64,000 bases of DNA from Thecamonas trahens ATCC 50062 (lineage: Eukaryota; Protista; Apusomonadida). The stretch spans positions 45,154-109,153 of the forward strand of contig NW_013657633.1 of assembly GCF_000142905.1 (NCBI RefSeq). Direction: 5' to 3'. Positions 1 through 64,000 of this stretch are shown piece after piece. A model generated the notes under the pieces. The model had not been told where the DNA came from. It saw only the letters and a program-made list of their open reading frames with translations, and ran no database searches. The translations under genes and the position numbers were made by a program. The stretch's first letter is position 1; every line of letters starts with the position of its first letter.

Positions 1-388
1 CGGCAGCCTTCCGTCCGCTCGCGCTCGCCAGCCGCGCCGGCAGCAGGACGACCGGCGGCGAGGCCCGCTGGCTCTCGCTCGCACCCGCCTCCACCGCCTC
101 CATCCACGCCTTGTCCACCAAATCAGCCTTGGCTGCCACCACAATGCGCGGCTTGTGGGCGACTTGATTGGCCAGAATCGGATTGCGTGTCGATGCCAGC
201 GCCCGTGCGTCGCGGACCTCCACCACAGCCTGGACTTGCGAGAGCATGGCCTTCACCTCCTTGGTCGTCTTGTGCATGTGGCCTGGAAACCAGTTGATCG
301 CCCCCGCCCACTCGCTCGCAGCCCGCCCAGCTCCCTGTCTCGCCCGCACCGCTATCGCCGTCGCCATCGCCCGTCTCCCTGCCAGCAT
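1..388 (-). CDS. MTG1: Mitochondrial ribosome-associated GTPase 1 (RbgA/YlqF family), 5' part; runs off the left edge
   Basis: Not in the ORF track because no stop lies in the window. My translation from ATG 388 gives an Arg/Ala-rich presequence, then INWFPGHMHKTTKEVKAMLSQVQAVVEVRDARALASTRNP...PRIVVAAKADL, the RbgA N-terminal WFPGHM, E-x-RDAR and G4 (N/A)KADL motifs. Confidence 0.85.
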   Translation of the reverse strand, partial: MLAGRRAMATAIAVRARQGAGRAASEWAGAINWFPGHMHKTTKEVKAMLSQVQAVVEVRDARALASTRNPILANQVAHKPRIVVAAKADLVDKAWMEAVEAGASESQRASPPVVLLPARLASASGRKAA

Positions 389-575
389 CGGTGCGTCTGG
401 GAGACGAGTGTCGCGCGTCTCCCGGCCTCACGCTCGCACTCATCGCGGACAAGGTGCGCACGATGGGAAGAGTGCGGTCATTTACTACTTGTACAACATG
501 CACATGGTACCTCCTGCGCGCAAAGATCGCCATGGCGCAGCGTCGGCTGTGGCGGGCTAGAGTCACCCACATCGA

Positions 576-1406
576 TCACTGGCCGCACGGCTCGTCGGGA
601 AACCGGGTGGCGTACAGGTGCGAAAGGAGGGCAGCGACATGGTTCTGGTTGTGCCCGGCATCTGCCTTTCCCAGGCGAGCCTGCGATTGAAGGCTGACGC
701 TCGCCACGCCCGACGTGGCGTTACAGCTGAGGCCGAGGTACATGTCGTCGGGAAAGCCGACAAAGGACGAGAGGATGCGGATGTGAACAAAGCCAGAGTC
801 TGATCCGACGTTGTTTGTCAGCATCTTTGTCAGCTGCTCGTCCTTGATCCAGTCCCTCACGCCGGCCATGATGGCGGGCAGGGAGGTGCGGCGTAGCAGC
901 GGATGAGCATGCGGATGGTGGCTCATGCCAAACACGGGCTCGCCCACCACGACTCGGGCACAGTTTTCAGCCGAGGTGCCACCGCGACATGCCGAGGGGA
1001 AAGCAGACATATGTGGATTGGGCGCCGCGAGTCTGACGATGACGATGATGGTGATCCAGCCGTAGAGGAGAGTGGCGATGAGATAGAAGATGATCCTGGC
1101 CAGGAGCGGCATGATGGGCGCTGGCGAGCACTTTGACGTAAGCTGATGATACAGCATGGGATAGACAACAGCAGCACAGTAGGCAGCCCAACAGATGGCA
1201 AAGAGTGCAAGTGCAATGCCGACAGAGAAGGCCACCAGGGCAGAGAGGACCAAGGCCACCACAGCCACCACCGCAAAGAGGCCATGCGTCACAAGCCCGA
1301 CCTTCTGCTTCACACTCACCACACTTGCTGTCCGGTGCACATCAGTCTGCACAAGCCCCTCGCGGTGGACAAGCAGAGGGTCATGCATCTCTGCTGCAAG
1401 CTGCAA
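576..1406 (-). CDS. Membrane protein with C-terminal DUF1499-like domain
   Basis: Three hydrophobic helices, then FVHIRILSSFVGFPDDMYL...SQARLGKADAGHNQNHV, resembling the DUF1499 'GFxDD ... SRxGxxDxGxNxxRv' pattern. Start codon uncertain. Confidence 0.65.
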   Translation of the reverse strand: MQLAAEMHDPLLVHREGLVQTDVHRTASVVSVKQKVGLVTHGLFAVVAVVALVLSALVAFSVGIALALFAICWAAYCAAVVYPMLYHQLTSKCSPAPIMPLLARIIFYLIATLLYGWITIIVIVRLAAPNPHMSAFPSACRGGTSAENCARVVVGEPVFGMSHHPHAHPLLRRTSLPAIMAGVRDWIKDEQLTKMLTNNVGSDSGFVHIRILSSFVGFPDDMYLGLSCNATSGVASVSLQSQARLGKADAGHNQNHVAALLSHLYATRFPDEPCGQ

Positions 1407-1465
1407 GTGGGTGAGTCACGTGCCTGCCTGTCACGCTCGCCGCCGTCCTCGCTGCCGTCCTTGCC

Positions 1466-1520
<55 letters not shown>
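1466..1520. repeat. (CTG)n microsatellite
   Basis: About 17 tandem CTG units are visible. Confidence 0.95.
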
Positions 1521-1521
<1 letters not shown>

Positions 1522-1670
1522 CCGGCCAAGCCGTGTGACGCACCTTTGGCCGCAGACCGACGCGCGCCTAGTCTGTCCTATGCAGGTGGGTACCTATCTG
1601 CTGCTGATCATCCCCTGCTGCTGACCATCGCCCGCTGTTGGCGATCTCCTGCTGTTGGCGGCTGCCCCTC

Positions 1671-1702
<32 letters not shown>

Positions 1703-1768
1703 TACCCCCTCCCCTCCCCTTGCTCAAGATCAAGATCAATGTATCGCGGGCATGCTGAGACAAGCCCA

Positions 1769-3830
1769 TCAGATCCGGACAGCGCCGACGTCAAAGGCAT
1801 GGGTCGGGACGGCGGTGCATTGGACCTGGAGACAGATCTCGCCCGAGACCAGCTCGTCGATGTCGCGGCGGACGAGCTTGTACCAGGCCTTGTGCGGGCG
1901 GCCGTCGGTAAAGTCGCCGACGCGAAGCTCGACGTGGCCGAGGTAGTCGTTGCTCAGCGTGTCTTTGTCCCACACGTCAAAGCGGAGGATCTCGTGCCCA
2001 ATCTCGTAGCGAAAGGCGAGCGGGGTGTTCCACACCGGGTTGAGCGACTTGGGCACGACGGCGGTCCGGAACGACTGGTCCTCGCCGTACGAGGCGACGA
2101 CAAACGGGTCTGACGCACCGTTGCGATCCTTGGCGGCCAAATCGGAGGCGCGGAGGATGTCGACCATGATAGCCGCCCGCCGCGCACGAATCCATGCCGC
2201 GCCCTGGACTTCGTCTGGGTCGTGCCCGCTTGCCAGGCGCTCGCGCCGCCCGCGAAGCTCAAACCCGTTGAGCTCGAGCCACCGCCCGTCCATCGGCAGC
2301 TGGTCAAACGCGAGCTTGAACCGGCCCAGGAAGGTATCCGAGATCTTGTGCTGGTCCCACACGTCGCCGATGACCGCGTGCTCCGGGAACTTCTTCGAGA
2401 GCTTGCCTAGAGTAAACGTGTGCCGCTCGTTGAACGCCGGCGACGTCTGCCGCGGCGCCACCTGCGTGGTGAACCGCTCGTCGTCGTACCGCACAATAAC
2501 GTACGGATCCACCTTGGCCGAGTCAGACACGTTCTCCAGCCGGAGGACCTCGACTTCCACCTGCTCGCCGACCATGGCCTTGGCCCGCTCCGACTCGGGC
2601 AGCGCGTCGACCGTTGCGGCGAGAGTCGTCCCGTGGTTGAGCGCGTTGTCGACAGGCACCTCGCGTGAGGTGTGGGCCAGATCCTCCGGCGGCTCCAGCG
2701 ACTCGAGCCGGAGCCGCACCTCGCCGCTCACCTCTTCGTCGGCTTGGCGCGGGAGGAGCGGGATCCAGACGTCGACCGGTGGCGCGCCGTCGGGCACGTC
2801 GTACGCCGCCACCCGGATCCGGGCCTGTCCCAGAAACGTCGACGAGAGCATGCCCTTGGACCACATCTCGAGCTTGGCAAAGTGCGTTCCGAGCACAAAC
2901 GGCAACTTCCACGTCGCTTCGGCAAGCATCTGTGCGCCCTCCCACGTCGGCGAGAGCGACTTCTTCACCACAGGCGTCCGGTACTTCTTGCCGTCGTACC
3001 GCAGGAACCCGTACGGGCTCGCCGAGTTGGACGACACAGCCTTGAGCCCGCGCGCCTCCACAAGTGTCATCCGCAGCATCGACAGCGCAATCTTGATCCG
3101 CAGCTCGCCGCACGCCGGATCGTCCTTGCCCGGTCGCGAGACGAGCGGCAGCCAGATGGCCCCGGTCGACACCGCATCGTCGTCGAGCTGCGAGAGGTTG
3201 TACTCGACAATGCCCAGCGTCGAGTTGCCCAGCGTCTTGTCCGCAATCACCTCAAAGGTAAAAACATCGTCCTTGTCGTCGTCCTTCAGCTGGAACGCCG
3301 CGTGGTAGTCAAACCGCGGCTCGCGCGACTTGTTCGCCGTCTCGGTCGTCTCCTTCTTGCCGCGGTACTTGATCTTGACAAACAGCGACCGTTCCTTCTC
3401 TCCGTCCATCACTCTGCGCGCTTCGTACACATGCACTACCACCCGTCCCGTCAGCTTGCGCTGTGACAACCATGGTCATCCGCCATCATTCACATTGCCG
3501 GTCATGACATCGCGTGACAATGGTCGCAAACGCAAGCCACCGCCACCGCCACCGCCACCGCCCGCCGCCGTTCCGGAACCGACACCCAGCCACATGTACC
3601 GCCCGCCACGACGTACAACATCATTCCCACACCTGTAAGTCAGCACCTACTTGCAAGCATCTATCTTCTACCTCCATGCCAACTCTCACTTTCCACACCT
3701 GTCTCATTCGTACGGTAGCGCCATCGGCAGCGTCGCTGTCCGAGTCGTGGTCGGGGTCGGTGGTGGCATGCTCGGCCGCGAGGCCATTCGCACCTGCCGC
3801 AGAGGCCGTCTCCTCGTGGGTGGCAGCCAT
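1769..3830 (-). CDS. Multi-C2-domain protein (four C2 domains)
   Basis: Main exon 3460-1769 has four C2 repeats (e.g. RASDLAAKDRNGASDPFV...VVPKSLNPVWN...VWDKDTLSNDYLG). A probable first exon 3830-3714 (MAATHEE...DGAT) joins in frame through a GTACGA...CAG intron at 3713-3461; exon 1 is inferred. Confidence 0.8.
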
Positions 3831-4685
3831 AGCAGGAAAGAGAGGGGGAGGGGGGGGGGGTGGATATACGCTGGGGTAGTGCGAGGGGAGAGGGGGGTCG
3901 GTGGTCGTCGCAGCCGGAGAGAGGTGGCCGTCAGCATCAGCATCATCACTAGCATAAGAGGCCGATGTGGTGCCTGCTGCTGTTCGTTTGTTTCAGCAAT
4001 CATGTGGCAGCCGAGGCGAGAGAGCGTCCAAGGCAAATATATTTTTGTGGTTCAAGGTGGTTGGGATGGAAGCGCAAGCAGATGCTGCTCTGTGCTTCCG
4101 CAATGACGTAGTGAGACACACCATGATACCCGGTTCAAGTATTTGTTGTGCTCTATGAGCTTCTTTTCGTTGCGCACTCTGATGTCGCCATCGATCGACA
4201 GGTAGCCCAACGCTGCAGGAGCCACTTTTTCTCACCGCTTCATTCTGGAACAGTTGCTCGAACGCCGGCTCACTCAGGCCACGCAAGCAATGATCGACAA
4301 GCCAGTTGATAACAAGCACAAATAGAGGATGGCTACAATTGCTGCTTGCATAAACCTCTCCCATCGACAGCAACATCATCCCGCAGAACACTGCTCCATC
4401 AGTGCGAAAAATAGGAAGACACTATTCGTGGGAACCACCTGCTAGCCAACCCGCACACATCCGTTGATTTGGATCGTGGGGGGGGAGGGGGGTCTGTGAC
4501 GTGTGTATGTATATGGGGTGCAGGAGGGGCATGTACGTGTGTGTGTGTGTGTGTGTGTGTTTGTGTGTGTGCATGTGAGCAATGTGAGTGTGCTACGGTT
4601 TGGGAGCCACACGAGATAAAGATCTCCCAGATCACACACTCTCGCACCGACGCACCACACACGAGAAAGAGGCTTGAGTTTACGA

Positions 4686-5779
4686 TTACTTGCAGCCACA
4701 GAAGAGGCAGTTACCAGGGCGAACATCAGTCTCGCGAACGCCAAAAATCTCGCGGAACATGATGACAAACATGACGGCGCCGATGGGGAAGGTGATGAGG
4801 ACGCCGATGCCAAGGAAAAAGAGGCCGGAGAAAGCGACGGAGAAGCAGGCCATGAGGCCGGTGAGGACGGGCATGAACTGGCGGCGAGTCTGCATGATGG
4901 AGCAGCGGAGAGCCGATATGACGCCAAAGCCGCAGTTTGATGAGAGCTCGGACGGCTCGTTGGCGGCGCGGGCGGCGGCGCGGGTGAGCGGAGCGGCGCC
5001 CTCGCGGCCGTCGCGGTAGTGCTCCATGAGAATGAGCGGGGCAAAGACAACAAAGGCAAGGAGCGAAAAGAAGACCAGAGTGCAGAGCGAGAAGATGGCA
5101 AAGTCCCAGAACCAAGAGAGCGAGGTCTCCTCCAGCAGGTAGATGGTGGGCGAAAAGGTGATGAGGGCGACGCCGAACAGGCCTGCGGTGATGGCAAGGA
5201 GCGGGAAGAAGTAGGACCAAGCGGTAAAGACGTCGCCGAAGCGAGTCTCTCGGATGGCGAGCTCGCCGTCACGGATCGAGTTGAGGATCATGACCATGAA
5301 ACCGTTGGTCATGTACCAGAAGACGAATGCGCCAAAGACGCGCGAGATGGCAACGACAAAGAGGAGGACAACGAGCACGCCGGTGAGGTTGAGCCAGTTG
5401 GCACGATACACCTCCCACGCGATATGGAGCCACTTGCGGAGATCGAGCTCGTACTCCCTCGCCGAGATGTACTCGATGTACGGCACGCCTGTCGGCACGT
5501 ACTGCGCCACCGAGACCGCCGCCGGCACCCGCATGGCCATCTCCTCATCCTGGCGGGCGGCACCAACAGACCGACCTCCGCTTGAATACCCGGCGGCGCG
5601 TCATCATCGCCTCCAGCACCTCCAGCTCCATCACCTCCTTCCACCACATTGTGGCCATCATCATCACCGTCGTCGTCGCCGCTCTCGTCGAGGGCAGCCG
5701 ACTCGGGCTCGGTGCCAATGCCGAGCTCAATGTCCTCGGCCGTGGGTTCGTGCGGCTCTGCGGAGAGCGGTTGGTACAT
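4686..5779 (-). CDS. Multi-pass membrane protein of unknown function
   Basis: ORF 4686-5540 has about six hydrophobic helices. The acidic N-terminal ORF from ATG 5779 joins it if one G is added to the GGG run at ~5590. Confidence 0.65.
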
Positions 5780-6182
5780 AGAGAGGAAGGGGGGGGGGGG
5801 GGAGAGGGGTGGCTGTGTGTATACGGGTGGTGGCTGGCTGTGGCCTGGTCAGGCTGTTGCGGAATGCGGTCGTGGTCGTCGGCAAGAGGTCGGAATGGGA
5901 CACTCGGCGGCTTTGATCCGCCTATGATCTTGCTCGGCAAGCTGAACAAGAAGGAGCGCCGCAAGCGAGCGATGGAGCTGCGGAGGTATGTCAGCATCGG
6001 CGATCGCATCCCCCATCTGCCGCCCCGAGCTGTCCGGGGTTAGCCGCAGCGCGTGGCCATTGCCCGCGCTCTTGGCAACCGGCCGGAGCTGGACGGATGC
6101 TCGCCAGCAAGACAAGGCATGGCCGGCGGACACGGTTCATCGGATGTGTTACCAGGAAACAGAAGCCTTCATACAAGGGCGG

Positions 6183-8140
<1,958 letters not shown>

Positions 8141-8333
8141 GGGTAGCAGAAGCAGGAGAGTACGAGCTGAAGGGGGGGTGCACCACAAGGGAAGTAGGGA
8201 TGTCTTTCGGTTGCTACTCTGGAGATAGCTGGAGGTACTATCCTCTTTGTCTTCTCCTGCTGTCCGCTGCCGCGCCTCCCTCGCCCTCCCTGCCTGCCCG
8301 GTCACCTCATTCCAAGTACTGTTTCCGCCCACC

Positions 8334-8757
8334 AACGATAACTGGCACAACAACCAACGATTAATCCCCCCAACCTCACCCAGCGATAACTGGCACAACA
8401 ACCAACGATTAATTCCCCCAACCCCACTCAACGATAACTGGCACAACAACCAACGATTAATCCCCAACCCCACTCAACGATAACTGGCGACAACAACCAA
8501 CGATTAATTCCCCCAACCCCACTCAACGATAACTGGCACAACAACCAACGATTAATCCCCCCCAACCCCACTCAACGATAACTGGCACAACAACCAACGA
8601 TTAATCCCCCAACCCCACTCAACGATAACTGGCACAACAACCAACGATTAATTCCCCAACCCCACTCAACGATAACTGGCACAACAACCAACGATTAATT
8701 CCCCCAACCCCACTCAACGATAACTGGCACAACAACCAACGATTAATTCCCCCAACC
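8334..8757. repeat. Tandem minisatellite, 9 copies of a 46-49-bp unit
   Basis: Unit AACGATAACTGGCACAACAACCAACGATTAAT(T)CCCCCAACCCCACTC starts at 8334, 8382, 8430, 8476, 8525, 8574, 8621, 8668 and 8716. There are no unique spacers. Confidence 0.97.
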
Positions 8758-8851
8758 ATCGTCCGTTGCTGCTCGCGCTCGCGCCAACACCAGCCACTCC
8801 ACGCCACGCTCCACCCCCTCCACCCCCTCCACCCCCTCCACCCCTTCCACT

Positions 8852-11800
8852 ATGGCCGCACCCTTTGACATAGACCCCCAACTCCTAGTACGCACCCCCT
8901 CCCTCCCCTCCCCTCCCTCCCCTCCCCTCCCTACCCCCGCCCACCCCACTAACCTCGCCTCCGCCCAGGCCGGCCGCAAGGGCCACTCGCGCGCCTTGTA
9001 CGCCATGGAGCTGCGGGCGTTCCGGAGACTGGAGGAGAACACCCAGCGGATCTCAGAGGCTATCGACGAAGCCGAACCCGACGGTGCTCCCAACTCTTCG
9101 AGTCACGGCGCTGGAGAGCCCCTCGTTCATCATGATGGCGCTCTGGTTCGGCGGGCCAAGGCCCAGCGCCGGGCTCGCCGCAAGCCGCAAACACTGGCCA
9201 TCAAGATGCCTACCATCCTCGCGCACCCGCCGGCCCGCCCGCCGCTCTCGTCAGCGCTCAAGCAGAAGCTTGCTGACCACGATCTCGACAAGCACTCGCC
9301 CGACAGGCGCGCCGCCCGTTCCTCCGGCCTTCGCTACCACTACCCGCCGGCTCTGCCCGAGGTCCTTGGCCAGCGCACCCTTCCCACCATCGCGTCTGAC
9401 GCCAAGGCTGCGCCGCCGGCCCGCATTCTCGGCATACCTTCCGCTCGAGCTTTTTGACGACCGGACCTTTGAGCTCTACACACCCGACGAGTGGCTCGCC
9501 CGCGGTGGCCCGGCTGGCCCGCCCACTGCCCCGCACGCCTTCTCGCCCTTCCTCAACGCCGCCGGCGAGTACGAGTGGCACCCGTGTGACGTTGTTGACT
9601 ATGACCCCGTCTCCAACACCTTTACCATCGAGTTCAAGCCGTCGCGGGTGACCAAGCGCGTCAAGCGCCTCAACCTGCTGTTTGCCGACGAGCCCGACGC
9701 AAACTTTCGCCACCGCCTCCTCGCCGCCCGCGCCGCCCGCCGCTCCGCCGAGGCTACCATGCGCTACCACCTTGTCGCCAATCGGCTCCCCGACGAGATC
9801 CTGCCGCCGTCCGCAGACACCATCGCCGCCATGCTCCGCCGCGCCGCGCCGGCCTTTCCACTCTCGGCCATGTCCACGCTCGAGGCTCTCCTTGACGACA
9901 TCGTCGCCCACTACATCTCCACCATGCGCCGCGCCATCTTTGGCTACACCCTCAAGTCATCTTCCGAGCTGCGGGACCGACTCGCCCCGCTCGGCCTCCC
10001 GCCGCTGCCAGACCCGCCGCCGCCGCCGCTCTACGGTACCGTCCCCTGCCCGCCCTTTGACTTGCCGGCCGCCGTCAACTGGGCCTCCGCACAGCTGTTC
10101 TTCCACCCACGCATCAACTACGTCCTCCAGACCCTCTTCACCTTTGCCCAGAACATGGACTCACTCTGCCTTGTCGACCTCAATCTTCCGCGTGCAGCCC
10201 TCCCGCTCGCCATTGGCGACTTTGAGGACTTCCAAGCCCGCCACGCCGACCGCGTTGCCATCGTCCTAGACGACTGGGCAAAGAAAATCGTGCTCCTTTG
10301 CACCACCGTCCTTGAAGACGAGGCCGACAAGACCTTTGACTTTCACGTCGCCGCCCTCGCCGACCTCGACCCGCACGCCGCACGCTTCATCCTCCTCCTT
10401 CGCCTCATCATGCGCGAGCACCTTATCGTCGCCGTCAACACCACAGCCGCACGCTACGCCGCCTTCTTCGCTGCCTACGACGAGCCCGAGCTCTCTACAC
10501 TCACGTCGACTTTCCTCACTCAGATCGCCGACTCGGGCTATGACGGCGATGCCGGGAACGGCCTCACAGGCGGCGACGGCGACGATGAACACGATGTTGA
10601 CGACGGCAACGCCGGCGACGACCAAAGCGCCGAATCTCGCCTCCCGCGCCCACCCGGTCACCCGGCGCCTTCCCGTCCATCCGCCCGCGCCCGTGTCCGC
10701 GCTCGCGCTCGTGACCGTGCCCGCTCTCGCCCGCGCTCCTTCCACGACTACATCCATGCCATCTCGAGCCACACCCCACTTTTCCTTGTCTCGCTCATGG
10801 CCACGCCCAACTCGGCATCGGCAGCCGTCGCCGCTGTTCCTCTGCAGACGGCGACACAGGCAGACGGGACAGAATCTGACGGAGATACGGTAGACTCGGA
10901 CGCCGAGTCGGTTTCGGGCACAGGCTCGGCCTCTCCGGAGCCACACAACGCGGCAGACTCCTCGGATGTCACCTTTACCATCCCACAGCTCCTCTCGCCG
11001 GCCCCCAAGCACGAGACGCCGTTGGAGGCACTCATCCGGTTCTCGCCGCCGCTCACCGAGCTCTCGGCCCGGGTCGCCACCACCTTTGACACCTCGCTCT
11101 CGCTCATCGATCGTGTCACCGCTGTCGAATACTCGCTACTCCCGCGGGCCTCGCTCTCACTCCCCCATCCGCCGCCGCCAGTCTTCCCGGTCGACCGCTA
11201 CGACTCGGTCCTCCTCGAGGCGACCCGCTCGGTGGCGTCGACGTTCAACTCGGGCCTCTGGGGCCCGCGCCGCCTTGCCCGCCTCTTTGCGCCCTACGCC
11301 TACATCCTCGCCCTCACCCCGCAGTCGCTGGCCGCCACCCTCACGTCGGCCTCGCCGCCGCCGGCGCTCGCCGACCTCAAAGCCCTAATCGTCAAGTTCC
11401 GTGCCGCAGCCGCAAACGTCGCTTCCACCACGCCAGACGCCGTCACCTTTAAGCTCCTCCGCGTCGACACGACCCACCTCAAGTCGACCATTGCTGCCCG
11501 CGCCGCCAAGCTTGCTCGCGCCGTCCTCGCCTTTATTCTTCACGGCGCCCGTCGCAACATGGTCTCTCTCTGTGCAGAGTTTGAAGCCATCCACGCCCGC
11601 ATCCAGGCACCGGCCGCATCGCCGGAAGAGTGGGCCCAGATGCAGGTCTACTGCAAGGCCTGCGACACTGCGCTAACTCAGCACGCCGCCGCCATCGAAG
11701 ACCTCAAGGCGTCAATGGACACCCTCTACACCTTTTCCTACCCGGTCTCTGCAACCGTCCAGTCCTCGTTTGTCACCACCCTCATGTGGCCGCGCGAAGT

Positions 11801-14800
11801 TCGCCTTGCCCTCGTCGACCGTGAAGTTCTCCTCCACGACGAGCGCAACACGCTCCTCGCCACCGTCGCCGCCCAGGCCGCCGCCCTCAACGCCACCATC
11901 ACCTCCCTCGCCAAGGACATTTCCGCCCTCGAGGACCTTGATGACATCTCGGCTGCCGCCGCCAACGCCGCCACCGTTACCGCCCTCCACCAGGCCATCG
12001 CCGCCGCCCGTGCCGATCGTACTCTCCTCAACTCACGCCAGGCCCTCTTTGAGCTCCCGGTCCTCGACTTTCCGGTCCTCGACGCCCTTGCAGACTCGCT
12101 CGAGCCACACTACGCGCTCTGGCCCATCGCCGCTCAGTTTGCCGTCGACGCCGAGTCGTGGCTCGAGGGCTCGTTCATCAAGCTCGACGCTGCAGCCATC
12201 ACTTCGCGTGTCGAGTCGTGGTCGCTCGCCGTCAACCAGCTCTACCACCACAAGTTTGGCTCGTCGCCCGGCCCGGCCGCCGTCGCTCGTGCCCTCAAGC
12301 TCGCCCTTGACGACTTCCGCTCACATCTCTCGCTCGTCAACGCGCTCCATGCCTACATTGCCCCGTCTGACCGGTACTGGGAGCTCATCAATGAGCGCCT
12401 CGCAGGAGCAGAGACACCGCTTCCGCCGCTCGCCCCCACCCTCAATCTCACCCTCAAGTCGCTCCTCGACGCAGACTACAAGACCGCGCTGCCAGACATC
12501 CTCGCTGTCGCCGAGCTTGCAGGCTACGAGCGCAAGCTCCAGCGCGACCTCGACCGCATGCAGGCTGCGCTCAACAAGCTCACCTTTGACATTTCTGAGC
12601 ACGCCTCGACCCGCGCCCCGGTCCTCCGCAACTCCGAGGCTATCGCCGAGCTGCTGGAGGACCAGCTCATCAAGACGCAGACCATGCGCTCGTCGCCGTT
12701 TATGCACGATGCGCTGGAGCGCTCGCTCACCGCCTGGGAGGCCGCCCTCAACACCACCCAGGAGTTTCTCGACGTTTGCATGACCGTCCAGCGCTCGTGG
12801 CTCTACCTCGAGCCCATCTTTGGCTCCAAGGACATCTTCGCACAGATGCCTGCAGAGGGCAAGGCCTTTGCCAAGGTCGACTCTATGTTCCGCGCGGCCA
12901 TGAAGCGCATGGCAAACTCGCCCGAGGTCGGCAACCTCCGCTCGCGCACCTTTCAGCTCCGCGACTTTCATGCGGCAAACCTTATTCTTGACGACATCCT
13001 CTCCAAGCTCAAAAAGTACCTCGACGCCAAGTGCGCTCTCTTCCCGCGCTTCTTCTTCCTCTCTTCTGAGGAGCTGCTCGAAATCCTCTCGCACACCCGC
13101 GATCCCGACGCCGTCCAGCCGCACCTCAAAAAGTGCTTCGAGAACATCGAGTCGCTCACCGCCGCCCCGCGCCCGCGCCCCGCGCTCGTCCCAGCCTCGG
13201 CCACCGAGCTCTCACCGCCGCCTTCGCCATCGTCCCCGTCGTCGCCTGCCTTGCCCCCCTTCGCCGCCCCACCATTCACCCACATGGTGAGCTCCGAAGG
13301 CGAGTCGGTCCCGCTCCTCCCGCCGGTCGTCCCGTCGACATCGGTCGAGTCATGGCTCTCCGACCTCGAGACTGCCATGCGAGCCGCCGTCAAGTCGCAG
13401 CTCGCCCTCTCACTCGCTGCCTCGCCATCGCCGCGCACTGAGCGCGCCGCCTGGCTCCCCCACTGGCCCGGCCAGATCGTCCTCGCCGTCGCCAACATCA
13501 TCTTCACCGAGGCCGTCGAGTCGGCGCTCGCCGTCCTGCCTACCCAGCGCGACGCACTCGCGCCGGTCATTGCCGCCGCCGCCGCCAAGCTCACGGAACT
13601 CATCGACCTCGTCCGGAGCGCCGAGCTCTCGCCTTCGCTCGCCATAACGCTCCAGGCCCTCGTCACACTTGACGTCCACCACCGTGACGTTCTCGCCGCC
13701 CTCGACACCGCAGACTCGCCTTCGTTTGTGTGGGATACCACCCTCAAGTCTTATTACAACTACGATGCTTCCGAGCTCACCATCTCTATTCTCGCCGCAT
13801 CGCGGAGCTACGGATACGAGTACCTCGGCAACACTTCGCGGCTGGTCATCACCAACCTCACCTCGCGGTGCTACGCCACGCTCATGATGGCGCTGCACTT
13901 TAACCTCGGCGGCGCGCCGCAGGGCCCGGCAGGGACCGGTAAGACCGAGACGTGCAAGGACCTCGCCAAGGCGCTCGCCAAGCAGTGCGTCGTCTTCAAC
14001 TGCTCTGAGGGCCTCAACTACAAGGCCATGGGCAAGTTCTTCAAGGGCCTCGCCTGGGCCGGCGCCTGGGCTTGCTTTGACGAGTTTAACCGCATCGAGC
14101 TCTCGGTCCTCTCGGTCATTGCCTCGCAGATCCTCACCATCCAGCACGCCATCCTCCTCAAGCGATCGCACTTTTCGTTCGAGGGCGACTACATTGCGCT
14201 CGACCCGTCGTGCGCCATCTTCACCACCATGAACCCGGGCTACGCTGGCCGCACCCATCTGCCGGACAACCTCAAGGCGCTCTTCCGCCCGGTCGCCATG
14301 ATGACGCCCGACTACGCCGCCATTGCCGAGATCATTCTCGTCTCCTTTGGATTTGCTGACTCGCACACGCTCGCCGCAAAGGTCACTGCCACCTTCCGCC
14401 TTGCCTCGGAGCAGCTCTCGTCTCAGCACCACTACGACTTTGGCCTCCGTGCTGTCAAGGCCGTCCTTGTCGCCGCCGGCGCGCTCCACGCCGCTGCCCG
14501 CACTGCAGGCCCACCGTCGGCCTCGGTCGAAGCCGCTATCGCCCTGCAGGCGCTGCTCGACTCGAACATGCCCAAGTTTACCTCGGACGACGCCCTCTTG
14601 TTCCGCGGCATCGTCTCCGACCTCTTCCCGGGCCTGGCCTCGGCAACAGCGTCAAGCAAGGCCCCGGGCTCGGCTCTCGCGCGCGCCCTCCGCGCCACCA
14701 TGGCTGCCGCCCATCTTGCGCCATCGTCGTTCATCGTCTCCAAGGCGCTGCAGCTCCATGAGACCACCGCGCTTCGCCATGGCATCATGCTTGTGGGCGC

Positions 14801-17800
14801 ATCGGGCTCCGGCAAGTCGACTGTGCTCAACACCCTAGCCACCACCCTCACTGCATCAGGCTCGCACGTCTCGGTGGCGGTCGCCAATCCCAAGTCGGTC
14901 TCGTCGGCCCACCTTTACGGCAAGCTCGACCTCGAGACCCGCGAGTGGTCCGACGGCATTCTCTCCCAGCTCGTCCGCGCCGCCGTCCGCGGCCCGGCAG
15001 ACACCTCGCACTGGATTGTGCTCGATGGGCCGGTCGACCCTGTGTGGATCGAGTCGCTCAACACCCTCCTCGATGATAACAAGAAGCTCTGCCTCTCGTC
15101 GGGCGAGATTGTCAAGCTCACGTCCAACGTCACCATGCTGTTCGAGGTCGACTCGCTCGCGGCTGCCTCACCGGCCACCGTCTCGCGCTGTGGCATGGTC
15201 TATCTCGACGCTGCCGACCTTGGCTGGCAAGTCCTCACCGACAGCTATGTGGCGACCCATCTCCCTCCTGCGCTGGCCTCCGCGACTCATCTGGTTGCCC
15301 GCATCAAGGCACTTGTCCACTCGCTCCTCTCTCCGGCGCTTTCGTACGTGGCCGCCGCCTCGCCCGACGCACTCGCGCCACTCGATGCATGCCTTCAGAC
15401 TCAGCTGGCGCCTGCGCCCAACGCGCTTGTGAGCTCGTTCCTTGGCCTCTTTGACGCTCTTCTCTGCGAGTGGCGCGACGAGAGCCACAGCACCATTGCC
15501 GAGCGCGACCGCAAGACCTGGATCGAGTCGGTATTTGTCTTTGCCCTCGTCTGGTCGCTCGGCGCTGCCTTTGCCTCGGCCTCAGCACGGACTGCGTTCT
15601 CCGACTTTGTCCGCTCGCTCACCGACCCGTATCGCGGCGGCGGCGGCGGTGGCGGCTCTAGCGGATCCGCGGCCACGGGCGGCCAGGCACAGGGCGGCCC
15701 GGCTCTGGTGCGGCCGTTCCCTAACGACGGCACCGTTTATGACTACGCCTTTTCCAAGGGCGCCGTCCGCTGGGTCTCCTTCCTCACCGCCGCGCAGGAC
15801 GAGCTGCTCTCGGCAGCCATTGGTCTTGTGCCCCACTCGCTCTCACCCGATGAGGCGTCGGAGGACCAACTCTCGTTCCGCGACATCATTGTGCCGACTC
15901 CGACGACGATTGCCACCTCGTTTGTTCTTGCCACCCTGATCGGCTCGACAAGCCCCGCGCCGCTGCCGCGCCGACCGCTGGTGGTGGGCGTGACCGGGAC
16001 CGGTAAGTCGCTGCTGGTTCGGTCGACGTTGGCGCACCTGTCGGCCACCGCGCCCGAGGCTACCGCCTCGCTCGCCATCAACTTTTCAGCGCACACGCCG
16101 GCGTCAGAGCTACTTGCCATCATTGCTGGCCGGCTGACCAAGGCTCGCAAGGCAGTGTACAGCCCTGCGCCTCCGGCCTCGCGGCTGGTTGTTTTTATCG
16201 ACGACCTCAACTTTCCCGAGCCCGACGAGTACGCCTCACAGCCGCCCCTTGAGCTGCTGCGCCAAGTCATCGACTCGGGCGGATGGTACGCCGCGACCAA
16301 GGCCGGCCACGAGTTCCAGACCGTTCTGGGCACCTCGTTTGTCGGCGCCATGGGCCCACCTGGTGGTGGGCGCCATGAGCTCTCGCCGCGGCTGTTACGG
16401 CACTTTACCCCTGTGGCAGTGCCGGAGGCCTCGACGGCGACGATGATTGCCATCTTCCGCGCGCTCTCGGACCGCTACGCTACCCGGTTCCCCCACGCAG
16501 TGAGAGCTCAGCTCAATACCCTAGTCTCGGCCTCGGTTGCGCTGTTCAACGCTGTTGTCACCACTTTTCTTCCCACGCCCACCAAGCCGCTCTACGGGTT
16601 CAACCTCCGCGACCTCTCGGCACTCTTTGAGGGCATTCTGGTGTTCGCAGATCCGCGGCCGCTCGATGACTCGCAGTCGGAGCTCCTCGGGCTCTGGGCT
16701 CACGAAGCCTCAAGGGTCTTTGGCGACCGTCTTGTGTCGGCGGCAGACTCGGCAGCATTTTCTGACCTCCTAGCCACCGTCACCCGTGAGCACTTTAAGC
16801 GGCCGCTCGGCGCCGTGATCGACGAGCTCACTTCCCAGACCGACGGCGCGCTGTTGTATGGGCCACTCAACGATGCTGGGTCTTACGCGCGGGTCGCCGC
16901 GCTCGACCATGCGACGTCGACGATGGACGCATTCATTGCCGACGCCGCGCTGACGTACCCCAACGACATGGCGACGTGCATTCTGCATCCGGACGCGCTT
17001 GCCCACGTCCTTCGTGCCTACCGCGTGCTCTCGCGGCCGCGTGGCCACCTGCTCGCGGTGGGCATCGGCGCCGCAGCACAGGCACGACCTCTGGTCCTCC
17101 TCGCTGCTTCGGTCGCAGGCTACAACGTATTCCAGGTCCAGCTCTTCAAGAACTATGCAGTCTCCGACTGGCGCGAGCGGCTCCGTGAGCTCTTCCTCTC
17201 TGCCGGGCTCGGGAGCACGCCGGTGGTGTTCCTTCTCGACGACGCGCAGCTGGTCAACGACACATTCTTGGAGGACGTGAACAACATTCTCAACCACGGG
17301 CTGGTGCCCAACATCTTTGACGCCAGCGACATGGCAACCATCCGGACAACACTCGCCAAGTCGCTGTCAGGGGGACTCGGCGGGCCACCACCAACCACGA
17401 GCAGCGTTGGCGCTGCGGTGCCAGGCACTCCTGTCGGCTCGGCCGCCGGTGGTGGCGCCGGCGTGCTCGGTGCAGGCAACCTTGGCGTCGTCGACGAGAG
17501 TTTCACCGACGAAGACGCGCTGTTTGCGAGTATGGCAACAGCAGTGGCTAGCGGAGGCGGAGCGGGCAGTGGCTCGGGCACAGTGCCACCGGCGGCCGCA
17601 CTCACCAACCGCCAGGCACTGGACATGCTCACAGCGCGACTGCGGGCGAGTCTGCACCTAGTCATTACCCTGTCACCGACGACGACCAGCTTTTCGTCGC
17701 GAATCCGTCGGTTTCCCGCGCTGGCCTCGTGCTGTACCGTCGACGTGTACCACCCACTGCAGCCGTCAGCGCTGCGGACTACGGCTGAGGTCATGCTCGC

Positions 17801-20800
17801 CGACGTGGGCTCGCTCCCGCGCGACGACGTGGAGCCGATAATCAGGGCGATGCTCGCGTTTCACGAGTCTGCGACCGAGCTGGCGCCGTCGTTTGCGACG
17901 GCGACGCGGCGGCAGTACCACGTGTCGTCGGTCACGTTCCGCGAGCTTGTGGGCCTGTTTGGCAAGTTGTACGCCGATCGGCGGGCGTCGCTGACCCGGG
18001 CGCGCGAGCGGTATCTGACCGGGCTGGAGAAGCTTGCCGAGTCTGCGGCGACCATCGAGGTGATGGAGCAGCGGCTGCAAGAGCTGCGGCCGCAGCTGCA
18101 GAGCGCGTCGCGGCAGGTCGACACCCTCCTTCGCAAGCTGACCAAGCAGGCGAGCTCTCTGGCCGAGGCCAAGGCCACGGTCGATGGCGCCGTGGCAGAG
18201 GCGTCGGCGCGCGAGGCAGAAGCCAAGGTCATCTACGGCGAGTGCGAAGACGCGCTGGCAACCATGTACCCGCAGCTGCAGGCGGCCAACGCGGCACTGT
18301 CGCGGCTGAAGAAGAAGCATGTCGACGAGATCCGGACGATGAAGAACCCGCCCGAGGCGGTCAAGGTTGTGATGGAGGCCGTGACGGTTTTGCTGCGGGT
18401 CAAGGTCAAGACCAGCTACGTGAACGGGATCAAGGTGGCGGACACGTGGCGAGCGGCGCAAAAGATGCTCCTCAAGCGCGGCTTCATCAAGTCGCTCCTC
18501 GAGTACGATGCCGACAACATCCCGGAGGCGCTGATGGACCGAGTGCGGGTCATTCTCGAGTCGGAGCACTTTACACTTGAGGCCATCACCCGCGCTTCGG
18601 TGGCAGCAACCTCGATTGGGCTGTGGGTGTCTGCGGTGGAAAAGTATCACCGAGTGGTTCAGCTGGTCAAGCCGCGGCGAAACAATCTCGCGGCGGCCCA
18701 GGCGCAACATGCGAGCGTGCTCGGGCAGCTCAACGAGAAGCGTGCCGAGCTCGACTCACTGGTGGCGCAGCAGGATGCGCTTCAGGCTGAGTACGACGGG
18801 GCTGCGGCGCGGAAGGCGCAGCTGGCCAATGACGTCGATCAGTGCGAGGTGCAGCTATCGCGGGCACAGCGATTGATGTACGGCCTCAACCTGGAGAAGC
18901 AGCACTGGCTTGACGCTGCGGAAGCTCAGGCGTCTGCGCTCTCGCACGTGGTGGGCGACACGCTCCTCGCGGCAGCGTGTGTGGTGTACCTCGGCCCGCT
19001 CACGTCAGAGTTCCGGGCGACGCTGCAGGATGCGTTTGCGTCGTCGCTGAGCGTTGCGGTCTCACCCGACTACTCGCTCTCGAACATTCTCTCCTCGCCG
19101 CTGGAGATCCGGGCGTGGCACTCTTTCGGGCTGCCGCGCGATGCGACGTCGACCCAGTCGGCGCTCATTGTCAGCCTCTCGCGGAACTGGCCGTTTATGA
19201 TCGACCCGCAGGGCCAGGCCAAGGCGTGGATTACCGGGCTTGAGCGCGAAGCCGGACTGGTGGCGGTCAACGCCCAGTCCGAGTCGCTCCTGCTCACTCT
19301 CGAGCGGGCGATGCTGGGCGGCGTGCCGACGCTGCTCTACGGCGTTGGCTCCGAACTGGATCCTGCGCTCGACCCGCTGCTTGCGCGGGCTTGGACTAAG
19401 ATCGGGGCGCGCACCGTGATCCAGCTCGGTGCCGAGCACGTCGACGTCAAGTCCTCGTTCCGGCTCTACATCACGACGTCGCTGCACAACCCGCGGCTGC
19501 GGCCGGAGCTTGCAGAGCTGCTAACGGTGGTCAACTTTGCGATCACGCCGACGGGACTGGCGGACCAGGTGCTCTCGCTCGCGATGTCTGTAGAAGCGCC
19601 GGCGATGGAAGCGCAGAACGAGCAATTGCTGCTGGACTCGGTCAAACTCCGGCAGCAGCTCTCGGCGCTCGAAGACAAGGTGCTCGACCTGCTGTCGACC
19701 TCGCAGGGCAACTTTTTGGAGGACGATGTGCTCATTGAGACGTTGACCGACTCGAAGCGTGAGCACGATCTCCTCTCGGTCAAGCTCAAGAGCGCGCAGG
19801 GTGTGCGGGCGGAGCTGCGGCAGACGCGGTCTGCCTACGTGCCACTGGCGGAGCTTGCGGCCCTCCTCTTTGGCGTGCTCACTGACTTGGCTGCTGTCGA
19901 CCCGATGTATCAGTTCTCGCTTGATGCGTTTACCTCTACCACGGTGGCGACGCTGCGGCGGACGCGGACGAGCGACCCGCGGCACCGGTTGACCGAGTTG
20001 GCGTCGAACCTGCGGCTGGACGTGTTCCGGGCAACGTGTCGGTCGCTGTACGAGCGGCACAAGCTGCTGCTGGCGCTGGTGATGGCGTTCCGGGTGTCGA
20101 CGGCGCCTGTAGTTAGTGCTGCGAGCGAGAGCAAGGCCAGCAACTCGGTGCTCCAGTTTCCGCGGGCGAGCAAGGTGGGGCAAGGTCTCTCGCCGAGCTC
20201 GTCGGTGTCATCGATGGCGTCTGCAGGCTCTGGCGACGAGGCCGGGGCTGGCGCGCGGGGAGCATTTGAGAGTGCCGAGGTGGGCATGGGCGCAGAGCTG
20301 GAGGAAGACGTGGACGTGGCGGCCGCGGCGCGGATGGAAGCCGACGCGCGGCTTCACTTTCTCGCGACCGGCATGGTCGGGCTTTCGTCAGAGCCGACCG
20401 AGTCTGCGAGCGATCTAGCGGCGCAAGTCGCCGAGCTGCCGTTCTTGACAAGCGAGGCTGTGGCGCGTGCGGTGCAGCTGTCGCAGCTGGCGCCGTTTGC
20501 GACGCTGCTCAACCACTTGCACCTCAACAAGCAGTTCTGGCGGGCGTGGATGGCGAGCGGGACGCCGCACAGCATGAGCGTGCCCGGCCCGCTCGGCGAA
20601 GCGATGAGCGCCCTCGACACGCTGTTGCTTGTGCGGGCGCTCAAGCCCGAGGGAGTGGTGCCGGCAGTGCGGCACTATGTGGCCGAAGTGTTGGGGCCGT
20701 CGTTTGTGGAGCCGCCGGCATTTGACCTGGGGACATCGTTTGCGGCGTCGTCCCCGCAGCACCCGATCCTGTTCCTCATCTCGCCGGGGCTCAATCCCCT

Positions 20801-22547
20801 TGACGCGATCACGTCGTTTGCGCACGAGCGTGGTATGGGTCCGGCACTCGCGGTGTACTCGCTGGGCCAGGGCCAAGGTCCGATGGCACAGGCGGCGATT
20901 ACGGCGGCACAGTCCAAGGGCACCTGGGTAGTGCTGCAGAACTGCCACCTGAATCTGGAGTGGATGCCGACGCTTGCGGCGATGCTAGAGGCGACGCCGC
21001 AGGACGTGGCGCCGGGCTTCCGACTCTGGCTCACCTCCAAGTCTGTGGAAGCGTTTCCGGTCTCGATTGCGCTGTCTTCGGTGACGGTGACGCACGAGGC
21101 GCCGGCGGGAGTGCGGGCGTCGCTGCTGGCGTCGTACGGCAAGGTGCAGGACGACATGTTCAACAACCCGGCTGTTGCGAGCGCCGGGCGCGAGGTTGTC
21201 TTCCGTAAGCTTCTATACGGGATCAACGCGTTCCACGCGGTTGTGGTGGAACGGCGCAAGTTTGGCCCGCTCGGCTTCACAATTCCGTACGAGTTTTCCG
21301 AGGCGGACCTCTCGATCTGCCAGCGGCAGCTTGTGGCTGCAATGGAAGAGCCCGGCGCCGACGGGCGGATTCCGTTTGAAGCGCTACACTACCTGGCAGG
21401 TGAGGTCAACTACGGCGGGCGGGTGACGGACGCGCACGACCGTCGGCTGTTGGCGGCGCTGCTGCGGACTTACTTTTCGCGGGAGGCGCTGAGCTCGGTC
21501 GTGCTGCCAGACGAGCCTGGGCTCGCCGAGTATGTGGCTCACATCAAAGCGTTGCCTGCGACTGATGCACCGGCGGTGTTTGGACTCCACGCCAACGCGC
21601 AGCTGACGGCGGCGCGAAACGCGACAAGCGAGCTGCTCGCGGCGGTTGTGGTGATGCAGCCGCGCGACGAGGCAATGCTAGGGCTCTCGCACGAGGAGGT
21701 GCTTGCGCACATTGTGACACGGGCGCGCGAGCTGGTGCCCAGCTCGCTGGCACGGAGTGGACTCCGTGACACGCTGACCGTCTCGTACGATGACACGTTG
21801 ACGACGCTCCTGCTCCAGGAAATGGCCCGGTTCGACGAGCTGCTGGTGACGATTACTGACTCGCTGGTGGAGCTCGACGGCGCGCTGCGCGGCGAGTTCC
21901 TCTTTTCGGCGCGACTGGAGAAGCTCGGCGAGCAGCTGCGGAACCTGGCAGTGCCGGACGAATGGCTGGAGGTGTCGTACCCGACACTGGCAGGGCTGTG
22001 GGGCTACCTGGAAGATCTGGCTGCTCGGGTGGCGGTGCTGCGGGCGTGGGCGCGAGACGGCCCACCGGCGGTGTTTTGGCTCGCCGGCCTCTCCTTCCCG
22101 CAGGCGCTTCTGACTGCGGTCAAGCAGGACTTTGCGCGGTCGTTTGGGGTGCCAATCGACCGCGTCCGGTTCGCTTTCCAGGTCCTTGCACCGGACGCAG
22201 AGCCGGACGAGCCGCCGCCGTCCGGAGTGTATCTCTCGGGCCTCTTTCTCGACGGCGGGCGTTGGGATGCCGGCGCCGGGCAGCTGGTGGAGCAGGTCGA
22301 CGGCGAGCTCTATCCACCGTTGCCGGTCCTTTGGCTCCGGCCGTACGACGTCGACGTGGAGGAGCCGACGAGCCGAGCCACGTACGCGGCGCCGCTGTAC
22401 AAGACAGCGGCGCGGCGAGGCGAGCTCGACACCACAGGGCACTCGACCAACTACGTAGTCTCGGTCGACCTCCCCATCGCAGCAGCGCGCGACGTCGAGC
22501 ACTGGGTCAAGCGTGGTGTGGCGATTGTGGGCCAGTACGCCAGCTGA
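8852..22547 (+). CDS. Axonemal inner-arm dynein heavy chain, DNAH1-like
   Basis: P-loops GPAGTGKTET, GASGSGKS and GVTGTGKS; CFDEFNRI, YDFGLRAVK, WIVLDGPVD, a coiled-coil stalk, and C-terminal HSTNYV…HWVKRGVA. The N-terminal YLPLELFDD…TPDEW resembles DNAH1. First intron 8888-8968 (GTACGC, CTAAC branch point, CAG); frame break at ~9421. Confidence 0.95.
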
Positions 22548-22738
22548 AACCGGCTTGACGAGCATCTTTATTTGCAAAGTGATGGATAAACATCAATTCC
22601 GAGTCTGACATGGATCCGTCCGATAAGTGGCCACACTTGTCTGTCTTGCCCCCCCCCCCCCCCCCCGCCTCCCGTCCCGTCCCGTCCGCGAGCTTGTTTC
22701 GGCCGAGTCAGTCGACAGCAAATAGCCACAACAAGGAC

Positions 22739-24345
22739 ATGGGTGGTGATGCAGGCCTTGGATTCGGCGCAGCAGCCATTGCCGTCGTCTGCTTTGGTTC
22801 TAACTTTGTACCTGTGAAGAAGTTCCAGACTGGCGATGGCATGTTCTTCCAATGGGTCATGGTAGGTCGCAGTGTGGAGGGGGGCAGGGGAGGGGAGGGG
22901 GAGGGGGAGGGGTGGGGGAGGGGTCGCGTGCTGGAGGTGACCGTGCTGAAGAAATTGCCTGTGACGTGAGGGGAGGGGGGGGGGGGGGGGGAGGGGATAG
23001 AAAGAAGGGACTTATGGTGGGTCGAGGGCGGATGGCGGTATGGACATATGGTCTGTGGGGATTGTGTTGGCTGTGTTGGCTGTGTCGGCTGTGTCGGCTG
23101 CGTTCGGCTGTGTCGGCTGCGTTCGGCTGGGGGGTGGCTGCATTCGGCTCGGACGGGGACTCGGTCACGGGCAATGATGGCCTGGTGATGGGAATGTGGC
23201 GATGAACGGGTGGTGCTCGGGCTCTGGTGATGGACGTCTTTGTTAATGGGATGCGGTGGGGGTCACGGGGGAGGCAACAGTGCGCGGCCATCTTCTGTGC
23301 TGGTGTCTGCGTCAACGCTGTCCGCGAGTCGCCCGAGTTCCACTACTTGGCAATGCTCGGCGGCTTCTTGTGGTGTACAGGCAATCTGTTCTCGGTCTTT
23401 GTCATCCGCGCGGTCGGTCTCGGGCTCGGACTCTGCCTCTGGGGCTCGACCAACCTGATCATGGGCTGGGCCTCCGGCAAGTTTGGCCTGTTCGGCCTCG
23501 ACAAGGAGCCGATTGCCAACCCGGGCCTCAATCTAGTCGGCGTTCTCGTTGCGGTCTGCGCCACCCTCGCGTTTGCGGCGGTCAAGCCCGACCTGTCGTC
23601 AGACGACGAATCACGGAGCCGCGAGTCACGGGGCTCAGGCAACGTGCTGGCGACGGTGGCCGGGCGTGGCTCGGGCGTGGCGCCTGCCGTCGGCGGCCAG
23701 AAACGGATCAACGCGGCGTCGCCCGAGACGGCACTGCTGGCCGGCGTTGCCGACCCGAGCGCATCGCCGTCGGCGGCGTACTACAATGTGGATGAAGAGG
23801 CGCTGTTCGGGTCACCGCGGCCCGGGATGGCAGCTGGCGACGGCGACGAGCGCGACGTCATCGACGCCATGGACCCGTTTCTCCGGCGCGCGCTCGGCAT
23901 TGCCGCCGCGCTCCTCGCCGGCACCATGTTTGGTGTCAACTTTGACCCGCCCATCTGGCTCATCGACCACAACAAGGGCTCCAGCAATGCGGTCGACTAC
24001 GTCTTTGCCCACTTTACCGGCATCTTTGTCACCTCGACGGTGTACTTTCTCGCGTACTGTGCGTACATGAGCAACGCGCCGGTGATCAACCCCAAGCTCG
24101 TCCTCCCGGCCTTTGCCTCGGGCCTCATCTGGGCCATGGCCGACATCTCGTGGTTTGTGGCCAACACCCAGCTCTCGCTTGTTGTCGCCTTTCCCATCGT
24201 CACCACCGGGCCCGGCATCGTGGCCTCGCTCTGGGGTGTGTGCGTGTTCAAGGAGATCCGCGGAACCCGCAACTTTGCCATTCTGGGCGCAGCCTTTCTC
24301 CTTACCATCATCTCGGTCACCCTCATCACCCTCTCGCGCAATTGA
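22739..24345 (+). CDS. TMEM144: TMEM144-like transporter (DMT superfamily)
   Basis: Exon 1 …FGSNFVPVKKFQTGDGMFFQWVM, intron 22862-23280, exon 2 with AMLGGFLWCTGN, GWASGKFGLFG, YVFAHFTGIF and WGVCVFKEIRG. Confidence 0.9.
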
Positions 24346-24429
24346 ACACGCACCGAGAGCCGCCGGCACCACCGGTACAACACAACAGCGTCCGATTTAA
24401 TGACGCGCCCCAGCTGCGGAGGCTATCGC

Positions 24430-25106
24430 CTAAAAGCCCACGTCATCTTCGTCGTCGGCAAAGACGTGCGAGTAGAGCAGGACCGAAGTGTAGAAGAGGA
24501 CGCCGCCGGCCACAGCCATGACCATGGCCGGGACTTCGATGGCGTCGACATGAGCCAGGGTCATGGGCAGAGCAAGACCGGTGACAACGATGGCGCCAGT
24601 GAGGAAGAATCCCGAGTCTTTCCACCCGTTGCGGCCCTCGTCGAGCGAGAATCCCGAGGACGAGCCACGCTGGCAGGCGCCACAGAGGAGATTAGGCAGC
24701 GGAGCAAAGCCAAAGGCGACGATGACGACCATGGGCAGCCAGTTGCGCCAGATGACGCATGAGAGGACCACAAACAGCAGAGAGAGGGCAATTAGCGATG
24801 CAAGGATGATCAACCTGAGGACGGAGAGAGAGAGTGTGTGTGTGTGTGAGTGTGAGTGAGGGGGGGAGGGGGGAGGGGGTGGGGGTGGGGGAGGGGGAGA
24901 GGGGGGGCGTACTCTGTGTGTGAGGGGGAGAGGGAGGAGGAGGAAGGGGTGGGAATGAGGGAGTATGTGAGTATGGATGCGGTACGGGTGGTATGGGTAT
25001 GGGTATGGTGGTGGTGGTGATGATTGATGTTGGTGGTGGTGATGGTGGTGGTGGTGATGGTGGTGGTGGTGGTGGTGGGTACGGTGGTCATGGCTCCAAG
25101 AACCAT
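24430..25106 (-). CDS. VPS55: Vps55 / leptin receptor gene-related protein
   Basis: Main exon ~24813-24430 reads LSCVIWRNWLPM…APLPNL…FFLTGAIVVTGLALPMTLAH. The 5' exon structure (ATG 25106?) across a repeat-filled intron is unresolved. Confidence 0.8.
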
Positions 25107-25333
25107 GTCTTCCCCCTCCCCCCCCCTCCCCCCCCCTCCCCTCCCCCATACCTTCCCCCTCCCCCCCCTTCCCCCCTCCCCTCCCCCTCTTCCCTCACAT
25201 ACTGTGAATGCCGGTGAGTGCCATAGTCACCAGGTGTGGTCGAGTGTACCGTGCGCTGTATTCCCCTACCTCCCTTCCCCCCCCCCCCCCCTGCTCCCCC
25301 TGCCACAGGTGGATGTGGTGGGGGATCCCTCCA

Positions 25334-25536
25334 TCAGGCACACCGTGACCAGGCAACGGGGATGGTGTACGCAGCGGACGGGTACAGCGACCAGACTTCT
25401 TCACAACACACAAATAAAGGTATCAAATAGTAAACGTACGCTGAGCCTGGATGGCTGCCTTCAGATCGTTCACAGACTGGGCCTCGAACTCGCCAAGCGA
25501 CTTGCCCTTGCGGGTCTGGACCGTGACGTGGACCAT
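25334..25536 (-). CDS. Possible 53-aa ubiquitin-like mini-ORF or gene fragment, reminiscent of the TECR N-terminus
   Basis: MVHVTVQTRKGKSLGEFEAQSVNDLKAAIQAQ, then a GTACGT…AAG intron at 25439-25399, then QVWSLYPS…. The resemblance is judged by eye only. Confidence 0.3.
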
Positions 25537-25762
25537 GGTGGGAATGGTTGGAGTTGGGTGGCCGAAGCCGAGTTGCGGGTCATGCCACTCACTGCCCCGC
25601 CCCGCCCACTGCCGGGCACTCGGCCGCTTCCTGGAGCGCACCACAGCAATCGGTTTTGCATCATTGCATCGCTGCATCGGCTATCATTGAGTTCATTGAT
25701 TGGTCTTGCTGTAGACAATACGCTCATGCCCAGTGCCCGTCATAGCGCTCGCCCTGGTCACA

Positions 25763-27072
25763 CTATCCGCGCAACTCGGCAAAGATCGCAGCATATCCTT
25801 CGCGGGCAACGCGGGCGGCGTTGATGACTGCTGCCTCTGAAAGCCCACCTTCGCTCTCCTCCTCCCAAACAGTGGTGCATGGCACGAGTTTGAGCTCGGA
25901 TTGGGGGCCCGAGACCAGTGGCTCGAGGACCGTGCTGGCGTCATCGCCATCGCCAGCAGCTCCAACGGCATAGATGGCTGCCTTTGTCCCACACGCCGCA
26001 TGAGCCCACCCCAGCACAAGCATCGACAGTTGGGATCTCGTCCGGTGCTGATGCCCGGCATCAACGATAATCTGCGGAACTCCGTGAGCAAAAGCGGTGG
26101 CGGGGTGCGGCGTCCAGCGTGCCTCGCCGTATCGTGTGGTCCTCACCTGGGTGCATCCATCGGCGCATCCATCGCCGCGCAGAACCGCCCAGGCTCCGCG
26201 CGCATCCTCAACCACCCAAAGACGCCTGTGTTGGCGTCAGCCATCCCGCTGTTGACCCACACCTCCAGCACATGGTGCTCACCAGAGCCATCGACGGCTT
26301 CAAAGCTTACCGCCCGCCACGCCGACGGCAGGATGGCATACGACGAAGCATGCCGCTGGACAACCGCAAGCGGTGTTGCCTTCAGCGCTTGCCACACGCC
26401 GATACTGCCAACGGCCGATCGAGCTGCCGCGCTATATGGATCGCCGGCAGCAACCACTGCCGCCTCGTCATCAAAGGTCACCTCGGCGTCCCACCCGTCG
26501 CCGGCGACCGGCCACCCACTCATGGCTGCAAACACCGAGCCAACATCGTGAGGTTTGGCAAAGGCGGGATAGAGACTCCGCGCACTCGCGATCGAGTCCA
26601 CTGATGCCAGCGAGAGCCACAGAGAGTAGGCATCCATCTCTAGACGATCCCACACTCTGGCCACCTCTTTGCCCTCTAGTCCACACACCGCCGCCAGCTC
26701 GGCAGCAATGGATCCGTCCTCGGCGTCAAGCGAGCTCTCACTGACTTCATCGTCCTCGTCCTCCTCTTCGCCACCAAGCGCCACCAGCACGGACTTTAGG
26801 CCTCGGCAAGCCAGCGCGTCCACCACCTGACTCGCTGCCACACTCATCAAAGCCAGAAGCATCGCCGATCGCGTTCGCTGTGGCAGCACGCCGCCCGTCT
26901 CGATCCCGTCGCCCATTCCGTCGCCCACTTCGTTGCCGCCAAAGCCGTCAGCAGCACCTGTGACCAGCTCGACCTCCCGCCACTTGCTGGCGAGGACCCG
27001 ATAGACAGGCTTGAAGACGCGCCACGGCATGTCTGGGTACTCAGCCATGGTGGGCGTGCTGAGACGAGTCAT
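25763..27072 (-). CDS. Hypothetical protein
   Basis: ORFs 26143-27072 and 25763-26215 join if one T is added to the TTT run at ~26219. No family recognised. Confidence 0.5.
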
Positions 27073-27241
27073 GCATAGCCCTGCTTTCTGTGTGATCTGT
27101 CACCCCATCGACCGACTGGCAGCCGTGGACACGCAGCCGATCAAGGCATGCATTGCCGCGTTTACAACCATGGGACGCACTCTGTCCTCGAGTGGCGCTC
27201 TGCGAGCAGACGCAGACACAAGCCACGCACACGCCGCATGC

Positions 27242-27672
27242 TCATGCGTGCTTTCCGCCGGGAACCAGCATGCACACGTTTGAACCGTTGAGCAGGATCT
27301 CATCGTTCTTGATCCCGGTCTTGCCCGCAGGCGTCGAGTCGTACTCGGTCACATCCTGGAGGACCATGTTGACGTACTCGTCAAACCTGTATCCCCGCCC
27401 ATGATCCGCAGCCGTACCACACCGCACACCGCATGCATGACACCCACCGACATCACATCACACCCACACCCACATCACATCCACATGAATAAGTATCGCA
27501 CATCACTCCCCCCCCCCCCCCCCTTCCCGCCCTCCCCCACTCCCCTTCTTTTCCCTCTTCAGAGCCATCGACCCGATCCTTGTCCACGTACCCGGTGAGG
27601 ATACCCTCAAACTCCTTGTCGCCCTTCATCAGCACCAGGACGCGCGAGCCAATGGTCTTGTCGAGCAGCTCA
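27242..27672 (-). CDS. LSM5: U6 snRNA-associated Sm-like protein LSm5 (5' exon probably in the N gap)
   Basis: Exon ELLDKTIGSRVLVLMKGDKEFEGILTG, a GTACGT intron, then exon FDEYVNMVLQDVTEY…ILLNGSNVCMLVPGG. Confidence 0.92.
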
Positions 27673-27682
27673 CTGTACGCCC

Positions 27683-27684
<2 letters not shown>

Positions 27685-27752
<68 letters not shown>
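27685..27752. repeat. (CA)n microsatellite in an LSM5 intron
   Basis: More than 30 CA units. Confidence 0.95.
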
Positions 27753-27754
<2 letters not shown>

Positions 27755-27786
27755 ACCACCGACCACCGACCGTACCGACCGAACCG

Positions 27787-27886
27787 NNNNNNNNNNNNNN
27801 NNNNNNNNNNNNNNNNNNNNNNNNNNNNNNNNNNNNNNNNNNNNNNNNNNNNNNNNNNNNNNNNNNNNNNNNNNNNNNNNNNNNNN
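27787..27886. other. Assembly gap (100 N)
   Basis: Run of N; probably hides the first exons of the divergent LSM5 and TRAPPC13 genes. Confidence 0.99.
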
Positions 27887-27997
27887 CCCCTCCCCAGTCG
27901 CCCCCTCCCCACCTCTCCACCCCCTACCTCCACCCCCGGTCCTGCCCCCCCCACCACCACCACCACAACCTCCTCCTCCTCCTCCTCCAACCCACAG

Positions 27998-31060
<3,063 letters not shown>

Positions 31061-31203
31061 TCAATGGCTGGCGATGCGGCAACCGATGCCAGCTACCACT
31101 CCAGACCGGGATCGTTTCATGTATGCCCATCATGTTAATCGTGTATGTTCATCATGGGTACGCACTATGCCACTCATCTCCCAGCACAGGGCAATGGCTG
31201 CGG

Positions 31204-34200
31204 TTACACCATGGTGGCATCCATCTCGAAAAACACAGACACGCTCTCCACGCTCTGCACCACATCATGCGGAATAAGGCCAAGCATGAACATGGTCCGC
31301 CGATTGTGGGCATGAAGAGTGCGGACGAGCGGAACGATGACGCCGAGGAGAAAGGCAAGGAAAATGACAAGCTGCGCTACGAGCGCAATCAACGGGAGCT
31401 GCCGCCACAGCCCGCGCCGCCCGACCGAGTCGACGTATAGCGCTGTCGAGAGCCGCAGCCCATCGAGCATCTCCTTGTCGTACAGGTCCTCGATCTCCCA
31501 TAGCGGCCGCAGCTCAGGGGTTAGCGCCTCTGGCCGCGCACGCGCAACAGCCCGCCCGCGCTTGATGTACTCGAGCACAAGCTGGCCCAGTCCCTGCGAC
31601 GTCACGGTGTAGAGCAGCTCGCCTTCGCTGCGACAGAGCGATGCATTGCGCCGCAGGCATGTCCCGGGTGCCTGCAACCAGCTCTGCTCCGGAATTTTGA
31701 AGCTGTTGTGTCGGTTAAGGTGAAGATACTGCTCAACTGTCCGGAACCGATCCAGCGCACCCTCGAGCAGCTCACGCGTCGACGCTTGTTCGTCTCCGAG
31801 TGACATCCACACCGACTCAGGCAGCGGCAGCGCCACCATCTCAACCCACGGAAGGACGTCGAATGGAAGTATCACACTCGAAAACTGGTCAAGGACAACA
31901 TCGTCCTCCAGCATGAGCTCGATCGCAAAGTCGCGCACGTCCTCGCTGAGCGCGAGCCGCAGCCCGCCGCGCGCCGTCGCCGTCGACACGTTCGCCATGT
32001 ACTGCAGCTCCACAAGCGAGACGAGCGAGAAGCCGAGAACAATGACCAGTCCCACCATCGCCCCCAGCACCAAGCGCTGTCGCGTTTCGACACTGTCACG
32101 CCCGGCCGTTTTCGCCGCAAGCTCGACCACGCTCTTGCCCTTTCGCTTTGTCTTCCGCCGCTCGGCCTCGACCTCGCTAGCGTCAGATCTCTCACGCGAG
32201 GCAAGCGGACGCGCAGTTGCATCCACCACAACTACATCTGGTCGGAACCCGACCCGCCGCTTCTCGCGCACATCTTCATGGAGCTCATCCTGCTCCGATC
32301 CGCTCGTACTAGACGCAGACAGCGTCGACGACGACGATGACGTGCCCACCTTGGCCCCAGAGTCCGATAAGCCTGACGACGACGAATCGGTCCTCGTCAC
32401 AACCTTGCGGCTATCAGACGAGGCTTCAAGCGATGCCGAAGACACTTGCGACAGCGGCGACATCGGCACCGGTACCGCCACAAGCGGCGGTGGGGTGGAA
32501 ATGAGGCTTGGCGATGGAAGCGCCCAGCTTGCCGGCGACGCCGCCTGCACCGCCACGTTCGGCACGGTGTCGACACATTGCTCGTCACTACTCTCCTCGC
32601 TTGACGCTGTGCTGTCATCAGCAGAGCAACTCGCGGACAAGATCATACTCAGCTCCGACGACGACGAGTCCTCATCGATAACATCGTCGACCTCGGTCTC
32701 GGCGCTAACATCGGTCTGCGCCCGTGATCGGCGACTCTCCCGGACCAGTATCGACACAGCAGACTTGGGCATGGCGAGGAAGACCGCAACCGTCCGCCTC
32801 CGCCGCAACGAGGTCTGCCTGAACGCCGGAAACACCACCACGCCGATGACCACCAGATGGAGACCAACAAGGAGACCGGTGAGTGAGCACACCACCACAG
32901 TCGACTGCTGCATCGATCCCTCCACCATGCGATCCTCCAGACTAAGCGCGTGCTCGAACGCCCGCCGCAGCGACTTGCGCCCGTTGAACATCACAAACAT
33001 GGCCATGTCGCTCGTCCCGATCCCGTCCTCCAGCTCGTAGTCGCTCGCATCAGCAGCTGCAGCGCTGCTGGTATTACGCACTGCGTAGTCGCCAGACTCG
33101 ATCCTTGCGCTCACGACCGTCAAGTAACGCTCTGCCACGTCTGCAAACAGCTCAATGGCTTCGTCCAAGTTGTACCCACCGGCAGTCATCCTGAGCTTGC
33201 GCTTTGGTGCTGCTGGAAAAGACTCAAACATGGCATCGACGCCGTCAAAGTGGTAGATCGCAACTTGCGGCGCGCCACCGTTGAGCTTGTCCAGCCGCGC
33301 GCCGGGATCGTACAGTCCCGACGTGTCCGCCAGTCGCCCGTGGTAATACCGCATGTTTGCTGTAGCCGTCGCAATCCGCTTCGTGAGGGTGGCCAGCGAC
33401 CGGGGCGAGTTGTCCACAAACGCCGTATCAAACGTCATCAGCGCGTTGAGCTCCTTCAGCCGCGGTACCATCGCGCGCCACACACTCGATGCATTGGCCT
33501 CGGTCGCGTAACGCACCGCAAGTCCCCGCTCCAGAACATGCAGCGACTGGATCGCCGACACTGTCCGCGACATCGACTGTAGCCGCAACGCCGCCCACTC
33601 GGCCCGCGGCGGCTTGAGCTCGGCCTCGGCCAGGAGCATGACCGACGCTATGTACACGGCAATGCAGAGTGCGGCAACCACAATGGTGAACGCACACAGC
33701 CGCCGCTGCAGCCGCGTGATCGACGCCGTCGTCTTGCCCCGCAGCGCGCGCAGCGCAATCGCCACATCCGACTCGTTGCGCGCCGCCCGCCGCCGGCTCA
33801 GCAGCCGCCCACGGCTCGACGCTACCATCCGCTGCTCGGTCGCTGAGACAAGCGACGGCGCGCCGTCGGAAGCCCGTTCGTCAACGGCATCAAAACTGGT
33901 CAACGACGACTTGCTCGCACCCTTGCTCGCACCCTTGCTCGCACCCTTGCTCCTTGCAGACAGCTCGCTCCCTTGCGAACCACCGCGCCGCAGAACGTGC
34001 TTGCCGGTCGTGCCCGAATCAAATGACTCAAACGGCGAGAGGAGGCCGGCAATTGAATCGGTCCGCGCTGACTTGCGTCGCGTTATTGATCCAATACTTC
34101 GAGGGCTGCCGCCCAATCGTCCACGCCCGATTCCTACCCGCGGCGCCGTAAGTGGGAGCAGTGCGAGCTTGACCGTTCCGCTCGTCACCTCGGACGCAAC

Positions 34201-37122
34201 AACAAGAAAGCAGGTCGAGCTGTGTGACCGCGGATGCTGATGCGACTTGAGTAGCGCCAAGCCCTCGCCAGGCCCAGCATGATCGCTCGCCGGAAGCATT
34301 GGAAGTGGCGCACCCGACAGGCTGCGTGCCGCCATCTGTTTCATCGCCAGGAGCTCTTCGTCGTCGACAACCCAGCACTCGACCGGAGCATGGCTCGCCG
34401 CGCCTGCCGCCTCAAATACCCGCTCCGCCCGCCTTTCCGTCGCAGCCGCAATCGTTGCCGCCACGGTGGCTGTCTCGACATTATCAGGGAGCGCAAACAC
34501 GGTGTCGAGTCTCTGGCCGAGGAGCTCGGCCTCGGTGCGGCCAAACAGCGCACTGGCCGATGCCGAAGGACACGCCAGGATCTGCCCCAGGGGCGAGACA
34601 GTGAGTTCCATGGCATGCGCGTCGAGCGGCTCCAGCAGGACCGCGCCAATCGCAAGCGGGCCGCGACCAAACGCATACATGCCCGAAACAACAACCTGAC
34701 GCGCCGTGCCACTCCGGGTGTGAACGCTTGCGGTCTCCGGAATGAGCTCGGCGTCGGGTCCGCCCGGTGCAGCCCGCGCCAACCAGCCGAGCACGTCAGA
34801 GACCGGCCCGGCGAGCACGTCTGTAAGCGCCTGCCCGGCGAGCGTCTCGGGCCGCACTCCGTTCATGTGCTCGACGGGACCAACAACATCGACGACCACT
34901 CCCGACCGCGCGCAGTAAAGCGTGACGCTCGCGTCCGCCGGTGGCACCGGCCGCACAATCATCATGATCTGACTGCTGGTCGCATGTGGAACGCGCGCAA
35001 AGGTTACCAGCGCCGAGAGTGCGTCACGTTTCCACCGCTTGATATTGAGCCTCATCGGCACCGCATCCGATTCGGCTGCTTTCTCCAGCAGCGCGTCGGC
35101 AGACTTGCTGAGAGGGCCAGCAAGGAGCACCGCGCCAAACGGCTTGCGGAGTAGCTCCTCGCGGCAGGACGCCGTGGTGTGACCCAAGAGCTTGCGTGCG
35201 TGAGCGTTTGCCGAAACGACTGTGCCGTCGTCGGCAAGGGTGATGAGCGCGTCGACGGCGCCGTTGATCATAGCCAGTGCTTCGCCGGCTACAGGCTGCT
35301 CGCCGTCAACCTCGGCGGTCAGGTCTTCGAGCCGCTTGGCCTTGGCCAGAAAGCGCGCCGCGAGGACCGGCTTGTTGGAGACCTCGTCCAGAAAGTTGGC
35401 ATATCCTGCCAGCAGGCCTGGCGCGGTCGGATACTTGCGGACCAGTTGGCGGTAGTAGTTGTTGGCGGTTCGCTCCGACTCGTCGATCCGCGCAATGAGC
35501 TTGGCCGACCGCTCTAGGAACGCTCGGTCTGATCGCATTAGCGTCCGCCAGAACGTACCTACCGCCCGCAGCGCCGAGTTGTGGTGCATCTTGGCCGTCC
35601 GCAGCATGCTCTCAAACTGTACGTACGAGACGAGGTCCATCGAGCCTGTCGTTAGCCCTCGCGCGAGCTGCGCCTGCTCCACCTCGCGCATCTTGCGGTA
35701 TCGCGAGAACCGGAGGTCGACCCACGCTGGGAGCTTGAGAGACTTGTCGAGGTACGCGTGCGCCATCGCGGTGTTGCCTACGCTCGCAAGGAACCGCACG
35801 TAGCAAAGAACCACAAAGACCGAGTTAGGAAACTGCTCAAAGCCGGCGCGGAAGACGGCGTTGGCGGCGTCGACGTTGCCGCTCGCCAAATGCTCGCGAA
35901 CCACAAGCTCGACGTCGGTTGCCAGCCAGAAGTGGTACACCGGCTCGGATGGCGGCGTCGCGCTTGCTTCAGCGCCGATCGCGTTCGTCGAGTTGGCACG
36001 CCGCAGCCGCGCCAGCCGCAGGTACGCCAGCATACCGCCTGCCAGCAGCACAATCGGCCCAAGCGCCGCTGCCGTCACAAACACGCTGTTGCCGCCGGAT
36101 CCCGAGCCGTCGTCGCTCGGTCTTCCGTTGGCCGAGACCGTGGCAAGCGCCATCGCACCCAGCCAGGTGAGTGTCAAAAATCCGCCTGTCCGTGCCAACT
36201 GCAGCCGTAGCCGGTACAACGCCATGAAGAGAACTTGCAGCACAAAGATGGCAAACATCGAGAGGCTGAATATAGCGGCAAGCAGGCCGGGATGATGGGC
36301 CGCTGTGGCAAAGGCGAACAGCAGAACGGTCTTGACCACGTGGGTGGCGCAATCGACCCGCGCGTGCGGCCGCGCAAGCAAGTGTGGTGCGTCGGGCGCG
36401 TCCTGAAAGTACACCAGCGAGAGAGCGGCCGTGGCGACGAGAAAAATCAGCGCAAAGAGGCCCGAGACTATGCGATAGACCGATACCTCGGCATCCCAGC
36501 ACGCGACGGACGGGTAGTCGCGGAGGACCGCCGGCGATGCCTCGTAGTCGCAGGCGAGCGGCGTGAGCAGCACGCTCATGATCGGAATGTAGAGAACGGT
36601 GACAGCAAAGCCGACGGCGTACCGCAGCAGCCGCAGCGGCCAGACCTTGGACCGCGAGTGGTCACGAAGCGCGAGGCCTACATACGCCGCATCGAGCCCG
36701 GCGCAGATGAGCGCGGTGTAGACTACGAGATTGACGACACGAAAGGCAGCAAAGGAAGAGAACACCACCCTCAACGAGACAGCCGAGAGCAGCGGCTGGA
36801 GAGAGACCTCGGCCCATGGTCCCCACTCAAAGACTGGTGAAAAGGCAAAGGCTGCTAGCTGGCCAAACTCGATAATGAGGACGAGGATGGAGAAGATGGC
36901 CGTCGACGACGAGCGGGAGACGATGGCAAAGAGTGCATTGAAGGCAAACGTTTCAAGTCGAGCAAAGAGTCGAGCTCCGGATGACGAAGCACCATCGTCA
37001 CCGCCACCCAGCAGAGCCCTGTGCGCATCATCGAGTTCCGACAAAAGTGATGTATCCACCGACGAGTCCGAGCATGTTGTTCTTGAGTTGGCCGAAGACA
37101 CCCTACTGATAGAGCTCTCCAT
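31204..37122 (-). CDS. TmcB/TmcC (tiny macrocysts)-like multi-pass membrane protein with TPR-like and PAS-like domains
   Basis: N-terminal TM bundle (EFGQL…LYIPIM…CW), the segment FWRTL…ANNYYRQLVRKYP…YANFLDEV, PAS-like repeats (DALITLADDGTVVSAN), and C-terminal TM pairs ending RRTMFMLGLIP. Confidence 0.75.
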   Translation of the reverse strand: MESSISRVSSANSRTTCSDSSVDTSLLSELDDAHRALLGGGDDGASSSGARLFARLETFAFNALFAIVSRSSSTAIFSILVLIIEFGQLAAFAFSPVFEWGPWAEVSLQPLLSAVSLRVVFSSFAAFRVVNLVVYTALICAGLDAAYVGLALRDHSRSKVWPLRLLRYAVGFAVTVLYIPIMSVLLTPLACDYEASPAVLRDYPSVACWDAEVSVYRIVSGLFALIFLVATAALSLVYFQDAPDAPHLLARPHARVDCATHVVKTVLLFAFATAAHHPGLLAAIFSLSMFAIFVLQVLFMALYRLRLQLARTGGFLTLTWLGAMALATVSANGRPSDDGSGSGGNSVFVTAAALGPIVLLAGGMLAYLRLARLRRANSTNAIGAEASATPPSEPVYHFWLATDVELVVREHLASGNVDAANAVFRAGFEQFPNSVFVVLCYVRFLASVGNTAMAHAYLDKSLKLPAWVDLRFSRYRKMREVEQAQLARGLTTGSMDLVSYVQFESMLRTAKMHHNSALRAVGTFWRTLMRSDRAFLERSAKLIARIDESERTANNYYRQLVRKYPTAPGLLAGYANFLDEVSNKPVLAARFLAKAKRLEDLTAEVDGEQPVAGEALAMINGAVDALITLADDGTVVSANAHARKLLGHTTASCREELLRKPFGAVLLAGPLSKSADALLEKAAESDAVPMRLNIKRWKRDALSALVTFARVPHATSSQIMMIVRPVPPADASVTLYCARSGVVVDVVGPVEHMNGVRPETLAGQALTDVLAGPVSDVLGWLARAAPGGPDAELIPETASVHTRSGTARQVVVSGMYAFGRGPLAIGAVLLEPLDAHAMELTVSPLGQILACPSASASALFGRTEAELLGQRLDTVFALPDNVETATVAATIAAATERRAERVFEAAGAASHAPVECWVVDDEELLAMKQMAARSLSGAPLPMLPASDHAGPGEGLALLKSHQHPRSHSSTCFLVVASEVTSGTVKLALLPLTAPRVGIGRGRLGGSPRSIGSITRRKSARTDSIAGLLSPFESFDSGTTGKHVLRRGGSQGSELSARSKGASKGASKGASKSSLTSFDAVDERASDGAPSLVSATEQRMVASSRGRLLSRRRAARNESDVAIALRALRGKTTASITRLQRRLCAFTIVVAALCIAVYIASVMLLAEAELKPPRAEWAALRLQSMSRTVSAIQSLHVLERGLAVRYATEANASSVWRAMVPRLKELNALMTFDTAFVDNSPRSLATLTKRIATATANMRYYHGRLADTSGLYDPGARLDKLNGGAPQVAIYHFDGVDAMFESFPAAPKRKLRMTAGGYNLDEAIELFADVAERYLTVVSARIESGDYAVRNTSSAAAADASDYELEDGIGTSDMAMFVMFNGRKSLRRAFEHALSLEDRMVEGSMQQSTVVVCSLTGLLVGLHLVVIGVVVFPAFRQTSLRRRRTVAVFLAMPKSAVSILVRESRRSRAQTDVSAETEVDDVIDEDSSSSELSMILSASCSADDSTASSEESSDEQCVDTVPNVAVQAASPASWALPSPSLISTPPPLVAVPVPMSPLSQVSSASLEASSDSRKVVTRTDSSSSGLSDSGAKVGTSSSSSTLSASSTSGSEQDELHEDVREKRRVGFRPDVVVVDATARPLASRERSDASEVEAERRKTKRKGKSVVELAAKTAGRDSVETRQRLVLGAMVGLVIVLGFSLVSLVELQYMANVSTATARGGLRLALSEDVRDFAIELMLEDDVVLDQFSSVILPFDVLPWVEMVALPLPESVWMSLGDEQASTRELLEGALDRFRTVEQYLHLNRHNSFKIPEQSWLQAPGTCLRRNASLCRSEGELLYTVTSQGLGQLVLEYIKRGRAVARARPEALTPELRPLWEIEDLYDKEMLDGLRLSTALYVDSVGRRGLWRQLPLIALVAQLVIFLAFLLGVIVPLVRTLHAHNRRTMFMLGLIPHDVVQSVESVSVFFEMDATMV

Positions 37123-37383
37123 GTACAACCCGAACCGCACCAGAGCGTAGACAAGTAACTCCACCCACCATTGCCAATACCGCCACTACCGCGGCGGAGT
37201 GGCAGACAGGGCTTCTCGAACTATGTTTCCCACGTGACAAAAAAAAACATCCGAAGATTGCGTCACCCCCCCCCCCCCCCCGCGCACACACTCGGTCGCT
37301 TGGCGGCGGCTTCTTTCCCCTCTGCGCCATTCGGCTCGGCTCGACTCGCGCCACCGGCACACCACCCAACCCGCAAGTAGACC

Positions 37384-38991
37384 ATGGCTTCGAGCGCGGC
37401 GAGCACGTCAACGGTTGTGGACGTGAGCCCCAACATTACAGCCGCCCGCGAGCAGGCCAAGGTACGTACCCTGCACTCTATCTCTTTCTCTGTGCTCTCA
37501 TGGCACTCGTCGCCGTAATGGCTGCAGTGCCTGCTGTGGTGGCATTCTCTGGGTGGAAGGCGACCCAAAAAGTTTGGCCACCTTTTCCAGGCGCGCCTGG
37601 CGGGATACAAGGCCAATGCGTGGCCAGGGAGCAGACGAGATACTCACCAAACAAGCTGGCTCAACTTGGTCTTGTCTGGTGGGTGGTGGGTGTGACACGT
37701 GGTCGGCATGGGTGGTCGGCATGGGTGGACGAAGGCGGGAGATGTGGCTGGTGCCGTCGACGCTCTGCTCCTGCTGGAGCGTCAGCGGCGGCGGGCCGAG
37801 GACGAGGCGGCGGTCAAGGAGGTTGTTGTTGCGGTGGTGCAGGTATGCTTCGAGGCGGGCGACTGGAAGCTGCTGGCGTCGTCGGTGGTGCTCCTTGCCA
37901 AGCGGCGGTCGCAGTTCCCGCAGGCGATTGTCAAGATGGTCAACGAGGTGGTCGGCTACCTCGACCATGACTCGGTCCCGTCCGAGGCCTCGGCCATGCT
38001 GCTCGATACGCTGCTGGTGGTGTGCGAGGGCAAGATCTTTGTCGAGGTCCAGCGGGCGAGGCTGACCCGCCGCCGGGCGCTGGCCAAGGAAGCTGCCGGC
38101 GAGCTGAAGGAAGCTGCCAAGGAGCTGCAGGATGTGCAGATCGAGACGCTCGGCTCGATGGAGAAGGAGGAGAAGCTCGACTTTATCCTCGAGCAAATGC
38201 GGCTGTGCCTCGGCGCTGGTGACTGGCTCCGGGTCCTCATCATTTCGCGCAAGATCCATCGCAAGGTCTTTGCCCGCAACGCCTTTCAGCCGCAGAAGCT
38301 CAAGTTCCACGAGCTGCTCATCGAGTACCACCAGCACGAGGGCAACTTCCTGCATGTCGCCCGCTCGCTCCTGGCCATGTACAACACGCCGTCCGTCCTC
38401 GACTCGGCCGACGCCGCGTGGAAGGCGGTCCTTGCCCGTGCTGCGGTCTTTATCGTCCTCGCCAAGCAAGCGCCCGACCAGCAGGACCTACTCCATCGCA
38501 TCAAGAAGGAGAAGCGTCTCGCCGAGGTCGGCGACGTCTACGACCTCGTCAACCTCTTCACTACCACCCAGATCATGGACTGGCCGCAGGTCGAGTCGCA
38601 GTTTGGCGCCGCGCTCCGCGAGCTGCCCGGAGGCCTGTTCAGCGACTCGGAGGACGGCGCGGCCCGCTTTGAGCACCTCCGCTCGCGCGTCATCGAGCAC
38701 AACATCCGCATCATCGCCAACTACTACTCGCGCATCGCCCTCCCGCGCCTCGCCGCTCTCCTCTCGCTCAACGTTGCCGACGCCGAGTCGCGCCTCTGCG
38801 ACATGGTCGTTGACGGCGCCATCTACGCAAAGGTCGATCGCCTCGCCTCGGTCGTCTCGTTTGTCAAGCCGGCCACTTCCGACGAGATCCTCAACGAATG
38901 GGCGTCGGACGTCGGCAAGCTCCTCTCCATCGTCGAAAAGTGCAACCACAACCTGCAGAAGGAGAACATGATGCACAAGATCGACCAGTAA
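37384..38991 (+). CDS. PSMD12: 26S proteasome lid subunit Rpn5
   Basis: Exon 1 37384-37461, intron GTACGT…AAG 37462-37734, then LLLERQRR, EGKIFVEVQRARLT, QIETLGSM, RVIEHNIR and a PCI domain. Confidence 0.95.
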
Positions 38992-39018
38992 ACGGCCCGC
39001 CGTGACTGCATGTTACTT

Positions 39019-41187
39019 TTACGCCTTGGCCTCGGCCTCGCGCTTCCGCTTCACGCCCGCCACGCTGCGCATGCCGTGGCTCGCCGACGCGTCTTCCACG
39101 ACGTCAAAGACCTCGCGGACCGCCATGGTGGCATACGTCGACGACGGGAGGGTAAAGGCAAGGAGCCCCGCATACGCCGCGCCGGCAAACGGCTCGGTAG
39201 CCACGCCGTCGAGCGGCGCGATGGCAACTGGGTCGATGAGGTTCGCCGCCATTGCAGCCGCCGCAGACTCGGTGTCGCCGATGCGGGTAGCCTCGGCCGC
39301 AGCCTCGTCACCGCTGAGAGGCGTGTAGTACAGGTGAGTGTACGAGACCTCCGAGGGGATGCAAATAAGCGGTCGGTACGCACCCGGTGCGTCGAACGGC
39401 GTCCCGCGCCATTGCTGCTTGGAGAGATCGATGCCCTCGGCGGCGGTAAAGGTGGCGTACAGGCCGCCGATGTCGTGGGTCGGGTACTGCACCGCGTGGC
39501 CAGGAACCGGAAGCACCACGTCGGCGAGACTCACGCCCTCAAGGTCGGCCTCGGTCGCCAGAACCTTGACCGGCACGTCCGAGGCGCGGATGTGCCCGCC
39601 GCGCGACGAGCGAGTGTGCCCGCCACGCCCACGCCCGCGCCCGCGCCCGCGCCCGCCACGTGCCGCCGCAGCCTTGATCATCGCCTCGTGCTTGACCTTG
39701 TCGACCACTAGGTCGCCGACAACCGGCGCCGCGCCGTACTGCTCCAGTCGCGCGGTGGCCATAGCGTTGAAGACCCACGACTGGTAGGCATGGACGTACA
39801 TCGACTGCATGTTGCGCGGGAGTGCCTGCAGCGCACCCATCGGGTTGGTCGGCCCGGCGTCGGCCACGCCCTGTAGCAGCTTCTTCTCCAGCGAGCGCCA
39901 CCGCGGCATGGCCTCGGCTGCGCCGGCCGCGTCGCCTCCCTCGAGGAACTGCGCTTTGGCTGCCAGAATCTGCGGCGTGTCCTTGGAGAGCGAGGGCTTG
40001 AGAATGAGACGGATGGCACCGGCGAGGTCGCCGCCGAGAATCTTGCGCCCAACCTCGTGCGTCCGCACCTCGTGCGTCCCGAACCGCTGTTCACCAAAGT
40101 AGTTGATAAAGCCGCGCGTCGAGAACGAGGTGACCGCCGCATCGAGCGCGGCGATGACGCCGCCGTGGCCGGGATCGTCGGCGCTCGTCGGCGAGTTCGC
40201 TGCCGGCCCAGCAATGTCGCGCACAACAATGGAGAACCGGTTACCGTCGAGCATGCCGAGCGAGAGCGGCTTGGCCACGTATGAGTAGTTGCCGAACCGG
40301 AGGAGCGCCCGCGACGGGAGCACGTCGTGCGACCGCTCGGCCTTGGCCTGGAAAGCCTTAACATCCTCAGCCGGCACAGCCTTGAGCGTAATCCACTGCG
40401 AGGTGACCGCGTGCTTGTCCTTGGTCCCCGCCACCCCAATGCGGTTCCCCTTGATGTGCAGGCCGGCGCCGATGACGTCTGTCATCTTGTGCAGATCCAT
40501 GCCGTACTTGGTCACCACGCACCGAAGGAACTTTGGCCGCGACTTTGGCCACCGCGTGTTGAACCGCGAGTTAGCCTTGCCCTTCATGGCCGTCACCACC
40601 ATCCCGCCGCCGCCGCCCACCGACGTCGCCAGCAGTGATCCAAAGTGGTGGCGCACCAGCTGATGGACCTTGGTTCGGTCCTCCTTGGCCTCCAGCCGTG
40701 GCAGCTCAATGCCGTCCGGAAGGGTCACGCCCTCGCCGCCGGCGCGGACATACGCCTCGATGGCCGCAAAGTGCGCCTCGTCGCCGCCCGGCATCAGCGC
40801 CCGCAGCGCCGCCATTCCGGTCTCCACAGACGGTGCGCCCATGGCGGCCTCGACCTTGGCCGCCGCCGCCGCCGCCGGATCGTCCACCTCTTCGGTCGTG
40901 ATCGCCGCCACGCCGTTCTTCCCCACCTCGGAGACCACAAAGTCTGACCACCGGACCTTCAGCACCCCGCGCGCCATGCGCGTCTCGCCCAGATGCGCCA
41001 CAATGCCCACGTCCGCAGGGTCAGCCGGCTTGTGGGTCGGCGTAGCCTCCGCCACGACGCTCGATCCAGCCGCCGCCGCCGCCACCTTGGCCTCCTCGTC
41101 AGTCACGTTGGTCACCACATCCGTCGCCGCCTTGGTCTCGCCGGACAGCAGCTTAGTCTTCTTGGCAGCAGGGGGTTCGCACGACAT
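39019..41187 (-). CDS. PUS7: Pseudouridine synthase 7 (TruD family)
   Basis: LKVRWSDFVVSE, AGTKDKHAVTSQ, GNRFSIVVR, GFINYFGEQRFG, YVHAYQS and FTLPSSTYATM. Confidence 0.95.
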   Translation of the reverse strand: MSCEPPAAKKTKLLSGETKAATDVVTNVTDEEAKVAAAAAGSSVVAEATPTHKPADPADVGIVAHLGETRMARGVLKVRWSDFVVSEVGKNGVAAITTEEVDDPAAAAAAKVEAAMGAPSVETGMAALRALMPGGDEAHFAAIEAYVRAGGEGVTLPDGIELPRLEAKEDRTKVHQLVRHHFGSLLATSVGGGGGMVVTAMKGKANSRFNTRWPKSRPKFLRCVVTKYGMDLHKMTDVIGAGLHIKGNRIGVAGTKDKHAVTSQWITLKAVPAEDVKAFQAKAERSHDVLPSRALLRFGNYSYVAKPLSLGMLDGNRFSIVVRDIAGPAANSPTSADDPGHGGVIAALDAAVTSFSTRGFINYFGEQRFGTHEVRTHEVGRKILGGDLAGAIRLILKPSLSKDTPQILAAKAQFLEGGDAAGAAEAMPRWRSLEKKLLQGVADAGPTNPMGALQALPRNMQSMYVHAYQSWVFNAMATARLEQYGAAPVVGDLVVDKVKHEAMIKAAAARGGRGRGRGRGRGGHTRSSRGGHIRASDVPVKVLATEADLEGVSLADVVLPVPGHAVQYPTHDIGGLYATFTAAEGIDLSKQQWRGTPFDAPGAYRPLICIPSEVSYTHLYYTPLSGDEAAAEATRIGDTESAAAAMAANLIDPVAIAPLDGVATEPFAGAAYAGLLAFTLPSSTYATMAVREVFDVVEDASASHGMRSVAGVKRKREAEAKA

Positions 41188-41429
41188 GGCTGCTGTTATG
41201 TAGCTTCCAGAGTGCGGTGGTCCCCGCCCCCGCCGCCCTCCACCTCCCGCTCTAACCCCCCCCCCCTTCCACTACTCCTTCTCCTGCAACTCCTCCCTTC
41301 TTGGCTCCCTCTCCTTTCTCGGCCGGTCGTCCGATCGTTTGCTGCGGGCGGAGCAATCGGATGGATGGCATGCCATGCGGCCGAAGACATGGCGGTGCCC
41401 CCCCCCCCCCCCCCTCCCCTTCCTCCCGC

Positions 41430-41675
41430 TTACTTGAACAGAGACCATGCATCGGTGGCGCTGATCAATTTGGTATGCACGCACATCCGCATGTGAGTGT
41501 GATCAGTGATGATAGGGAGAGGGTAAAGATGATTGTCTGCACTCATGATGGCATGACTATCATCAGTGCCAGGGGAAGTGATGGCTATCGACTGGAGTGA
41601 GCCATCGCCAGCACAGCATGATCGAAGTTTGATCAACATATCCTGATCGACTGTACATGAGCCCATGTTCAGCCT
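41430..41675 (+). ncRNA. Candidate structured ncRNA with C/D-box-like motifs
   Basis: Five hairpins and two long-range stems with G-U wobbles on the + strand; GTGATGA at 41506 and CTGA at 41643. See findings. Confidence 0.35.
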
Positions 41676-41879
41676 TCTATGTCGGCTACCCCCCCCCCCC
41701 CCTCACTTCCCCTCACTTCCCCCTCCTCAGCCATGCAGAGCTGGTCAGGCTTCCTGCGGCCCTCAGGCCGACCACCCGCGCCCACGTACGAACACACACA
41801 TCATCGCAACCACCTGTCGCAAGTAGTGCCCCCTCCCCCCCTTCTGGCTACATAAGACGTGTGACATACATCGGTTGTT

Positions 41880-42117
41880 ATGGGTGGCGTGTTCGGCAAG
41901 AAGAAGGATGGTGATGGTGGGAACAAGTCCAACCACAACGACATGGAGATCACCGCCCATGACCGTGCCGTCCTCGACCTGAAGAACCAACGGGACAAGC
42001 TCGGGAGGCAGAAGAAGAAGGTATGCCCCGGGTAGGGCGGGGGGGGCGAAGGGGGGGGAGGGGGGGCGAGGGGGGGGGAGGGGACTCATGTTGTTGGTGG
42101 TCGTGGGCGTGGGCGTG

Positions 42118-42148
<31 letters not shown>

Positions 42149-42171
42149 GCGTGGTCGTGGTCGTGGTCGTG

Positions 42172-42221
<50 letters not shown>

Positions 42222-42222
42222 T

Positions 42223-42280
<58 letters not shown>

Positions 42281-42297
42281 GCGTGGTCGTGGTCGTG

Positions 42298-42334
<37 letters not shown>

Positions 42335-42932
42335 GCGTGGTCTTGCTCGGCTGGTGGCTGGTGGCGGGCGGCGGGTGGCATCGTTGCTTCGGCAGATGGC
42401 GGCCAACATGGATCGGCTGCAAGGAATGGCGATGGAGCTGGTGCGGAGCAAGCAAAAGACAAAGGCGCTGCTGGTGCTGAAGAAGAAAAAGGTGATCGTG
42501 TCAAACATGGAGAAGATCGAATCCATGCTCGACAACGTTCAGGAGCTCGTCGACTCGCTCGAGTTTGCCGCCCGCCAGGCAGAGGTCTTTGACTCGCTGC
42601 GGACCGGCGCCGACGCGCTCAAAGACATCAACGCCCAAATGGACATTGACGAAGTTGAGCGCATCATGGACGACACCCAGGAGGCCATCGAGTACCAGAA
42701 CGAACTCTCCAATGCCCTCGCAGGCATCCTCCAGCCCGGTGAAGAGGAGGATCTCGAGGCTGAGCTCGACGCGCTCATCCTGGATGAGGCCGCAGACATG
42801 CCGTCGGTGCCTGTCGCTGAGCCCGGCGCCGACGGCATCGAGGAGTACTCGTACGACTCGGACGTCGGCGTGGTTCCCGCCCGCTCGTCTGCTGCCCGCT
42901 CCTCGGGCCGAGTCGCCATGGAGGCCTCGTAG
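41880..42932 (+). CDS. VPS20: ESCRT-III subunit Vps20/CHMP6
   Basis: Myristoylation-type start MGGVFG and ITAHDRAVLDLKNQRDKL; intron 42021-42395; Snf7 core KALLVLKKKK…VERIMDDTQEAIEYQNE. Confidence 0.93.
42098..42341. repeat. (GTGGTC/GTGGGC)n hexamer array in the VPS20 intron
   Basis: About 40 hexamer units. Confidence 0.95.
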
Positions 42933-42956
42933 CTGGTGCAGTAAAGCACGTCGCGT

Positions 42957-44732
42957 TCAATGGCTCTGCAACACGTCGCTGACCACCGCGCCGCCAGCAA
43001 GCGTTACCACCCTGTCGACGCGCGCAATCGTAGCCGGATTGTGGGCAATAATGACAACGGTGGTGTCGGCAAACGAAGACTCGAGCACTCGCCCAATGGC
43101 AGCCTCGCCGTCAACGTCGAGATGGGTGGCGTACTCGTCGAGAATGAGGACTGCCGGGCGGAGGAGGAGCATCCGCGCCAGCGCCAGTCGCTGCCGCTGG
43201 CCGCCGGAGAGCGCGCTGGCCCGCGCGCCAAGCGGAGTGTGGATGCCCTGCGGGAGGGCGTCGACAACTCCGGCCATGCCCACCGCGTCAAGCGCAGCAA
43301 ACAGCTCGCTGTCGCTCGCGTCGGGCGCACCAAACCGCAGGTTCGCCGCCACGCTATCATGGTAGAGATAGACATCCTGCGAGAGCAGCGCCACCGACTG
43401 CGGCACCGAGGTGACATCAAACTCGCGCGCGTCGTCCCCGTCGTACATCACACGTCCGCGGCTCGGCTCGTACAGTCGCGCCAGCAAAAATGCCAGCGTC
43501 GACTTGCCTGCCCCGTTGGCGCCGACCAGCGCCACCGTCTGTCCGGGAGGGATGACGAGTGAAACGTCGCGGAGCGCCCAGTTGGTATCTTCGTCGCCGC
43601 CCCCGCCGTCGCTGCTGCTGCCGCCGTCGATGAGCACCTCGTCGCGAGTTGGGTACGCGAACCAGAGGCTGTCGGCGGTGAGCTCGCCGGAGAACGAGTC
43701 GAGGCTTCGGAGGCCGCGGCCAGCCTGCGCCTGCGCCTGCGCCTCGGTCTGCAGATCGAGGTAGGCAAAGACCTTGCGAAAGCAAGCCGCCGCCGTCGCC
43801 AGCTGAATGTTGACCGTGGTGAGGTTGGAGAGCGGGCCGATGAGCTTGTTGAGGTAGCCCGAGAACGAGAGAATGGTGCCGGCCGTGAGCGTGTTGGTGA
43901 ACATGACAGACGACGAGAGCGCAAACACAATGCCGGTCCCGACCGAGACTGTCGCGCCAAGAACTGTGTAGAAGACGGTTTGCTGGACGCGGGCCGAGAC
44001 CCGCGACTGGGCCAGCTTGGCCGACGCCGAGTCAAAGACCGCCGACGCCGCCGCGCCGCGGCCGGCAGCTTTGAGCGCCGCAAAGCCGTCGACGTCAAAC
44101 GAGTCTGCCAGCGCGTTGTTCATCTCCGCGCCCGCCGCAAGTCCCTCCAGCCGCAGTCCGATGAGCCGCTTGCCCCACACAGTGGCAGGAATGAGGAAGA
44201 GCGGAAGGACGCCACCAGCCACCAGCGCCAGCCGCGGCTCGAGCGAGATGAGCCGCCAGACTGCAAAGCCGGCCAGCAGGACCTGGTACACAATGTCCGG
44301 CAGTGCCGAAGAGAGCGAAGCCTGTGCGCCGGCCAGTTGGTTGTTGAACAGGCTCATCAGTTCGCCCGCCTTGTTGTGGGTGAAGAAGCCGAGCGGGAGG
44401 CCGAGGAGATGATCATGAAGCCGCGATCGGAGATGAGCAGCGATGGCCTCGCCCACATCAGCCGCCACATACGCCCGCATGACCGAGAGCACCGCCGAGA
44501 GTGCCGACCATCCCGCAAATGTCAGCGCAGTCGTGACCAACTCGGTCGGATCGCCAGCCTGAGCTGCAGGCAGTGCCTTGTCCGTCAGTCGAGCGTAGAG
44601 CCCTGGCAGAGCTGCGTCGATGTACGCCATGCCCACAAGCAGCGCAGTGAGGAGGACAAACCGGGACCGCCACCCATCACACAGTACAAGTACGCGTCGT
44701 GCCACTGCCCAGCCGCTGGTCTCCTTGGCCAT
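42957..44732 (-). CDS. ABCB-type half ABC exporter (TMD-NBD)
   Basis: Six-TM domain, Walker A GANGAGKST, signature LSGGQRQRLALAR, Walker B LILDE and H-loop IIAH. Confidence 0.92.
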   Translation of the reverse strand: MAKETSGWAVARRVLVLCDGWRSRFVLLTALLVGMAYIDAALPGLYARLTDKALPAAQAGDPTELVTTALTFAGWSALSAVLSVMRAYVAADVGEAIAAHLRSRLHDHLLGLPLGFFTHNKAGELMSLFNNQLAGAQASLSSALPDIVYQVLLAGFAVWRLISLEPRLALVAGGVLPLFLIPATVWGKRLIGLRLEGLAAGAEMNNALADSFDVDGFAALKAAGRGAAASAVFDSASAKLAQSRVSARVQQTVFYTVLGATVSVGTGIVFALSSSVMFTNTLTAGTILSFSGYLNKLIGPLSNLTTVNIQLATAAACFRKVFAYLDLQTEAQAQAQAGRGLRSLDSFSGELTADSLWFAYPTRDEVLIDGGSSSDGGGGDEDTNWALRDVSLVIPPGQTVALVGANGAGKSTLAFLLARLYEPSRGRVMYDGDDAREFDVTSVPQSVALLSQDVYLYHDSVAANLRFGAPDASDSELFAALDAVGMAGVVDALPQGIHTPLGARASALSGGQRQRLALARMLLLRPAVLILDEYATHLDVDGEAAIGRVLESSFADTTVVIIAHNPATIARVDRVVTLAGGAVVSDVLQSH

Positions 44733-45077
44733 GATGGAGGTGGTGGGGGAGGGGGGGGGGGGGGGGGTGACGTGGTAGCCAGTACCAGTGCCTGTCGGCG
44801 TGGGTGAGGACTGAGGGCTAAGGGCTGAGGGGTGAGGGCTGTGGCTGCTGTCTCTGTACGACCTGGTCAGATACTGTCAGTGCGGCCATTGTCCCTTGTC
44901 AAACTATGGAGAGTATTGCAGGTGGTAGTGGACGAGGAGTTCCGACAGGATGTGTCGGTCCGGCTGCTGTGGCTACGATCATGTCATGGCTTGTCTGTTG
45001 GCTAGTGGCGGTGGTGGTGGCGGTGGCGGCTGTCGCCGCCGGTTGCCGGCTGTCACTTGGCACTCGTCCCTGTGGAC

Positions 45078-48000
45078 ATGGCCGACATGGGCGCGGGGGG
45101 GAGGGTACCAGTCACACCGCCAGCAGCAGGCGCACCAGAGACAGAGCTCATTCCTGCTGACGAGTTTGCCGCGATAGAAGCTGCGCTGATGGCGGTGGGC
45201 GAGCAGGAACAGCGGCAGCCGCCGCCACCGCCACAGCAGCCAAAGCCTCGGCCGCCGCCGCTGCAAAGTACGACCTTTTTGGGACACTCGTCACCATGGG
45301 ACAACTGGGAGTCAACAGCCGCATATGCGCAGTCAATCTGCCCGCCGCCCACGCCTATGCACACTGGGTGGTTTCCGCTCGCTCCGTTTGTGGCCAAACA
45401 TCTCGCCCCGTCTGCCGATCGGAACGGCCGGGCCCAGTGCGTGACTCTGCGGGTGGCAGAGCGCGACGATCTGGGACTACGGTTCAAGCTCATCGCTGGC
45501 TACGACGCCAATCTGGTGGCGTTCTGCAAGTTTATCGACGGTCGTACCTACGAAGCTGCAGACAAGTCGTGGTCGTTTCCGCTCCCGGCCTACACCTACG
45601 TCGCCGCTTACCTTCGGACCGAGCTCTGTCCAGCCATCAACGCCGATTTCGACGATCTCGTCACCGGCCCCCGCCGCTCCCACCCGAGCTAGTCGCCGCA
45701 AAGTCGGCCTACGAAGCCAAGGCTGTTGACTGGTCACGGGTGCCCGAGCCGCTGCGCTCGGTGCTGCTTCCGTTCCAGCGCGACGGTGTCGAGTATGTTG
45801 TCCGCCGTGACGGCCGCGCGCTCATAGGCGACGAGATGGGTCTTGGGAAGGGCGGCCGCCCGTCCGACTCTGTCCTAACGCCTTCTGGCTGGCGCAGATA
45901 TGACGCGCTTGCACTCGGCGACAATGTCATCGGCTCGTCTGGCGCGCCGGTGGCCGTCACTGGCATCTTCCATCGCGGCGTCCTCGACCTTTTCAGAGTT
46001 GTATTTCACGACGGCGGCGCCGTCGTCGTCGACGGTGATCACCTGTGGGCGCTGGTTGGCCCGGCCCCAAGTGTGGTGTCCACCCGTGAGCTGGCCGCTG
46101 CGGTCACCGCCGGGTGTGACCTCGCCATTCCGGTCCTCTCAGGCCCGGCGCAGTTTACTCCGAGCACCGCCCGCAGCCCGCGTGATCTGGCGAGAGCGCT
46201 CCTGGATGAGGCAAGCCCATCGCGTCGCACGTCACACGCCGCGCTGTTTGCCAGCGTGGAGACCCGGACCGCGGTCTTGGGCGCGCTCGGGCTCGCCGGG
46301 AGCGGCGCATCAATGGCTACGCTGCCGACCGCAGCCGGCGCACGCGCCGCCGCAGACATCGCACTCTCGCTCGGCCGCCTCGCAGGCATCCACCCGCCGA
46401 TCAAGCCGGACTCTTGTTGGCACGTCTGGGTGGCTCCTGCTACCTGCCGTGCCCGGCCGGTGGCGCGAGTCGAGCGCTGCGGATCTGGGCCCACCATCTG
46501 TATCCGGGTTTCTGCTCCCGACGCGCTGTACGTCACCGAGGCCTTTGCCGTCACCCACAACACGCTGCAGGGTATTGCGGTGGCGAGCTACTACTCGGCT
46601 GAGTGGCCTGCACTGGTCATCGTCCCGCCGTCGCTCAAAGATGTGTGGGCCGAGGCGCTGATCAAGTGGCATCCGCACTTGAACGAGTTCAACGTGACGG
46701 TTGTGCGGAAGCGGGGCGATAGCCTCGGCTCGAGCAGCAACGGCGTGACAGTCATGTCCTACGACGCCGTCCGCCACAAGATCGACGAGATGGCCGTCGC
46801 TGCGCCGCGGGTAGTCGTTCTCGACGAGTCGCAGTACATTAAGAACGCGTCGGCGCAGCGGACCCGGCTCCTGCTCCCGTACCTGACCCGAACCGCGTCG
46901 CGGGTCATCCTGCTGTCAGGCACGCCTGCACTCTCGCGGCCGCGCGAGCTGTTTACCCAGATCGCGGCCGTGGCGCCGCGGCTCTTTCCGTCGTACGACG
47001 CGTTTGCGCAGCGGTACTGCGGTGGTGTACCCAACGCTTGGGGCCAGTACAACGGCGCATCACACCTCGCCGAGCTGGCCCAAGTCCTCGGCGTCCACGT
47101 CCTCGTCCGCAGAGTCAAGAAGGAGGTGCTCGCCGAGCTGCCGGCCAAGCGGCGGCAGCTGGTCCACATTGTTCCGGCACAGCAGCAGCTGGCATCACTG
47201 CTTCGGGCCCGCGACGGGCTCAATGCCTCGTCCAGCGCCACCAACCGCGAAGAGCGCGATGAGGCCATGACCTTGTTCTACACCGCGACGGCCATGGCCA
47301 AAATCAAGCCGGTCTCGCGGTTTGTGGCCGACCTTGTCCGCGGCAATGTCAAGTTTCTCGTCTTTGCCCACCACGCGCTCATGCTCGACGCGCTCGCCGA
47401 GACCATCTCCTCGCTCGGCGCACGGTACATCCGGATCGATGCATCGGTCGACGCCGACAAGCGGCTGCCGCTGGTCAAGCTCTTTCAGACTGACCAGAAC
47501 ATCCAAGTGGCGCTCCTTTCGCTCACAGCCGCCTCGGCTGGGCTCACCCTCACAGCCGCCTCGCACGTGGTCTTTGCCGAGCTCCATTGGACGCCTGGCA
47601 TGCTGCTGCAGGCCGAGGACCGCGTCCACCGCATCGGGCAAAGTACCCGGTCAACATACAGTATCTAGTCTGCCGAGAGTCGCTCGACGTGTCGATGTGG
47701 TCCTCGCTGGTCGCCAAGCTGTACAACCTGTCCAAGCTCGGCCTCGCCGATGACGAGCTGTCGTTCTCGAGTTCCGCGCTCCCGCCAGGCTCCGCTCCAG
47801 CGCCGGCCCGCGCCCGCGTCGCACCCAGTGAGGCCATCGCCACCGCCGACACGCCAGCCACCGCTGTCCGCAAGCTCAAGCGGACGCGGAAGAAAGCCAA
47901 GACCAGGCGCATCGGCGACGTTTCAGCCGCCAGGCTTCCGCCGGCGCGCTGCGCCCGTGCGCGCTCGCCCACAAGGCTCTTCGCCGAAGACTTTGAGCTG

Positions 48001-48135
48001 TCGTCCGACACCGATGATGGCCCACCGCCGCCCGCCAAGCGTCCTCGCCCCACAGCATCCGCAGCAGGTCGGCTGCCGCATGCCCCGGCTCGCTCTGCCG
48101 GCCCATCACCCCCTACCGTGTCCAAGTACTTTTGA
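45078..48135 (+). CDS. SMARCAL1: SMARCAL1-like SNF2 annealing helicase, interrupted by an intein
   Basis: HARP-like domain (GYDANLVAFCKFIDGRTYEAADKSWSFPL), LLPFQRDGV, IGDEMGLGK/TLQGI, VLDESQYIKN, LLSGTPALSRPRELF, KFLVFAHH and LLQAEDRVHRIGQ. Frame breaks at ~45670 and ~47641. Confidence 0.88.
45851..46561 (+). mobile_element. Class 3-type intein, 237 aa, with decayed homing endonuclease remnant
   Basis: In-frame insertion between GLGK and TLQ. Block A GGRPSDSVLTPSGW, block B DGDHLW, block F PTICIRVSAPDALYVT, block G VTHN/T. Confidence 0.93.
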
Positions 48136-48474
48136 TGCGGCGCTGCAGCGCCTCCCATCCCCCGCCGCCATCCGCAAGCAAACCCAAGGCTGATGAAAAT
48201 GCCATCCCTCCCCCCCCCCCACCCACACACACAATATATACATATATACATGTGTGTGTGTGTATGAAAACACGCACGGTCGGCGCCAATGCCCTTTAGT
48301 GCGCGCGCGGTGCGTATTTGCGGTCGTCGTGCCAGGAACCCGCCAGTGACCGCCGGGGCTGGGCTTTCGGCGGGCGGATTGGCGCCAAGTCGGTTGCACA
48401 GGTAGAGGACCGACGACGGCAGCAGAGGCAGTGGCAGCGAGGCAGGGGCAGCAGCACTTGACGCCGTGCGGGCC

Positions 48475-49311
48475 ATGTCGAACCACAACCCTGCCCTGCT
48501 CGATGACGAGTTCTACCAGCACCTGCGGTCGCTTGAGGCTGTGTATGTGCAGCGGCAGAGCGCTGTGCAGGGCGAGTGTGAGCGGCTGCGGCAGCACGCC
48601 GAGTCGGTCGAGTCAGAGCTGGCGGCGGCGCGGCGACGGATCCGGGAGCTGGAAGTGGCCTTTGAGGAGGCACTGAACGAGAACCAGGCGCTGGTTGACT
48701 CGCGCAACGCCGCCATGGACAAGTACAACCAGCTCCGCGGCGCAACCATGCATCTGGAGCAGTTCAAGGCCGCCATCACAAACATGGTGGCCGACTCGGC
48801 GGTCGCGCCGCAGGCCTCCCAACACGCCCCGCGCGCACCACCGGCCGCTGCCGCCGCAGCCTCCGCCGGCAGCCTCCACAACGCATCTGCCGATCATCTC
48901 CCGCCGCGGCCGTACCCGGCGGGCGCCGGATCGTCGTTTATGTCTGGATCGTACGCTCCGCACTCGGCGGCGTCGCCCATGCAGCCCTCGCCGTACGGGC
49001 AGCAGGCACACTCCTCGCCGTCACCGGCGCGACAGGACGAAGAGGAAATTGATGCTGCTGCCTTTTACCGTAAGGTCAAGGCTGCGGTCTCGCCGGAAGA
49101 GTTCAAGACCTTTGCCGCCAACATCCGCCGGCTCAACAAGGGCGAGCAGTCGATCGAGGACACACTCGACAGCATGCGCGGTGTCCTGCGCGACCCGGAG
49201 CTCTTTGCCCAGCTCCACACACTCATCCGACAGGCCGTTCTCGCTGCCGCTCGTGAAGCATCATCGGTCGGCGTCTCGCAGATCTCCATGGACAGCTCAC
49301 GCATCTCATAG
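48475..49311 (+). CDS. Coiled-coil protein with At4g15545-like C-terminal helical domain
   Basis: N-terminal coiled coil ending LEQFKAAI, a low-complexity linker, then IDAAAFYRKVKAAVSPEEFKTFAANIRRLNKGEQSIEDTL. Confidence 0.7.
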   Translation: MSNHNPALLDDEFYQHLRSLEAVYVQRQSAVQGECERLRQHAESVESELAAARRRIRELEVAFEEALNENQALVDSRNAAMDKYNQLRGATMHLEQFKAAITNMVADSAVAPQASQHAPRAPPAAAAAASAGSLHNASADHLPPRPYPAGAGSSFMSGSYAPHSAASPMQPSPYGQQAHSSPSPARQDEEEIDAAAFYRKVKAAVSPEEFKTFAANIRRLNKGEQSIEDTLDSMRGVLRDPELFAQLHTLIRQAVLAAAREASSVGVSQISMDSSRIS

Positions 49312-49328
49312 TAGTTCCTTGCCCTGTT

Positions 49329-50274
49329 TTACGCCTCGGCCGGCTTGGCCATGTTCACAAACGCGCCATCGGTAGCCCGCGTCGCCAGCCACGAGTCACT
49401 GACAGCCTCCATGTTGAGCGGGCCGTAGATGTGTGGGAAGAGGACGGTCTCCAGCTCGGCCGGCGAGTCGGTCTCGCCCACCGGCGCCGGCGCCTCAAAC
49501 ACCACCTCAGCCGAGCACTTGTCCACATCTAGCTGGAGGACAACAATCGGCTCGGCGATGCCGATCAGAAACCGGTTGGCCACCGTCAGCATGGTGTCCA
49601 GCTCCGAGGTGCAGTGGATGAAGCCGCCGTCTGTGAAAGGAGGATCGTCGTGGTGAGTGACTGAGCGGGCGCAGGGCCCCACGGATACGCAGCACTTTTG
49701 AACACAATTGTGGACATGCCCATGCCCATGAACATGGGCATACCAGATCATATGTCCACCCAGTTCGTGCCCCTCCCGCCCGACATCAGCCGACATCAGC
49801 CGACATCAGCCATATCAGCCGACATCAGCCGACAATCAGCCGTCGGCACAGACGCATCGCACTCGCCATGCAGCGCATCTGCAGCTCATCCGTCTGTGCG
49901 CAGCACAACACACAAGGCATCTACACCTGTTCTCTCCATCGATCGACAAGTGCGTGTGGGGGGGAGGCCGATGGCATGAGGGGTGGCAGCATTGAGCACA
50001 GATGCATGGGCTGAGCAGAGGAGTGGCCAGGCGGGAGGNNNNNNNNNNNNNNNNNNNNNNNNNNNNNNNNNNNNNNNNNNNNNNNNNNNNNNNNNNNNNN
50101 NNNNNNNNNNNNNNNNNNNNNNNNNNNNNNNNNNNNNNGGGGGGGGGGGGGGGATGGAGATGGATGCGCACCGGCGTCAAAGGTGGGCGGCTTGTAGCCC
50201 TCTGTGGACGTTGCCTGCCATGCCTGCCATGCAGACTGCGGCATCATGTGGTAGATGGTGCTGGGATTGGCCAT
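49329..50274 (-). CDS. DUF952 family protein
   Basis: Exon 1 MANPSTIYHM…W…YKPPTFDA, intron 50171-49631 (contains the N gap), exon 2 DGGFIHCT…ANRF…FPHIYGPLNMEAV. Confidence 0.85.
50039..50138. other. Assembly gap (100 N)
   Basis: Run of N. Confidence 0.99.
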
Positions 50275-50468
50275 GGCTGCGGACAGAGTTGAGTGAGTCG
50301 GACTGTGGACAGAGGGTGTGGCGCACGAGCCGGGCGCACGAGCCGGGCGTACGAGTTGGGCGTACGAGCCAGGCGTACGAGCATGGCGTATCCAAGTGCG
50401 GAACACTCTGATTGCCCCGATGGCCCGCCCCGAGGACCCGCCCCGATCGGTTGTCCCCATCTCCATGG

Positions 50469-50568
50469 CCACCACCACCACCACCACCACCACCACCACC
50501 ACCACCACCACCACCACCACCACCACCACCACCACCACCACCACCACCACCACCACCACCACCACCAC
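50469..50568. repeat. (CAC)n microsatellite in a divergent intergenic region
   Basis: About 33 CAC units. Confidence 0.95.
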
Positions 50569-50592
50569 CCCACGCCCCCGCACCTCTTTGCC

Positions 50593-51552
50593 ATGGCAAG
50601 CGAGCCGCCCGCATTCAGCTACTTCCTCCAGTCCGATACCCTCTCCTGTGCAGACGGAGTCTCTGTCCCGGTCACCGCCCTTGCCGAGCTGACACCTGTG
50701 CCTGCTGCGGCAGTGGCCGAGCAGAGCGTCGCCAAGTCGTCGTCAGACGCCGGGGCGTGGTGGGCCACAGCCGTCCTCCCGCGGAGCACCATCCTCGAGG
50801 CCAGATCGCACATCCTTCACAGACTGGCTGTCGCAGGTGTTGTTGATGCTGCCGCAGGTGGCCCGCTGACCGGATCGCTGGCAGCTGGCGCCGACGAAGC
50901 CGCCGCAGCTGCCATCATGGCCGATACCGCCGAGACCCTGCCTGTCGCCAACGTTGTCTTTGCTCGCGCGCTCTGGCAGCTCGCTGCCGATGCTCTCGGT
51001 GTTGGCATCGACGATGTCGTCGCTCTGCCCGAACGCGAGTACGACATCGGCGCCGTCCCGCGCTGGTCCTTTGAGGGCGGGTGCGCTGCTCCTGGCGAGC
51101 CGCAGGCGCCGGCAGACGGTGGGATCCGGATGTGGATCCCACTGGGAAACGTTGCTCCACATCAGGGCGCGGTGCTTGTTGCCGCCGAGCCGGACAACTG
51201 CGGCGCTGGCTGGCTCTCAGCCTCGTTCGACATGGGCGATGTCGTCGTCCTCTCCTCAGCCGCCAAGGCCACTCGCGCCGCCAACACCACCGGACGGGCC
51301 TGTCTCTCGCTTGTTCTCTGCTTTGCCACCCGCGTCTCGCTCGGTGACGCCCCGCTGATGGTCATCGACGCCGATGTCGCCGCCTCGCTCCTTGACGACG
51401 CCATCGCCGCCGCCCGCGCCGCCGCCGCTGCCGACCTCTCCTCTGACGACGACCTCCCCGTTCGCCCTGGTGACTTTTCCTCCTCTGACGACGATACCCC
51501 GCTCATCGCACCGGGCTCAGCCATGTCCGGCGCACGAAGGCTGTTCGAGTGA
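50593..51552 (+). CDS. Hypothetical protein with degenerate PhyH-like (2OG-Fe(II) dioxygenase) fold
   Basis: RMWIPLGNVAPHQGAVLV…WLSASFDMGDVVVL…ANTTGRACLS resembles the PhyH beta-strands, but no metal ligands are evident. Confidence 0.5.
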   Translation: MASEPPAFSYFLQSDTLSCADGVSVPVTALAELTPVPAAAVAEQSVAKSSSDAGAWWATAVLPRSTILEARSHILHRLAVAGVVDAAAGGPLTGSLAAGADEAAAAAIMADTAETLPVANVVFARALWQLAADALGVGIDDVVALPEREYDIGAVPRWSFEGGCAAPGEPQAPADGGIRMWIPLGNVAPHQGAVLVAAEPDNCGAGWLSASFDMGDVVVLSSAAKATRAANTTGRACLSLVLCFATRVSLGDAPLMVIDADVAASLLDDAIAAARAAAAADLSSDDDLPVRPGDFSSSDDDTPLIAPGSAMSGARRLFE

Positions 51553-51789
51553 TCGGCCGCCACCACCGCCGACCCACCGCCATCGCCACCGCCATCGCCT
51601 TCAATCCGATCCGCACCTGCCCTAAACACCCCCCTCGCCCCCCTCGCCGCAGACCCGGTCCCTGTGGCCCCTCCCTTCACCGCCGTCTAGCTTCGGCACC
51701 GACATCTGCATCGCAGCGGCAGTGGTGCCGACTCGCGGCACAGGCACACGGACGAGGAGAACGACCACGACCACCACCCCTCCAGCACC

Positions 51790-53172
51790 ATGGCGGACAA
51801 GATGCGGAGTGTGTGGCGGTGTGCGGCAGCAGGCTCTATTGACAACGTCGAGCTGGTGGACGAGCCGCTGGAGGCTCTGCGTCCGGGCGAGGTCCGTGTC
51901 CGAGTCACCGCTGTCGGCTGCAACTTTGCCGATGTCTTTGCCATGCAGGGCCTGTACTCGGCCACGCCCGAGGGCGCCTTCATCCCTGGCCTGGAGATCG
52001 CCGGCGTGGTTGAGGCCCTCTACTCTCCTTCCGAGCCGGCGAGCAAGCCCATCGCTGCAAATGGTGGCAATGATGACGATGATGGTGACAATGGCAGTGG
52101 CCATGAGCCCGGTCATGAGGTGGTGTGGAGCCGGGGCGTGGCCGACTTTCGCACCATCGGCTCCATCACCACCACCCTGCCGGCACAGCCGGTAGAGGCG
52201 GCGAGCTTGAAGCGAAAGCGCGCAACGAGCGCTGGTGAGCGTAGTACAAGCAAGCGGCAGAAGGCGCTGGCGGGTGGTGCCGTTGCAGCCGCTGCTGGGG
52301 TTGGGCACGATCTGGCGGTCGGCGACAGCGTCATGGGCGTCGTCCGGTTCGGCGGCTACGCGTCGTATGTCAACGTCGAGGCGCAGCGGCTGCAGCGGCT
52401 GCCGGTCGGGTGGGAGGCGAAGCACGGGGCAGCGTTCCCGGTCCAGGCCTTGACCGCCTTCTACGGCCTGGTCGAGATCGGCGGTATGCGGCTGCCGGGC
52501 ACCGAGGGACTGGCGGCGTCGCTCCCTCAAAAGTCGGTCCTCATCCACTCGATGGCCGGCGGCGTAGGCCTTGCGGCACTGCAGGTCTGCCTTGCTCTCG
52601 GCGCGCCGTGCGTGGGCACGGTTGGCGCGGCTTGGAAGAAGGACTGGCTCCTCGATGCGTATCCTCAGCTCGCGCCGGAGCAGATCATTGTCCGAACCTC
52701 GCCGGGCGCTTTCGAACGGCAGCTCGACTCGGCGCTGCGGAGCAAAGAAGTTTGCCGTGCAGCAGGCGTCGACATTGTCTTTGACGCCATTGCCGGGCCG
52801 TGGACCAAGCCGGCAATGGCCAAGCTGGCCCCGATGGGGCGGTACGTCATCTTTGGCGCAGCCTCGTTTACGCCCTTGGGCCCCACGCCGTCGTACCTCA
52901 GCCTCGGGCTCAAGTACCTGACGCGGCCTACCATCGATCCGATGGAACTCATCTCGTCGAACCATGCAGTCATGGGCTTCAATCTCATCTGGCTCTGGTC
53001 GCAGCTCGAGTACCTCTCTGCGGTCAAGGACGCCATGATGGAGCACGTGCCCTGGCGGGCGCCGAAAGTCACTACCTATCCGTTTGCGGACATGAAGGCC
53101 GCAATCGCTAAGTTTCAGGCTGGCAAGACGGTCGGCAAGGTGGTGCTCGAGCCGGTGCATCCCGAGCTCTAA
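51790..53172 (+). CDS. Zn-independent MDR quinone oxidoreductase, VAT-1-like
   Basis: GEVRVRVTAVGCNFADV…GLY…IPGLEIAGVV, RFGGYA, VLIHSMAGGVG, GVDIVFD and GKTVGKVVL. Confidence 0.88.
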   Translation: MADKMRSVWRCAAAGSIDNVELVDEPLEALRPGEVRVRVTAVGCNFADVFAMQGLYSATPEGAFIPGLEIAGVVEALYSPSEPASKPIAANGGNDDDDGDNGSGHEPGHEVVWSRGVADFRTIGSITTTLPAQPVEAASLKRKRATSAGERSTSKRQKALAGGAVAAAAGVGHDLAVGDSVMGVVRFGGYASYVNVEAQRLQRLPVGWEAKHGAAFPVQALTAFYGLVEIGGMRLPGTEGLAASLPQKSVLIHSMAGGVGLAALQVCLALGAPCVGTVGAAWKKDWLLDAYPQLAPEQIIVRTSPGAFERQLDSALRSKEVCRAAGVDIVFDAIAGPWTKPAMAKLAPMGRYVIFGAASFTPLGPTPSYLSLGLKYLTRPTIDPMELISSNHAVMGFNLIWLWSQLEYLSAVKDAMMEHVPWRAPKVTTYPFADMKAAIAKFQAGKTVGKVVLEPVHPEL

Positions 53173-53188
53173 CGCGAGGGGGCCTTCC

Positions 53189-54193
53189 TCATCCAAGCCC
53201 CACATCGAGCGACATCATGACGACAAAGCCGGCGATGGCGCCCCACGACGCGAGCCGGGCGTTGCCGGCTGATGCAGCCTCGATGACAATGTCGTCGACA
53301 ACAACAAAGATCATGGCCCCGGCAGCAAAGGCGAGCGCGTACGGCAGAATCGCCTGTGAGAGGATGTAGGCAAAAGCGCCGAGGAGGCCAAAGACTGGCT
53401 CGACCATGCCCGACGCCTGGCCCCAGAAGAAAGCCCGCCACGGCGACATGCCGGCCCGGAGGAGCGGGAGCGAGACCGCCAGCCCCTCAGGCCAGTTCTG
53501 GATGCCGATGCCGAGCGCGAGCGACTGCGCCGACGCCAGCGTCGCTTTGGGCGATCTCCCCACCGCCGCAAATCCCACACCAACCGCCATGCCCTCGGGC
53601 GCGTTGTGGGCCGTGATGGCGATGAGCAGCAGCAGAGTCCTCCGCCAGGACGCACTAGCCGCAGAACGTGCATCAGCCGCTGCTGTCACTCTCGCCACTT
53701 GGCCATGGCCATCGCTTTGCTTCTTGCCTGCCCGACTCCGAACCGATGAAGCCGACGAGCTTCGCGAGACTGCTGACGAGACGCCCTCGCCGGCACCGAG
53801 GCCAGCATCAGCATCGGCATCAGCACTAGCATTGTGGTCATCGTGGCCGGTCGGAGCCAGCAGGCCGTCTGGGAGGACAGCATCGACCGCAGCGACAAAG
53901 GCAGCGCCGAGTGTGAAGCCGATGGCGACGGGAACAAAGGCAAACGCGCCGTCTTGACCATATGCACCAGACTCTTCCGCCAGTTCGATGGCCGGGGCCA
54001 GGAGCGACCAGAAGGAGGCGGCGATCATGACGCCGGCAGCAAAGCCCAGGCCGACGTCGAGGACCTTGCGGAGAGTGGCCTGTGGAGCCGAGGCCGGGAC
54101 GGCAAAGACCACCGCTGCGCCGAACGCCGTCAAGCCCCACGTGAGAAGCGTGCCAAGCAGTGCCTGTGTCACAGGGTGCGCGCCTTCGATCAT
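53189..54193 (-). CDS. SLC39A11: ZIP11/GufA-type zinc transporter
   Basis: MIEGAHPVTQALLGTLLTWGLTA, GFAAGVMIAASFWSLLAPAIE, AITAHNAPEGMAVG, GIGIQNWPEG and GQASGMVEP. Confidence 0.92.
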   Translation of the reverse strand: MIEGAHPVTQALLGTLLTWGLTAFGAAVVFAVPASAPQATLRKVLDVGLGFAAGVMIAASFWSLLAPAIELAEESGAYGQDGAFAFVPVAIGFTLGAAFVAAVDAVLPDGLLAPTGHDDHNASADADADAGLGAGEGVSSAVSRSSSASSVRSRAGKKQSDGHGQVARVTAAADARSAASASWRRTLLLLIAITAHNAPEGMAVGVGFAAVGRSPKATLASAQSLALGIGIQNWPEGLAVSLPLLRAGMSPWRAFFWGQASGMVEPVFGLLGAFAYILSQAILPYALAFAAGAMIFVVVDDIVIEAASAGNARLASWGAIAGFVVMMSLDVGLG

Positions 54194-54726
54194 GCCGGTA
54201 GAGGTGAGTGAGGTGGTCCCCCCGTGGCGGTCGACTGTGGCGGTGGTCGCGGCGGGTGCGGACACCGCGCCAAGGCCAAGACAGCTGGCTGAGCCGACTT
54301 CAAACGATCGCCCTACCTGTTGCCTGCCATGGACCACCCCTTCCACTCCACCTTGTATCCCCCCCCCCCCCCCCCCACCACCACTCATCGCCATGGATCG
54401 CCCTACTACAGCCTGCTGACTGCCACCGATGATAGCCTGATGTGGCGCGCAAGTCGCCATCGGGCAGTCTCCACACTCCCCTGCTGATCGCCATCGAGCA
54501 CCCCCCCCCTACCCCTTACCCCCCCCCCCGGTCATCGCCATGGATCGCCCGTCCTACTACAGCCTGCTGACAGCCATCGATTGGGTCGGATGCACGGCTG
54601 GGGCTGTCGGGCGGTGGTGGCACATGACAGCAGCAGGCGAGCAGAGGGGACCTGGTCGGGAACACGGCAGACTGCACTGGAGCAGACCAAGGAGGCGGGC
54701 GGCAGGGGAGTGGCACCAGACAGAGC

Positions 54727-56220
54727 ATGCACAACGTGTTTGGAGCCGGTGACTCGCTGTTTGCCTCGGACTCGGGCGAGGGCAGCGGTGGCGGAGATGT
54801 GGATGATGTGTTTGGCGAGTTTGTGGCCAAGCGGAGGGCGAGGAAGAGCAAGACGGCCGAGGCCGTGGCCAAGCGTGGTGGTGCAGGCAAGGGCAAGGCG
54901 GCTGGTGGGAAGAAGGCTAAGACACGGCCTGCCAAGGGCTTGTTTGCTGACCTGGGCCCAGACGGCGACACGGCGGACGCTATCGATGATGTTTTGTTTG
55001 GCGGCGCACATGGTGGGCTCGACGACGGGGATGGCATCGACGACTCGCCCGGTGGTCTGTTTGCGCCTGCGGCTGGCGCAGGCCTTGCTGGTGCAAGTGA
55101 TGATGGGGATCGCGACCTTCCCACCGATCCGGTCGAGCGGCGGAAGGAGCTGCGGAGGCGCAAGGCCGAGCGCGATCGCATCAAGGCCGAAGAGGAGGCC
55201 AAAGAGATCGAGAAGGGTCGCCTGGCGCGGAAGAAGAAGCGGGATGCAGCTGCAGCAAAGCGCAAGGCTGAGGCGGCGGCCGTGGCTGCTGCGGCTGCCG
55301 CTGAGGCGGCCGAGGCCACTAAGAACATGTCTGCCCGCGAGAGGCTGGCCCAGGCCAAGGCTGCCCGCGAAGATGAGGCCACTGCGCCTGCCGACGAGGC
55401 TGACGACCTCATTGCGGACGTGCTGGGCAAGAAAAGCTCGCTTGCCGACAAGCCAAGCTCCAAGTCGAGCTCCAAGAAGCGTGCTGGGCTGATGGACCCG
55501 GCCGAGCGGGCCGAGGCGAGGCGGGAGCGGGCGGCGTCCAAGCGGGCCGGGCTGCGGGTGCGGTCGGACTCGTCGTCCGACTCGTCATCATCGGTCTCAT
55601 CGGCCGTCATCGAGGCCCGCGCAGCCGAAATGGCGGCCAAGGCCAAGGCCAAAGCCAAGGCCAAGGCCAAGGAGAAGGCTGCCAGAGCTAAGGCCAAGGC
55701 CAAGGAGAAGGCTGCCAGAGCCAAAGCCAAGGCCAAGGCTGCCAAGGCCGAGGCCAAGGCTGCGCGAGCGCGGGCGAAGGAGGCCGAGCGCCGCGCCGCC
55801 CGCATCGGCCACGTTGTTCACGAGTCGGAGAGAAGGTCGCGGGCCAGGGGCAAGCGGATCCGTGGCTCGCAAATGCGCGACGACCCGGGCTCGGTCTCGT
55901 CGGGCGAGGAGGCCAAGGCTTCGATCCGCGACCGGGTGCGGGCCAAGCGCGAAGCGCGCCGCCGCGCTGCAGGTGTCCAATCTACAGGCGGAAGCGAGCG
56001 CGAGGCAGGCAAGACCAAGGCCAAAGCCAAGGCCAAGGCCAAGGCTGATATCCCCTGGCCACCGTCGTCTGTCCCGTATGTCCGCATCGACGCCGACGGT
56101 GAGCGGCTGCCCAAGCACTGGCGGATGGGCATTGATCCTGCGACTGGACAGGAGTTCTACTTTCAGACCAAGACGCTTGTACGGACTAAGCGCCGGCCGA
56201 TCCGTATGTACGATGCGTGA
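54727..56220 (+). CDS. Lys/Ala-rich coiled-coil protein with C-terminal WW-like domain
   Basis: (AK)n tracts and LPKHWRMGIDPATGQEFYFQTKT…P. Confidence 0.65.
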   Translation: MHNVFGAGDSLFASDSGEGSGGGDVDDVFGEFVAKRRARKSKTAEAVAKRGGAGKGKAAGGKKAKTRPAKGLFADLGPDGDTADAIDDVLFGGAHGGLDDGDGIDDSPGGLFAPAAGAGLAGASDDGDRDLPTDPVERRKELRRRKAERDRIKAEEEAKEIEKGRLARKKKRDAAAAKRKAEAAAVAAAAAAEAAEATKNMSARERLAQAKAAREDEATAPADEADDLIADVLGKKSSLADKPSSKSSSKKRAGLMDPAERAEARRERAASKRAGLRVRSDSSSDSSSSVSSAVIEARAAEMAAKAKAKAKAKAKEKAARAKAKAKEKAARAKAKAKAAKAEAKAARARAKEAERRAARIGHVVHESERRSRARGKRIRGSQMRDDPGSVSSGEEAKASIRDRVRAKREARRRAAGVQSTGGSEREAGKTKAKAKAKAKADIPWPPSSVPYVRIDADGERLPKHWRMGIDPATGQEFYFQTKTLVRTKRRPIRMYDA

Positions 56221-56455
56221 ATGAGTGAATGCCCGGTCCCCGGAGCGCATGGACCAGCCCGTGATGAGCACGGCGTGACAGGCGAGCGAGAGATGGAGCG
56301 GAAGTGGAGTGCGAGAGGCCAGACTCATCGCTCTGTAGCTCTAGGCGGAGACCGAGCCAGCCGAGGTCCCATCCCCCCCCCCCCCCCGCCCCTCCTCGCC
56401 CTCCCTCCCTCCCTCCCTCCCTCCCTAGTGTGTGGTGCTGGACAGCTGTGGTGGC

Positions 56456-58694
56456 ATGGCTATGCAGGCGCCCGAGGTGCCTCGAGGGACGCAGGTCTCG
56501 GGGACGGAACAGACCCACATTGGGAAGAAGCTGAAGACCGTACGCACCGAGGAGAGGAGGTAGGCAGAGGGGGAGGGGGGGGGGGGGGGGAGGGGGTACT
56601 CACAGGATTGACCTGGGGGGTCCTTGTCCTCGTCGTTGTTGTTGGCCTGGCTGTGGTCGGTCTTCCTGCTCGTCGTCCTCGTCGTCGTCGTCGTCGTCAT
56701 GGTCGTCATGCGTGTGCGTTTGATGCCTGTGACTGCGGTCTTGGTCGTCGTCCTCATCGTTCTCAACGTTCTCATCGTCTTTGTCTTCAACTTTCTCGTT
56801 GTCCTTGCACATTGGGTCGCTATCATCGCCGCCCGTGATCGTGGTCGTGATCGTGATCGTGATCGTGCCTGGTCGCGACTCGGCCGCAACACAGTTGTAC
56901 GTGCTCGAGGTTGAGACCGACCGTGGCGTCATCCGCCGCAAGTACCGCTACTCTGAGTTCCACGCGCTGTACAACGCGCTAAAGGACAAGAACATCCCGG
57001 GCTTTCCTTCGAGCTTCCCGTCAAAGAAGGTGTTCCACTCGGCAAAGACGCTCGAGCGCCGCCGCATCGGCTTCCAGCGGTTCATTGCCCAGCTGCTCTC
57101 GCTGCCGGACATACTGCTTCACGACGAGTTACGCTCGTTCCTCGGCCTTCGGATGGTGAATCCGGGCGAGCCGCCGTCGCCGACCAAGCCTTCGCCCGAG
57201 GGCAAGCATCGGTCGAGCCGGCTCGCCACCGGCTCGCCCAAGTTCCGCAGCAAGCGCAGGGACGACGGTGCGGCTTCGTCCGACTCGGCCTCATCGTCGT
57301 CGGCAGCGACCGGGCGGCCCAAGGTCCCGGCGCGGTCGCGTGCCCCCTCGATCTCGTTCTCGGGTGATGAGGGCGGTGGATCGTCTGCCAGCGGCATGCC
57401 GCGTGCCCGCGGCTGGTCCGCGCTCGAGGACGACCTCGGTGCCATCGAGGCCGGTGTGGCAGTGGTTCAGGCCAAGCGCGCGGCGATGGCGCCGCCGCCG
57501 CCGCCGACCTCGGCCCGCGCCTCGCGCGCTATCTCGCCCGCGTTCATCGCTGACCTCGACACGCAGCTTTCGGTGGGCTGTGCCCCGCCGTCGCCTGACG
57601 CCGCACTCCTGGCCTCGCGCGCGCTGCTCGCCGACCTCCTCGACGACGCCGCCGGCGACGACGAGTTCCTTGACATGACCGACCCATCGTCGTTTGACTT
57701 TACCTCAGACGACGAGGGCTCGCTCCTCGGCCTCGACACCGACTGGTCGGGCATCGGCCACGAGCTCAACATCTCGGCGACGTCGCCGCTGGTGCTCTCA
57801 AGCGACGACGCCGAGTCGCAACACGGCCCTGTCCCGCATCTTGCTTCCGATGCCGATGCCTACGAGGCCTTGCTGCATGAGGTCCCACTGCCGGCCGAAG
57901 CCGACCCCAAGGGCGTGCTGGACCTCGTCACCGCTTTTGCCGACTTTGCCGCATGGCCCAACGCCAACTCGGCCATTACCGAGGAGTTTGGCAAGATTCC
58001 GCGCGACTTGCAGTCGCTGCATGGACTCAAGGGCGCGCTGGAGGACAACGAGGAGTGTCTCCCGCCCGAGCTCGAACCGCAGCTAGCGGCCTTCCTTGCC
58101 GACGTCGCCTTCCGCACCCCAGCAGACGTCGCGGCGTGGCGGGCCGAGCAGGGGCTGGCACCGTCTGCGTCACCGCCTCGCCGCCGCCGCGCCTCGTCCA
58201 TTCTACGCTCCTCGATCGTCACCTCGCTCCACCGCTACATCGGAGCCTTTCAGGCGGCATCCAAAGCGCTCGACGTCCACGCCCGCACCGCCTCCCTCGC
58301 CTCGGTCCGTGACCTGCTCAAGGTTGTCGTCGAGGCCATCAACGGTGCGGCGGCCTGCCTCGTCGAGCTCGACCACCCGGAGATGATGACCGCCGACGAG
58401 CTCAAGGCACCCGCCGCCGCCCTCCTCCGCGCCGCCCGGCCGCTCTTTGACGCCGCAGACGACTACCACGCCGTCACACCGCCGTTCACCGCCGCACACG
58501 CCCAGCTCAAGGCCGTCGTCGCCAACCTCGTCGAGGAGGCCAACACCTGGTATGCCGTCGACTCGCTCGCCGTCTCCACCCTCGCTCTTGCCCGTGACGA
58601 CCTCTCCCCGCACTCGCAGCGGCTCATCGACACTGAGCGCATCACCCGCGTGCGCCTCTTGTCCTCGAGCAAGGCGGCCCTCGTCACCGTGTAG
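56456..58694 (+). CDS. PX-domain protein
   Basis: Exon 1 56456-56539, intron GTACGC…CAG 56540-56894, then LYVLEV…YRYSEFHALYNALK…FPSKK…LERRRIGFQRFI…LRSFL. Confidence 0.85.
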
Positions 58695-58961
58695 CGCCCC
58701 CCCCCCCCCCCCCCCCCCCCGTCGATGAGCCAGTCCGTGGCCATCGGTCATCGGTCGTTGTTCACCCGTTCGCGTGGCCGCAGAAGCTCCGTGGCCATGA
58801 CGCCACCGCTCGTGATGACGTGACACGTACGCCACCTGAATCAAAAGCGATCGCCCACGCCATACCACCCGACCCGCGGCTGACAAGGACCCCCCCCCCC
58901 ACACACACACACACACGCACATACACGCATATATATACACACTCGACAGCCAAGACCCAAC

Positions 58962-60596
58962 ATGGCAGCAGTGGCAGCCCACGCACTCGAGCTCTCGATG
59001 GAGGCAGCTGAGAACGGAACAGGTGGTGGTGGCGGTGGTGGAGGGGGCGACCACAGCTCGCCGGCAGGCACTCCGCGTCCTTCCAAGTTTGCGCCGGCCG
59101 AGTTCCGGTCGGCTTCGGTGAGCGTGATTGTTCTGGGCGCATCTGGAGATCTGGCCAAGAAGAAGACACTGCCGGCGCTGTATGGGCTCTTTCTTAGGGG
59201 TCTCCTCCCGGCAGAGGCTGCTGTGGTTGGCTACGCGCGATCGGATCTGTCGAGAGCCGACTTTCATGACCGCATCTCGCCCAATCTGGAGAAGGTCGAT
59301 GGCTCGTCCGACGACTCGCTTGCCGTCTTTCTCGGTCAGTGCCACTACGTTTCCGGTCAGTACGACTCGTCCGAGGACTTTGCCGCTCTTCATGATGAGC
59401 TCATCCGCCTCGAGGACGAGGCCGGCGCCAGCGAGTCTGGCGAGGCCCATCGCCTCTTCTATCTCGCTCTCCCGCCCAAGGTCTTTGCCAGCGTCTCGGC
59501 CACCTTTGAGCCCGTGGCCATGTCACAGCGTGGATGGAACCGGGTGGTGGTGGAGAAGCCGTTCGGCCGTGACTTGGCGTCGTCGAATGAGCTCGTCGCT
59601 GCGCTCGCAGAGACCTTCACCGAGGACCAGCAGTTCCGCATCGACCACTACCTCGGCAAGGAGGCCGCGCTCAACATGGTTGTCTTCCGCTTTGCCAACC
59701 TCACCTTCCAGCCGCTGTGGAACCGCAACTACATCTCGACGGTGGAAATCACCTTTAAGGAGCCGTTTGGTACCGAGGGCCGTGGCGGATACTTTGACGA
59801 GATCGGCATTGTCCGCGACGTGATGCAGAATCACCTGCTGCAGCTCCTCGCTCTCACCGCCATGGAGCGCCCGATCTCGCTCTCGGCCGAGGACGTGCGC
59901 GACGAAAAGGTCAAGGTCCTCCGCTGCATCGAGCCGCTCACCCTCGACGACATCCTCATCGGCCAGTACGTGGCCAACGAGGAGACCGGCAAGCCCGGGT
60001 ACACCGACGACGACGGCGTGCCCGACGACTCGCGCTGCGCCACTTTTGCCACCGCTGCCTTCAACATCCGCAACGAGCGCTGGGACGGTGTCCCCTTTAT
60101 CATTCGCTGCGGCAAGGCCCTCAACGAGCGCAAGGCCAACATCCGCATCCAGCTCCGCGACACCCCGGGCCAGCTCTTTGGTGACGCAGCCCGCAACGAG
60201 CTCGTCTTCCGCATCCAGCCCTCGGAGGCCATCTACCTCAAGGTCATGGCCAAGAAGCCAGGCCTCGGCGACGAGCTCGTCCAGACCGAGCTCGACCTCA
60301 CTTACCACTCGCGCTTCCCCTGCGAGACCATTCCCGACGCCTACGAGCGCCTGCTGTACGACGTCCTCCGCGGCGACCGCTCACACTTTGTTCGTGCCGA
60401 CGAGCTCGAGGCTGCGTGGCGCATCTTTGACGATGTCCTGCACAAGCTCGATGATGGCGCCGTTGAGCCACTGCCGTACGTCTACGGCTCGCGCGGGCCC
60501 GACGCAGCCGACGACTTTGTCGCCGCGCGCGGCTACGTTCGCTCCGGCGACTATTCGTGGCAGGCGAGCAGCCAGCAGTCGCCGAGTAAGCTGTAG
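58962..60596 (+). CDS. G6PD: Glucose-6-phosphate 1-dehydrogenase
   Basis: GASGDLAKKK, EKPFG, RIDHYLGKE, RDVMQNHL and PDAYERL. Confidence 0.98.
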   Translation: MAAVAAHALELSMEAAENGTGGGGGGGGGDHSSPAGTPRPSKFAPAEFRSASVSVIVLGASGDLAKKKTLPALYGLFLRGLLPAEAAVVGYARSDLSRADFHDRISPNLEKVDGSSDDSLAVFLGQCHYVSGQYDSSEDFAALHDELIRLEDEAGASESGEAHRLFYLALPPKVFASVSATFEPVAMSQRGWNRVVVEKPFGRDLASSNELVAALAETFTEDQQFRIDHYLGKEAALNMVVFRFANLTFQPLWNRNYISTVEITFKEPFGTEGRGGYFDEIGIVRDVMQNHLLQLLALTAMERPISLSAEDVRDEKVKVLRCIEPLTLDDILIGQYVANEETGKPGYTDDDGVPDDSRCATFATAAFNIRNERWDGVPFIIRCGKALNERKANIRIQLRDTPGQLFGDAARNELVFRIQPSEAIYLKVMAKKPGLGDELVQTELDLTYHSRFPCETIPDAYERLLYDVLRGDRSHFVRADELEAAWRIFDDVLHKLDDGAVEPLPYVYGSRGPDAADDFVAARGYVRSGDYSWQASSQQSPSKL

Positions 60597-60641
60597 CCAA
60601 CACACTTAACGATGCAGACTCCACGCAACAAATGCTGGGGA

Positions 60642-62138
60642 TCACTGCGCCGTAGAACCCGGCCATGGCTCTACAGTTTGCCAGTCGAGCCCGTCGTCGC
60701 GCAGCAGCTCCCAGACACAGGCCGGGTGGGCATGTTGTGCGGGGAGCGCGGCGGCACAGAGCGGATCAAGGCCATACCGCTCCAGTGGCGGCAGAAGGGT
60801 GCTCGGCTCCGGCAGCGGATCGTACAAGCGGGGCAGCGGGCGCGGGGTGGTGGCGGTGGCGGCGGCGGTAAGGACAGCAGCGACGCAAGCCGAGGTGCGT
60901 GCGCTCTGCTCCTCGGCGTGCGCGTTTCGCAGCGCCACGATGTCGGCCGCCTGTGCCTCAAGCACGGTGGCACGGACGGCGGCCGAGCCGCCGCTGTCAA
61001 GCGCCGCGAGCTGAGACTCATGCTGGGCGCGGAGATCGGTGATGGCGGCCTCGTGCTCGGTAAGCAGCGCCCGGAGCTCGTCCTGAATCAGGGCCCGGCC
61101 GCTTGGCGCGGCCTGGGCAAGTGCCGACGTCGCTGCCACCAGCCGTGCAAAGGCGGTCGCTTCGGCTGCTTGGTACGTCAGGAGTGCCTGCGCCATGCGG
61201 AGATGTGCGGCGCGAAGGTCGCAGCGGGCATAGGCCTCGGCAGCAAGTTTGGCGTTCTCGTGGGTAAGCTCCGCCAGACGCGATCGCGACCACTCGCTCA
61301 GTGCAGAGTGGAGCGAAAGCCGGGCAGCAGCCTCGGGCGATGCTGCCGGCGCCGTGAGGCTCTCCAGCCACTCGGCATCGCCACCATCGCTGCCAGGTAG
61401 CGGCAGAGCATGCCCGGGCGGGTCGACACCAATGAGCTCGGCACGCGTGAGTGCGTGCGCGCAGGCAGCCTTCAGCTTGCTCCGCTGCGTCCCGTGCGCC
61501 GCCACAACCGACTCGAGATACTCGGGCATGGCCGCCAGCACCGGATCGCAGCCAAAGCTGGTCACCAAGCCCCGGGTGTACGGCGGGAGCAGCGCCGCGT
61601 TGGACCACACGTCCGGTGGCTCGACTGAGACCGGTTCGACCAGGATCCAGCCATCGTCAACACGCCGCATCTGCAGCCTGTCGCCATTGCGCCCGAGCTC
61701 AACGTCGACATCGTCCGCGTCGTCCGACTCGTAGCCGTAGCCAGAGCCAAGGCGACGCCACCACGGCGAGGGCGATGACTGCGGCGAGGCCATGGCCACG
61801 TCCGACGCCCAGAACTGGTCCAGCACCCGCTGCGATCGGAGCGCGATGCGGTCGGCGCCACCGGACACATCCATAAACGCCGCCCACCCGTCGTCATCGT
61901 CGTCTCCTTGGCCATCAAAGGAGCCCACTCGGTCGTCATCAAAGTCGTCCGTGTCGACCTTGTCGTCCATGGCCTCGGCGACAGTCCGGGCAAGCCGAGC
62001 CGGGTGGGCGAGGGTGGCGGACGGAGAGTACGCTGGTGACTGCCAGGGGCGTCTACGAGTCGGACTAGTGGTGGTGGTGGTGGTCGAGGGGTATATGCCC
62101 CAGCCCGGGCTGGGGCTGGCGTATGGGCTCCAGGTCAT
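60642..62138 (-). CDS. Hypothetical protein with C-terminal coiled coil
   Basis: Long ORF with host-like codon use. The start is uncertain: ATG 62138, with the frame open to 62426. Confidence 0.55.
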   Translation of the reverse strand: MTWSPYASPSPGWGIYPSTTTTTTSPTRRRPWQSPAYSPSATLAHPARLARTVAEAMDDKVDTDDFDDDRVGSFDGQGDDDDDGWAAFMDVSGGADRIALRSQRVLDQFWASDVAMASPQSSPSPWWRRLGSGYGYESDDADDVDVELGRNGDRLQMRRVDDGWILVEPVSVEPPDVWSNAALLPPYTRGLVTSFGCDPVLAAMPEYLESVVAAHGTQRSKLKAACAHALTRAELIGVDPPGHALPLPGSDGGDAEWLESLTAPAASPEAAARLSLHSALSEWSRSRLAELTHENAKLAAEAYARCDLRAAHLRMAQALLTYQAAEATAFARLVAATSALAQAAPSGRALIQDELRALLTEHEAAITDLRAQHESQLAALDSGGSAAVRATVLEAQAADIVALRNAHAEEQSARTSACVAAVLTAAATATTPRPLPRLYDPLPEPSTLLPPLERYGLDPLCAAALPAQHAHPACVWELLRDDGLDWQTVEPWPGSTAQ

Positions 62139-63004
62139 GGGTGGGGTCGGGACAGGTGGTGAGCCATGGGAGGTGGTTGGCGGTCGGCGGGCGGCGGTCG
62201 GCGGTCGGTCGGTGGTCCAACTCCATCTCGGTGGCTTGAAGGCTTGGGCAGACGATGAGACAGGCAGATCGCTGGATGCCAGCCACTGTAACGAGTGCTT
62301 ATCTTTGTTGAGGGTGATCATGGTTCGAGTGAGCCGAGTTTGGTGCACAGATGCGTGCAGCGTGGCTACATGACTTGGCAATGGGGGCCCATGTCCCGGT
62401 GAGCAGCAGAGATCACCAAAATCCACGTGGCCAGCCCGACACCTGGCAAACGGGCCTTAGCTGGGAAAGGGTCATGGTCCACAATGCTAACCTCTCTCTG
62501 GTGGTCCGAAGGATGTGCGATGGTTCTGAGCAGCAACCAGGACAGAGGACGGCCTCTTAGGCTGTACCCCGTCCGTTGTCAACGCCTTTGTCAACGCCTC
62601 GATACGCTCGCTTACCCCCCTTTTTTTCGCCCCATCCCTCCTCCTTTCCCCCCCTCTTTCTAAACAAGACCTCCTCCTGCACCCAAGATCCGACGCAACC
62701 TTCTTTGGCCGGAGACACTCTATCGTACGGTTGGATAGCTAACAACCTGTACCCCTGCAGGGTGGCGGATCACCCCTACTCGGCCCGGCTCACGCCGGTC
62801 CGATCCATGTCTTGTTTTTACCCAAGGTCAGGCCTCTAGTCCAGGCGCATCATGCATGCGACGAGGCAGACAGGTCGGCTTGTGCCTAGTCGGGCCCGAA
62901 GAGTCCCTTCCTACGGTCGGGGGCTTCGTTCGACAGGGACACTCCAGTCTACATCATAGAATTGATATGCACTCACCGGCGCAAGTACAGCGATTCAGGT
63001 CCAG

Positions 63005-63748
63005 CTATAGCAGCTTCTTGCGCTTGGGTGGACTCGCGCTTGCCAGCGATGCGGAGGCGCCGCTGAGACTGGGGCGCTTGTTAGACCTGCGGGAGCCTGA
63101 GGAGCGGAGCTCGGAGACGATGACGTCCTGCGAGCACTCAAGAACGCGGTAGGCGACGGTTGCGCGGGAGGCGACGGCGTCCTTTGTGGCGGACGGGAGG
63201 GCAACGGTGTCGAGCGAGAGCGGCTCGATGGAGGAGCCCATGGCGGTCATCCACTTGGTGGCTGCGTCGACGACGGTGGTGTGGCCGTGCATGGCGACGT
63301 CGACGGCGGCCTCAAAGGTGAAGACCTTGTAGCCGTACGAGCCGCTGCGGACGCCGAGGAGCGCCTTGCGCTCGCGTTCGTAGTAGCAGGTGTACTTGAG
63401 GGTGAGGTGGATGGAGCCCTCCTCGATGCCGTCTGCAGTGATGGGCAGGTCGGTGTACTCAGCCACAATACCGTTGGACGAGTGGTTGGCGAGCGCATCG
63501 CGGAGCGAGACAGCGACAGTGCCGACAATCTTGTTCGAGAGCTTGCCAACCCGCTCGATCGAGATTTCCAGCCAGCGGTTGATGGCGGTGACCGAGAACG
63601 TCATCCGCTGGTTCCACTTGGGCAGCATGGTCTTCTCCGAGTTCTCCGACATGTGCGTCTCGTCAAAGTACACCCGGCCCTCTGCCGGAGGCGAGTTGAC
63701 CGACTTGCCAAGCTTGAGCTTGAACATCTGGATCCTGACCCTATACAC
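63005..63748 (-). CDS. C2-domain protein (5' exon not resolved)
   Basis: SEKTMLPKWNQRMTF…LEISIE…IVGTVAVSL…GSIHLTLKY, with a C-terminal NLS-like PPKRKKL. A probable TAG acceptor lies near 63741. Confidence 0.6.
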   Translation of the reverse strand: MYRVRIQMFKLKLGKSVNSPPAEGRVYFDETHMSENSEKTMLPKWNQRMTFSVTAINRWLEISIERVGKLSNKIVGTVAVSLRDALANHSSNGIVAEYTDLPITADGIEEGSIHLTLKYTCYYERERKALLGVRSGSYGYKVFTFEAAVDVAMHGHTTVVDAATKWMTAMGSSIEPLSLDTVALPSATKDAVASRATVAYRVLECSQDVIVSELRSSGSRRSNKRPSLSGASASLASASPPKRKKLL

Positions 63749-64000
63749 GCCCTCCTTCTACAACCTCCCCGTCCGACCAAACCAACAGCCCCGCGTCCAT
63801 CCGCCCCCCCCCCCCCCCCCCCCCCCCCCACCGTCATCCGCCATCACCATCAGACCAACGCAGCATATTCCCGATCGTCCCCGGTTTGGCGCCCATTGTG
63901 CGACACGCGTGCCACCCACCATACCCCCCCCCCATTGAGGCCAAGGCCAAGGCCAAGACCAAGCCCCATACACCCCCCACAAAGCCCATAACCAGCCCAT

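What the first reader, a model, noticed from the sequence alone, without database searches (positions are those of the whole stretch)
45851..46561. Class 3 (WCT) intein starting with Gly in the Walker A motif of a eukaryotic nuclear SMARCAL1-like helicase
Seen in sequence: a 711-nt in-frame insert splits DEMGLGK/TLQ exactly, and removing it restores the SNF2 motif I. It ends in His-Asn followed by Thr(+1) and begins with non-nucleophilic Gly instead of Cys/Ser. It has Trp in block B (HLW, 46046-48), Cys in block F (TICIRV, 46499-501) and Thr in block G (VTHN, 46553-55). Established: the W-C-T triplet defines class 3 inteins, which initiate splicing through the block F Cys and are known mainly from phages and bacteria. 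The familiar eukaryotic nuclear inteins (VMA1, PRP8, RNA polymerase subunits) are class 1. Inference: a prokaryote- or virus-derived intein invaded a protist fork-remodelling gene. All splicing residues are intact, so ATPase activity would depend on protein splicing, which could act as a conditional switch. I cannot tell whether this insertion is already catalogued.
Basis: partly seen in the sequence, partly recalled or inferred. Interest (0 to 1): 0.92.

Follow-up and report, generated by a model that had tools for sequence, protein, structure and literature searches.

The report
Class 3 intein in protist SMARCAL1
The SMARCAL1 fork-repair helicase gene of a marine protist (Thecamonas trahens, per earlier scan notes) has its ATP-binding loop split by a phage-type "class 3" self-splicing protein element; this is real and apparently uncatalogued, but the same kind of element was already reported in one other eukaryote (Anaeramoeba, 2023).

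Summary
A 711-nt in-frame insert (45851-46561) splits Walker A exactly (DEMGLGK | Gly1...His-Asn | Thr+1-Leu-Gln).

- **It is an intein.** Pfam and NCBIfam miss it. It matches the solved class 3 Msm DnaB1 intein (E 2e-6) and more than 6,500 database proteins. Its AlphaFold model (pLDDT 92) matches intein structures.
- **Class 3 sequence signatures are all present:** Gly1, His64, Trp66, Cys217, Thr235, His236, Asn237, Thr+1.
- **The endonuclease is dead.** The splicing module is well conserved, but one LAGLIDADG motif is deleted and the other lacks both Asp. This suggests an old, immobile element still selected to splice.
- **The host gene is eukaryotic.** The C-extein lies inside the eukaryotic SMARCAL1/ZRANB3 clade (support 100). 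The intein's relatives sit in phage-like or uncharacterised SNF2 genes.
- **The host gene is probably intact.** Independent contigs show an extra base at each apparent frameshift, which restores one intron-less gene. The strain's own reads confirm only the second.

Splicing itself and mRNA retention were not tested, because no RNA run was available.

Novelty is moderate. Class 3 P-loop inteins in SNF2 genes are known from bacteria and phages. Anaeramoeba (PNAS 2023) has class 3 P-loop inteins and an intein in HARP/SMARCAL1. Green et al. 2018 list only a CDC48 intein for T. trahens. The scan also noted the decayed endonuclease on this same stretch.

The parts
45078..48135 (+). Whole host gene: SMARCAL1-type annealing helicase, one intron-less ORF once the two bases that other contigs show are counted. 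About 1,019 codons including the intein, about 782 after splicing. The start codon is inferred as the first ATG of the HARP frame.
   Evidence: ORF pieces 45057..45692, 45296..47668 and 47587..48135. The extra bases seen in other contigs join them. Pfam finds HARP, SNF2-rel_dom and Helicase_C. Best hits are eukaryotic SMARCAL1.
45489..45602 (+). HARP domain
   Evidence: PF07443, E 2.2e-6, 27.6 bits against a cut-off of 25, residues 145-182 of ORF 45057..45692.
45667..45667 (+). Apparent frameshift 1: one C missing from a C run, either in the assembly or in the sequenced strain
   Evidence: read-laying table 4: C put in behind 45667 in the contigs of two metagenomes (X1, X4). The strain's own 2010 run X2 (3x contig) does not show it.
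45830..45850 (+). N-extein half of Walker A / SNF2 motif I (DEMGLGK); Lys is the -1 residue
   Evidence: Direct reading. Lys is the -1 residue in 99 of 180 related inteins; a further 51 read Gly because of a one-residue offset in the automatic boundary call.
45851..46561 (+). Intein, 237 aa, class 3 type, Gly1 to Asn237
45851..46180 (+). HINT N-terminal part (blocks A and B), residues 1-110. Block B His64 is at 46040-46042 and Trp66 at 46046-46048.
   Evidence: Aligned to 6bs8 residues 9-69. 31 of 39 strongly conserved family columns are kept. pLDDT 95-98.
46181..46435 (+). Remnant of a LAGLIDADG homing endonuclease, residues 111-195. The first motif is deleted. In the second, both Asp are replaced (Gly147, Ala149).
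   Evidence: Alignment with full-length relatives. 11 of 39 conserved columns are kept. Foldseek scores higher against endonuclease-bearing inteins (TMq 0.66-0.68) than against mini-inteins (0.44-0.48).
46436..46561 (+). HINT C-terminal part (blocks F and G), residues 196-237. Cys217 is at 46499-46501, Tyr227 follows, and Thr235-His236-Asn237 are at 46553-46561.
   Evidence: Aligned to the 6bs8 C-terminus. 16 of 20 conserved columns are kept. Cys217, Thr235, His236 and Asn237 are invariant.
46562..46564 (+). Thr+1, the C-extein nucleophile and the Thr of GKT
   Evidence: Direct reading. The +1 residue is Thr in 154 and Ser in 24 of 181 relatives.
46562..47638 (+). C-extein: rest of the SNF2 ATPase (motif II reads DESQ) plus Helicase_C up to motif VI (QAEDRVHRIGQ)
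   Evidence: PF00176 E 1e-20 and PF00271 E 7e-15. 42-46% identity to eukaryotic SMARCAL1. Placed in the eukaryotic clade with support 100.
47639..47639 (+). Assembly error 2: one A missing
   Evidence: read-laying table 4: A put in behind 47639 in X1 and in the organism's own run X2.

Best explanation
This is a genuine class 3-type intein lodged in the P-loop of the organism's own, vertically inherited SMARCAL1 gene.

Shown here: it belongs to the large family of phage-associated inteins that sit between the Lys and the Thr/Ser of Walker A. It keeps every residue that defines and drives class 3 splicing. Its LAGLIDADG homing endonuclease has decayed, so it can no longer home.

Inferred mechanism, following the class 3 pathway of Tori et al. 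2010:
1. The Cys217 thiol (block F:4), helped by His64 and Trp66, attacks the Lys(-1)-Gly1 peptide bond and takes the N-extein as a thioester.
2. The N-extein is passed to the hydroxyl of Thr+1.
3. Asn237 cyclises and releases the intein.
4. An O-to-N shift makes the Lys-Thr bond and recreates GLGKT.

Also inferred: because the insert separates the phosphate-binding Lys from the Mg-binding Thr, the ATPase should be dead until splicing occurs. That would explain why the splicing module stayed conserved while the endonuclease rotted. The intein probably entered by homing from a phage or bacterial SNF2 allele into the conserved motif I sequence, long enough ago for its G+C to match the host.
For: - **Sequence:** exact in-frame split of DEMGLGK|TLQ.
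- **Homology:** 6bs8, the class 3 Msm DnaB1 intein, at E 2e-6 with both ends aligned; 6,537 homologues.
- **Catalytic residues:** His64, Trp66, Cys217, Thr235, His236 and Asn237 are invariant across 37 aligned relatives.
- **Fold:** AF2 pLDDT 92.3, pTM 0.87. The best PDB matches are all inteins, including class 3 6bs8 (TMt 0.86, rmsd 2.7) and 6rix.
- **Uneven decay:** 47 of 59 conserved HINT columns are kept against 11 of 39 endonuclease columns, and both catalytic Asp of the surviving motif are lost.
- **Native host:** the C-extein lies in the eukaryotic SMARCAL1/ZRANB3 clade at SH-aLRT 100, apart from all 34 intein-bearing SNF2 hosts. It is 42-46% identical to SMARCAL1 against 24-35% to those hosts.
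- **Intein relatives:** mostly SNF2 P-loop inteins, several on phage-like contigs.
- **Gene state:** likely intact; contigs from three metagenomes are near-identical to the assembly, one spans the whole insert, and no empty allele was seen.
- **Composition:** insert G+C 0.67-0.73 against 0.62-0.69 in the flanks.
- **Single copy:** one copy in the genome.
Against: - No direct evidence of splicing, of the mature protein, or of transcription; no RNA run was on offer.
- Pfam and NCBIfam give no hit for the insert.
- The intein tree is poorly resolved (supports 80-87, only 143 columns), so the donor lineage is not established.
- Grafting WCT onto a class 1 intein does not suffice for splicing (PMC7664689), so the signature alone does not prove activity.
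- The extra C at 45667 is seen in two metagenomes but not in the strain's own low-depth contig. A strain-specific frameshift upstream of the ATPase is therefore not excluded.
- Motif II of the host reads DESQ rather than the usual DExH.
Confidence: 0.8

Rival explanations
1. Dead relic. The element is a real class 3 intein by descent but no longer splices. The protein carries a permanently split P-loop and is an inactive or non-ATPase SMARCAL1, or the gene is a young pseudogene.
For: The endonuclease is decayed. Motif II is the rare DESQ. One of the two frameshifts is not corrected by the strain's own contig. There are no expression data.
Against: All catalytic and near-invariant HINT residues are retained: 80% of conserved HINT columns against 28% of endonuclease columns. 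There are no stops in 237 codons or elsewhere in the gene. The remaining helicase motifs are intact. Contigs from three metagenomes are near-identical to the assembly. DExQ also occurs in the Creolimax orthologue.
Confidence: 0.12
2. Conditional switch. The intein splices, but its splicing is gated by redox state or metals through Cys217 and nearby cysteines, so fork-remodelling activity is tuned after translation.
For: Class 3 mycobacterial DnaB inteins are reported to be reversibly inhibited by oxidants and zinc (abstracts of PMC6195587 and PMC7360933). The insert has five Cys: 89, 189, 198, 210 and 217.
Against: Nothing in the sequence tests this. The extra cysteines are not conserved in the family. 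The analogy rests on bacterial DnaB inteins only.
Confidence: 0.12
3. The 711 nt are removed from the mRNA as an intron, so no protein splicing occurs.
For: Gene models in G+C-rich protists often hide odd inserts as introns. No RNA data were available.
Against: The borders are aag|ggc and aac|acg, not GT..AG. The only in-frame GT..AG pair nearby (45862..46587) destroys GKT-LQ. The insert is an open frame homologous to inteins along its whole length. The rest of the gene has no intron.
Confidence: 0.03
4. Contaminant, or whole-gene transfer: the helicase together with its intein came from a bacterium or phage.
For: Close intein relatives sit in HARP-like SNF2 genes on a phage-like contig and on an uncharacterised short contig (P0315, P0292). 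The neighbouring gene is an intron-less, bacterial-looking ABC exporter (scan note s1-752462).
Against: The extein lies inside the eukaryotic SMARCAL1 clade with support 100, next to opisthokont sequences. The locus lies inside a contig of at least 109 kb in a 28.7-Mb assembly. G+C matches the flanks.
Confidence: 0.03

Closest known systems
Class 3 inteins of bacteria and phages: prototype MP-Be DnaB (Tori et al. 2010, PMC2807308); solved Msm DnaB1 (6bs8) and Mch DnaB1 (6rix); Deinococcus radiodurans Snf2 intein (recalled from memory, not checked here)
   Same: Non-nucleophilic residue 1; the Trp B:12, Cys F:4, Thr G:5 triplet; His B:10; His-Asn end; Thr+1; insertion between Lys and Thr/Ser of a helicase P-loop; LAGLIDADG-type endonuclease ancestry. 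Direct sequence match (E 2e-6) and fold match (TMt 0.86).
   Different: The host is a eukaryotic nuclear SMARCAL1 orthologue rather than a bacterial or phage helicase. Only 13-16% identity to the solved structures. It carries a decayed endonuclease remnant, whereas 6bs8 and 6rix are 129-130-residue chains.
Anaeramoeba cluster 1 inteins and the Anaeramoeba HARP/SMARCAL1 intein (Gallot-Lavallee et al. 2023, PMC10710043)
   Same: Eukaryotic nuclear genes. The cluster 1 inteins are described there as apparently class 3, as all inserted in P-loops, and as sharing their atypical N-terminal residue with phage inteins. An intein in HARP/SMARCAL1 is reported for both Anaeramoeba species.
   Different: A different eukaryotic lineage (an apusomonad rather than Anaeramoebae). 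It is a single isolated copy rather than part of dozens of inteins. The paper's main text does not give the site or class of its SMARCAL1 intein, and its sequences could not be compared here.
SNF2 P-loop inteins found here (for example P0010, P0012, P0016, P0292, P0315, P0003)
   Same: Same insertion point (G-x-G-K | ... H-N | T-x-Q), same first residue (Gly or Ala), 32-41% identity over the insert and up to 50% over HINT columns. P0292 and P0315 have SMARCAL1-like exteins.
   Different: Most of them still carry an endonuclease domain (median length of all 181 related inteins 342 aa). Their hosts fall outside the eukaryotic SMARCAL1 clade, and at least two lie on phage-like or large non-eukaryotic contigs.
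T. trahens CDC48 intein (KNC47319; Green et al. 2018, PMC5784728)
   Same: Attributed to the same organism (by the paper, and by scan note s1-749525 for this genome). Nuclear gene, with an intein inside an ATPase.
   Different: That one starts with Cys and is full-length with an endonuclease, which fits a class 1 intein. It is the only T. trahens intein listed in that catalogue.

Membership tests
Class 3 intein (Tori et al. 2010) | First residue is not Cys, Ser or Thr | tested here: met
   Gly1 at 45851-45853. Relatives start with Gly or Ala.
Class 3 intein (Tori et al. 2010) | WCT triplet: Trp at block B:12, Cys at block F:4, Thr at block G:5 | tested here: met
   Trp66, Cys217 and Thr235 are aligned with the same residues of class 3 6bs8 and invariant in 37 relatives.
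Class 3 intein (Tori et al. 2010) | Thr or Ser as the +1 residue, block B His, C-terminal His-Asn | tested here: met
   Thr+1 (46562-46564), His64, His236, Asn237.
Class 3 intein (Tori et al. 2010) | HINT fold | tested here: met
   Predicted only. AF2 pLDDT 92.3. Foldseek hits are all inteins, at E 1e-8 to 1e-3.
Class 3 intein (Tori et al. 2010) | Splicing occurs and absolutely needs the block F Cys, through a block F branched intermediate | not testable with these tools
   Needs a reporter construct with Cys217Ala, Asn237Ala and Thr+1Ala mutants.
SMARCAL1/HARP annealing helicase (eukaryotic) | HARP domain upstream of an SNF2 ATPase core | tested here: met
   PF07443 at 27.6 bits against a cut-off of 25; PF00176 and PF00271. 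The pieces are joined into one frame by the extra bases seen.
SMARCAL1/HARP annealing helicase (eukaryotic) | Groups with eukaryotic SMARCAL1 orthologues | tested here: met
   Clade of 27 eukaryotic sequences plus the window at SH-aLRT 100. Best hits are named SMARCAL1, E about 1e-90. The tree used the quick method and was not rooted.
LAGLIDADG homing endonuclease (active) | Two LAGLIDADG motifs, each with a catalytic acidic residue | tested here: not met
   The first motif is deleted. The second has Gly147 and Ala149 where relatives have Asp. Pfam PF14528 gives no hit.
Spliceosomal intron | GT..AG borders whose removal gives a functional frame | tested here: not met
   The borders are not GT..AG. 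The only in-frame pair destroys motif I.

The most novel reading that the evidence does not exclude
The intein is kept in Thecamonas SMARCAL1 because it works as a post-translational, stress-responsive gate. Oxidation or metal binding at Cys217 would hold the fork-remodelling ATPase as an inactive precursor, and splicing would release it. This would be the first conditional protein-splicing switch in a eukaryotic DNA-damage-tolerance enzyme. A related point: the same-site degenerate intein in a CSB/ERCC6 orthologue of another eukaryote (P0086) hints that class 3 P-loop inteins are a recurrent, overlooked feature of eukaryotic SNF2 repair helicases.
Probability: 0.12. Interest if true: 0.8.

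Novelty: new member of a known kind. Interest (0 to 1): 0.5.

Why it matters
- **Catalogue gap.** Eukaryotic nuclear inteins are rare. The 2018 catalogue lists one for this organism, in CDC48. In the papers I could search, class 3 inteins in eukaryotes appear only in Anaeramoeba (2023). A second, unrelated lineage would show that phage-type P-loop inteins reached eukaryotic nuclei more than once.
- **Detection.** Pfam and NCBIfam gave no hit at all for this insert, so searches that rely on those models alone would miss it.
- **Biology.** In this organism a replication-fork remodelling enzyme should depend on protein splicing for any ATPase activity. Because the endonuclease is dead and the splicing core is conserved, this is a clean natural case of an intein kept only by the need to splice.
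- **Practical.** The organism can be cultured, so splicing and possible redox control can be tested directly.
- **Annotation.** The two apparent frameshifts matter for the annotation of this gene.

Tried and rejected
- **Family libraries.** Pfam and NCBIfam on the insert gave no hit. Homology came only from phmmer against the PDB and the large libraries.
- **Protein Atlas.** The Atlas does not hold the sequence and the machine was busy.
- **RNA evidence.** The look-up of sequencing runs listed no RNA run, so retention in mRNA is untested.
- **Sister-group claim dropped.** A FastTree tree of 182 inteins paired the insert with P0086. The tool flagged this as a long-branch and composition join. 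It disappeared in the HINT-only mixture-model tree, so I reject a sister relationship.
- **Codon-position G+C.** Values for insert and exteins do not discriminate, so I did not use them.
- **Assembly of P0086.** Searches for GCA_002919055 and PPCM00000000 in papers found nothing.
- **Anaeramoeba supplements.** They are not held, so its SMARCAL1 intein could not be compared.
- **One paper not held.** Tori & Perler 2011 (PMC3133030) is not in the library.
- The ligated N-extein plus C-extein sequence was not built or searched. The exteins were searched apart by reference.
Full report
**1. What the sequence shows**

On the + strand, one open frame reads through DEMGLGK (45830-45850). A 237-codon insert follows (45851-46561) that starts with Gly and ends Val-Thr-His-Asn. 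The frame then continues Thr-Leu-Gln-Gly-Ile-Ala. Removing the insert would recreate SNF2 motif I, GLGKTLQ.

**2. Is the insert an intein?**

Pfam and NCBIfam give nothing for the insert, even at E<=1. Other searches are clear:

- **Solved structures by sequence.** phmmer finds the class 3 DnaB1 intein of M. smegmatis (6bs8, E 2.1e-6) and of M. chimaera (6rix and 6riy). The N-terminal part (residues 9-68, including His-x-Trp) aligns. So does the C-terminal part, where the block F Cys aligns with Cys and Thr-His-Asn with Thr-His-Asn.
- **Large library.** A full HMMER scan of 1.84 billion representatives gives 6,537 hits at E<=1e-3 and 1,344 at E<=1e-10.
- **The family.** I pulled 181 related inteins out of the best 155 proteins.
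  - They sit overwhelmingly right after the Lys of a Walker A loop.
  - The +1 residue is Thr in 154 and Ser in 24.
  - They start mostly with Gly or Ala.
  - Median length is 342 aa.
  - Every host I scanned or that carried a precomputed annotation is a P-loop NTPase: SNF2, PhoH, AAA and AAA_5, FtsH, UvrD-like, and a TraG/T4SS-type protein. Phage records add DNA helicases and terminases.
- **Alignment.** In a 37-sequence alignment, Thr10, Pro11, Gly13, Gly23, Gly31, Gly43, Asp54, His64, Trp66, Pro94, Gly175, Cys217, Val220, Asp224, Leu226, Thr235, His236 and Asn237 are invariant.
- **Predicted fold.** AlphaFold2 with that alignment gives pLDDT 92.3 and pTM 0.87. Foldseek against the PDB returns only inteins and Hedgehog-type Hint domains. 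These include PI-SceI (E 1.4e-8, TMq 0.68), the TliVMA intein, and the class 3 inteins 6rix and 6bs8 (TMt 0.86, rmsd 2.7 A).

**3. Class 3 membership**

Tori et al. 2010 (PMC2807308) define class 3 by four features:

- a non-nucleophilic first residue;
- the co-varying triplet Trp (block B:12), Cys (block F:4) and Thr (block G:5);
- Thr or Ser at +1;
- an absolute biochemical need for the block F Cys.

They also note that such inteins lie in helicase-type proteins, SNF2 included, mostly in the P-loop.

All the sequence features are met here. The biochemical feature cannot be tested with these tools. Beyer et al. 2020 (PMC7664689) show that grafting WCT onto a class 1 intein is not enough for splicing. 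The signature is therefore necessary but not sufficient evidence of activity.

**4. Decay pattern**

I took the 98 alignment columns in which at least 60% of the 181 relatives share a residue.

| Region | Conserved columns kept |
|---|---|
| N-terminal HINT part | 31 of 39 |
| C-terminal HINT part | 16 of 20 |
| Endonuclease part | 11 of 39 |

- The HINT mismatches are mostly conservative and fall in the less conserved columns.
- The first LAGLIDADG motif is deleted.
- The second motif has Gly147 and Ala149 where relatives have the two Asp.
- The remnant still resembles the family (Arg139, Leu143, Ser-Leu-Gly 173-175).
- This fits the higher Foldseek TM-scores against endonuclease-bearing inteins than against mini-inteins.

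My reading is an old insertion whose homing function is gone, while splicing is still under selection. This is an inference. It agrees with scan note s1-751847 on the same stretch.

**5. The host gene**

*Apparent frameshifts.* The assembly shows a HARP domain (PF07443) in one frame (45057..45692), the ATPase in a second frame (45296..47668) and the tail in a third (47587..48135). I laid contigs of four public runs on 45000-48200.

- An extra C follows 45667 in two metagenomes (X1 estuary, X4 marine).
- An extra A follows 47639 in X1 and in a 2010 run of the organism itself (X2).
- With both bases the gene is one intron-less ORF, about 45078-48135.
- Caveat: the organism's own contig, at depth 3, does not show the extra C at 45667. 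That one is either a homopolymer under-call or a frameshift private to the strain.

*Environmental copies.*

- X1 record 3 (1,268 nt) spans the whole insert (45738-47005) with one difference and no gap.
- X4 record 16 covers 45658-46544.
- No joint, and so no empty allele, was seen.
- X7 carries two differences inside the insert. One is Gly152Ser in the endonuclease remnant and one is synonymous.

*Identity of the exteins.*

- The C-extein's best matches are eukaryotic proteins named SMARCAL1 (42-46% identity, E about 1e-90).
- None of the 120 listed proteins in which the motif was found has anything between GK and T/S; three had no recognisable motif.
- In a 62-row tree the C-extein lies inside the eukaryotic SMARCAL1/ZRANB3 clade (SH-aLRT 100), among animal sequences and Creolimax. 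It is separate from all 34 intein-bearing SNF2 hosts, to which it is only 24-35% identical.
- The tree used the quick method. One row without a recognisable motif (P0233) was left out.

The gene is therefore native and only the intein is foreign. By instruction, I did not build or search the ligated extein sequence.

**6. Where the intein came from**

- In a HINT-only tree (143 columns, mixture model), the insert sits with weak support (80-87) inside a set made mostly of SNF2 P-loop inteins, next to P0010 and P0153.
- Two relatives, P0292 and P0315, have SMARCAL1-like exteins with a short HARP-like N-terminus and full-length inteins at the same site.
- P0315 lies on a contig of many small unannotated genes, next to a GIY-YIG/NUMOD3 endonuclease. 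P0016 lies on a 233-kb contig with ribonucleotide reductase and helicases.
- 75 GenBank phage records hold related inteins in helicases and terminases.

The likely route is homing from a phage or bacterial SNF2 allele into the conserved motif I sequence. The donor is not resolved. The insert's G+C (0.67-0.73) is like that of its flanks, and the genome holds one copy only. Both fit long residence.

**7. Not an intron, not a contaminant**

The borders are not GT..AG. The only in-frame GT..AG pair nearby (45862..46587) would delete Thr-Leu-Gln and beyond. The locus lies inside a contig of at least 109 kb in a 28.7-Mb assembly.

The organism name, Thecamonas trahens, comes from earlier notes of this scan. 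It fits the CDC48 intein noted in the same genome, which Green et al. 2018 list as the only T. trahens intein. I did not verify the name independently.

**8. Mechanism**

The steps follow the published class 3 pathway and are inferred for this element:

1. Cys217 attacks the Lys-Gly1 bond.
2. The N-extein moves to Thr+1.
3. Asn237 cyclises.
4. An O-to-N shift restores GLGKT.

Until then the Walker A Lys and Thr are 237 residues apart, so ATP hydrolysis should be impossible. Conditional control by redox or zinc, as reported for mycobacterial DnaB class 3 inteins (abstracts of PMC6195587 and PMC7360933), is possible but has no support here.

**9. Novelty**

*Already known:*

- Class 3 inteins in SNF2 P-loops of bacteria and phages.
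- Class 3 P-loop inteins in nuclear genes of Anaeramoeba, and an intein in its HARP/SMARCAL1 (PMC10710043).

*Apparently new:*

- This particular element. Green et al. 2018 list only the CDC48 intein for T. trahens.
- The 2023 paper limits other eukaryotic nuclear inteins to 15 KOGs: 13 from Green et al., whose only apusozoan entry is that CDC48 intein, plus two DNA polymerases.
- Full-text searches for intein with Thecamonas, and for intein with SMARCAL1, found nothing else.

It is a new member of a known kind, in a second eukaryotic lineage.

*A further case seen in passing.* P0086 is a CSB/ERCC6 orthologue (E 4e-120 to human ERCC6) from NCBI assembly GCA_002919055.1. It carries a 227-aa degenerate intein of the same type at the same P-loop position. 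It is not a close relative of this organism: it shares 45% identity with the T. trahens ERCC6 orthologue, which has no such intein.

**10. Verdict**

- **Observation:** confirmed.
- **Interpretation:** partly supported. Identity, class signature, eukaryotic host and foreign origin hold. Activity and the switch idea are untested, and the novelty was overstated.
- **Interest:** 0.5.

Noticed in passing
window 45667 and 47639: Two apparent one-base gaps split the SMARCAL1 gene into three frames. The extra A behind 47639 is confirmed by the organism's own reads. The extra C behind 45667 is seen only in two metagenomes, so a strain-specific frameshift is not excluded.
   Followed up: yes
L002:249-3437 (protein P0086; NCBI GCA_002919055.1, PPCM01004312.1): A G+C-rich, single-exon CSB/ERCC6 orthologue of an unidentified eukaryote carries a 227-aa class 3-type intein with a decayed endonuclease at the same GLGK|T position. 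This is a second eukaryotic SNF2 repair gene with this kind of element. It is not sister to the Thecamonas intein in the better tree.
   Followed up: partly
window 46814-46825 (VLDESQYIKN): Helicase motif II of the host reads DESQ instead of DExH. Among 219 relatives, 217 have His and 2 have Gln; one of the two is the Creolimax orthologue that sits near the window in the extein tree.
   Followed up: partly
window 42957-44732 (-): Intron-less 591-aa half-transporter with ABC_membrane and ABC_tran domains, of bacterial exporter style, immediately upstream of the helicase gene on the other strand. The scan also noted it (s1-752462).
   Followed up: partly
window 46304 and 46357: One marine metagenome (X7) carries G>A (Gly152Ser, in the endonuclease remnant) and C>T (synonymous) inside the intein. 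Near-identical contigs also occur in estuary and marine metagenomes from 2016 to 2025, so the organism or close kin is present in the wild.
   Followed up: partly
window 45963-46069, 47033-47139, 47354-47460: In the estuary metagenome X1 the summed contig depth jumps 3- to 5-fold over these short bins, with loose ends at 46030, 46034, 47081, 47127 and 47382. Contigs of other organisms share short stretches at 90% or more. The first bin covers intein block B.
   Followed up: no
window 49921-50583: Run of N (an assembly gap) next to a long GTG/CAC-type repeat that translates as poly-Val on the minus strand.
   Followed up: no
L003:8106-8714: In the phage-like contig that holds P0315 (a SMARCAL1-like helicase with a full-length intein), a free-standing GIY-YIG/NUMOD3 homing endonuclease gene directly follows the helicase gene.
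   Followed up: no
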